A stretch of 64,000 nucleotides of DNA from Chiloscyllium plagiosum (Eukaryota), in assembly GCF_004010195.1 (NCBI RefSeq), contig NC_057759.1:1805069-1869068 (forward strand). The letters are read 5' to 3'. Positions 1-64,000 of the stretch are shown in pieces. Made by a program: the position numbers and the translations under genes. The stretch's first letter is position 1. Each line of letters begins with the position of its first letter. The notes under the pieces were generated by a model that had not been told where the DNA came from, made no database searches, and saw only the letters and a list, made by a program, of their open reading frames with translations.

Positions 1-746
1 TGATTTTACCGTTAAAATTATTAAAGTTTATGCTAACACAAAATATAGCCAAATGTTGGTTTAAGGAATAGGAACACGAAGTGAGAGACAGAGAAAAAAA
101 AGCTGGAGAAAGCCAACCTTAGATCTGATGAATTTCCATGGTAAGCACTGCAGCAGCCCCACACTCAGCACCCGGGCAACAGCAGAAACACTAAGAGAGC
201 AAATGAAGAGGGCGTGCAAAATTTGCATCTACCACTAATTGTGAAAGCTCAATGTCAAGTTTTAATGATTCTAGTATTTTTAAGAAAAAAAATGAATGCA
301 AGAAATGTCGAGAGATTCATTTCTTTTTCGAGAACAAAGTTATATCACAGAGCAAAGGTAGGTTCAGAGCACAAAATAAAATGTCGGCAACAGTTCAGAG
401 TGAGTTAAAGAGAATTTGACAACGAATTAAAATGTTAGCTAATCCAAATAATAATAAAAGATATTTTTCTGTGAACCCAAGGATAAAATCTTGTTTGATA
501 TGTGTTGCTCAGAAACTCTTTCAACTTGCATGCGTGCTTATACTGTGTTCATCCTTGTTTAAAGGGAAGGGACTTACATCACTCTGCGTCATGTTACATT
601 TACCCTACTTACAAGACTATCTGCAATATTCCTGCTCCTTTCTCACAGTAGTATTTAACAAGGGTCGAAGGACGCAGGACATCACTTCTGACATAACTTT
701 CGGTCCACTGAGAGAATGTTGCGAGGGTCCCTTACAGCTGAAACTA

Positions 747-1308
747 TTATTTAATGATCTGGAAATATCTGAGGTAAATGGACAAATAAACAACATTTTC
801 AGCTGCTCTCTGAAGCTGGTCTGGATCAGTGCATAAATAAAAGTATTCATGCAGCAGCTCAGTAGCTGCAGCATGGAACCCAATACCTGAACAATGTCGT
901 CTAGATAAATTTTCACCTTTCCAAAGTACAACATTCTTCTCCATACAGAATACCCGTAAATATAGACCCTAAAATGATGAAATATGAGGAGATTGCAAAC
1001 ATCAAAAGAATTGATTTCCTTCCATTTGTCATCTGTGGATCTTTGGGACTCTCACCGTTGCCATGAGCCCGGAGTCTTCGCCGTGCTCTGCTGGTCCTGA
1101 TAATGTGTCTGACAGTAAAAGTATTCAGCAGCAGAATCAGCATGAATGGAACCCCGGGTGTTAGAAGGTGATGTAGGAAACCAATCAATATCCATAAATG
1201 AGATGTCGCATTGGCGGACGTTATAATACCAAATAGAATGATGTTCGACAAAGCATATTGATCTGTCAACATGAAATACCAGAAAACATTCTTTACACAA
1301 CTCACAGC
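747..1308 (-). pseudogene. GPR139/GPR142-like class A GPCR, C-terminal half, frameshifted; 5' part lost in gap
   Basis: TM5-TM7 motifs split over three frames: TPGVPFMLILLLNTFTVRHII..RARRRLR..RKSILLMFAIS (913-1305), LQLLSCCMNTFIYALIQTSFREQLK (617-934), C-terminus in the 747-944 frame. Frameshifts next to a gap could be sequence error. Confidence 0.7.
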
Positions 1309-1808
1309 NNNNNNNNNNNNNNNNNNNNNNNNNNNNNNNNNNNNNNNNNNNNNNNNNNNNNNNNNNNNNNNNNNNNNNNNNNNNNNNNNNNNNNNNNNNN
1401 NNNNNNNNNNNNNNNNNNNNNNNNNNNNNNNNNNNNNNNNNNNNNNNNNNNNNNNNNNNNNNNNNNNNNNNNNNNNNNNNNNNNNNNNNNNNNNNNNNNN
1501 NNNNNNNNNNNNNNNNNNNNNNNNNNNNNNNNNNNNNNNNNNNNNNNNNNNNNNNNNNNNNNNNNNNNNNNNNNNNNNNNNNNNNNNNNNNNNNNNNNNN
1601 NNNNNNNNNNNNNNNNNNNNNNNNNNNNNNNNNNNNNNNNNNNNNNNNNNNNNNNNNNNNNNNNNNNNNNNNNNNNNNNNNNNNNNNNNNNNNNNNNNNN
1701 NNNNNNNNNNNNNNNNNNNNNNNNNNNNNNNNNNNNNNNNNNNNNNNNNNNNNNNNNNNNNNNNNNNNNNNNNNNNNNNNNNNNNNNNNNNNNNNNNNNN
1801 NNNNNNNN
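1309..1808. other. assembly gap (500 N)
   Basis: N run. Confidence 1.
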
Positions 1809-2754
1809 GGAATTAGTTTGTGAGGAGAAGTTTTTTTAAACTGGTACTCAAAATTGCAAATGCAGCATTGCATTAAAATGACTGATCAGTTAAAGTGCAT
1901 CATGTTATTGAGAAAGGAGTATGGCTTGTCATTCATTTGAATCTAGACTTAAGTAAAATAATTAAGCTATAAAATACAATCCATGAATTTGGATAAGTGG
2001 TCAGTCTACATTAGACGGTTATTTTCCTGCGAACAACAAATTCATCCAAATTATGCATTGAGATGCAGTGAAGGTGGGTAGATGCAGATGGGGTAAGGTA
2101 GAGTAGCAGTGATGCAGTCACATGCCTGGAAGATTTTGAAAAGGAAAATTTGGAAAGCAGCTTGAGTGTCATGACAGACAGCATTACGAAATTGGTAAGT
2201 AAATACATGGGGACATTAGAATTCATCCAAAACCAGTGACAAGAACTAAAGAAGAACGAGTCTGTTGAAACATATACTGAGCAGTTGCACATATCACAAT
2301 ATACCTCAGAGCATAGTAAGAGAATTCTGTGGTTCTGAACGGCTCCAAAACACAGCAATGAGAGGAACAGATTAAGGATGCTAATATATATTTTAGGAGT
2401 TTTGTCTCTCTGGGACCATTTCAGAAATCCTGTGTCATAGAAGAGGAAAATCAGGAATAATTCATGAAAATAAGTGGAAGAGCTTTCCTGAGAACAACAG
2501 AAAAGAAAAAAAAGTGAGTGCAATTGACCAATTGATGAAAAGAAGTGACAGAGCACAAGACTGCAACGGGAAACATACGCATTACAGTTGTGCTTGTGCA
2601 ACATGTTGTCGATGTGAAACTGAAGGGATTCAGTGAAGACGCTGCGCAAAACACTTTACTCAATATTTCCACCATCAGGAAAACACCCATGTGACAAGGG
2701 AACCAGTAACAAAAAAGGCCCAAAATAAGGGCAGTGTTGACATAAAAGAATGAG

Positions 2755-2788
<34 letters not shown>
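2755..2788 (+). repeat. (CT)n(CA)n microsatellite
   Basis: direct reading. Confidence 0.9.
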
Positions 2789-4209
2789 GAGCTTTAGAAT
2801 TTCTTCAGTTCAGGGGACTGACTCTGAAAAAGAAAAATATAAATAGGGGATTTGTAATCCCCTCAGATTAGAGGAATGAATCTAAGATGACTAGCCACAG
2901 TGCGTATACTGTGCCCATGTAAATAAAGGATGACTTGGTGATGGGATACCAGTGTCTGTACAAACATTTTACCAAGGAAGTACGAAATTTTAAACCCTTC
3001 TCATTTTATCAATTATGTCATCGAAGTCATTGTGAGCCACATTTCCTTATACTATACACCCAATCTAATAAACACATATTCAATTGTAGGCAACTCTATG
3101 GGCAGCCTTCGGTCCTCCCATAATCTGATGATGTCAACCTGATACCTCCCTCATCTGTTTTTGGATTTTACAATGTTTCTGACAGTTTTGTTCCTTCCCT
3201 GATATTTGCCAGCTGCATCGCATCATTGACCAATAACTTAAATAGTTACTTTTGACTAAGAACTCTTTCGAAATTCTACATTAACTTTCGTTTGGTAGAT
3301 TAGGAAGAATAATAATCTGTACCAATTGTTTTATGTCTTTAAAATCGACTCTAATAGAAAGTTACGGTGATACACCTGAAAAAATTGAGAAAATTCTCTC
3401 ACTCACTTCAGCCTGAGAATTCAAACAACAGTTCCTCTGACTTCCAGCTGCAGTTTACTATCCCTGTTATTTCCATGCTGTAAGTGGATTTTGAACTAAG
3501 GTTGCATTTTTAATTAAATCTTTACTGTTTTCACTCTAAACAATTTCCATTACTAATTATATTTTCTTATTGAAAGACAAATATTTGAATTCCACTGAGG
3601 GCGAAAATTAGTCACTTTATAACTTTATCAAGCCATAACAATGAACTTGTTTGGAATTCACAAACATAACCACATCTTATTCTGTCTCTGCCACTCTTCC
3701 CTTTATCATTAGAATTTGTTCAAATTATCGATATCTGCATTTAAGTTTCAATCGTTTATCTCTCCCCATCGTGACTTCTCTTTTTACAACCTTTTATGTT
3801 GGCAATTGTTTGTTTTTGGATGTCATAGTTACAAAATTTATTACGCCTCTCCCCTCATAATATGTCGGGTCTCTTTACTGCCTATAAGTATTTGCTCAAG
3901 GAATTCAACTAACCCTTTCACACTAACTTGTTGCTTGCCTTTTTAATTCTGCATTTACCTGAGCAGTTCAATACTCAAGGATCAGAATTTTCCTTCTACT
4001 TTTTACTAAATACAAACTTGGGACCGTGGCTAATTTAGGCCTTACAAAAATGTCCCCTAATGAAATGCTTGCGTTTAGAAGTGTCTGTTTAGAGAAATCT
4101 GATTAACTTTCGAAATGTTTCTTCCTGTGGCCAATCTCAGCTTTTAGAGCATGTCTACATGAGGGTTACAATTCTAGTTGTGAGCATCTGCTGCATGTAA
4201 TGTGAGCAA

Positions 4210-5342
4210 AATTAGGGCACATGCAAAATTAGGGCAAAATACTGACATGGATTGAAAATTGGTTGGCTGACAGGAAACCAAGAGCAGTGAGAAACGGCTC
4301 CCTTTCAGAAATGGCAGGCGGTGACCAGTGGTGTGCTGCAGGGATCAGTGCTGGGACCACAGCTTTTTACAATGTACATTAGTGATATAGATGAAGGTAT
4401 GAAAAGTAATATTAGCAAATTTGCTGATGACACAAAGCTGGGTGTCAGGGTGAAATGTGAGGAGGATGTTAGGAGAATACAGGGTGACCTGGCTAGGCTA
4501 TGTGAGTGGGCGGATGCATGGCAGATGCAATTTAATATGGATAAATGTGTGGTTATCCACTTTGGTGGCAAGAACAGGAAGGCAGATTACTATCTAAATG
4601 GAGTCAAGTTAGGTAAAGCGGCAGTGCAACGAGATCTAGGTGTTCTTGTACATCAGTCAATGAAAGCAAGCATGCAGGTACAGCAGGTAGTGAAGAATGC
4701 AAATAGCTGGCCTTCGTAACAAGAGGAATAGAGTACAGGAGCAAAGAGGTCCTTCTGCAGCTGTACAGGGCCCTGGTGAGACCGTACCTGGAATATTGTG
4801 CCCAGTTTTGTTCTCCAAATTTGAGGAAAGACATTCTGGCTATTGAGGGAGTGCAGTGTAGGTTCACGAGGTCAATTCCCGGAATGGCGGGACTATCTTA
4901 CGCTGAAAGATTGGAGTGACTGGGCTTGTAAACATTGAGTTTCAAAGACTGAGGGGATCTGATCAAGACATATAAAATTACTAAAGAATTGGACACTCTG
5001 GAGGCAGGAAGCATGTTTCCACTGATGGGTGAGTCCCGACCGAGAGGACACGGTTTAATAAAAAAGGGTAGGTCACTTAGAACAGAGTTGAGGAGAAACT
5101 TCTTCACCCAGAGAGTGGTGGGTGTGTGGAATGCTCTGCCCCAATAGACTGTGGAGGCCAAGTCTCTGGATACTTTGAAGAAAGAGTTGGGTAGAGCTCC
5201 TAAGGATAGTGGAATTAAGGGTTATGGGGATAAGACAGGAACAGGATACTTATTGAGGATGATCAGCCATGATCATAATGAATGGTGGTGCTGGCTCTAA
5301 GGGCCTACTCCTGCACCTAATGTCTATTGGCTATTGTCTATC
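4210..5342 (+). mobile_element. CR1 LINE, 5'-truncated (RT C-terminal part and 3' tail)
   Basis: SGVLQGSVLGPQLF..KFADDTKLG RT motifs; (TGTCTAT)n-like tail. Confidence 0.9.
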
Positions 5343-6224
5343 TGTTCGTCCATTTTACTTTAGTTAAAAAATAATGCCCAAGGGGCCATTTGTCAACTTA
5401 CTCATGGACGACTACAACACCAGAACTGAACCCAAGGGGATGCGTTTTGAAGTTTAGATAAGAATAGCATAAAGAGTGAAACATTTAAAGTTGAAGAAGT
5501 CAGTAGCAGTTAGTTACTTGCTGGAATTTGGGTAAAGAACCAACAGGAGAAGTTAAAGCTTTTGAGCCAAGATAGATGACTTTGAAAGGAGATAAACAAG
5601 CTTGCCGAAAAAAAAAGATACATTTCACCCACATGAATCAGTCCGAGATACAGTGCAGAAAATTATAGAAAAATGTATGAGGAGGCATCTAAAAAAATGA
5701 GGAGAACGAGATAGTGGAAAAGTAATGCAATGGTTTGAAGATTGCTGTCAATGCAATATGTAAGTCACACTATGAGCAGTGCTACAGAGGATCATAATGT
5801 TTTAGACACAGAGAAAGTAGAGAGTGAGATCTCTGCACAGCAAGACATAATGTTACTTCATACCCCCCTCGATTGAAATAAAATGGGAACTGTTGGTGAT
5901 GTAGGCTTGGGAGGTTTAACAGGCACAGTTCTAAGTACAATGAGGGAGATAATCAGGCATGGGATTCCCGTCTCGAAATAAAAGAGGAGGACCCACCCCC
6001 ATTTGCTCCGCTAGCTCCAGGAGTGACAAGTTGCACTGGAGGATGGGAAACACTGTTGTTATTAATTGTAAAGTAAGAGAACATCAGAAACATCAGCACG
6101 TGGAATGACAGTAAGATAGGTGCAAATTAGGAAAATCAGCAGAGAAAGAGAGGCATAAAGGGAGGGGCTAACTTGAAGACGAGCAGAGAATGTGAGGAAT
6201 CAGTGAATGTTGCAGTGATTAATG

Positions 6225-6330
6225 GGCCGGGTGCTGGTAGATGGGACTAGATTGGGTTGGGATATCTGGTCGGCATTGGTGGGTTGGACCGAAGGGTCTG
6301 TTTCCATGCTGTACATCTCTATGACTCTGA
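6225..6330 (+). mobile_element. CR1 3'-end fragment
   Basis: ggaccgaagggtctgtttccatgctgtacatctctatgactct terminus shared with other CR1 ends in the window. Confidence 0.7.
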
Positions 6331-6620
6331 GTGTTGTTATCAGACTGTACTTGTCAGTTTTTGCTGTGTGAAACTGGGAGTGTAGTTTTCATTCTGTTTT
6401 TATCTTTGTGAGTGAGAGTGTAGTTATTAATCTGTCCCCAACAATTACTGCAATGTGAATGTATGACTTAAGTTAACAGAAATTGACTGATGGAGAATCT
6501 TAGTCACACATTTGCGTCACATTAACTGTCGTCATCATTCGTTTGTCTGTTTCTCTGACATGAATGTGTGTGTAGTTATCAGCATGTATTTGTCAGGTTC
6601 TATTCTTGTGTATCAAAGTG
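6330..6620 (+). repeat. degenerate ~47-bp satellite (gttatcaatctgtacctgtcagtttctgctctgtgaatgtgagtgta-like)
   Basis: same motif as the larger arrays at 50.8-54.1 kb. Confidence 0.6.
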
Positions 6621-8455
6621 GAAACCAGTAATATTCTCTGTCTGTGTGATACATTCTGTGGTGGTTGTTATGAGGGTGTTGAGACTGGATCTTAATCTTT
6701 CCTACATTTTGTAATTTCTAAGTTGACTGTCAGTCTGTGGGGGTGGGTGGGTGAGAGGGGAGAAAGGGTGATGGTGGAAGGGAAACTGTTCTATTCTGAG
6801 AACCATTCTGAATTATGGTCACACATTTCCTGTTTGGGGAGAGAGTCTGGGATCTGTGGTATCACTGAGACATTTAATTTCAATTTGTCTCCAGACATTG
6901 TTGATGTTTTTTATGGGAAGAGCTTTATTCTGCATGTCAGTCCATTTCTGTCTGATATTTTTCATACCAATATGCAACACAACAGCATGTCCTCTCCTTA
7001 CTCATCAAAATCAGAGTCACTGATATGGTACAGCTTAGAAGCAGACCATTCAGCCTATTATGCCTCTACTGGGACATTCTTTTATACATCAGTTCTGCAG
7101 TAATTGTTGGAATGTGAACTTCATCAACTCATTGTCAGCGTCTAAATGGAAAGGACAATTTGACATCAGTTCTGCTGTCATCTTACTTTTAATAACTATA
7201 GTGCTAGTTTTGATATGTTTCCCACAATCTCAATCAAAGATCATTGGTCAGATCATATTTGTGTTCAGTTCTGGGCACTTTTCTTAAGGGAGGATCCTCA
7301 AGCTTGAGAAAGAGTTCATTAGCCATGTACAGGATCTCATTCACTTACATTCAGTTTGGGTTTGTGTCTGAGTGTAGCATAAACTCTGTAAAAAACTCTT
7401 TTCAATAATGCTCATTTGCATTGCATTTCAGTCTCAGATTATTGTTACATTGTGTGTGTATGCCTGTATAGTAGACTTTATCAGGCATTGCTAGGCGCTG
7501 CATATCCTCAGCTGTGATAAGTGATGTTGAGAGTCAATTCATATCTGGAAATAATTGAGGCCAAATTTTAATCTTCTCCTTTCAGCATCCAGTGGCTGAG
7601 AGCAAGTGAGTTTACTGTTGTGCTGCCAGTCTATATATCAGTTCATTTCTCCTGTAGTGAATGGGAAACAGCCAAAGTTCTTTAATTGTTAGTGCTTGTA
7701 GGAATTACGTGCAAGTGAAAATGTAACATACTGCAACAGAGAGGATTCTGTGCTGTTCTTCAGAGTCAAGGGAGGAATCTTGTATCGTGCAGAATCTAAC
7801 AAGCAGTAATGATATAAAATGTTCATCTTCAGAACGTCATTAGTTTTTGTTTCAGTGCATAGTGATGTACTTTTCTGAACACTGCTGAACTAACAATCAA
7901 TGTAAACTGAATCCACTTGCAACTAAGTGACAAACCATTCAACTGCATTGGAGCTGACTGTCCATAATGTTCCTTGTACGGAAAAGACAATTGGCAAATT
8001 CACTTCTATTTTCTGATGTAGACAGAACATTACCCTGCCCCGTAGTGTGATGATGCACCATTAACAGTACTCTTGTGTTACGCTAGTAGGGAGGAGGAGG
8101 AAAGGAAAAGAACTTTCATTTTTTGTCATGCATTGCAGAATACGTAAACTGCCAAATTCAATTTATGGAATAACCAACACTGTTCAACGCTGCTTGAAAA
8201 TAAAATGAGCAGTTCCTCAAACCCACCAATTTTGGCTTTTTTTTCTCCACTGCTTTGAAGGGTGGTTATTAGATTCCTTTGATGCATTGTGAAAATTGCA
8301 GCAAGATTTCACGCTTTTTTGCGATACATCCTCAGGAGGGGGAGGAGGAATGCAGAGCTCTTTGTAGATAATTGAAACGAGTTTCTGGTTGGACTGAAAC
8401 AGACAAAACAAAGTCATCTACTGCAGTATGAAGAAATGGAGAATGATGTTGTGAT

Positions 8456-8748
8456 AAAGATTAGATTACTTAGTAAGGAAACAGGCCCTTCGGCCCAACA
8501 AGTCCACACCGACCCTCTGAAGAGCAACTGACCCAGACCCATTCCCCTACATTTACCCGTTCACCTAACACTATAGGCAATTTAACCTGGCCAATTCACC
8601 TATCCTGCACATTTTTGGACTGTGGGAGGAAACTGGAGCACCTGGAGGAAACCCATGCAGACATGGGGAGAATGTGCAAACTCCACACAGACAGTTGCCT
8701 GAGGCGGGAATTGAACCCAGGTCTAACCACTGTACCACCGTGCCACCC
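8456..8748 (-). mobile_element. HE1-type tRNA-derived V-SINE
   Basis: A-box ggtggcacggtggtacagtgg, B-box ggttcaattcc, V-domain, (TAATC)n tail on the minus strand. Confidence 0.85.
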
Positions 8749-9369
8749 ACTAGATGGGGATGACAGCTCCGCTGATACCATGACACATTCATGCAAATGA
8801 ATGTTAGCTGATCAGGATGAAAATTGTTAGCTGGTTGTTTCTGGTCAGTGAATACTCATGTTTTGAGGGGTCTGATTCTGTGCTGTCGGACTCCCCCTCT
8901 CTGACAAAGGATGTGTGGGTGGAAATCATTTTGAATGTAACATTTTCTGTCACTTGCAATGTCAATGAAACTGCAAGGCGGTTAGACATTGTAACAGGCG
9001 TCAAGATGATGTATGTTTTGAAACTCATTGTAAGTCAGAGAGAGAGATAGAGACAGAGACAGTGTGTGTGTTTGTGTTTGGGGGGGGGGTGGGAGGTGGG
9101 GGGGTGGGGGGGTGGGAGGGGTAACATTTGGTTACGTACCTACACACTAATCATTCTGTGTCAGGCTTTGATAGGGAATGTGCATATGGAATTCATATTA
9201 TTTGATTGCTGTCTCTATATACATGACAAAAGATTAATTCTGTTGCTCTGAATTTCTGAGAGCTGTAAAGTTTCCTTCAATATAAATTTGTACTCTATTT
9301 TACATATGGTTGCCCAAAGTAATCATATCAGCTATTCGTCACCTTGATTGTAACATTAAAATTATTGTT

Positions 9370-9730
9370 ACCAAATGCAGATGATATAAAGATTGGTGGA
9401 CTTGTGGGTAGTGTAGAAACTTGTCAAAGGATACAGCAGGATATGGCCTGAAAATATGGCAGATTGAGTTTAATCTGGCAAACTGTAAGATACTGGACTT
9501 TGGGAAATCAAATTTTAAGGAAACGTATACAGTAAATGGTTGGACTCTGAAAGTCATTGATGTACAGAAGGATCTTGGGGTTCAAGTCTCTAGCTCCCTG
9601 AAAGTGGCCATGCAAGTAGATAGGGTGGTATCCAGAAGGAGGTGTTTGGCAAGCTTGCCTTATTGGTTGGGGCATTGAGTACAAAGGTCAGAATGCCACA
9701 TTGCAGCTTTATATAACTTTGGTTAGGGTC
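9370..9730 (+). mobile_element. CR1 RT fragment
   Basis: WQIEFNLANCKILDFGKSN..KDLGVQV. Confidence 0.8.
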
Positions 9731-9949
9731 ATGCTTTGTTTTGTGACAAAACATTAATTCTGTCCTTCTCAGTTACTGATAGTGAGTTCAAATATTGAAG
9801 AAAACATTTCAGCTATCTACTTCATATATGGTTGTTCAAAATAACAGCATCGTCTATTTGTTAACCTCTATTGTAATGTGAAAAGTATCCTTAGTAAAGT
9901 TCAGAACCCATGAGGACAGCCTCAAATCGGGACCTTGGGTTCCTATTAC

Positions 9950-10035
9950 AGGGCTCATGCACGAAGTGTCGATTCTCCTGCTCTTTAGATGCTGCCTGAC
10001 CTGCTGCGCTTTTCCAGCAACACATTTTCAGCTTT
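9950..10035 (+). mobile_element. degenerate family-A hammerhead mini-element
   Basis: gggctcatgcacgaagtgtcgattctcctg...cagcaacacattttcagct, matches the family-A consensus. Confidence 0.75.
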
Positions 10036-10254
10036 CATTCCTGTTACACTACACACTCTCACTCACACACATGCATGCAGACCTTCTCTCATCCACACAC
10101 TTCCCCTCATACATACATACATACATACACCCCCACACACTCACACCTATGCACACACCCTCTCACAGGCTGACACCATCACACTCATATACACAAACTT
10201 TATCAAGCGTGCACACACACTCACAAACATATTCGCATATGCACTCTCATTCAC

Positions 10255-10740
10255 TCAAGTCTATGGGGTGAATTTGCATTTGCAGAATTATATTTGCAGA
10301 TACATTCTATTTTGCTCAAAAAGAGCACAATCTGCAGGCAGTCAATCCATATATTTCTACTTTGGCAATAGAACCAGTGTGACTCAAGATTGGGATACAG
10401 ACAGACTCTAACCTCACACCTTTAATACATTATCTGAGCTGAGATGTCACCCTTTTTTAAATAAAACCCGAAGTCATCGTGAGAATGTGACGTAAAAGAA
10501 GTTATGGGATGTATATATTAATGAACTGAAACCCGCAACCTTTCATTCTAAAGGATGAAAGACTTTACAATTCAGATTTGTTCAATATATCATTTCAGTT
10601 GTATGACACTAATGTTTCGCTATAAATTCTGTGCCTCATGATCCTGTTTCACAGCTACCTGATGAAGGAGCAGCACTCTGAAAGCTAGTACTTCCAAATG
10701 AACCTGCTGGACTATAATCTGATGTTGCGTGATTTTTCAG
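10255..10740 (+). mobile_element. Penelope-like element 3' end with family-B hammerhead core (10659-10687)
   Basis: CTGATGA-A-GGAG-cagca-CTCT-GAAAGCTA; upstream sequence shared with 20110-20235 (-) and 31900-32190. Confidence 0.7.
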
Positions 10741-11658
10741 TGTGGTTGCCACATTACAAGAAGGATGTGGAGGATTCAGAGAGGATGCAGAAGAGGTTTG
10801 CCTGAATGTTGTCTAGAGGGTATGAGCTATAAAGAGAAGCTAGAAAAACCTGGGTAGGTTTCTTCTGAGCAGCAGAGGCTGAAGGCTGACCTAATAGAAG
10901 ACTGTAACATTTTGAGAAGAGTTGTAGCTCAGGTTGAGGTCTGGATCCAGGTTTTCTCACTGAGCTGGGAGCTCCATTTTCAGATGTTTTATTACCATAC
11001 TAGGTACCATTATCAATGAGCCTCCAGGTGAAGCACTGGTGGTGTGGCCTGCTTTCTATTTATGTGTCCACTACATTAGATAAACAGACAGAAACCTAGC
11101 CATAGCTAGCCACAAAAAGACATGACCACTCTCACTAGTATCCTTACATACAGATGAGGAGGGACAACACATCCATCCTAGGAAAGACCAAACAGAGAGA
11201 CACACAAGAATTCCCAGAAGCATGGTATTCCAATCGGAACTCCATCAACAAGCACATTGACTTGGATCCAATTTACCACCCCCAGAGAAAATGAGCAGGA
11301 AATGACATCACCAACCCAAAGAAACTTACACACATGAATATAAAGTGGCCCATACCACCAGTGCTTCATCCTGAGGCTCACTGATGATGTTACCTAGTAT
11401 GGTGATGAAACATCTGAAAACGGAACTCCCAGCTCAGTGAGAAAACCTGGATCCAGACCCTCAACCTGAGCTACAACTCTTCTAAAAATGTTACAGTCTT
11501 CTATTAAGTCAGCCTTCAGCCTCTGCTGCTCAGAAGAAACCTACCCAGGTTCTTCTAGCTTCTCATTATAGCTCATACCCTCTAGACAACATTCGGGCAA
11601 ACCTCTTCTGCATCCTCTCTGAATCCTCCATGTCTTTAATGTAATATGGCAACCACAA
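10741..11658. mobile_element. Penelope-like insertion (family C) forming a ~325-bp-arm inverted repeat; GIY-YIG remnant and hammerhead core at 11381-11414
   Basis: Arms 10741-11067 and 11329-11658 are reverse complements. The centre encodes ATKRHD..EF(P)EAWYSNRNSINKHIDLDPIY. Core: CTGATGA-T-GTTACC-tagtat-GGTGAT-GAAACATC. Confidence 0.8.
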
Positions 11659-11667
11659 CTTCAGGAA

Positions 11668-11797
11668 ATTCCTGAAGAAGGGCTTATGCCTGAAATGTCG
11701 ATTCTCCTTCTCCTTTGATGCTGCCTGACCTGCTGCGCTTTTCCAGCAACACATTTTTAAGCTCTGATCCCCAGCATCTGCAGTCCTCACTTTCTCC
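11668..11797 (+). mobile_element. family-A hammerhead mini-element
   Basis: CTGAAGAAGGGCTTATGCCTGAAATGTC at 11672, followed by the family body. Confidence 0.85.
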
Positions 11798-11799
11798 CC

Positions 11800-12187
11800 T
11801 CAGTATATTCCCATTTGTTGTCTATTTCCATTTATTGTCTGACTTCCCAAAATGCATTCCCCGAAACTTAGAGCTGAACTCCATCTGCCACTTTCCTGCC
11901 CACTCCACCAAACCATCTATATAGTTTTGGAGCTTACAGCTATCCTCTATACGGCCAATTTTTCTGTTGTCTGAAAATTTCACAAATCTGCCCACCACAT
12001 TCAAGTCCAAATCATTAATGTATACAACCAACAGCAGAGGTCCCAACACTGAGCTATGCAGAGCAGCACTTAAAACAACTTTCCATTCACAATGACTGCC
12101 ATTGACCATTATCCTTTATTTCCTGTGACTAGTCAATTCAACACATTGCCCGATATCCATGGGATTTTACTTCTTCGACCAGTCTGA
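11800..12187 (-). mobile_element. CR1 RT fragment
   Basis: SVLGPLLLVVYINDLD..KFSD..WQMEF. Confidence 0.85.
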
Positions 12188-12546
12188 TGTGATGCTGCTG
12201 TTCCTTTAACAAGCTTGTAAAAGACACAGGCTCGGAAAAGTCGAAGTTGATGGGTTTGAGGGCCATTTTGATTATAGCTAACAGAAAATGCCTCAGGCAA
12301 AAGGCTTCCATATTTTGAAAAAGAACACTTGTACAATGAAAGAGGAGTGGTCCAGTTTTCCCAGCTCAGCTTTTCTCTGGTTTGATTCAGTTTTTGGCTG
12401 TCTGGCTATTGACTGAAAGCAGTCAGGCAGCTAAAAAAGCTGCTGAACCCAAAGGAGACAGTCCATGCTGGTACTCTCTCTCTCTGACTTCTCTCCTGTA
12501 AGGCCCTGTGTTTGATTTTACCTTTTGTGCCAAAGGGTATTTATGG

Positions 12547-12750
12547 GTCTTCACTCAGCGAGTCGTAAGTTCATGGAATGCCCTGCCAGTAGCAGTGGTG
12601 GACTCTCCCTCTTTATGGGCATTTAAGCGGGCATTGGATAGGTATATGGAGGATAGTGGGTTAGTATAGGTTAGGTGGGCTTGGATCGGCGCAACATCGA
12701 GGGCCAAAGGGCCTGTACTGCGCTGTATTCTTCTATGTTCTATGTTCTCT
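12547..12750 (+). mobile_element. CR1 3' end inserted into the LTR
   Basis: (TTCTATG)n tail; absent from the paralogous LTR at ~21580. Confidence 0.85.
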
Positions 12751-13157
12751 GGGGATTGTTGTAAATGTTGGGAACACCATCATTAAGTTGGTATAACCTG
12801 TTGGGTTTCCATATTTTTAAGTTATTTAGTATTCTGCTCTCTTTTGTTTGTGTATCATTCAGCAATTTTGTAAATCAAACTGTTTTGTTTAAAACTACTG
12901 GTTTGACCAGCTGCATCCCTCCAGGAATATCTTCGTTACACCTGTTAAAAAAAACTAGCAAAGTTAGGGTCCGGGCTACTTTCTTGAAATGTTTGGAGGG
13001 GGTCTGGCCTTTTCCATAACAGACTGGGGGTTGTTTGCAGAATTTATCCTGTAGTTCTGATTTGGGATTTGGTTTTTTGGACTCACAGGCAGCAAGTGGT
13101 AAGTCTTAGTGTCCTTTGTTCCGAGCATTGAATTTAATTGGTTTTAACAGTGCTTGG

Positions 13158-13282
13158 AGAAAGTGAGGGCTGCAGATGCTGGAGATCAGAGACTAGAGTG
13201 TGGTGCTGGAAAAGCACAGCAGGTTAGGTAGCATCTGGGGAGTAGGAGAATCAATGTTTTGGGCATCAGCCCTTCATCAGGA
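13158..13282 (-). mobile_element. family-A hammerhead mini-element with 12-bp TSD
   Basis: TSD aacagtg(c/t)ttgg at 13146-13157 and 13283-13294; empty site at 21984-21995. Confidence 0.85.
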
Positions 13283-15496
13283 AACAGTGTTTGGGATAGC
13301 AATGGCTCTTTGAGTCATCAAGAGTTTTCTGGGGGTGGAAGAAGTCACTTCAGATTTTTGCAAAAAGTGATGAAGCCGAAGTTGCTGGAATTAGCAGACA
13401 AGCTGGAGCTCAACTGCCTCCTTCCATGAGGAAAAGGGCGATAACTACAGTAATAGCTCAATGTTTAAATTTGCTGGAAATGCCATCAGAAACTTTAGAG
13501 ATGGCTAACATTCAATTGAAAATGAAGCAACTCGATTTAGAGGCAAAAGTCAAGGAAAGGGCAACAGAAACAAAATAGTTTGAATTACGATTAAAAGCAG
13601 AAGAGAGGGGGAAGAGAGAGAAAAGGAGAGAGAGGAAAGGAAGAAAGTGGGAGTTTGAACTTTAGAAATTGGCACTTAGACAGGAGTTCAAAAATTTGCT
13701 TCCTGAATTAATGAGAACTCATGTGGAAGAGCAGAGAGTTAAACCAGCAAGACTGGCATCAGAAATGGCTGATGATTGAGTTGATCAATAAATTGAAATT
13801 GGGTTGCCAAAATCAATTTCAATCCATGAGGGATAAAAATTGTGGATAAGAGAAATTCTCGTGTGGAAAGGAAAAAGTAGATCTCGGTGAAGATCATAAG
13901 GATGATTTACTACATGGTAAAAAGGAAACCCTTGAAGGGGAAAGAGAAGTGAAAAAGCTCTGGTGTTTCCAATAAAGTAGGCCATGGAATCAGTATTAGC
14001 TAGTTAGGAAAAGCACTGAGAAGCCAGATGTAGGAAACAGGATAAGCCAGTGAATTTTGTTGGAGTGGTAACAGAGAGCACTGTGGAGACTAGAAAGCTG
14101 CACCAGAATGTACAAGCTGGTTGGAGGTTGTTTATGGAAGAAGTGCCAGATCTTCTTAAACCATACACGGTGAAGGTAAAGTTGACTCACATAGACTCAC
14201 ATTGACAGGAGCAGCAGGTAAAAAGGTGACAATATTCACACATACAAGAATCCTCTCAATCTGCAATGCTAAAAGATGAGGATATATGTACCTCTGAAGG
14301 ACTATTGCCAGAAAAGGTACGAGTAACGGGAATTCACATTAAGACAAGAAATGCTCAATTGTCAGAAGTGAGGTTAGAGTGTTTAGTGAAGAGGGGAGAA
14401 GTCATAGTAGGAGTACTGGACAAACTTTCAGCTCTGGGAATATAATTGGTCGTTGCTAATGATGTTGCTAATTCACCGGTAGGAGTGCTGCCGACTGTGA
14501 TTGATACGCCAATGGAAATTGAGGCAACTCAACTATTGCAGGACACACATCCTGGGATGTTTCCTGTGTGGTAACGAGGTCACAAAGATACCAGTTGAAA
14601 CAGAAAAGATCAAAGAGTACAGATAAGAAAGTTGAAGGGAAATTAGCAGAGACCCTGTTTGATCAGATAGTTGAGACAAACCAGAAACAGATAGACGACA
14701 AAGCAGACATCTTTAGCTCAGGTAAATTAACTGAGTTACAGTAGAAAGATGAAAATTTAAAGCAATTGTATCAAAAGGCATACACAAAACAAATTCAAGT
14801 CTATCCCTGATTGTTATTATCTTAAAAATGAAGTGTTAATGAGGAAATAGAGAACATCACATATTCAGGCAGGTGAGAAATAGGCAGAAGTTTATCAAGT
14901 TGTATTGCCAGTGGGTTATAGAAAGGACGTGTTGCGAGTAGCACATGAGCTACCTGCATAGATTGTTTGAAATTCACATTATTTAATTGTCATCTCTATA
15001 TGTGACAACTATTCAGTCAAGGATGAATCCTGTCCTTCTCAGTCACAGATAAACTCCTGGTAAATATGCTTCATCCCGGTTGGAGAATTTGAGCTGTAGG
15101 CAGAGGCTGAACAGGCTGGAACTGTTTTCCCTGGAGAGTGACATTATAGAAGTTTATAAAATCATAAGGCGCATGGAGGGATGGTGGAGCCTGGGACAAT
15201 TACAACATTTAAAAGGCATCTGGGTGGGTATAATGAGAAAGCCTTAAAACTTGTCCTTAAATACTTAGTCGAAATGTAATGTTGAATTATAGAACACAAG
15301 AAAATAAACAGAGCAGGCAAGGGGGGTATCAGGCCACAAAAGGGGGGACCTCGGATGTGCAGCAGATAAGAAACATCCGTGATAACAGGATGCTCTAAAG
15401 CAATTAAGAACATTTGCCTTAACATCAATGAATCTATGTAAAAAGGACACAGAGTGATAACATTCACAGATGTTAACTTGTGAAATTAATGACAGT

Positions 15497-15625
15497 TGAA
15501 AATGTCGATTCTCATGCCTGAAATGTCAATTCTCCTGCTCCTTGGATGCTGCCTGACCTCCTGCGCTTTTCCAGCAACACATTTTCAGCTCTGATCTCCA
15601 GCATCTGCAGTCTTCACTTTCTCCT
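15497..15625 (+). mobile_element. family-A mini-element (5'-rearranged) with 14-bp TSD
   Basis: TSD aaattaatgacagt at 15483-15496 and 15626-15639. Confidence 0.85.
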
Positions 15626-15734
15626 AAATTAATGACAGTGTTTGATTGTGATCTCAGAAACTTTGTATCATCTCAGAATCATGTCAAAAGCCTTGTAATA
15701 AATGGTCAGGTCCTATCAATTATAATAGATTCTT

Positions 15735-15736
<2 letters not shown>

Positions 15737-15772
<36 letters not shown>

Positions 15773-15824
15773 AGTGAGTGAGTGAGTGAGTGAGTGAGTG
15801 AGTGAGTGAGTGAGTGAGTGAGTG
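15737..15824 (+). repeat. (TG)n(AGTG)n microsatellite
   Basis: direct reading. Confidence 0.95.
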
Positions 15825-17494
15825 ATATATGAATGTTTTGAATTTATTTGCATTTTGGGACTTTATGATGATTTTGAGTAGCCATTGCTGATTATCAAAT
15901 ACAAACTCTAAAATGTAACATTGGTGAAGCTTTAACTTACTTGGTGTTCTTATACACCATGACTGCCCCACTGTCAATTCTAACTCGTCAGATCTTATGT
16001 CGTCTTTGAATTTGAAACACAACCCTGAAAAGAAAGCATGTTAATTTGAGCCTAATGAATCATTTCAAATTTAACCTTTCAGCCTCAGATACAGAATGAT
16101 TTTGTATTTAAGATAAAAAGCAGGAGTTTGCTCCTAACTTAAAAATTGTTATAAACCGAACATTGAAGAGATTCTGACACAATCTGTCAGGAAGCCATTT
16201 TATGGTCAGTTTGACCTCCTCGCTAAGATGCCATTTTGTAAAGCAATGATATCTGACGTGCAAGCTGTGCAAGGTTACCTTATGACCTCTCCCACTTAGT
16301 TTAGACTGATACCTCTTTATAAAAGGAACTTACCTCACGACTGACAGTGACTCGGCTGGATCTGTTTTCCCTCCGATGGATGGTTGAAGGCCTACAGGAG
16401 TCATCAGTTAAGCGCATACAGACTTGTTAATTAACTTCTCTTCCTTATAAATTATTGCCTTTCCACTGTCTGTCTAATAAGAACATGCAGTGTTTTTTGT
16501 AAAGTTTTGTAAAAAGGAAGCCTGTTTGAGACAGAAGTGTGGAGTAATCTGCGAGGGCTCTTAAAGGAAGAGCTGGTGTCCTACTTTTCTAAGGTTTTAG
16601 AACCTCAGCCAGCCTGGCTTATAGGTGTCAATGTTACGTTATAACAGTGATGCTATTTGTAAATAAAGGGGAAGGCTAAAATTAAACTAAACTGTTTGTA
16701 AGAGGTTTTTATTCCAGACTACCAAAGAGCATGATCTCCAGGACTAACCAAGAGAGGCTTATAGGTCAGAATCCACAAGGGATTCCCTCGGCCGTCTCAA
16801 ATCTGTACTTTAACAATATGAATAGGAAGGGTTTAGAGAGAGATGGGCTAAGTGCTGGCAAATGGGACCAGATTAGATTAAGATATCTGGTCAGCATGGC
16901 CAAGTTGGACCGAAGGGTCTGTTTCCATGCTATACGTCTCTATGACTCAACGACTCTTTGGTAACTCTTGCCCTGTCGGTGAGCACAGTTTCCTTCCATC
17001 TCTGCACTTAACCCCTACTTTACGGATGGTTGTTGAAACAATGCAACAATGTGGCCTGTCTTCATTGTAACTTAGAAAATGCCCTTAATAATGCTGCAGA
17101 TTTTAATGCTGTTCTGGAGTGTCTATTTTGGATGAAGATTCAGTTTATCTCTCTCCAACACTGGTGTGTAAACATCAATGGGCTACATACCTTCTGTTTG
17201 TTAGAGGCAGCTGGTCACTCTGTGCTTTGAACTGAGGAAGTATTAGTGTCTTAGTCCCTCAGGTGTTTTTCTGGAGGAAGACACAGGGACACCACCTGTA
17301 AATCAACATGAGGCTAGTCTGGCAATACTGAGGGTGATCAATGTCCCATTCATTGCAACTTCATTAGAACATGCGTTGTCTTTTTCTTTAAAGCCAACAA
17401 CTTAACCAGAACCACGGATCTGATTCCATTGTTGCCCTGAGCTGCTCCTTGTCTGGGGATTGTGTTTTTTTTCATGTGATTTGATACCAATTGA

Positions 17495-17589
17495 TTTGGA
17501 GATGCTGGTGTTGGACTGAGGTGCACAATGTTAAAAATCACACAACGCCAGGTTATAGTCCAACGGAGTTTTTGGAAGCTCCTGATGTG
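17495..17589 (-). mobile_element. family-B Penelope-end mini-insert (hammerhead core absent) with 13-bp TSD
   Basis: TSD tgataccaattga at 17482-17494 and 17590-17602; empty site near 25242. Confidence 0.8.
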
Positions 17590-17940
17590 TGATACCAATT
17601 GAGTAAGATCCAGAAACTGAGCAACAACTGACCAGCACCATGAATGGAAGTACTCAACCACCAGGATACTTCCACAGTTCAATATCCAACTCTCCAACTA
17701 CCTGTTGGAAAGAGGAAACCGGCGCTATTTCTAATGTTTTTACCAAGACCCCAGTGGTACGTTCTTTCACAACAGTATCACATTCCTACAGTTGGTCCAC
17801 ACAACCTCAAGGGTGAGGTTGCCTCAAACACTTTTACAATTGTAATTTATGATATATTCATCCTCTGCTCCCACAGACAGTAACGGTTTCCAATAAAAAG
17901 GAGATGGGAATTCCTCGATGTCGGGTACAAATGCCAGGGC

Positions 17941-18068
17941 TCTCCACATTAAAAAGAAAATAAGCAATCTGACAGAGCTCAGCTCTTCTCTCAGACTCTG
18001 TGAGTGGCTCTTAAAAGAGCCTTTGGGTTGTCAGATTCAAGAACATTCTTCACTTTTTAACAGCTCTA
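17941..18068 (-). pseudogene. orphan histone H2A 3' end (last codons, 3' UTR, stem-loop 18006-18021, downstream element)
   Basis: Aligns to the H2A 3' region at 32359-32485; perfect GGCTCTTTTAAGAGCC hairpin; coding body replaced by CR1. Confidence 0.85.
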
Positions 18069-18495
18069 GTAGGTACATCCACATACTGAATCAGAAATGT
18101 TTCTCGCGCACACTTAAATTCCTCTCCATCTAGACCCTTAACACTATGGCAGTCCCAGTCTATGTTTAGAAAGTTAAAAACCCCTACCATAACCACCTTA
18201 TTATTTCTTACAGATAGCTGAGGTCTCCTTACAAGTTCGTCTCTTAATTTCCCTCTGACTATTAGGGGGTCTTTTATACAATCCCAATAAGGTGATCAAC
18301 CTTTCTAATTTCTCAGTTCCACCCAAATAACTTCCCCGGATGTATTTCCAGGAATATCCTCCCGAAGTACAGCTGTAATGCTATTCCTTATCAAAACACC
18401 ACTCCCCCTCCTCTCTCACCTTCCTGTAGCATTTGTATCCTGGAACATTAAACTGTCAGTTCTGTCCATTCCTGAGTCACGTTTCTGTAGTTTCC
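18069..18495 (-). mobile_element. CR1 APE-endonuclease fragment
   Basis: minus strand resembles the CR1 ORF2 N-terminus (WVELRN..VMVGVFNFLNIDW). Confidence 0.75.
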
Positions 18496-18776
18496 TGTGG
18501 TGATGTCATTTCCTGTTCTTTTTCTCGGGAGTGCTAAATGGGATCCAAATCAGTGTTTGTTGATGGAGTTCCGGTTGGAATGCCATGCTTCTAGGAATTC
18601 TCGTTCATGTCTGTGCTTGGCTTGTCCTAGGATGGATGTGTTGTCGCAGTCAAAGTGGTGTCCTTCCTCATCTGTATGTAAGGATACGAGTGAGAGTGGG
18701 TCATGTCATTTTGTGGCTAGTTGATATATATGTATCCTGGTGGCTGGTTTTCTGCCTGTTTGTCCAGAGTAGTGGA
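18496..18776 (-). mobile_element. Penelope-like GIY-YIG endonuclease fragment (family C)
   Basis: HYSGQTGRKPATRIH..HDPLSLVSLHTDEEGHHFD..ILGQAKHRHEREFLEAWHSNRNSINKH. Confidence 0.85.
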
Positions 18777-18799
18777 CTCATATCCACAAGTCTCTATAA

Positions 18800-19140
18800 T
18801 TGAGATGCATGGTTAAGGTTGATGCTCAGAATCTTTTTCCAGGAGTTGAAATGTCTAAAGCTAAGAGGCATGCATATAAGGTGAGAGGGGGAAAGTTCAA
18901 AGGAGACAGATGGGGCAGTTTCTTTTAAACATAGAGAGTGGTAGGAGTGGAACGCACTGTCAGGGGTGCAGATGGAGGCTGATACGATAAGGGTATTGAA
19001 AGGACTTTTAGGTAAGCAAATGAATATGTAAGAAATGGAGGGTTATGGACCAAGGGCAGGCAGAAGGGATTAATTTCATTTGGCGGCACAACATCGTGGG
19101 CTGAAGGACCCAGTTGTGTGCTGTACCGGTCTATGTTGAG
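18800..19140 (+). mobile_element. CR1 3' end
   Basis: typical CR1 ORF2 end and 3' UTR. Confidence 0.75.
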
Positions 19141-19834
19141 ATTTAATGCAGTGTATATTTCGGATGAGGATTCATTCAAGTTGATTGAAACTTTAGAATA
19201 TAGATTAAATAGATAGAAACTTCCATTTCATTGGTGGTGTTTGACTTTGAAGATATCTGGAAATGGAGCTCAATATGAGTCTGACTCAATCCACTCTGAC
19301 TGTGGAAAGGATGTTCTTCACTCTGATCACAGAAACATACCTACTGTATGTTCGAAGCAGCTGGTCAGATTTGGCTCTGTACCGAGGGAATATTACATTG
19401 TCTTGGTCCTTTGAGTACTTGCCTGGAGGAAGACAGAGGAGATACCTCCTGTAATTCAACATCAGCTGTGATTGGTAACATCAATGTACCATTCAGTTAA
19501 TGATCATTATGATTTTTTATTTAAAGCCAGCAAATTAAACAGAACCACGGGTCTGATTCCACTCCTACCCAGAGCTACTCCTTGTCCATTTTTTCTTAAC
19601 ATCTAAGACCAATTGAATGAGATCCAGAAACTAAACAACATCCACACAGCTCCGTGAATCGGACTACCTGATGTAAGTGGGTATGTGGGTATGTGAGTTC
19701 AGTTATTGATGTGTACCTGCCAGTTCCGCCTTGGTGAATGTGAGAGTGTAGTTATCAAACTGTAACATTCATTATATGGTCAATATGTTTACACATTCAC
19801 ACAGCAGAGACTGGCAGGGTCCAATTAATAACTA

Positions 19835-21230
19835 TCGAATCATAAAAATAATACAGCACAGAGGGGGCTATTCAGCCCATCTTGTCCATGCCAACCCAAA
19901 AACACCTAGATGCCCTTTCTCATCCCACCTTCCTGTCACAGCCCATAGCCTTGCAGTTTACAGAACTTGACGTGCAGTTCCATGATTTTTGTTTAAAATA
20001 GTTTAGGGTCTTTGCCTGCGCCACCAAATCAAAGTTAAAATCACACAACACCAGGCTATAGTCCAACAGGTTTACTTGGAAGCACGAGCTTTCAGAGCAC
20101 TGCTCCTTCATCAGGTGATTATGGAGCGTAAGATTGTAAGACACAGAATTTATAGCAAAAGTTTCCAGAGTGATGTAACTGAAATTATATATTGAAAAAG
20201 ACCCAAATTGTTTAAGTCTCTCCTCTTTAAAAATCATGACCACCAAATCAGGCAGCAAATTCCAGATACCCACCACTCTGCATAAAACACATTTTTCCTT
20301 ACATATCATCTAATTCTATAGCTACATAGTTTGAATCAATGATCCCTGGTGTTTGAACTCTCTGCCAAAGGAAACAGGTTCCTCTCACCTCTCCCTCTCA
20401 CTATTTAGTGAAAAATCGTACAACACCAGGTTATAGTTCAACAGGTTTATTTGGAAGTACCAGCTTTCGGCGTTCTTCTCCTTCATTAGTAGATCGCTAT
20501 TTAGTATTCCTTTATCATGGCACCTTTGTTCCAAGGAATATAACCCCAACCTCTCCTGATAGCTACAATTCACCAGCCCTGGAAACAATCCAGTAAATCT
20601 GCTCTGCACTCTCTCCAGAGCAATGGCGTCCTTCCTGTGATGTGGGGACCTGACTGCACACAATACTCCAGCTGTAGCCACCAATGCCTTATACAGTTTC
20701 ATTATTATATCCCTACTTTTGTATTCCATTCCTCTTCCCATGAAAAAGAGCATTCCACATGCATTCTTTACAACCCCATCTATCTTTAGGGGCCTGTGTA
20801 CTTGCACACCAAGATCTCTCACTATATTCCCATTTACTGTTTGACTTCCCAAAATGCATTCCCTCACACTTATCAGAGCTGAACTTCATCTGCCACTTTT
20901 CTGCCCACTCCACTAAACCATCTATGATAGATTTGGAGCTTACAGCTATCCTCGACGCTATCCACGATGCTAACCACAATGTGGCCAATTTTTGTGTCAC
21001 CTGCAAATTTCACAAATTTATCCACCACATTCAAGTCCAAGTCATTAATGTATAAAACAAACAGCAGAGATCCCAACACTGAGCCATGCAGAGCACCACC
21101 TGAAACAACTTTCCATTCACAAGAGCAGCCATCAACCATTATCATTTCTTTCCTGTAACTAAGCCAACTTTGCATCCAACTCACCACATTACCATGTATC
21201 CCACAACTTTTACTTTTTGGACCAGTTTGC
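19835..21230 (-). mobile_element. CR1 3' half, carrying two family-B Penelope-end inserts
   Basis: RT motifs GSVLGSLLFVLYINDLD..KFAGDTKIG. Inserts at 20032-20239 (TSD ccaccaaatca) and 20410-20496 (TSD ctatttagt). Confidence 0.85.
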
Positions 21231-24200
21231 TGTGATGATGCTGCTCCTTTACCAATCTTGTAAAAGACACAGGCTCCAAAAAGTTTTAGGGCCATTTTGA
21301 TTATAGCTAACAGGTAATGCTTTAATCAAAAGGCTTCCAAATTTTTAAAAAGAACACTTGAACAATGAAAGGGGAATGGCTCAGTTTTCCCAGCTCAGCT
21401 TTTCTCTGGTTTGATTTGGTTTTTGACAGTCTGGCTGTTGACTGAAAGCAGTCAACAGTGAAAAAGTTGTTGAACCCAAAGCAGGTCCATGCTAGTACTC
21501 TCTCTCTCTCTCTCTCTCTCTGACATCTCTCCTGTAAGATCGTGTCTTTGATTTTACCTTTGTGTGCCAAAGGGTGTTTGTGGGGATTATTGCAAGTGTT
21601 GGGAACAACATCGTTAAGTTTGTATAATCTGTTGGGTTTTCGGATGTGTTAACTTATGTCGCATTCTGTTCTGTTATGAGACATAGGAGCATTTGTTTGT
21701 GTTTCATTTGATAATCTTGTAAATCAATTCTGTTTTGTTTCAAACAACATGGTTTGACCAGCTACATCACTTCTGCATTACACCTGCTTAAAACAACTAG
21801 CAAAGTTAGGGTCCAGGCTACTTGAAATGTTCTGAGGGGATCTGGCATGGTCTATACTATTTTGGGGGCTCTATGCAGGATTTGTTCTATAGTTCTGATT
21901 TGGGATTAGGGTTGTTGGACTCTGAGGCAGCGAGTGGTGGGTGTTAGTGTATTTTGTTCTGGGTTTTGAATTCAGTTGGTTTAAACAGTGTTTGGGAGAG
22001 CAATAACTATTTCAGTCAACAAGAGTTTTCTGTGGGGGTGGAAAAAGTGATTTTGGGGCTTTTACAAAAGGTGATTAAGGGTAAGATGCTGGAAATAGCA
22101 GACAAGCTGGGATTGAGGCTGTGTCCTTCCATGAGGAAAGGAGAGATAATTACAGCAGTAGCTCAGCATTTAAATTTGTTGGTAACACTATCAGAATCTT
22201 TAGAGATGGCTAACATTCAATGGAAAATTCAGCAACTTGAGTTAGAGGCAAAACACAAGGAAAGGGCAACAGAAATGAAATCTTTTGAATTATGATTAAA
22301 TACAGAAGAGAGAGTGAGGAGAGAGAGTAAAGGAGAGAAAGTAAAGGAAGAAAGAAAGAGAGTTTGAACTTTGGAAATTGGCACTTCCTGAATTAATGAA
22401 CTCATGTAGAAGAGCAGAGAGCTATAATGGCAAGATTGGCAGCCGAAATGGCTGATGGTTATGAGTTGGTCCATAAGTCAAAGATTGGCTTCCAAAACCA
22501 ATTTCAATCCATGAGGGATAGAAGTTGAGGAGAAGAAAAATCCTCACATGGAAAGGAATAGATCTCTGTGAAGATCATAAGTATGACTTACCACAGGGTA
22601 AAAAAAGAAACCCTTGAAGGGGAAAGAGAAGTTAAAAAGCTCTGGTATTTTCGCTGCAATACAGTAGGCTACATAAATCAGTGTTGGTGGGTTAGGAAAA
22701 ACACTAGGAAACCAGATGTAGGAAATAGGGTAAGCCAGTGAATTTTGTTGGAGTGGTAACAAATAGCACAATGGACGTTCAAAAGCTGCACCAGAATGTA
22801 CAAGCTGGTTGGAGGAGCCAGATCTTCTTTACCTTCCACCACTGAAGGTAAAGTTTACTCGCATAGGCCAGGAGGAGCAGGTAAAGTGGTTACAATATTA
22901 AGAGATACAACGATCCTCTAAATCTGTGATGCTGAAAGATGAGGAGATATGCACCTCCGAAGGATTATTGCCAGAAAAAGGTTCTAGTACCGGGAATTCA
23001 TATTGAGACAAGAAATGCTTAATTGTGAGAAGTGAGGTTAGATTATCCAGTGAAGAGTGGAGAAATTGTGGTAGGAGTATTGGACATACTCTCAGCTCCG
23101 GGAATACAATTGCTAATAATATTGTTGAATCACCAGTAGGAGTGCTGGCTACTGTTGTTGCAAAGCCAATAGAAACTCAGGCAACTGAATTATTGCTGGA
23201 CATATATCCTAGGATTATTCCTGACTGTGTGGTGACAAAGTCGCAGTCACCAGTTGAAACAGAAGAGATCAAAGAGGACAATACGAAAGTTGAAGTGAAA
23301 TTAGCAGAGACCCTGTTGGATCGGATGGTTGAGACAAACCGGGAACAGATGATAAAGCAGATATGTTTAGCTTAAATCTTAAGCAAATTTAAAGCAATTG
23401 TATCAAAAGGCATGCACAGAAGAATATGAATCTATCCCTGCATCTTCTCATATTCAGGCTGATGGGAAATATGCTGATGGTTATGAGTTGGTCCATAAGT
23501 CAAAGTTTGGCTTCCAAAACCAGTTTCAATCCATGAGGGATAGAAGTTGAGGACAAGAAAAATCCGCACATGGAAAGGAATAGATCTCTGTGAAGATCAT
23601 AAGTATGACTTACCACAGGGTAAAAAGGAAACCCTTGAAGGGGAAAGAGAAGTTAAAAAGTTCTGAGGTTTTTGCTGCAAAACAGTAGGCTAAATAAATC
23701 AATATTGGTGGGTTATGAAAAACACTGGGAAACCAGATATAGGAAACAGGATAAGCCAGTGAATTTTGTTGGAGTGGTAACAGAAAGCACAATGGAGGCT
23801 CAAAAGCTGCACTAGAAATGCACAAGCTGGTTGGAGGTGTGAGGTCTTCTTAAATCATCCATAGGCCAGGAGAAGCAGATAAAGTGGTTACAATATTAAG
23901 ACATTTTGTTGGAGTGGTAACAGAAAGCACAATGGAGGCTCAAACGCTGCACCAGAAATGCACAAGCTGGTTGGAGGTGTGAGGTCTTCTTAAATCATCC
24001 ACCTTTGAAGGTAAAGCTTACTCGCATAGGCCAGGAGAAGCAGATAAAGTGGTTACAATATTAAGACATACAAAGATCGTCTAAATCTGTGATGGTTAAA
24101 GATGAGGAGATACGCACCTCTGAAGGACTATTGCCAGAAAAAGGTTCTCGTAACGGGAATTCATGTTAAGACAAGAAATGCTTAATTGTGAGAAGTGAGG

Positions 24201-24752
24201 TTAGATTATCCAGTGAAGAGTGGAGAAGTTGTGGTAGGAGTATTGGACAAACTCTCAGCTCCGGGAATACAATTTATCCTTGCTAATAATATTGTTGATT
24301 CACCGGTAGGACTGCTGCCTACTGTTGTTGCAAAGCCAATGAAAACTCAGGCAACTGAATTATTGCTGGACATATATCCTGGGATTATTCCTCACTGTGT
24401 GATGACAAAGTCACAGTCACCACTTGAAACAGAAGAGAACAAGGGTACAGATAAGAAAGTTGAAGTGAAATTAGCAGAGACCCTGTTGGATCGGATGGTT
24501 GAGACAAACCGGGAACAGACAGATGATAAAGCAGATATGTTTAGCTTAAATCGTAAGCAAATTTAAAGCAATTGTATCAAAAGGCATACACAGAAGAAGA
24601 ATATGAATCTATCCCTGCATCTTCACATATTCAGGCTGATGAGAAATATGCAGAAATTTATCGAGTCATAGTGCCATTGGGTTGTAGAGGGAGGTGTCGA
24701 ATAGCGCATGAGCTACCACGAGGTCATTTAGGAGTGAGAAAAACTCAGACTT
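21231..24752 (+). mobile_element. degenerate Gmr1-like Gypsy LTR element, copy 2, with an internal ~1-kb tandem duplication
   Basis: LTR from 21231; PBS TGGGGGCTC at 21863; gag (KGKMLEIADKLGL..); zinc-knuckle remnant; protease VTILRD; integrase IAHELPRGHLGVRKT. Confidence 0.8.
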
Positions 24753-24859
24753 TTGCAGAGATTGTTTGGAATTCACATTTAATTGTCATCTCTGTCTGAG
24801 AACTATACGGTAAAGGATTAAATCTGTCCTTCTCTGTCACAGATAAACTCCATGTAAAT

Positions 24860-25160
24860 GTGCTTCCTCCAGGTTGAAGGATTTGAGCTATAGGGAAGGC
24901 TGAATAGGTTGGATCTGTTTTCCCTGGAGAGGGACGTTTTATAGAAGTTCATAACATCACAAGGGGCATGGAGAAGTGGTGGAGGCTGGTACAATTACAA
25001 CATTTAAAAGGCATCTGGTTATGGTTATGAATAGGAACGGTTTAGATGGACATGGGCCAAGTGCTGGCAAATGGGACTAGATTTTGTTAGGATACCTGAT
25101 CAGCATAGACAAGTTGGACGGCAAGGTCTGTGTCCATGCTGTACATCTCTATGACTCAAT
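24860..25160 (+). mobile_element. CR1 3' end (deleted derivative)
   Basis: CR1 terminus; paralog of 15070-15233 plus 16816-16950. Confidence 0.75.
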
Positions 25161-25572
25161 GATTCCTTGTGCTCACCAACAGGACAGGAATTGTGCCGCG
25201 CTGCACCTTGTCTGGAGATTGTGTTTGTTTTTCATATGATTCGATACCAATTGAGTGAGACCTAGAAACTGAGTAACTACTGCACAACTCCATGAATGGG
25301 ACTACTCACCACCGGGATGCTAATACAGTTCAATATCCAACTCCCAATCTACTACCTGGAGAGAGGAAAAACGACACGATATCTAATGGTTTTACCAAGA
25401 CCCATATGTTTGTCCTTTTAGAGGAGTATCCCATTCCTACAGTGAGTCTGCGGTTCCACTATTGATTGCACACTTTCAACAAACAGTGGGAAACAGAATG
25501 AAATTTCATTAGGTTCAGAGGATTGTAAACCACAAGAATGTCCCACAGCAGCTTCTTCCCGCTCTGCCTCCC

Positions 25573-25896
25573 NNNNNNNNNNNNNNNNNNNNNNNNNNNN
25601 NNNNNNNNNNNNNNNNNNNNNNNNNNNNNNNNNNNNNNNNNNNNNNNNNNNNNNNNNNNNNNNNNNNNNNNNNNNNNNNNNNNNNNNNNNNNNNNNNNNN
25701 NNNNNNNNNNNNNNNNNNNNNNNNNNNNNNNNNNNNNNNNNNNNNNNNNNNNNNNNNNNNNNNNNNNNNNNNNNNNNNNNNNNNNNNNNNNNNNNNNNNN
25801 NNNNNNNNNNNNNNNNNNNNNNNNNNNNNNNNNNNNNNNNNNNNNNNNNNNNNNNNNNNNNNNNNNNNNNNNNNNNNNNNNNNNNNNNNNNNNNNN
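25573..25896. other. assembly gap
   Basis: N run. Confidence 1.
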
Positions 25897-25919
25897 CCGC
25901 CTCTCACTCTCTGTCAGCT

Positions 25920-25955
25920 CTTTCTCAGCCAGGTCGGGCCGGGTTGTATAAAAAA
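25920..25955 (+). promoter_or_regulatory. H4 proximal promoter (TCAnnnnGGTC-like element plus TATA)
   Basis: ctcagccaggtcgg followed by TATAAAA at 25947; conserved upstream of the second H4. Confidence 0.65.
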
Positions 25956-26000
25956 GGAAGGGGAGGCAGCTCGGCTCTCATTCGGCAGCGATTGGAGTGA

Positions 26001-26321
<321 letters not shown>

Positions 26322-26353
26322 GGATGAAGCGACCCTTTTCCAGCGAACCCAAA

Positions 26354-26369
26354 GGCTCTTTTCAGAGCC
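26354..26369 (+). terminator. histone 3' stem-loop
   Basis: GGCTCTTTTCAGAGCC followed by ACCCA and purine-rich GATAGAGAG. Confidence 0.95.
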
Positions 26370-27101
26370 ACCCAAACTCTCCGATAGAGAGCGGAGACCT
26401 GAGGACGGAGAAGGCAGCGCATAAGGAGGGATAGTGTAACGGTTCTATAACGTGTCATTTTGCCCAGACATGACCCTTTCAGAAACGATACTTACATGAG
26501 TTGTGATGCTGGGACACAGCGTATGTTTTCAGAGCATGCTCTGTCCATGTGCCTGTTACAGACCGTTCAGGCGGCCATGAAGTTGTTTCGGCTGATGATA
26601 ATCTGGTTGAAATAAAATATCGATTCGGTGAGCTTCTGTTATTTTATCGTGGTACAATTTCAACAGCGGCAGCGTTGTTTAGATTGATTCGCGGTGGGTA
26701 GACGTTCGGCTGTTCAGTTTGACTGGGCTGTTTTAAACCCCGCCTTTCCTCTTGCCTGTAACAGACATAAGACAATAATTCCCCCTTTTGTCCGGGCTGA
26801 TTGCTAACTAAGCTTTAATCGATTACTATAAAGCATCTGTGTTGCGAACGAGTGGCGTAATATGTCTTAATATGTTATTTGATTTCAGGGTTTGAGAGGG
26901 TGAATTCAGCGGGCATTTTGCAATTGACCAACTGTCATTTCACGTTATCCGATCAGCCTCCAACAATTCTTTTCCTGCCTTTTCTGTCCCTTCCAAAGCT
27001 GTTTCTCTGTGGGCTGAGGGACAGGGCTGTATCCAATCCCAGCTCTAGGGCGGACTCTCCATTCCCGTAAACAGGTAGCACCGCAGCAGCCTCAGCCTTG
27101 A

Positions 27102-27554
<453 letters not shown>

Positions 27555-27608
27555 ACGGAGTATGGCCGGCCCTGCATACTCACCCTGAGTGTAAGAGAAA
27601 AACACAAC

Positions 27609-27624
27609 GGCTCTTTTCAGAGCC
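27609..27624 (+). terminator. histone 3' stem-loop
   Basis: GGCTCTTTTCAGAGCC. Confidence 0.95.
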
Positions 27625-27808
27625 ACTAAACCATCCAGAGGGAGCAGGAAACGATGGGTTGTATTAATATTGTAATTATAAAAAAAACAGGAAGTAAGTA
27701 CGGAATGAGTTATAAGCGATATTGACATGGGCAGTGAAGTCCTATCTAATGAGATCTCCCGTGTTCGCAGAATTTATTATGACATTGTGAAATATAATTT
27801 TAACATCA

Positions 27809-28308
27809 NNNNNNNNNNNNNNNNNNNNNNNNNNNNNNNNNNNNNNNNNNNNNNNNNNNNNNNNNNNNNNNNNNNNNNNNNNNNNNNNNNNNNNNNNNNN
27901 NNNNNNNNNNNNNNNNNNNNNNNNNNNNNNNNNNNNNNNNNNNNNNNNNNNNNNNNNNNNNNNNNNNNNNNNNNNNNNNNNNNNNNNNNNNNNNNNNNNN
28001 NNNNNNNNNNNNNNNNNNNNNNNNNNNNNNNNNNNNNNNNNNNNNNNNNNNNNNNNNNNNNNNNNNNNNNNNNNNNNNNNNNNNNNNNNNNNNNNNNNNN
28101 NNNNNNNNNNNNNNNNNNNNNNNNNNNNNNNNNNNNNNNNNNNNNNNNNNNNNNNNNNNNNNNNNNNNNNNNNNNNNNNNNNNNNNNNNNNNNNNNNNNN
28201 NNNNNNNNNNNNNNNNNNNNNNNNNNNNNNNNNNNNNNNNNNNNNNNNNNNNNNNNNNNNNNNNNNNNNNNNNNNNNNNNNNNNNNNNNNNNNNNNNNNN
28301 NNNNNNNN
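27809..28308. other. assembly gap (500 N)
   Basis: N run. Confidence 1.
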
Positions 28309-28868
28309 GGAGAGAGGAAAAACGGCGCGATATCTAATGGTTTTACCAAGACCCATGTGTTTGTCCTTTTAGAGGAGTATCACATTCCTACAGTGAGTCT
28401 GCGGTTCCACTATTGATTGCACACTTTCAACAAACAGTGGGAAACAGAATGAAATTTCATTAGGTTCAGAGGATTGTAAACCACAAGAATGTCCCACAGC
28501 AGCTTCTTCCCGCTCTGCCTCCCACAGAAGGCCCACACACAGCCCGAGAAAGGCCTCTCTCTTCCCCCCCCCAGCCCGCTCACTCCAACTTCCGGGACCA
28601 GTTCCTGCTCCGCTCGGCCTCTTACAAACAGCCCCCGGTTCTCCCTGAACTCACCCCGAATCAATCCCGGTCTCGGAGCCCCCTTTGTGTCTCAGGCTCC
28701 CATCCCGATGTGCTGTTGGAAGGAGCCTGCTGTTCCCTCGCTTCCCTGGGCGCTGATCTCTCCATTGCGGTCTGTTTCAAACAAACCTCTTGCACTCACT
28801 GAGTAAATGCTCCTCAATAGCAGCGCTGGGGGAGGGCCGCACGCATGCGCTCCTCTGGACAGGACTAT

Positions 28869-28992
28869 CACCTGATGAAGGAGCGTCGCTCAGAAAGCTA
28901 GTGTGCTTCCAAATAAACCTGTTGGACTATAACCTGGTATTGTGTGATTTTTAACTTTGTACACCCCAGTTCAACACCGGCATCTCCAAATC
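28869..28992 (+). mobile_element. family-B hammerhead mini-element upstream of H4
   Basis: cac-CTGATGA-A-GGAGC-gtc-GCTCA-GAAAGCTA-gtg, core at 28872-28900. Confidence 0.85.
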
Positions 28993-29211
28993 TTGGGGAG
29001 AAAAGGTTCGGTCCCAGACACAGTTGGGGTGGGAGTGAGCTGGAGGCGGAGCTGGATGATCAAAGCCATTTCCGTGCTTTGTCTGTCACTCAGTTTCCTC
29101 TCCGGACCCGCCTCTCACTCTCTGTCAGCTCTTTCTCAGCCAGGTCGGACCGGGCTGTATAAAAAAGGAAGGGGAGGAAGCTCGGCTCTCATTCGGCAGC
29201 GATTGGAGTGA

Positions 29212-29532
<321 letters not shown>

Positions 29533-29564
29533 GGAGAAAGCGACCCTTTTCCAGCGAACCCAAA

Positions 29565-29580
29565 GGCTCTTTTCAGAGCC
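29565..29580 (+). terminator. histone 3' stem-loop
   Basis: GGCTCTTTTCAGAGCC. Confidence 0.95.
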
Positions 29581-30303
29581 ACCCAAACCCTCCGATAGAG
29601 AGCGGAGACCTGAGGGCGGGGAAGGCAGCACATAGGGAGGGGATATTTTAACGATTCTATAACGTGTTATTTGTCATTTTGCCCAGACACTGATGCGGTA
29701 CTATTACGGTATTTGTCTTTCATTGACCCTTTCAGAAACGATACTTACATGAGTTGTGATGCTGGGACACAGCGTATGTTTTCATAGCCTGCTCTGTCCA
29801 TGTGCCTGTTACAGACCGTTCAGGCGGCCATTAAGTTGTGTTTCGGCTGATTATAATCTGGTTGAAATAAAATATCGATTCGGTGAGCTTCTGTTATTTT
29901 ATCGTGGTACAATTTCAACAGCGGCAGCGTTGTTTAGATTGATTCACGGTGGGTAGACGTTCGGCTGTTCAGTTTGACTGGGCTATTTTAAACCCCGCCT
30001 TTCCTCCTGCCTCTAACAGACATATCAGGCAATAATCCCCCCTTTTGTCCGCGCTGATAGCTAACTAAGCTTTAATCGATTACTATAAAGTATAAGTTGC
30101 GAACGAGTGGCGTAATATATCTTAGTCTGTTATTTGATTTCCGGGTTTGAGAGGGTGAATTCAGCGGGCATTTTGAAACTGACCAACTGTCATTTCCAGT
30201 GAACCAATCCGCCTTCAACAATTCTTTTCCTGCCTTTTCTGTGCCTTCCGGAGCTGTTTCTCTGTGGGTTGAGGGACAGGGCTGTATCCAATCCCAGCTC
30301 TAG

Positions 30304-30807
<504 letters not shown>

Positions 30808-30861
30808 ACGGAGCATAGCCGGCCCGGCACATTCATCCCGAGAGTAAGAGAAAAACACAAC

Positions 30862-30877
30862 GGCTCTTTTCAGAGCC
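30862..30877 (+). terminator. histone 3' stem-loop
   Basis: GGCTCTTTTCAGAGCC. Confidence 0.95.
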
Positions 30878-31719
30878 ACTAAACCAGCCAGAGGGAGCAG
30901 GAGTCGATGGGTTACGGAGTACACTGCCCATGTCAATATGAGCGATATTGACGGGCAGTGAAGTCATATTTAATGAGATCTCCCGTGTTCGCAGAGTTTA
31001 TTACGACAGATTGTGAAATATAATTTTAACATCACATTGTGGTAGTAGATTATAAATTCCCGCGAATCTCATTCTCTGTCTCGGTATTCATATGGCTTGT
31101 CGTTGGGGGATGGCAAAGATTTGGCGCCAAGACATCCAATTGTTACTTGCGGACATTGGTATCGTATTTTAGGAAGTGCACATGAGCTGAGTAAAGCATT
31201 AATGGGGAGTCAGTTAAACAAGAAAGTCACAGGCAGCGGCAGTCTAGTTCCAACTACTGAGATCTCCGGTGATCGCAGATTTTGTTATAATAGATTCCAG
31301 AATTTAACTGATGGGGATGGGATAGAATTGGCGCCAAAAGGTCAACGGCTCATTTTCAAATTTGAAAAGCCCACTAACATGTACAATAGAACTTTTACAG
31401 AGGAGAATTCGTAGGTACTTATGCGTTGATTTGTCTATCGATTACAGAAGTGTAGTTTATACAATTCACTTTACCCCGTCCCTCCTTTTACAGCTGAAAA
31501 AAATCACTCACGGGTACTCAATATGCTTTCTCTGGGGACAGAGAAGAAAGCCAGTCTATGAACACACTAGTGAACAAAGCGCAGAGAGATAGGGGCCGCT
31601 ATATCGATTGTTTACTTATTGCACTGAGTCAATTCAGCTCTTCCTGATGCAGTTGAAAGGAATATGAAACCAAAGTCAAACCCGATCGGGGATATTTCTC
31701 GTTCGGCAAGCACAAATTC

Positions 31720-32296
31720 ACCATGTGCGTTTTTGCCGGGGGGGGTTTATGAGTGCGTGTGCGAGTGTAAAGGAGTATACGCGTATGTCTGTGAGAGGGT
31801 GCATGCCTGAGTGAGGGACAGTATATGTGAGCGTATGAGAGAGGGTTCTCCGTGAGTGTCTGTGTGTACTTCGCTCAAAAGCTGTATGAATCCAAGTGAG
31901 ATTCTGTAAATCCATTTTTTAAAAGATTAGAATCAGTCTGACCATTGTGGCACAGATAGTCTCACTCAGGGCAGCTTACACCTTAAAGGCATTATCTGAA
32001 CCAACGTGTTGTTGTTCAGGTTCCTGACACCTGACAACAGTTGTTCAAGTTCACTTAAGAATGTAACTTTTAGATGTTCTGCGATTTACAAGAACTGAAA
32101 CCACCATGGTCTTTTTGAATATGATTTGAGTTACATCAAACACTAAACTTTTGTGAAAAATTGTCTTACGATCTTATATTCTACGAACGTGATGAAAGCA
32201 CCGAAAGCTAGTGCATAGAAATTAAAGTGTTGGGTTATAAGCTGGTGTTGCGTGATTTTTAACTTTATACACCATAGTCCAACATCAATATCTCCA
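31720..32296 (+). mobile_element. degenerate Penelope-like 3' end (family B)
   Basis: similar to 10300-10740; degraded core tgatgaaagcaccgaaagctag near 32190. Confidence 0.65.
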
Positions 32297-32427
32297 TTCA
32301 CAAGTATTCAATAATAAGGCGCTAGTAATTGACTGATCTCAGGTTCAAAGTTCAAGCTTCTCCACATTAAAAGTAAAATAAATCCGGCAGAGATGACAGT
32401 GTAACTCCTTTCACAGATGCTGTGAGT

Positions 32428-32443
32428 GGCTCTGAAAAGAGCC
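32428..32443 (-). terminator. histone 3' stem-loop of H2A
   Basis: reverse complement GGCTCTTTTCAGAGCC. Confidence 0.95.
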
Positions 32444-32471
32444 TTTGGGTTGTCAGATTCAAGAATACTCT

Positions 32472-32921
<450 letters not shown>

Positions 32922-33650
32922 TTATACCTTCGGGAGGAATGGTGGGGCGGCCGTTTCTGATTGGTCCCATTGTCCAGCCCCTCCTAATGTTGTTCCAATT
33001 CCCAATCAGATATCTGCCTCATCCCCCAATCCGGAGAGGGCACGGGGAGGAGGGCGGAAAGTACTGGCGCCAAATCATCAACCGCCTTCTTTCCAATTTG
33101 AAAATACCGCCAATTTACAAACAAAGGAGTGCGTTTTATATTGAAAAATGAAGTACAAAATACAGAGGAAGTTTTTATAAAATACTCGTATCTTAATTTA
33201 CTTTTAGTTTACAAATGTATACTTCACTCGATCTGTCTCTCCCTCATTTGGCGACCTGTATCCGTCCATTTCTGATCTCGAATTTTCTATACCTAAAAAA
33301 GCTGAAAAGAAACACGCCAAACACTGCAGTCCGCACTTGACTTCTCACTTCACATTTCAATAGCTGATAAAGCAGCACACAACATTCTTCCGGCACAGTA
33401 TCGATGGCGAACACGGTGTTTAGACGATATTTTAAAGCTGTCCTCCCTTATTGCTGTCGCTCTCAGATTCAGCAAAATCACCACATTTCAACCCGGCAGC
33501 TGTTTTGGCGTTCTCTCGGTTCCCTTTGAAAGCCTCTCACCGACAGCAGAAAGTGCTTTGCTTTTTGCATTCTGAAAAATCGGATTAAACCCGCGCATTG
33601 CAATTTTTTTAAAATCAGATGAAAGATGCGGACAAGTATGTATTGTTTGC

Positions 33651-33741
33651 CAAGTTAAAAATCACACAACACCAGGTCATACTCCAACAAGCTAATTTGG
33701 AAGCACTAGCTATCGGAGTGCTACTCCTTCATTAGGTGGTT
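33651..33741 (-). mobile_element. family-B hammerhead mini-element (degenerate)
   Basis: reverse complement ctaatgaaggagtagcactccgatagctagtgcttcc; flanks tttgccaag/tttgcaag. Confidence 0.75.
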
Positions 33742-34068
33742 CTTTGCAAGGTGTGAAAATAAGTATTAAAATTTTACTAGGGATTTAGCAACTTTAGACA
33801 AACAAGATGAAAAATGATTCACCGACGTTTAATCTGCCCACTCTCTACGGACAGGGAAGAGGCTGTTTCTGCAATCTTCCCCCCACCGTACCTCATTAAT
33901 TTGCAAAGCTCTTATATAAACAAATATAGCACTAGGAGTAAAATTATTTGATGGAGAATCATATGTAAACTAACACAAACATTCAGCTCTCTCTGGGAAG
34001 TTGTGGGTGTTTTTTTTTATAAGAGCCTTTGAGTTGTGGATATGTTTGTTTCAGTGCAATGCGGTCCC

Positions 34069-34455
34069 TCACTTGGAGCTGGTGTACTTGGTCACCGCCT
34101 TTGTGCCCTCCGACACGGCGTGCTTGGCCAGCTCCCCGGGCAGCAGCAGCCGCACGGCGGTCTGGATCTCCCGGGAGCTGATGGTGCTGCGCTTGTTGTA
34201 ATGGGCCAGGCGGGAAGCCTCCCCCGCGATGCGCTCAAAAATATCGCCGACGAACGAGTTCATGATGCTCATGGCCTTGGAGGAGATGCCGGTGTCGGGG
34301 TGAACCTGCTTTATCACTTTGTAGATGTAAATGGCATAACTTTCTTTCCTGCACCGCCTCCTCTTCTTGCCAGCCTTCGTTGGCGACTTCTTCATGATTT
34401 TCTTCGCGCCCTTCTTGGAGGCTTGCTGCGCTTTCGGTTTGTGTGGGACCCAATG
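34069..34455 (-). pseudogene. H2B: histone H2B, probable pseudogene (native start lost, stem-loop broken); residual ORF 34069-34395
   Basis: Histone fold intact. In-frame [15 protein letters not shown] lies upstream of the first ATG with no Met. Hairpin reads GGCTCTTATAAAAAAAAACACCCAC. Confidence 0.8.
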
Positions 34456-34685
34456 TGGATCTGTCAGAATCTACAACGAAATGTGAAGTGGATGGTGATC
34501 CTGTTCCTGTCAGTCTGACCGAGGGAGATTTGTTTTGTGTCTGGAACACAGAAAGTGACTGTGGTATTGGCTCGGTTTCCTTTTGTTCCTTGTTGTGCTG
34601 ATGTGGGAGTGGAAGGGTGTGTTTCTAGCTCCGCAGGTCTGTTTCTGGTCCTGTCTATGGGCTGGAATTAACACTGAGTTTGCCA

Positions 34686-35020
34686 CTTTTCTCAGTGGTT
34701 AGCACTACTGCCTCACCGCGCCAGGGACCCTGGTTCGATTCCAGTTTCGGGCGACTGTGTGTGTGGATTTTGCACATACTCCCAGTGTCTGAGTGGGTTT
34801 CCTCCGGGTACTCAGTTTTCCTCTCACAATTCAAAGACGTGCAGGGAATTGAATTGGTCATGCTAACTGCCCATAATGTTCCGGGATGTGTCGGTTAGGT
34901 GCATTAATCAGGGGTAAATGCAGAATAATGGGGAATGGTTCTGGGTGGATTACTCTTCGGAGGGTCGGTGTGGACTTGTTGGGCCGAAGTGCCTAATTCT
35001 ACACTGTAGGGATTCTAAGA
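34686..35020 (+). mobile_element. HE1-type V-SINE
   Basis: tRNA head with ggttcgattcc B-box, V-domain. Confidence 0.85.
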
Positions 35021-37189
35021 CTGCGAATGTTTTCTAGGTTTGGGATTGATGGAATTCGTTCTCAACTGCACGGAGTTGGAGAGAGATGAAAAAAAAGTCC
35101 CTATTTAAAACTTTTCTTGAGTCACGGGTTGAAAATGTCTGTCTTGACTGTGGGATTAATATATTTCTGAGAACTTGATTGCTAACTGTGGGCCGAGAGA
35201 CTGATATATAACTGTTTGCTTTGCAAGTAACTACAGTGTAGCAGAACCACGTTGCTGCTCTTTTTATTTAGGAGTACTGAACTTTCACGCAGGGATTTAG
35301 AGCAATTGTCCTTCTCATATGAATGCCTGTTAACCAGCAACCGTTAGCATGCTATATATGTCTCACTTTAACTTTACATCTATCTTAGACATTGAGCATG
35401 AATTCAACAATTGTCCTTTGAGGCTCTGGTCCTCTGTGTAATAGTCAATTAGTGTTACTTCAGGACAGGTTTAACTCTGTATCTGTCAAACACTGATGGA
35501 AGCGGTAAAACTTTACAACATTTGCCTGCCACTTGGAAATGTTCCTCCAATCTGTGCCTATCCATTTCTGAGAGGTTTTTGTTTACTCTATTTCACAGTC
35601 CTTACATGTCAGTATGTAACTGGACTGTAACTCAAACCTTCTGAAGTGTAACCTGTTGTTTCTTACTCTGTAGGTGTCAGTCATTAACGTAAGAATGTGT
35701 CTCATTTAGTATCTTCAATTTTGAGTGTGACCAAACACCACTTTAGACAGTCTCAGGTAGGACTCCCTCCCCTCCACAGCAAATCCTTACAATCAACTTT
35801 TGCGATTTGACAGTAAGTTTGTATTTATAACTGTAGCATTTGGCAAGAGGCAATATCTTGTACATTGCAGAAATTGGCAATAACAATTTTACTGCTGATG
35901 TTACACTGTTTATGTCAGTTTCTCGCCAATGGATAGTTGCATTGTATCCTAACAATTTTATACTTTGCAACTGACTCCATATTTCATTCTGTAACTGCCA
36001 GTTTGTTGTTTCTAAACTTGTTTTTACTCAGTTTCTGTCAATCAATGGCATGTGAGAGAGCAAATATCTCAACATTTCTAACTTTCAGATGAAATGAATG
36101 TTTTTTTTAACTCCATCCCTGTTCTGTCACGGTGACTTGTGATTGAATCTGTCAGTATGTGATCTGTGAGCACACACAGTAAGCTAGAAATAAAGCTAAA
36201 GGTGAAGGTTGCCTCCCATTTCTGTCATGCAATTGCAGAGTATACACTACAGTTATGAATTTATTTCAGGATTTTGTCAGTTTAAATGTCTCAAAGCAGA
36301 AGACAAAAAAATGAGAATTCTGTGACATTTTTATCTGCCTGTGTGTACTCAGCTCTGAGAATATGTGAGTGCTATCAAAGTGTACCTGTCAGTTTTTTTT
36401 TAATGAATGAGAACATTGCAGAAACTGGCAGGTATAGATTTAAAACAATGTGAATGTTTATGTGCAGTTTTCATTCTGCATCTGAGTTTCAACTACATGA
36501 ATGAATGAGTGCATTTGAAAGTATCTATACCTTTCAGTGTGTGCTCTGTGAATAAATGAGTGTACTTACAATATTTGTCTCTGTTTAACATGACACTTGC
36601 CAGAAACTGCAGAAGCTCATTTTACTTCAAATCTCTGTTGCTCAACATGCAAAACATTTTATCATTTGCCATCCATGTCAGGGTAGCATGGTGGCACACT
36701 AGTGCCAGGGACCCAGTTTCAATTCCAGCCTTGGCTCATGTGCAAACTGCACACAGATCTGCTCCCAATGTCTGCATTGGTTTTGTTACACCAAACCTCT
36801 TTACTAATTTAAAACCAGCAACACAGAAAAGATTTATCCCATGCAGTAATCTGTGAAAATTCAATAGGCGAAGAACTAGTAAAAGATTAACAGCTTTATT
36901 TATTAAAGTATAACAGAGAGTGATTAACTAACAACTATTTACAACTCCAGAGCTTTGGACTGTGTCATTGGCTTATAAGATTGTCAATATACTCAATTCA
37001 AACTGGATTGGAATTTGATATTTTCGGGATATAATTTAAACCAATTGGTTGAATTCAATTTTGTTTTTGTCTCCAGGCAAGCAGCTACTTGAGTTGTTTG
37101 ACCAAATGTTACTTTTTTTTTCAGAACACTTGGTGCTATTCAGAAGTTCAACTGGCTTAAAGGTAGTTATACTCACGTCTTCATAACAG

Positions 37190-37420
37190 TTTCCTCTGGG
37201 TATTCCAGTATCCTTCCACAGTCCAAACAAGCAGGTTAGCTGGATTATCCATGGTAAATTGCCCTGTAATATTCAGCAATGTTCAGACTAAGTGGGTTAA
37301 CTATGTTAAAGATGTGGTTATGGGGGTAGGCGTCTATATCTGGGGGCGATGTGCTTTGGCAAGTTATTGCAGGTCTGTGGGCCAAATGTCCTCTACCTGT
37401 ACTGGAGGAACTCTGTACTG
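37190..37420 (+). mobile_element. degenerate V-SINE fragment
   Basis: tttcctctgggtattccagtatccttccacagtccaaa..gttagctggatt..aaattgccc. Confidence 0.55.
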
Positions 37421-38689
37421 TAAATTAAAGTGAGACTTTTTATACCATTGTCAGTCTCTGGCACTCTACAGCAGGTTGGATAATTTCCACAACTTACAAT
37501 CATAAACAGTACCTTTGAATGGAAGCTATTTTCTGGATTGGTCAGTCTCTGGTCTGAATGTGTATATTGAATTTATTGCTTACATGTGTCTTACAAGACC
37601 AGTATGAGAGTTTCTTCATTCTGTGTCCAATAATTTCTGGGTATCTGTCTGAATGTGTACCTTTTCATGTCAATGTTTAATTTTCCTTTGGACTACTTGA
37701 AAACAAAGTATTTATTCGGTGATTTTGTCTGAAATTTTTTTCTACTTTCTTTTTGTGGAAACAAATTAAATTGCAATATTTGTTTCAATCTGATGCTTGG
37801 CTGCTATTTAATTCCTCCAGTCTGGATAAAAAGATACATGAATTACATACAGTCAGAGAGTCAGACAGTGAGTTTAAGCCATGGTGAGATAATTGGATGA
37901 ATAATTAGTCTGAATTCTTATTTACTTCTTTCCCTACTAAAGTGGAATACGTTGTGAACATGCAATAGGTTCAGTATTTTCTAATAAACAATTAGAATTT
38001 AATTTTCGACTAAGTTGATACCAGGCATTTAAAAGCTATAGGAAGTTCACTTGTAAACTGGGATGGATATACTTCACTCTCACACTGTCCTGGATAACTT
38101 GTTTAATGAAATGCTAGTTCTCCCAACTGTGACATCTTTAAGGTCATGACTTTTCTATTTTTGCCTATAGACCTACTAACCTGACAGTATTTCTGTACGT
38201 TGCAAGTTATTCTGTACCCATTGTGTATTGGCACCATCTCACTCTTTGTTGTGTCCAGAAATTATCTCAGTTTCCTTCAAGTCCTTCATAACACAAATAA
38301 GGACAATAACTGGAGCAATCTGCAACTGTTTGTTCATCTGTGAGTACAGAACTAATCTTGTTTCTTCCATTTACTTGTACGGTTTGTGTACTCAAAGTAC
38401 TTTCTACATGTCAGTCTGTGCTATTCAATGGGACTTTGGATATAGCTCATTGTCCTTCAAAACTCTGCTCAGATATGACAGACGGTCAACAGATTAGAGC
38501 CATGTTGTCCAGTGAAAATCTTGGCAACTAAAATTTAATGTTAACTACTCGGGCTATTGTGTACATGCACTGATTTTATGTATAAAAAACATTTTTGAAC
38601 AGAATAGTTGTTATGATACAGGAAGGATGCCGACACTCACTTGATCCTGCTTCAATCCTCCTGCGTTGTGTTACTGAGCAGTTTAAATG

Positions 38690-38884
38690 GAGAAAGTGAG
38701 GACTGCAGATGCTGGCGATCAGAACTGAAAATGTGTTGCTGGAAAAGCGCAGCAGGTCAGGCAGCATCCAGGGAACAGGAGAATCGACGTTTCCTGAAGA
38801 AGGGCTTATGCCCGAAACGTCGATTCTCCTGTTCCCTGGATGCTGCCTGACCTGCTGCGCTTTTCCAGCAACACATTTTCAGTT
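38690..38884. mobile_element. family-A fold-back element; hammerhead core in the loop; 16-bp TSD
   Basis: perfect 75-bp arms 38719-38793 and 38814-38888; TSD ctgagcagtttaaatg at 38674-38689 and 38885-38900. Confidence 0.92.
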
Positions 38885-39154
38885 CTGAGCAGTTTAAATG
38901 CTTGCTGTAAAGTGGACAGCCAATTAGCAAAGGAGAGCATTTTCAGTTCATGTTTCCTGAAGTGAATGGGAAAGACCTTATTTTCTTTGACTGTTTGTGT
39001 CTGTAAGATTCACTGGTAAGTAAAACCACAACGTATTGTCTCAGAAAGGATCTGTGCTGTTCTTCAGAGTCAAAGAGGGAAAAGCAATGGACCTTTGCAA
39101 CTCCAATAGTGCAATGTCTAATTAGGAGTAATGATATGAAGGTGTGGCCTTCAG

Positions 39155-39800
39155 AGAGTCATACAGTTATATAGCACAGAAACAGATCCTTTGGTCCAAG
39201 CTGTTATTGCTGATCTCATCCCATTTAAGTTAGAGATCTCACAACACCAGGTTAATATACAACAGGTTTATGTTGAAGCAATAGCTTTCAGAGCAATGAA
39301 GGAGCAGCACTCTGAAAAGCTATTGGTTCCAAATAAACCTGTTGTTATCTGAGAAACTGGTATTGTGTGATTCTTAACTTTATCCACACCAGTTCAACAC
39401 TATCACCTCCACATCATGTCTAGTCCCACTTGCCAGCATTTGATGCATATCCCTCTAAACTCTTCCTATTCTTGTATATATTCAGGTGCCTATAAAAGGT
39501 TGTAATTGTACTCACCACCTCCATTTCCTCTGGTAGCTCATTCCATACAACCGCCACCCTCTATATGATAAAGTAACCCCATAGGTCCTTTATAAATCTT
39601 GTTTCCCCAATTCAAACCTGTGCCCTCTATTTTTGCACTCACCCACATTTGGTAAAAGACCTTGGATATGACCATATCATGCCTCTCATGATTTTGTCAA
39701 CCTGTACAAAGGGCACACTTCATTCTCTAACAGTCCATGGAACAAAGCAACAGCCTGTTCAGCCTCTCCTCCTAACTCAAAACCTCCAGTTCTGGCAATG
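39155..39800 (-). mobile_element. CR1 3' end containing a family-B fold-back insert (~39227-39416)
   Basis: CR1 terminus on the minus strand; inverted family-B arms around tgaaggagcagcactctgaaaagcta. Confidence 0.75.
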
Positions 39801-41064
39801 GAACATCCTGATGAGAGTAGTGCAGTTGACGTGGTTTACATGGACTTCTGTAAGGCCTTTGTCGAAGCATAACTCCTGACCGGGGAGGAAAGACTCAGCA
39901 GGCAGGCAGGCAGCATTCAGGCAAGTGGTAGGTGCTTATTCAAACAGAAACGGGTTAGTGCAGGGAGAGGGCCAAATGATCTTCCCCCGAGACTGACCTC
40001 CTAAGAGAGGTCCATGACACACTTTGTTTTAAAATAAAAAGCAATATTGCTTATAAATCACATACAACTTGATTATGATGTTCTTCCCTCTTAATTTACA
40101 TACCCTATTCAATGAGACACCTAATCAATGATGGGAATTTCTATGGACAGCCCCAGGATCCCCTGACCTGTCAGAGTTTAGAAGACACCGTAATCTCTAG
40201 GCCTTGCAGTCTTTCTATGCATCCTATTCATTCTCATTCCAAAGTTATTTTCTAAACACCTTCGGGTTTCTCTCAGTTTAGCTTATCTCTCTCAGGACAG
40301 CTTGAATGTGGTTATTCATCGTATTCCATTTTATCAAGATCAATTGCTCCTCTGATATAATTCAGACAGTGGGGAAATATATGAAGAAAAACAAAAGGAC
40401 AGTTTGTTTTGACTTACTTGCCACAGACTTGTAATTTTAATTTGTTATAAAAACTCAATTACAAAATGTAAAGTAATTTAGATATTCCAACTATTAGCAC
40501 TTTGTGATTAATGGGCTGTGAGCTTGATTCTGGGTGTAAGAGAAGTTATTACCTAAAGCTAACTAACCTTCACTTCCAGGTTTAAATGCTTCTTTTCCCC
40601 TTTATACTTTAGTATTATGCACCTACTTTTTAGGCTGGAAACTACGGAGATGATGCTATGTCTCTTTACGAGAACCTAATTCTTAATATTCCAACTTATT
40701 TCAAGAAACTACATACTATAAGATAACTTGAGCTGTTTTAGGACATTAATGAACTGTAACTAGCACCTGGTGTCTGTTCATTAACTGGGAATATTACCCT
40801 TTCATTTAATGTGGCTGGAGTTACTCACTTATTGGACCTTCGGTCTGCTTGTCAGAACTGTTTCGAATGGGAACAGGCTGGGTCCTTTTTACTGTCCTCA
40901 CAGTGCTTATTGAATGGTATCATTCTGCCTTACTGTGTAAGCAGGCTGCTTGGAATAGTTTCTGCCTGCCATTGTGTTTCACATCCTGCTGTTTAATTCT
41001 TAAAAGGTCAGTTTGTGTTAACAGACATGGGCCACTCTATTCTGGCCAGGTACAGACGACCCCT

Positions 41065-42232
41065 ATAGCCTCTGACAAAGTCCCATATAAAAGACTGGTT
41101 CAAACTCGGCTCTTGGAGTCTTAAGCAAACTGGAGCTGAAATGAGCTTGCAGCCAGGATGCAAACTATAATGGTGGAGGGTTGTGTTTGTGACTGGAAGC
41201 CTGTGACCAGTGGTGTACCACAGGGATCAGTGCTTGGACCCTTGCTGCTTGTTATGTACATATTAACAATTGGATGTGAATGTAGAAAGTATAATTAGTA
41301 AGCCTGCAGATGAATTTTTCGTGTGGAAATATTATATGTTTCAGTACAGCCTTGGAGTGCAAAGGGCCTGTTCCTGTGCTGTATTGTTCTTTGCTCTATG
41401 ACATGAAAGTTGGTGATGTTGTTGACAGTGAGGGGGATGGTCTCAGGCATGAGGACATTGGGCACTGCAATGACAGATGGAATTTAATCCTGATAAATGT
41501 GAGGTAATGAATTTTGGGCGGTCTAATAAGGGAAAGAATTACACAATGAAGGATTGGTCCCGAGGGAGTACTGAGGAACAAAGGGACTTTGGTGTACAAG
41601 TCTATAGATCACAGAAGGTGTCAGCACAGGCAGACAGGCTGCTGAAGAAGGCATACAGAATGCTTTCCTTCAGTACCGGAGCTGTTGAATATAAGAGCAA
41701 GGAAGTCTTATTACAACTTTCTAAAACAGATCAACTACTGTGTGCAATTCTGACTGCCACACAATTAGAAGGATGGGATGAGCTGGAGAGGATGCAGTGA
41801 GTTGGAAAGTCTCCTGAAAAGGGGAGACTGTATGAGCTGGGTTTGGTTTCCTTGGAGCAGAGAAGGTTGAGGGAGGATCTGACTGAGATATACTAAATTG
41901 TGAAAGATGCAGACAGAGTAGATTGCGAGAACCTTTCTCCCCTTGGCAGATGTCTCTAAGACCAGAGGGCAAAAGTTGAAGTGGAGGGGAAAACAGTTTA
42001 GAGGATATCTGAGAAAAATATTTTGATGTAAAGTTTGTAATATGCTGCCCGACAGTGTGATGGAATACTTTCACAACATTTAAGCAGCATCTGGATATGC
42101 CCTTAAGAAACCAGGGCATAGTCGGCTATGGGCCAAGTGCAGGTAAATGGCATGAATACAGATTAGTGCTTGTTGGACATCATGGACATGGTGGACTGAA
42201 GGGTCTGTTTTTCTGCTGTATGACTCTATAAC
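41065..42232 (+). mobile_element. CR1 3' half
   Basis: SGVPQGSVLGPLL..MEFNPDKCEVMNFG; CR1 tail. Confidence 0.85.
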
Positions 42233-42590
42233 TATAAAATCCTTGTAAATGTTTTCTGCACCATCTCAAGTTTAACAACATTCTTCCTGGAGAAGGGTGA
42301 TGAGCATTGTACACAATCTTGCAAAAGTGGCATCACTGACATCTTGTACAGCCACCACATGACATCCCAACTCCTACACTCAATGTTCTGACCAATGAAG
42401 GCAAGCATGCCCAATGCCTTTTCACCGCCCTTAATACCTGTGACTCGACTTTCAAGGAAATATGCACCAGCACCCCTCTGTCTCTTTGTTCAGAAACAAT
42501 CCCCAAGACCCCACCATCAAGCTTAAAGGTCCACTCCTGGTTTGTCTCATCAAAATCTAACACCTCACATGTATCCAAACTAAATTGAAT
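42233..42590 (-). mobile_element. CR1 fragment
   Basis: GMLAFIGQNIECRSWDVM.. Confidence 0.8.
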
Positions 42591-42599
42591 TCTTCTCGC

Positions 42600-45500
42600 A
42601 AAAAGATAAAATGAGCAGCTCGGGGGTGGGGGTACACTTACCAGTGGTAAGCCACAGGATACAGGTCTCTGGCACAGAATCTGTCCCTGCTGCTCAAATG
42701 TGAAGGGGGGGGAGGAACATCGCATTAGTCATTGGGTTCTCCATAGTTAAATGGACAGATAGGATGTTCTGTGGGAAAGAGAGAGACTCATGGTTGGAGT
42801 GTTCCCTCCCAGGTGCCAGGGTTCATGATGTCTCAGATCGTGTTTTTGGGATCCTTGAAGAGGAGGGGGAGCTGTCCCAAGTCATGGTCCACATAGACAC
42901 TAACAACATAGGTAGGACAAGGGATGTGGATTTAAGGCAGAAAGTCAGGGAGCTAGGATGGAAGCTTGGAGCTAGAACAAACAGAGTTGTTATCTCTGGT
43001 TTGTTGCCTGTGCCACATGCTAGCGAAGTGAAGAATAGGGAGAGAGAGGAGTTGAACACGTGACTAAAGGGATGGAGTGGGAGGGAGAGTTTTGGATACC
43101 TGGTTAATTGTGGCTCACTCTGGGGTAGGTGGGACTTCTACAAACAATGATGGTCTACACCTGAAGCAGAGGGGTACCAATATCCTGGGGGAAGTTTGCT
43201 AATGCTCTTTGGGAGGGTTTAAACAAATTCAGTAGGGGAATGGGAACCTAAATTGTAGTTTCTGTGTCCAGAGGTTGAGAGTAGGGAGGTCAGAAATATG
43301 GTTTCAGTGTCACAGGAGTGCACCGGCAAACAGGAAGGTGGTTTGAAGTGTGTCTACTGCAACGCCAGGAGCATCCGGAATAAGTTGGGTGAACTTGAAG
43401 CATGGGTTGGTACCTGGGACTTTGATGTTGTGGCCATTTCAGACACATGGATCAAGCAGGGACAGGAATGGTTGTCGTAGGTTCTGGGATTTAGATGTTT
43501 CAGTATGAACAGAGAAGATGGTAAAAGAGGGCGAGGTATGGCAAGGACAATATTACAATGATAAAAAGGATGTATGAGGACTCTTCTAATGAGGTAGTAA
43601 GAGTTGAGGTTAGAAACAGGAAAGTGAGGTCACTCTATTGGGAGTTTTCTATAGGCCTCAGAATAGTTCCAGAGATGTAGAGGAAAGGATTGTAAAGATG
43701 ATTCTGGATAAGAGTGAGTGTAACAGGGTAGTTGTTATGGGAGACTTCAACTTTTCAAAATATTGACTGGAAATATTATACTTTAAATACTTCAGATTCA
43801 ATGTCCAATGTGTGCAGAAGGGTTTCCTGGCACAGTATGTAGACAGGCCAACCAGGGGCGAGGCAACAATGGATTTGGTACTGGGTAATGAACCCGGCCA
43901 GGTGTTAGATTTGGAGGTAGGTGAGCACTTCGGTGAGAGTGACCACAATTCGGTTATGTTTACTTTAGCGAAGGAAAGGGAGATCGGTATACACCGCAGG
44001 GCAAGATTTATAACTGGGGGAAACGGCAACTATGGTGTGAGTAGGCAAGATTTATGACGCATAGGATGGGAAAGGAAACTGCAGGGGATGGCACAATTGA
44101 AATGTGGAGCTTATTCAAGGAACAGCTACTGCGTGTCCTTGATTAGCATATACGTGTCAGCCGTGGAGGAAGTGGACAAGTGAGGGATCTTTGATTTACG
44201 AAGGAAGTTGATCGCTTGTCAAGAGGAAGGCGGCGGCTTATGTTAGAATGAGATGGGAAGGCGCAGCGAAAGCGCTTGAGAGTTACAAGCTAGCCAGGAA
44301 AGACCTAAAAGAGAGAAATAAGAAGAGCCAGGAGGGGACAAGAGAAGTCTTTGGCAGATAGGATCAAGGAAAACCCTAAAACTTTCTATAGCTATATCAG
44401 GAATAAAAGAATGACTAGAATAACTTCCGGTCCAATCCAGGACAGGAGTGGAAAGTTGTGTGTGCAGTCCGAAGAGATAGGAGAAGTGGTAAATGCATAT
44501 TTTTCATTGGTATTCACACGGGAAAAAAGACAATGTTGTTGTGGAGAATACCGAGTTACAGGCTACTAAACTAGATGGAATATAGGTTCACAAGGAGGTG
44601 GTGTTAGCAATTCTGGGAAGTGTGAAAATAGATAATCCCCTGGGCCAGATGGGATTTATCCTAAGATTCTCTGGGAAGCCAGGGAGGAGATTGAAGAGCC
44701 TTTGGCTTTGATCTTTGATGTCATTGTCGACAGGAATAGTGCCAGAAGACTGGAAGATAGCAAATGTTGTCCCATTGTTCAAGAAGGGGAGTAGAGACCA
44801 CCCTGGTAATTATAGATCAGTGAGCCTTACTTTGGTTGTGAGTAAAGTGTTGGAAAAGTCTAGAAGAGACAGGATTTATCATCTCGATAGGAATAAGTTG
44901 ATTAGGAATAGTCAAAATGATTTTGTGAAATGTAGGTCATGCCTCACAAACCTCATTGAGTTCTTTGAGAAGGTGACCAAACAGATGGGAAGAGGGTAAA
45001 GCAGTTGATGCGATGTATATGGATTTCAGTAAAGTGTTTCATAAGGTGTTTTCAGTCAGGTTCCTCATGGCAGGCTATTGCACAAAATATGGAGGCATGG
45101 GATTGAGGGTGATTTGGTTCAGAAATTGGCTAGCTGAAAGAAGACAGAGAGTGGTAGTTGATGGGAAATGTTCATCCTGGAGGTCAGTTACTAGTGGTAT
45201 ACCACAAGGATCTGTTTTGGGTCCACTGCTGACGTGAGTGAGGGCGCAGAAGGATGGGTTAGTAAACTTGTGGATGACACTAAGGTCAGTGGAGTTGTGG
45301 ATGGTGCCAAAGGACATTGCAGATTACAGAGGGACAGGGGTAAGCTACAGAACTGGGCTGAGAAGTGGCAAATGGAGTTTAATGTGGAAAAGTGTGAGAT
45401 GATTCACTTTGGAAGGAGCAATAGGAATAAAGAGTACTGGGCTAATGGTAAAGTTTATGGCAGTGTAGATGAGCAGAGAGGCATCTGTGTACATGTGCGT

Positions 45501-46070
45501 AGATCCCTGAAAGTTGCCACCCAGATTGATAGGGTTGTTAAGAAGGCATATGATGTGTTAGCTTTTATTGGGAGAGGGATTGAGTTTTGGACCCATGAGG
45601 TCATGCTGTAGCTCTACAAAACTCTGGTGTGGCCACACTTGGAAAATTGCGTCCACTTCTAGTCACCGCAACACAGGAAGGATGTGGAAGCTTTGGAAAG
45701 GGTTCAGAGGTGATTTACTGGGATGTCGCCTGGTCTGGAGGGAATGTCTTATCAGGAAAGGCTGAGGGACATCTGGCTCCATTAGAGAGAAGAAATTTGA
45801 GAGGTGACTTAAAAGAGACACATAAAATAATCAGAGGGTTAGATAGTGTGGACAGTGATGGCCTTATTCCTCCGATGGTGATGGCTGGCAAAAGGGGACA
45901 TCGCTTTAAATTGAGGGATGATAGATATAAGACAAATGTCAGAGTAGTTTCTTTACTCAGAGTAGTAGTAGAGGCATGGTATGTTCTGTCTGCAACTGTA
46001 GTGGACTCGCCAATTTTACAGGCATTTAAATGGTCATTGGATAAACATATGGATGAAAATGGAATAGTAT
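42600..46070 (+). mobile_element. near-full-length degenerate CR1: ORF1 SGNH-esterase plus ORF2 APE-RT
   Basis: LPGARVHDV..VHIDTNNIG..DGLHL (esterase); CVYCNARSIRNK, MGDFNF, ESDHN (APE); PGNYRSVSLT, PQGSVLGP, VDDTK (RT); many stops. Confidence 0.92.
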
Positions 46071-46504
46071 ACTGTGCTGTCATGTTTATGTTCTATTATC
46101 TCACTAAATCTTTCCCACTCCATCGTTTCAAATCACGATTATGTGATCACATCGATTATTTGAGAAAATGGTATGGAGTTGATGTTGTGCTAAAGGTGGG
46201 GATGGCAGCTCCTCTGCCACCATGACACATTGATAGAAATGGAATGCTGTCTGAATGGGAGTAGAATTGTTAGCTGGATGTCTCTGACTGCTGCAGACCA
46301 CAGTGACTCCATGTGAGAGTGATATTCATCTCGATTGGATCATTTCCTGTTGCCTGCAGTGTATAAGGAACTCCATAACAGTTAGTCCTGCTCTGCAGTT
46401 ATAATGTTTGTATTTTGAACAAATTCTGAATCAGTCAGTTGCTGTGTGCATGTGCAGTAATTATTTTCCACTGTCAGGAACATTAGAAATTCCTGGAGAA
46501 ACTC

Positions 46505-46615
46505 AGTTCTGAATAATAGTCACTGGCCCCAATACATTAACTCTACCTTCTATCAACAGATGCTGCCAGATGTGCTGAACGTTTCCAGCAATTTCTACAT
46601 TTGTTTCCAGCCCAT
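46505..46615 (+). mobile_element. degenerate Penelope-end element (possible fourth family)
   Basis: tctgaataatagtcactggccccaatacattaactct..cagatgctgccaga; related to 53447-53512. Confidence 0.5.
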
Positions 46616-47029
46616 AGCATGTTCAGTTTTATTTGTCAGGCTTTGGCACACAATGGGTGTTTGGAATTCACATTATTTAACTGCCATGTCTCTGTATGTG
46701 ACAAAACTTCATTAAAGGTTTAACTCTGTCCTGCGCAAACTTAATAACACTGGTTCATCTTGTAAATTGGTGACTTTTGTCTGGTTTCCTTCTATCTCTG
46801 TATTTAACATCTATGTTATATATGGTTTTTGAAATGATGTTACGGTCTGATTTTCTTTTCCATCTTGATTTTAACTTTAAAAATGTCATATTAATTGTAG
46901 ATTTAACACCTCTCCCAGGCATCTATTTCAGATAAGAATTCAGTCTAAACCCCTTGGAAAATCTTGTAAAATATCAATGGGCTTGACAATGTTAGACAAG
47001 AACTTTCAAAAGCTGATTGGCAGCTCGCT

Positions 47030-49040
47030 GGTAAACTGAAGGCTGGAAAATAGGAAACCTTCAAAAATGAGATAACGAGTCCAGAGACAGTCTGTTCCTG
47101 TTAGGGTGAACAGCAAGTCTGGAAGTGTAGGGAATGCTGGATGATGGAGACATTGAGGTTTTGGTGAAGAGAAAGACGGAAACATATGTCAGATATAGAC
47201 AGCAGAGATCGAGTGAATCCTTAGAAGAGGAAAAGACAGTAGGAGTATAATCAAGAGGGAAATCAGGAGGGCAAAAAGGGGGCATGAGAATTTTGGCAAA
47301 TAGTTTTAAGGAGATTCCCAAGGAATTTTATGAATACATTAAGGACAAAAGGATAACTAGGGAGAGATTAGGGCCCCTCAAAGATCAGCAAGACGGCCTT
47401 TGTGTGGAGCCGAAGAAGATGGGGGAAGATACCAAATGAGTATTTTGCATCAGTGTATACTGTGAGAAGGACACGGAAGATATTCAATGGGGGGAAATAG
47501 ATGGTGACATCTTAAAAATGTCCATATTACAAAAGTAGTATTACTGGATGTCTTGAAACACAAAGGTGAATAATTCCCCAGGAACTGATCAGGCGTACTG
47601 TAGAACTCTGTGGGAGGTTACGGAAGTGTTTGGCATGTCCCTTGTCAAGATATTTGTATCATTGATAGTCACAGGTGAAGTGCCGGAAGACTAGAGGCTG
47701 GCTAACGTGGTGCTACTATTTAAGAAAGGTGATAAGGAAAAGCCAGGGAACTATAGGCTGGTGAGCCTGCTATTGGTGTTGGGCAAGATATTGGAGAGAA
47801 TCTTGAGAGACGGAACTTACAAGTATTTCGACAGTCAAGATCTGATTCGGGACAGTGAACATGGTCTTGGGCAAGGGAAACCATGTTACACAAACTTGAT
47901 TGAGTTTTTTGAAGAAAAAACTGGTTAGCAAAGTTAGATCTCATGGAATACAGGGAGAACTAGCCATTTGGAAACAGAACTGGCTCGAAGGTAGAAGACA
48001 GAGGGTGGTAGTGGAGGGTTGTTTTTAAGACTGGAGGACTGTGACCAGTGGACTGTCACAAGGATCGGTGCTGTATCCACTACTTTTTGTCATTTGTATA
48101 AATGATTTGGATATGAGCATAGGAGGGATAGTAAGTAATTGTGTAGATGACACCAAAATTAGAAGAGGAGTGGACAACGAAGGAGGTTACCTCAGATTAC
48201 AATGAGATCTTGATCAGATGGGCCAATGGGCTGAGGAGTGGCAGATGGAGTTTAATTCAGATAAATGCGAGGTGCTGCATTTTGGGAAAGCACATCTTAG
48301 CAGGACTTATACACTTAATGGTAAGGTGCGAGGGAGTTTTGCTGAACAAAGAGACCTTGGAGTGCAGGTGCAGTTTCCTTCAAAGTAGAGTCGCAGGTGG
48401 ATAGAATAGTGAAGGCGGTGTTTGGTATGCTTTCCTTTATTGATCAGAATATTGAGTGCATGTTGAGGCCATACTGGACATTGGTTAGACCACTTTTCGA
48501 ACATTTCGTACAATTCTGGTCTCCTTCCTATCAGGAGGGTGTTGTGAAACTTGAAAGGATTCAGAAAAGATTTACAAGGATGTTGCCAGGGTTAGAGGAT
48601 TTGATCTAGAAGGAAAGTTGAATAGGCTGGGGCTGTTTTCCCTGCAGCATCGGAGGCTGAGGGGTGAACTTATCGAGGGTTATAAAATCATGAGGAGCAT
48701 GGATAGGATAAATAGACAAGGCATGTTCTCTGGTGTGGGGAGTCCAGAACTAGAGGGCATAGGTTTACAGTGAGATGGAAAAGAAATAAAAAGACCCAAG
48801 TGGCAAGTTTTTCATGCAGAGGGTGGTACGTAAATGGAATGAACTGCCAGAAGTGGTGGTGGAGGCTGGTGCAATTGCAACTTTGAAAAAGCATCTGAAT
48901 ACATATATCAATAGGAAGCGTGTCGAGCGATATTGGCCGGGTGCTGGCAGGTGGAACTAGATTGGGTTGGTTCATCGGGTCTGCATAGACGAATTGGACC
49001 AAAGGGTCTGTTTCCCTGCTGTACATCTCTTTGACTCTAT
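47030..49040 (+). mobile_element. CR1 ORF2 3' part with tail
   Basis: KPGNYRLVSL..NLIEFFE; DDTK; CR1 terminus. Confidence 0.9.
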
Positions 49041-50285
49041 GATTGATGAGGGTAGAGCGGTGGACGTGATCTATAAGGACTTCAGTAAGATGTTTGACAG
49101 GTTTCCTCATTGTAGACTGGTTAGCAAGGTTAGATCACATGAAAATCGCAGAGAACGAGCAATTTGGACACAGAATTGACTTGAACGTGGAAGACAGAGG
49201 GTGATGGCAGAGGGTTACCTTTCAGACTGGAGACCTGTGATCAGTCGTGAGCCACAAAGATCGGTGCTGGGTTCACTGCTTTTCGTCATTTATATAAATG
49301 ATTTGAATATGAACATAAAGGTTTGCAATTACACCAAAACTGGCGGTGTAATGGACAGCAAAGAAGGTTCCCACCGAGTACAAAAGGATCATGATCAGAG
49401 GGGGCAATAGGCTGAGCAGTGGCAGATGGAGTTTAATTCAGATAAATGCTAGGTGCTGCATTTTGGAAAGGCAAATCAAGGCAGGAGTTATATACTTAAT
49501 GGTAAGCTCCTGGGCAGTATTAATAAACAAAGAGACCATGGAGTGCAGGTTCATTGTTCCTTGAAAGTGGAGTCTCTGGTCGATAGGATAATGAAGGAGA
49601 CATTTAATATGCTGTTCTTTACTGGTCCGAGCAGAGAGTTTCGAGGTTCGGACGTCATGTTGCAGCTGTACAGGTAATTGGTTTAGCCACTTTTGGAATA
49701 TTGTGTGCAATTCTGGTCTCCTTCCTATCGGAAGGATGTTGTGAAACATGAAATATTCAGAAAAGATTTACAAGATTGTTTCCAGGGTTGGAGTGTTTGA
49801 GCGAAAGAGACAAGCTGAAGAGGCTGGAGCTGTTTTCTCTGGAGTGTTCGAGGCTGAGGGGCGACCTTATAGTATTTTATAACCTTTATAAAATTCTGAC
49901 CTTTATAAAATCAGGAAGATCATGGATAGGCTAAATAGACAAGGCATTTTCTCTGAGGTGGGGGAGTCCAGATCCAGAGGGCACAGGTTTCAGGTGAGGG
50001 GAAAGTTTTAAAAGGGACCTAAGGGGCAACGTTTTCATGCAGAAAGCGGTTTGTGTGTGTGGAATGCGTAGCTAGAGGAAGTGGTGGAGGCTGGAACAAT
50101 TCCAATATTTAAAAGGCATGTGGATGCGACATGAATAGGAACAATTTAGAGGGATGTGGCCCAAGTGCTGGCAAAAGCCACTAGTGTTGGCTAATGGGAC
50201 GTGATTAGTTTTGAATATCTGATTGGCATAGATGGGTCAGACCGAATGGTCTGTTTCTGTGCTCTACATCTCTATAACTCTATGG
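49041..50285 (+). mobile_element. second CR1 3' part in tandem
   Basis: DEGRAVDVIYKDFSK..PQRSVLGSLLFVIYINDL; terminus. Confidence 0.9.
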
Positions 50286-50799
50286 CTGTGATTTATAACA
50301 ATTATTGGCAAATGTGGTGATGTACGTAAAGAATGGAGAGAGAGAAAAAAAATTGTAATTCCTCCGAGGTAGTTGACTCTTGCTTTGAAAATTTATCTCT
50401 GGAAATTGAGTCAATGTGTGTTTAATTCAATCTGCTCTGTGACTGTGGAAAGGAGGTTCTTCAGTCTGACTGCAATAACATACCTGCTGTTTGTTAGAAG
50501 GAACTGATCACACTTGGATTTGTATCGAGGACGTATTACACTGTCTTGGTCCTTCAAGTAATTGTCTGGAGGGAGACAGAAGAGACATCATCAGTAAATC
50601 AACATTTAGTCAATGGAATAATTTAATAATCATTTGGCTGTTCTTCCTTCAAGACAGCAATTCCAACAGGACCACAGGGCTGATTCTATTCTTGGCCTGA
50701 GCTGCTCTGTGGTGACTGTATCAAAACAATCTGTCCCAATTCGCTGAGAACCAGATACTAACCAACTCCTCTACAAATGGGATAATCTAATGCAAGTGC

Positions 50800-52110
50800 G
50801 TGTCTGGATATGAAAGTTTCCTTGTCTATCCAAAGCTGTCTGTTCCTGCTCAGTGAATGTGTGAAGACAATTATCAAGATGAACCTGTTAAATGCTGTTC
50901 TGTGAATATCTGAGTGTAATTATCAAACTGTAATTATCAATCCATATAATCTGTGCAAATATGCGAGTGAATACAGTTATCAATCTGTCCCCGTCACTCT
51001 CTGGTAAATATATTTACATTTTCTCACCACAGAGACAAATAGGGACAGACTGATAACTACACTCATACATTCATATAGCATAAACTGACAGGTGCAGATT
51101 GGTAACTGAACTCGTGTATCCACATAGAGGAAACTGCCAGGGGCTGGTTCATAAATACATTTCATACATTTTAAATAAATATGATCAGTCTCTATGTGTT
51201 TGTCTGATGCGGATATGTGAGCTTAGTTATCTATATATATCTGTCAGTTTCTGCCCTGCGAACATGTGTGTTTGCTTTACCAATCTGTCCCTAATAGTTT
51301 CTCCTGTGTCTCTGAGAATGTGGATATCAACCTGAATGTGTCAGTTGCAACTATGAGAACGTGAGTTTCGATATTAGTCTCTACCTGTCAGTTTCTGCTG
51401 TATGCATATTAAATGCAGTCATCAAGTTAAACCCATCAGTTTAATCTGTGAAAATGCAGATATTCATCTCTACCTGTTAAGCGATATTAGTATGTGAGTG
51501 CAATTATCAAACAGTCCCAGTCAGGCTTTGCTATTTGACACCAGAGTGTCATTGTCAATCTGTTCTTACGATATCAACATGATAGTATAGATAGTAATGG
51601 GTCCCTGTCAGTTTCTTACCTGTCAAAGTGAATACAGTTATTGAGCAGTACCCATCAGCTTCTGCTCTGTGAATGTGGATGTATTAATCAAACTGTAGCT
51701 GTCAGTTTCAGCGATGTGAATGTGGGACTACAGTTATCATTCTCTACCTGTCATTTTCCTCTTTGTCAAAGTGAGTGTAACTGTCAATCTGTATCTTTCA
51801 GACTCTGCTGTGTAAATACATAAATATAGTTGTCAATCTGTAGCTGTCAGTTTCTGCTTGGTGAATATGTTTCTGTAATTGTCAATCCTTCAGTTTCTAC
51901 TATGTGAATGTGTGAGCTGAGTTTTCACCTGTCGCTATCAGTCTCTGCTTTGTGAATGTGAGAGTTTAATGAACAATCATTCCCTGTCAGGCTCTAATGT
52001 CAGTGTTTGAGTGTATTTATTCATCTTTTCCTGTCAGTTTGTGTGACTGTAGTTATCAGCCTGTACCTCTCAGCTTCTGCTATATGAATATGTGAGTGTA
52101 ATTATCCATT
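50800..52110 (+). repeat. degenerate ~47-bp satellite array
   Basis: recurrent gttatcaatctgt..ctgtcagtttctgct..tgtgaat. Confidence 0.8.
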
Positions 52111-52282
52111 TGATTTGATTTGATTTACTTTTTGTCACATGCACTGAGGTACAATGGAAAGCATTATTTTGTGTGCTTTACAGGCAGATAATATCATACA
52201 AAATGCATCAGGGTAATAGAACAGAATCTGCAATACAGTTTTAAAGCTGCAAAGAGAGAGAAGTTAACGTTAAAACTTGAGC

Positions 52283-52488
52283 CAGATTAGAGTGGTGTTG
52301 GAAAAGAACAGCAGGTCAGGCAGCATCTGAGGAGCAGGAAAATCTACATTTCGGCCAAAAGCCATTCATCAGGAATGTCCAAAAAGTCAATTTTCCTGCT
52401 CCTCGGATGCTGCCTGACCTGCTGTGCTTTTCCAGCACCACTGTAATCTGGATACTAATCTCCAGCATCTACAGTACCCACTTTCACC
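52283..52488. mobile_element. family-A-related fold-back element with 13-bp imperfect TSD
   Basis: inverted arms around a minus-strand ctgatgaatggcttttggccgaaatgta; TSD ttaaaacttgagc/ttaaaattcgagc. Confidence 0.85.
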
Positions 52489-52704
52489 TTAAAATTCGAG
52501 CAGTCCATTCAAAAGTCTGATGACAGCAAAGAAGCTGTCTTGAGTTTGTTGGGTGATGTATTCAGACTTCTGTATTTTATGGTGATAGGTAGGAAAATAT
52601 TAGTTTTTATACAGAAGATAAGCTGGGTGGAAGGGTGACGAGTAAAAGACAGATGGAGATAGAGTCCAAAGAAAGAGAAGAACAGTCAGTCAGACAGAGG
52701 AGTG

Positions 52705-53016
52705 GGGTGACATGGTGGCACAGTGTTTAGCACTACTGCCTCACAGAATCAGGGACCCGGGGTTCAATTCTCACCTCAGGCAATTGTCTGTGTGGAATTT
52801 GCACATTCTCCCTGTGTCTATGTGGGTTTCCTCCGGGCGCTCCGGTTTCCTCCCACAGTCCAAAAATGTGCAGATTAGGTGAATTGGCCATGCAACGTAG
52901 TGTTAAGTGAAAGGGCAAATGTAGGGAAATGGGCCTGGGTGGGTTGCTCTTCGGAGGGTCAGTGTGGACTTGTTGGGCCGAAGGGCCGCTTTCCACAATG
53001 CAAGTAATCTAATCTT
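52705..53016 (+). mobile_element. HE1-type V-SINE
   Basis: A/B boxes, V-domain, taatctaatct tail. Confidence 0.88.
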
Positions 53017-53019
53017 ACT

Positions 53020-53425
53020 GTTAGACTAAGTGGGTGGGTAGCCTATTAACAGGGCCTGTTAGTGGCTAACAATTGGTAGCGTATAATAGCAGACTAAATG
53101 TTAACGAGGCCGGATATGTGGGTGTTTAGGTAATGCATTGGGAGAGATCAAGCCCTGTAGTTATTGAACTCAATATTGAGTCCAGAAGGCTGTCGAGATC
53201 CCAAGCAGAAAATGAGATGCTGTTCTTCCAGCTTGCACTGAGCTTCACTGGAGCACTACAGCAAGCCTGAGACAGAGATCTTGGCCAGGGAACAGGGTGG
53301 TGTGTTGAAGTGGCAGGCAACTGGAAGCTCAGGGTCTTTTTGTCTGGACAGAATGTAGGTGCTCTGCACTGTGGACATCCAATCTACTCTCAGTTTCCTC
53401 AACATAGAGGAGACCACATTGTGTG
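53020..53425 (-). mobile_element. Penelope-like ORF C-terminus
   Basis: PVACHFNTPPCS..KLEEQHLIFCLGSRQPSGLNIEFNNY. Confidence 0.8.
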
Positions 53426-53512
53426 CATTTTCCTTGCCACCATCAGTTCTGAGGAATGGTCACTAGACCTGAAACACTGCCAGACCTGTGAATTTTCCAC
53501 TAATTTTTGTTT

Positions 53513-54075
53513 TGTTATCAATCTCTGCCTGTCAGTTTCTTCTCTGTGAATATGTGAGTGATGTTATCAAAGTGTAGTCAATTTATGTGATTTGAAATTG
53601 GGAGCATAATCAATCTCTTCCTGTCAGTTTCTGCTTTATGAATATGAGAAGGTAGTTATCAATCTTTCTCTGAAATTTACCAACCTGTCCCTGTCAGATT
53701 CTGCTCTGTGCAAATGAGAGTGCAGTTATTAATCTGTATCTATCAGCTTCTTGTTTATAAATGTGCAAATTCATTTATCATACTGTACCTGTCAGGTTTT
53801 GCTATGCGAATGTGTTAGTCTAGTTATCAACCTGTACCTGTCATGTGTGTGTGCGCGTGATTATTGTTCTCTCCCTTTTAGTTGCCACAATGTGAATATT
53901 GTGAGAGCAGATATCAATCAATGTCTGTCAGCTTTGGTTATGTCCATACGAGAGTTTAGGACTTGATGTATACATGTCAATTTCTGCTGTGTCCATGTGA
54001 GAATTTAGGAATTGATCTATACATGCCAGTTTCTTCTGTGTGACTGTGAGAGTGAAGTTCTCAATGAGTTCCAGT
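53513..54075 (+). repeat. degenerate ~47-bp satellite array
   Basis: same motif as 50800-52110. Confidence 0.75.
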
Positions 54076-54129
54076 CATGTTCAACTCTTATATACCAAAG
54101 TTGCTCAATTCTCTGGCAGCGAATAATAT

Positions 54130-54352
54130 TCTAAGAGTCTAATGACGTCCATGAATCTATTGTTGATTGCCAGAAAAACTCATCTGGTTCAGTAATGTCC
54201 TTGAATGAAGGAAACTGCCATCCTTCCCTTGTCTGTCCTGCATGTGACTCCAGACCCACATCAATGAGGCTGCATGGGTAGTTAGGGATGGGCAATAAAT
54301 CCTGGCCGAGTCAGTGATGCTCCCATCCCATGAATGAATTAGAAAAAAAAAA
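54130..54352 (+). mobile_element. SINE 3' part (Deu/SacSINE-like) with A-tail
   Basis: catctggttcagtaatgtcc..gtgactccagacccaca..gggcaataaat..catcccatgaatgaat(A)n. Confidence 0.6.
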
Positions 54353-57300
54353 TGTGACTGAGATTCAATCTGATAATAGTGTTTAGGGTGTTGAGATTGG
54401 GCCTTAATCTCTTATGCATTTTGTGATTTATGACTCAATCACAGAATTGGTACAGCCATTCAGCCTGTTGTGTCTGCACTGGGACATTCTATTCTTTATC
54501 TGTTCTCCATACTAGTTTCCACTAATTGTTGGGATTCTAATCTTCATTCACTCACTGCCAGTGTCTCGGTGTAAATACCAATTTGAGATTAGTTCTGCAG
54601 TTAGTAACCTTTGAATACCTCGAGTGCCAGTTTTGTTCTGTGTGCAACAGTGACAAGTCGAGTATATGGATGCCATTCTCTATGTTCAGTTGTGTTTTTT
54701 CAGCAGGGTGTAGGATAAACCTGTTCAATATTTGATAAACCTGTGTGATTGAGGGATTAATGTTGGTTCAATACTTATGTTTGCCAAGAATCTAAATTTT
54801 ATTGTATTCAATCTCAGCTTTCCTTTTACATTTTGTGCGTGCAGTAGTCTTTGGCAATTGCTGCTGGGCACTGCAATAATGTAACATCGAATATGAACTT
54901 CTTCTGAAGCGATTACTAATGTGGACAGTCAATTTATGACTGTCCATATCTGGAAGTAGTTGTGGGCCTAAATTGCATTTTTTTTCTCCCTTTTACCATT
55001 AACTGGCTGAGTGAGAGTGAATTTTCTGTTGTGCTGCCAATCTGTATCACTTTAAAGAGTGCTACTGGTCGAGATCACACCAACATTGTCTGTATGTCTC
55101 TGTGTGATTCCAGTTCTGATACACTTTATGAGGTGGTTTTAAGTCTTATCAGTGTTTCATACATTAAAAAAAAGTATGGAAATGCTTCTGCATTACTGAG
55201 GCACTCAACCAGAATGGAAGCATGCATAAAGTGTGTTTACATCAACACTCGGCTGAGAGTGAGAATGAGAGAGACAGAGACAGACACAGATGTGTATGTA
55301 CATATGTGAATGAGCATTAAGTATTCTCTCTAGAAGCATCCTCTGTAGATAAGGCTAGACCAAGAAGTTAATTTGAAATTTACATTGTTTGATTATTGTC
55401 TTTGTACAGGACAACTGTTTATCAAAAGAAGAATTTTGTCCTGCTCAATTACTCAAATGTCCAACATTGCTTCTATATCTGTGCTCAAATATACACTTCA
55501 TATATATATATTTGTTATAACCATGTAACACCATCATTGGTTTGTTCTAATTGATTGTAACTTTTAAAAAATGCTAAATCTACATATTAATTTAATGCAG
55601 CTCATAAATGTATATTTATTATAAGCATACAGTCTAACCTGCTTCTAATCTTATGAATGGTAATTGGCTTTGAATAATGGAATTTACTGTCACTGAGGTG
55701 GTAAGCACTGAGAAAAGGGTGAAATAATATAGATTTATATATTGTCAGTTGTGTTTAACTCTTGGATTGAATGTGTACTTCTGGAAATGGAGCTCAATAT
55801 GTGTCTGACTCAATCCACTATGACTGTGGAAAGGACCTTCTCCTCTCTGACAGTGGGAACATACCTGCTGGGTGAGAAGCAGCCAGTCACTCTCGGATTG
55901 ATCCATCAAATATTTGCCTGGAGAAAGACAAAAGAGAGAGCTCCTGTACATCACTAGCAGCTGAGTAGGAAGACATCGAATTATCAATGCAATATTCAGG
56001 TCATGATCATTATAATTCTTTGTTTTGGAACAGGGCAAGATGAACAGTGCAGATCCTGGTTCCACTCGAGCCCTGAGCTCCCTCCAGTCTTTTTCTGTTT
56101 CCCAAATTTGAAAACATTTCACTTTGATAAAATAAACTCACCAACTTATGGACATCTCCACAAATGGAATGATTACACAGTTCAGTGTCCAGCTCCCAAT
56201 ACATTAACTGTTGAAAAACAAATACTGGGCACGATTTCACATACCTGGAGACGTTTATCCTGTGCCTGCTATATTTATCCTACACAGGATTATCACATTT
56301 GTTTCTACTGTCCTTTATTTCAATGTCTATTCGCAATAAACAGCGTGAAACAGAAGCCAAACAATGAATTTCCATCCGTGTTTAGGGGATTGCAAACCGC
56401 AAGAATGTTCCACAGCAGCTTCCTCCCCGTGTTTAGGGGATTGCAAACCGCAAGAATGTTCCACAGCAGCTTCCTCCCGCTCTGTCTCCCTCAGCAGGCC
56501 CACACACAGCCCGAGAAAGGCCTCTCTCTTCCCCCCAGCCCGCTCACTCCAAGTTCCGGGACCAGTTCCTGCTCCGCTCGGCCTCTTACAAACAGCCCCC
56601 GGTTCTCCCTGAACTCACCCCGAATCAATCCCGGTCTCGGAGCCCCCTCTGTGTCCCATCCCGATGTGCTGCTGGAAGGAGCCTGCTGTTCCCTCGCTTC
56701 CCTGGGCGCTGATCTCTCCATTGCGGTCTGTTTCAAACAAACCTCCTGCACTCACTGAGTAAATGCTCCTCAATGGCAGCGCTGGGGGAGGGTCAGTAAC
56801 AATCAGCATTGGCGGAGGCGAACGTGCGATGAGGCTTTGCGCATGCGATGTTTTCCAAAAAATTCCCAGAAACAAACATTAATTGGTCATTTCCCGAATT
56901 CCCTTTTCTCCCAGTTTGACCAAATGAACTGGGGCTGTGGGGGAAAGGGCAGAGAAGGTTTTAAGCTGGGAATTGCTCCTTTATGAAGTTCCAATGGAGT
57001 TCATTCCCGGGTCATGTTAATAACTCCTCCCTCCGGCTCTCTCACAATCTGGTCAGGGGGCGGAGAAGCTGGCGGCCACTGGGCCCATCCCCGGTGCTCC
57101 CCCATTCGATAACATCACGTCTGATCATATGTTCACTGTGGTATTTAATCCTGCTGACCCCTCATCCACAAATATTAACTCCTTGCCCAAAGTAACATAC
57201 AGAGAAATGGAATAAGTGGACCATTCTTACGAAGGAGAAAATAACTGATGGAGAGAGTCTTGTACCACAGTGTCAGAGCTTATTTCTGGGTCAGGACGCC

Positions 57301-57636
57301 CATGCAAAAGTCAGACCGGGTGTGCAACAACATCTCTGGGACTCGATTTAGTTTGTCGTGGATGACAGATTTTAGTGTCAGGTATGCTGCAGACAGAAAC
57401 GTTGTGATATATTGTATGCCACAACGAGAGACCCCAGCTGTTTTTGTTTATTCACGACTGGAACGTGGATGTCGCTGGCTGAGCCTAGCATTTATTCTCC
57501 ATCCCTTTGAGAAGGCGGTGTTGAGCCACCTTCTGGAACAGCTGTTGTCCATGTGCTGCCCACAATGCCATGAACACGGAGTTCCAGGGTCTTGATCCCG
57601 TGACAGTTAAAGAAAGCGGTTTTATTTCCAAGTCAG

Positions 57637-57742
57637 AGCTGGAAATGTGTTGCTGGAAAAGCGCAGCAGGTCAGGCAGCATCCCGGGAACAGGAGAATCG
57701 ACGTTTCGGGCATAAGCCCTTCTTCAGGAATCTCCTCAAAGA
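57637..57742 (-). ncRNA. family-A minimal type-I hammerhead element with complete stem I; 15-bp TSD
   Basis: GGAGAUUC-CUGAAGA-A-GGGC-UUAU-GCCC-GAAACGUC-GAUUCUCC (57692-57735); TSD ttatttccaagtcag at 57622-57636 and 57743-57757. Confidence 0.8.
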
Positions 57743-57929
57743 TTATTTCCAAGTCAGCATGGTGAGTGCTTTCAAGGGGAACTTGTCCGACTTCAAGGCG
57801 GTGTTCCCTGACATCAGCTGCCTTTGTCATTTTAGATGGAAATAGTGGCGATTTCGAAGGTCCTCCTATTACAAATTACAAAACTTGCATCTCTTTGTCA
57901 GCGGCACAGACAGACGTCTCTCTGATCGA

Positions 57930-60900
57930 TAGCGTGAAATCAGAATAGTGTGTTGACTCCCTGGTGTCAGGATCAAGGATATCTCGGAGACAGTGCAGGA
58001 TATTCACAAAGGGGCGTACACATTGGAATTAGCTACAGAAGAAGGGAAAGGGATGAGATTCCGAAGGAAGAATAAGGAAGAGAGGCAAGAATTTAGAAAG
58101 GAGGTCCTCTCCGGTAGTAATATCTGGATTACTCCCGCTGCTACAAGCGACTGAGGGTACGAATAGGATGATAGAGCAGAGCAATGCCCAACTCAGGAGC
58201 TGGTGCGGGGGAGAGGTGTTCACATTTTTGGATCATTGGAATCTCTTCTGGAGAAGATGTGACTTGGAGAAAAAGGATGGAATACACCTGAATTGGAAGG
58301 GATCTACTATATTGGCAGGGACATTTCCTTGAGCTACTGGGGAAGGGTTAAACTAGTAAGGTGTGGGTGTGGGGTGAGGTCAGTGGGAACGGGGAGATAG
58401 TGAACAAAGATATCAATCTCATGTCGGTAAGTCAAACACCCAGGGCAGATAGGAACATAGCAGAGAATGAAATTGGATTGATAACTTAAACTGCATTTAT
58501 TTCAATGCAAGAGGCTGAACAGGGAAGGAGGATGATCTCAGGACATGGTTAGGAAAATGGGATTGGAATTGGGATATCATAGCAATTACAGAGACATGGT
58601 TTGGGGATGACACAACTGACAGCTTAATGTTCCAGGAATCACATGTTATAGGAAGGATGGGGGGAGGGCTCAGCAAGAGAAAATGGGGAGTGACATGTTT
58701 GGTAAGAGATAAGATCACACCTTTATTGAGGGAGGATATTCCTGGGCTTAGATCCATGGATATTATTTGGGTGGAAATGAGAAATAAGAAAGGGTTTGAT
58801 AACCTTATTGGGATTGGACTGTAGTCACCCAAACAGTCAGCAGGAAATTGAGAAACAAATTTGTCAGGAGATCTTAAATCTGCAGGAATAATGGTGTGGT
58901 TATGGTGAGGGATTTTAACATTCCAAACAGATTATGGCTGCCATATTATTAATGGTTTAGACAGAAAGGAATTTCTGAAGTGTGTACAAGAAAAGCTTCT
59001 GATTCAGTATGTGAATGTATCTTCTAGACAAGGTGCAAATCTTGACCTACTCTTGTGATATAACGATGTGTCAGTGGGAGAGCACTTTGGGGCCAACGAC
59101 CATAATTTATTAGTTTTAAAACACTGATGGAAAATGATAGACCAGATCTAAAAGTTAAATTTCTAGTTTGGAGGAAGGCCCATTTTGAGAGTATTGTGCA
59201 AAAACTTTCAAAAGTTGACTGAGGGCAGAGGTTCACAGGCAAAGTGATAGCTAAAAAATTGAAAACCTTAAAAAATGAGAAAATTAGGATACAGAGACAA
59301 TATGTTCCTGTTTGGGTGAAAAGCATGACTAGTAGGTGTCAGAAGTGCTGCATGAGAAAAGAAATTGAGGTTTTGGTCCAAATAAGAAGGAAGCATATGT
59401 TAGTTAAATACAGCAGAGGTTGAGTGAATCCTTCGAAGAGTATACAGGCAGTAGGGATATACTTAAGAAGGAAATGAGGAGGACAAAAAAGGGACATAAC
59501 ATAGCTTTGGCAAATAGTGTTAAGGAGAATTCAAATAGATTTTATAAATACCTGAAGGTCAAAAGGGTAACCAGGGAAAGAAGAGGGCCCAGCAAAGATT
59601 AGCAAGGCAGCCTATGTGTGGAAGAAAAGGAAAAGTGGGAGATACTAAGCGAGTGCTTACTGAGGAGAAGGAAATGGAAGATATAGAACGTGGGGAAACA
59701 AATAGTGACATCTTAAAAAATGTCCATAATACAGAGGAAGTGCTGCTGGATGATTTCAAACAGAAAAGGTGAATAAGGCAAGAGCAACCGATCAGGTGGA
59801 CCTGGAACATGATGATAAGCTAGGGAAGTGATTGTTTGGCCCCTTGCTGAGAGATTTGTATCATCCATAGTCACAGGTGAAGTGCAAAAAGACTGGAGGC
59901 TGGCTAACCTTGTTACCCTGGTTACCCTTTGACCTTCACGTATTTATAAAATCTATTTGAATTCTCCTTAACACTATTTGCCAAAGCTATGTTATGTCCC
60001 TTTTTTGCCCTCCTCATGTCCTTCTTAAGAATATCCCAACTGCCTTTATACTCTTCAAAGGATTCACTCAACCTTTCCTGTATTTAACTAACATATGCTT
60101 CCTTATTTGGACCAAAACCTCAATTTCTTTTCTCATGCAGCACTTCCTACATCTACCAGTCATGCCTTTCACCCAAACAAGAACATACTGTCTCTGTACC
60201 CTCATTTTTGAAAGTTTTCCATTTTCCACTATTTAAGAAAGGTGGTAAGGAAAAGCCAGGGAACTATTGAACAGTGAGCATAACATCAACAGTAGGCAAG
60301 CAGTTGAGGGGATTGTGACAGACAGGATTACATCTTTTTGAAAGGCCAGGATTGATGAGGGGTAGTCAACATGGCTTTCTGCGCGGGAAGTCATTTATCA
60401 CTAACTCGACTGAGTTTTTTTTTAAATTGGTAAGGAAGAGGACTGATGAGGGCAAAGTGGTGGATGTGATCTATAAGGCCTTCAGTAAGGCGTTAGACAA
60501 AGTTCCCCGTGGGAAATTGGTTAGCAAGATTGGATCACATGGAATACAGGGAGAACTAGCCAGAGGGTGGTGGTGGAGGGATGCTTTTCAGACTGGAGGC
60601 CTGTGATAAGTGATGTGCTATAAGGATCACTGCTGAGTCCACTGCTTTTCATCATTTATATAAATGATTTTAGTTAAAAAATGACCAGGACACCAGGTTA
60701 TATTCCAACAGATTTATTTAGAAGTACAAACTTTCAAAGTGCTGCTCCTCCATCAGGTGTCTGTATTTAGAAGGCTTATACTTCCAAATAAACCTGTTGG
60801 ACTATAACCTGGTGGAGTATCATTTTTAACTTTGTACACCCCAGTCCAGCACCGGCACCTCCACATTATTATGATGATTTGGATGTGAGGTTGCAGGTAT

Positions 60901-61335
60901 TGATAGTAAGCTTGCAGATTACACAAAAATTGTAGGTGTACTAAACAGCAAAGAAGCCTACCTCAGAATACAGCAGGATCTCGATCAGATGGGCCACTGG
61001 ACCCAGGAGTGGCATATTGAGTTCAATTTAAATCAAAATGAGGTGCTGCAATTTGGAAAGGCAAATCAGGGCAGGACTTACACACTTTAATATTAAGGTC
61101 CTGTGGAGTGTTGCTGAACAAAGAGACCTTTGAATGCAAGTTCATTATTCCTTGGAAGTGGAGTTAGCAAAGAAGGCATTTGATATGTTTTCCTTTAGTG
61201 GTTAGAGCTTTGAGTATGTGACTTAGAAGAACATGTTATGGGTGTACAGAACATTGGTAATGCCACTTTTGGAATATTATGTGCAATTCTGGTCTCTCTC
61301 CTATAAAAAGAATGTTGTGAAACTTGAAATGACTA
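57930..61335 (+). mobile_element. long degenerate CR1 (esterase remnant, APE, RT) with an internal inverted duplication and a family-B fold-back insert (~60671-60870)
   Basis: LPGVRIKDISE (ORF1), CIYFNARG, WDIIAITETW, KPGNY, DKVPRGKL. Confidence 0.85.
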
Positions 61336-62150
61336 TTTAAGATAGTTTTTGGTGCAAAGGAAAGGCCTACAATTTGGGAAGAAATATAGCGAGACGGGAA
61401 GGCTGCAAACAGATCCAGATTCAGCAAATGACTGCAAAAAGGGATTTAACTAACAAAGAACAAATGAAGAAAAGAGTAATATTGTGGAAACCATTTAAAA
61501 AACTGCTAAAACACTAATAAATGTGTAAAGAGAGAAATTAACATAAGTAGGTTGGCAAAGAGTACCACATGCCACTTACAACATTAAAGAGGGGAGTTCA
61601 AAATGGGGAACGAAAAGGTCTCAAAAATCGCTAACATATTTGTTCTCTGTTCACAAATGTTCACACAACTAACACAGTGATGATATTGGTGAGTTTAGTG
61701 AGAGGGAAGAACTGAACCAAATCAATTTTATTTGGGAAATGATGTTGGGACAATGGATTGGATTGAAGGTTGGGAAACACCAGATCTCGATCACCTATGT
61801 CCCAGAGTATTTAATGTAGTGGGCTCAGTAATACTGGATGCAATGATGGCCATGTTCCAAGATTCTATAAGCTCTGCGATATTTACACAGATTGGAGGCT
61901 AGCTAGTGTAAGCAATCCAATCGAAAAGGGAGGTAGATATAAAATTGTGAACTATAGACCAGTCAGCCTCAGGGAAAAAAAAATCGAAATGAAAGCTTCA
62001 ATTGCGAAGCATTTGACAAAACAGTATTCAGGATCTGCTAGAATCAGCATGAACATGAAGGGCCTGTTCCAGTGCACACTGTTCTGTCTTCTGAGCTTGG
62101 CAAACCGACTGGCCATCTTTGAGGATGTAAACAATAGAGCTGATGAGAGT
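61336..62150 (+). mobile_element. older CR1 ORF2 fragment
   Basis: DWRLASV..NYRPVSL remnant. Confidence 0.6.
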
Positions 62151-62834
62151 GTAACAGCTACTGAGGAGAAAAACTACAACTAACTCCCTGGACACCGCAG
62201 CAAAGGCAAAAAGGAGGAGACATTCTATCCTTCCACACTTACATTTGATGATATTTCTGGCGTGTGACTGTGTGAATGTGAATACTGTGTCAGAGAGGCT
62301 GTTCGAAAAGGGCGGACGGTTAGTCGAACGTAATTGTGCTTGTGTGACCGCGAATATTATATTTCTGGGTCTCTCTTCTGAAAATCAAAAACATTTTCAA
62401 TTCAACTTATTCCCCGGCTCCCCCATTAGACCACAAAGATAGAATTTAAGACAAATGTATTTCAAGATTTCAGTCTAAAAGTACCGACAATGTCAGCGCT
62501 CAGTTCAAAAAGCTCGATCTGTGCGGCAGCAAAATGAGTTTAACTCGACAGCGGAGCCCTCTATTCGAGTGAAAACTTTTCAGTCGCAAACTTTACCGTG
62601 TCAGGGTCAGGAGGGATCGAGCCTGGCTCTCTGGAGATGCGGAATTTCAGAGGAATCGGAGAGTTTAGGCCGTTAGAGAAACACAGAGAGGTAGCAGGAA
62701 CAGGGGAGCTGACGGCAGGTTGTTCCTGCACCGTCTGGTCGCTGCGTTGAAGTTGCTCAGTGCCGTCCCCAGCAGCTTCATTGCTGACCCAGTTTAGACT
62801 GTCCCAGAGAGAGATTCAGCGCAGAGTCCTCGAT

Positions 62835-63619
62835 ATGAGCAACAGTGCAGCCACCGAAACGGCTCCTCCAGCCGCCGCTCCCACCAAAGTCAAAGCTCCC
62901 AAGAAAAAGGCGACGGCTCCCAGGAAAACAGCAGTCGATCACCAGTTGGGCGAGCTGATTCTGAAGGTTGTCGGGGATAGCAAGGATCGCAAAGGGACGT
63001 CACTGTCCGCTGTAAAGAAGGCGCTGGAGAGAAGCGGGATCGATGTGGGAAAGCGAAAGGCACAGATCAAGATGAGTATCAGGAGGTGCCTGGCGAACGG
63101 CTCCCTTGTTCTGGTCAAAGGCCAAGGCGTCTCCGGCTCCTTCAAACTCCCTAAGAATCCTTCCTGAAGAAGGGCTTATGCCCGAAACGTCGATTCTCCT
63201 GTTCCTTGGATGCTGCCTGACCTGCTGCGCTTTTCCAGCAACACATTTTCACCCCTAAGAATCCAGTCAAGGCAAAAGCGGGAAAGAAGGCGGGAACATC
63301 AGCGGCTGCCAAGAAACCGGCCATGAAGATATCACCGGCCAAGAAGGCGACAGCGAAGAAGTCTCAGGCCAAGAAAGCGACAGTCAAGAAATCCCCAGCC
63401 AAGAAAGCGACAACCAAGAAGTCCCCAGCCAAGAAAGCGAGAGGCAAGAAGACGGCACCGCCAAAGAAAGCGGTGAGCAAAGCAGCGCCAAAGAAACGGA
63501 CTCCCATGAAGAAGGTGAAAAAGACCAAGGGCCCTAAAGCCCCCAAACCCCTCAGCAAACCGGCTAAAAGCAAGGCCAAGCCCAAAGCAAAAGTGACCAA
63601 GACAGCAGCAAAGAAATGA
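62835..63619 (+). pseudogene. H1: histone H1 interrupted by a 104-bp insertion (226 aa if removed)
   Basis: Globular domain (LILKVVGDSKDRKGTSLSAVKKAL..GSLVLVKGQGVSGSFKL) and Lys/Ala/Pro tail are in different frames, with a stop at 63165-63167. H1-box AAACACA at 62679-62685. Confidence 0.92.
63161..63252 (+). mobile_element. family-A hammerhead mini-element inside H1; 12-bp TSD
   Basis: TSD ccctaagaatcc at 63149-63160 and 63253-63264; core at 63164-63191. Confidence 0.93.
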
Positions 63620-63655
63620 ACCCGTCAGTGTAATATGTAACCGTCTGAACCCAAA

Positions 63656-63671
63656 GGCTCTTATCAGAGCC
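63656..63671 (+). terminator. histone 3' stem-loop of H1
   Basis: GGCTCTTATCAGAGCC, ACCCA, then AGGAAAGAGCTG downstream element. Confidence 0.93.
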
Positions 63672-64000
63672 ACCCACATCTCTCAGGAAAGAGCTGAGCC
63701 CGGATCCAATGTTCCCCGTCCCGGTACCGAGCGCAAACCTACCTTAGGTATTATTTGATCTGAATAACTCAAATACACACTCGTGCCATGGTTTACGAGA
63801 GCGGAGACCGGTGAATGGCAAATGTATCACAAAGGGAAGGTTTATTGATCTCCATCTGGTTATTTCGCTTCGCGACTTTTAACTCCACCGAGTCACGAAT
63901 GTGACACATTGTGGTATTTTTATTTCATTGACCCGTTCAGGAATGTTACTTTGTTCAGTTTTGATTCTGAGACCCTGCGGATGTTTTCATGGTGTGTTCC

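Follow-up and report, generated by a model that had tools for sequence, protein, structure and literature searches.

Replication-dependent histone clusters evolve by birth and death, and how far the stop codon of a histone message lies from the 3' stem-loop is tied to its escape from S-phase decay. Within the linker histones, it is the loss of the C-terminal domain that has the strongest effect on chromatin binding, as stated in the available text of a review (PMC8331230). Penelope-like elements (PLEs) can be recognized by two CCHH-motif cysteines that stand between GIY and YIG, a criterion given in the accessible part of PMC8557442. According to the excerpted text of a study of a PLE of Anolis (PMC11167929), the tail of the element marks two internal reverse-transcription start points, and the activity of its hammerhead ribozyme requires the protein of the element. 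The minimal hammerheads of metazoan PLEs were described by Cervera and de la Pena (2014, PMC4209133), in whose available text single motifs give no detectable cleavage in vitro while dimers are weakly active, and most of the motifs in genomes occur singly and stem from truncated PLEs.

The locus described here lies in a 64,000-nucleotide stretch of the Chiloscyllium plagiosum genome, which as a whole is referred to as the window. A 92-base end piece of a Penelope-like element sits in a histone H1 gene; with a probability of about 0.85, it arrived recently via target-primed reverse transcription and left a dead gene copy in which the lone hammerhead is an inactive passenger. The features of the locus are the following.

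62679..62685, + strand: H1-box-like promoter motif
62835..63167, + strand: 5' part of the H1 frame, 110 aa long up to the premature TGA, with the N-terminal tail and globular domain
62929..62944, + strand: patch of 8 amino-acid-changing substitutions relative to the paralog majority
63149..63160, + strand: left copy of the 12-bp target-site duplication
63161..63252, + strand: insert of 92 bp, made up of 91 nt of Penelope-like pLTR and one extra C
63162..63193, + strand: minimal type I hammerhead motif
63165..63167, + strand: premature TGA, within the hammerhead core
63253..63264, + strand: right copy of the 12-bp target-site duplication
63265..63619, + strand: remaining C-terminal tail frame of H1, uninterrupted up to the normal stop and now untranslated
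63651..63696, + strand: histone 3' stem-loop with the downstream element (RF00032; score 33.7 bits)

The globular domain, the lysine-rich tail, the 3' stem-loop and the lack of an intron identify a replication-dependent H1 gene whose frame is broken by the insert only. Read from the ATG at 62835, the frame runs into the TGA at 63165-63167, the stop named by the initial annotation, and gives a product of 110 aa. When the two halves are translated apart both are open, 62835-63149 encoding 105 aa that end in SFKL and 63254-63619 encoding 121 aa plus the stop, starting with PKNPVKAKAGKK; their sum is the 226-aa H1 that had been predicted upon removal of the insert, and a second frame lesion is absent. 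The Pfam domain Linker_histone (PF00538) spans residues 40-105 of the frame, thus placing the insert directly behind the globular domain, where a 92-bp insert with a perfect 12-bp duplication had been proposed and is indeed found. The stem-loop and the promoter motif, which had been called intact, are both present. The latter, at 62679..62685, is what we take to be an H1 box; the former scores slightly below Rfam's 34 bits, and its loop variant is common to most paralogs and is thus no private lesion of the window copy. The distance from stop to stem-loop is 489 nt in the window H1 versus 37. The gene is broken by the stop codon and not by the ribozyme, and the weight that had been given to a sense-oriented hammerhead is not supported. 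Sense orientation is one of two equally likely outcomes. Any transcript would yield a 110-aa tailless H1 which, if made, would bind chromatin weakly, since loss of the C-terminal domain weakens binding most; at least seven intact paralogs would cover the loss.

The 12-mer at 63149-63160 is identical to that at 63253-63264, can be extended on neither side and has no further occurrence in the window; paralogs with an empty site carry it once. The H1 insert runs from the usual 5' end of its family to the short (tail-less) 3' end, that is, positions 0-91. Copies were counted across the 3.56-Gb genome by exact patterns, which gave 2,033 matches to the first 91 nt, 4,337 to the first 52 nt and 40,922 to a 44-nt part, while reversed controls for the 91-, 52- and 44-mers gave 0; within the 64-kb window itself, 5 further copies have at least 90% identity. 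The event had been judged recent, and this holds in view of the 2,033 copies identical over 91 nt, the perfect duplication and the absence of a second frame lesion. In particular, the insert carries the commonest family letter at 46 of 47 tallied positions, the remaining one being an even dimorphism, and zero changes in 115 sites would have a probability of 0.0004-0.03 at the paralog's own divergence (3-7%). As insert and duplication are free of private change, they should postdate most of the divergence of the window paralog, and on these counts the insertion is young relative to the paralog. With its empty site known, such a stub insertion makes a clean marker, and it shows the exact duplication and the ends of a young Penelope stub.

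The identity of the insert as a Penelope-like stub with more than 40,000 close copies had been overlooked in the initial annotation. In gap-free sister copies (L099, L131, L087 and L069), a GIY-YIG frame ends 204-219 bp before the same hammerhead. This frame, in the L030 fragment, passes Pfam PF01541 with 23.2 bits against a cut-off of 22.6, and two CCHH-motif cysteines can be seen by eye between GIY and YIG in the translations of L030 and L099. By these sequence characters, the insert corresponds to the pLTR, the end with the hammerhead, of a Penelope-like element.

The sample in which the ends of the family were read consists of 70 copies, all within the first 6 Mb of contig C1; to the first 30 matches were added 40 hand-picked from the 70 that come next, without close pairs and copies already taken. 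The 3' ends fall into two classes of equal size, 35/70 at positions 91-100 and 35/70 at 123-128, a pattern that matches the optional 30-40-bp PLE tail, while 5' ends lie at -3 to +4 in 27/70. An inverted partner accompanies 32/70 copies; among the 38 non-inverted ones, duplications measure 11-18 bp in 11 and 6-7 bp in 4, and 23 have none. Both ends of the H1 insert are modal, and the same simple shape is found in 5/70 copies. Only three of the 70 start at the ribozyme cut site, which fits the copying of uncut RNA. The probable sequence of steps at the H1 site is that the GIY-YIG nuclease of the element would nick the two strands 12 bp apart, after which the reverse transcriptase would start at the inner of the two family start points and stop at the common 5' end. 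As further observations on the family, in seven copies (L065, L077, L082, L092, L101, L103 and L112) the start of the duplication matches the element's 3' end over 1-3 bases, as read by eye and with no control, which looks as if short pairing had primed insertion. Palindromic Penelope stubs, each a copy with an inverted, 5'-truncated partner, lie in the window at 38726-38881 and at about 52290-52440.

That the insertion could be an artefact of the assembly is barely credible, even though the assembly is gap-rich in the H1 cluster and, among the 24 pieces listed (of about 170,000 mapped, with repeat contigs dominating), none bridges either insert junction. Indeed, a perfect 12-bp duplication with modal family ends is unlike a mis-join, and the 3' junction recurs on a second contig. 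In parallel, a 143-nt contig of run X4 equals 62872-63014 with 0 differences, from which it follows that the divergent window paralog exists in reads, X4 being perhaps not independent of the assembly. Four of the 24 listed runs were mapped to 62400-63600, namely X1, X4, X8 and the RNA run X21. At the listed sites X1 and X8 carry none of the window copy's letters, and their contigs drop rare variants; among the indexed sequencing runs, none contains even half of the stretch's words.

The RNA run X21 is poly(A)-primed single-cell RNA from another sample, of which 2% was read and which may lack the window allele. Thirty-five of its reads (28 starts) skip exactly the 104 bases of insert and one duplication copy. 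At the sites private to the window copy, however, the run carries the paralog letter in 68/68 reads at 63119, 134/134 at 63323, 147/147 at 63330, 199/199 at 63506 and 254/255 at 63442, so that the skipping reads stem from paralogs. The paralogs are transcribed, and the window copy's letters are essentially absent from this one run of another sample. Precise splicing of the 104 bases was rejected, as none of the 13 possible registers has GT..AG ends. A crude filter lets through 8 of the 131 GT..AG pairs that would keep the frame, but each of them would cut the globular domain, and the observed joints include none of them.

The hammerhead motif consists of a 2-bp stem I, an extra A, a 4-bp helix II and GAAAC-GUC, with helix III absent. 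Its core begins at 63164, the GAAAC box lies at 63184 and the predicted cut falls after 63191; the conserved core, the extra base after A9, the G10.1-C11.1 pair and the palindromic helix III stub are all found within 63164-63191. Helix I has 2 bp in register instead of 4-5 bp. The poor stem I had been described as a trait of this copy, but it is family-wide, identical ATTC/GATT strands being present in 27 of the 37 sister copies that reach position 0, and the two pairs next to the core have a predicted probability of about 0.002 in the H1 and native contexts alike. A search of Rfam returned no hammerhead match at the gathering score or at E<=5, and folding of the whole region was no better than that of shuffles (z 0.57).

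These features bear on the proposal that the hammerhead, in its sense orientation, is functional within the H1 message and cuts it, thus making a self-silencing allele, either with the target duplication as an outer stem I or by pairing with another hammerhead RNA. The core nucleotides are intact and helix II is predicted to form (p>0.9). Bases after the cut would pair with four bases in the left copy of the duplication (p 0.86-0.93), giving a possible stem I of 2 bp, a 4-nt bulge and 4 bp whose outer part is absent from the native element, and hammerhead-family RNA is abundant in X21. Against this, the favoured fold is out of register, the core-adjacent pairs have a low probability, the H1 message has neither a helix III nor a second hammerhead copy, and single minimal hammerheads are inactive and dimers weak in the text available to us of PMC4209133. 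The scarcity of copies starting at the cut site points the same way, and the stop already removes the H1 tail. A pile-up of read ends is absent in X21, a library that shows such ends unreliably. A self-cutting H1 message is thus highly unlikely, and the lone ribozyme is likely inactive.

The window H1 is one of many, a redundancy that had been missed. A search with the H1 5' half finds at least 25 loci, 22 of them on the window's contig. Of these 25, seven have an intact frame and stem-loop, two are open in frame but damaged at the 3' end, 11 are broken and five are gapped; besides the window copy and a second paralog with the insert (L002, below), the lesions of the broken ones include lost start, nonsense, frameshifts and deletions. 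One of the intact paralogs lies about 22 kb downstream. At a density of 11.5-78 element copies per Mb, 0.18-1.2 chance hits are expected in the approximately 15.6 kb of H1 coding DNA. Since chance hits are to be expected and at least seven paralogs are intact, the knockout matters little. Site-specific targeting of H1 was discarded, because there are only two junction matches genome-wide, of a single origin, and chance suffices. This is ordinary gene death in a redundant family, of which the window copy is now likely a dead member.

Other lesions and stubs are found around the histone genes. The promoter of another broken H1 paralog, L021 (G000:C50 near 261,700), carries a stub from a related hammerhead subfamily; it measures 88 bp, has a short duplication and lies roughly 220-310 bp upstream of the ATG. 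An older Penelope stub occupies one common site in four loci (L012, L016, L023 and L024), roughly 1,130 bp ahead of the H1 ATG; it is absent from the window's unit and marks a sub-lineage of the duplications. The ATG is changed in L004, whose frame is otherwise open, and about 270 bp between short repeats are deleted in L025. On the minus strand of the window, an H2B copy at 34070-34430, without a normal start and with a damaged stem-loop, is likely a pseudogene, and an orphan histone stem-loop at 17981-18026 has retroelement remains directly upstream and no histone frame.

The description of the window H1 as otherwise intact stands as far as a second frame lesion is concerned, but the copy is the most divergent of the 13 full-length ones compared, with 22 differences in 324 nt versus 3-15. 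The 16-bp patch at 62929..62944 is private to the window paralog, lies just before the globular domain and is seen in the X4 contig too; it is possibly the result of one complex event or of conversion from another H1 type. This divergence raises the alternative that the gene was already decaying and that the insert was a secondary hit on a dead copy. The end branch of the window copy is the longest of its clade (0.048 versus 0.012 and 0.016), private changes make up 5.7% of its 5' coding part and 3.3% of the upstream sequence versus 0.3-1.3% in its two sisters, and a crude dN/dS against the paralog majority is 0.9; that the insertion postdates most of the divergence (p 0.0004-0.03) fits as well. 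Codons 1-104 hold 6 silent and 11 replacement changes that are private, with a further 1 silent and 4 replacement in the tail; the seven intact paralogs, pooled, have 9 silent and 10 replacement. However, once the patch is set aside, 6 silent and 3 replacement changes are left in codons 1-104, which looks like purifying selection, and the gene retains its promoter box and stem-loop and has no other stop or frameshift. The case for prior decay appears weakened when counted in this way, and we regard it as possible but doubtful.

The insert is also present, in part, in the second paralog L002, on the minus strand of a separate 78-kb scaffold (G000:C101856, approximately 74,445-74,990). L002 shares with the window H1 the 3' junction, the extra C and 79 identical nt of insert, and this junction between insert and H1 occurs only twice in the assembly, in the two copies. 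In place of the first 13 nt of the insert, L002 has the 13 nt that come after the empty site in H1, kept exactly in register and running to a common GC. The run common to both loci is at most 130 bp. The flanks of L002 are 91% identical to those of the window locus and fall in another starred clade of the H1 tree, a tree of 19 of the 25 loci from which those with short or gapped flanks were left out. The right repeat of L002 carries the window copy's letter and the left repeat that of its own clade. Of the two, the window copy is taken as the original in view of its modal 5' end and perfect duplication.

That L002 is an allele of the window locus was rejected on its flanks and its clade, and an independent insertion is hardly credible in view of the same 3' end, extra C and variant letters and of the donor-type letter in the right repeat. 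The most fitting account of L002 is a switch of template, from an empty paralog to the filled one. The insert would then have been copied into the second paralog, after its original insertion, by a tract of at most 130 bp. We lean slightly towards germ-line synthesis-dependent conversion as the setting of this switch. At somewhat less than even odds, L002 could be a chimera from library preparation or gap filling. The common stretch is about as long as one short read and ends 114 bp from an N gap on the 78-kb scaffold, and a 13-for-13 swap in register is the outcome of a template jump between paralogs; yet only 2 bases are shared at the left junction, which is not enough for a graph mis-join, and the flanks are those of a distinct paralog, at most 95% identical to any other upstream. 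Moreover, were the locus empty, empty reads should presumably outvote one chimeric read.

Under germ-line conversion, L002 may be a caught intermediate, in which a broken empty paralog would have invaded the filled copy via upstream H1 homology, the 13 unmatched bases would have been kept as a bubble with their terminal GC priming in register, and 79 nt of insert together with the donor's duplication would then have been copied. More generally, a disabling Penelope stub may spread sideways through the H1 family by short gene-conversion tracts, a tentative view to which we give just short of an even chance. If conversion spreads the stub, histone homogenisation would also transmit a null lesion without transposition. 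If L002 is real, it represents a dated instance of an insertion that moved between 9%-divergent histone paralogs by conversion, in which tract length and flap handling would be directly readable. In the literature covered, with subscription journals mostly outside that coverage, there is no report of a Penelope stub in a shark H1 or of a conversion-spread histone insertion.

Compared with histone clusters that evolve by birth and death, the H1 family of the shark is alike in its many paralogs, with dead beside live members and 11 of 25 H1 loci broken, and differs in that the window lesion is a PLE stub, partly present in a second paralog. The predicted 110-aa product of the window lacks the C-terminal domain, as do the tail-less linker histones treated in the available part of PMC8331230. 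The Poseidon PLE of Anolis, as presented in the excerpts of PMC11167929, has in common with the shark family the hammerhead at the junction of pLTR and ORF, the two start points and the insertion of uncleaved RNA. In contrast to that element, the H1 insert is a 91-nt non-coding stub only, and matches of 1-3 nt between element end and target, found by eye, are seen in several shark copies. As to the minimal type I hammerheads of metazoan PLEs, in the accessible text of Cervera and de la Pena (2014, PMC4209133) they have the same core boxes, and the extra base between 9 and 10.1, the G10.1-C11.1 pair, the palindromic 15.2-16.2 and the lack of helix III are likewise common to both. The helices differ: helix I has 2 bp in the H1 insert (natively 2 bp, a U-U and 1 bp) versus 4-5 bp in the families of S. 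mansoni described there, from which the 4-bp helix II differs as well. Finally, the shark family has more than 40,000 close copies, versus the 4,000-9,000 given in that text for coelacanth and Xenopus.
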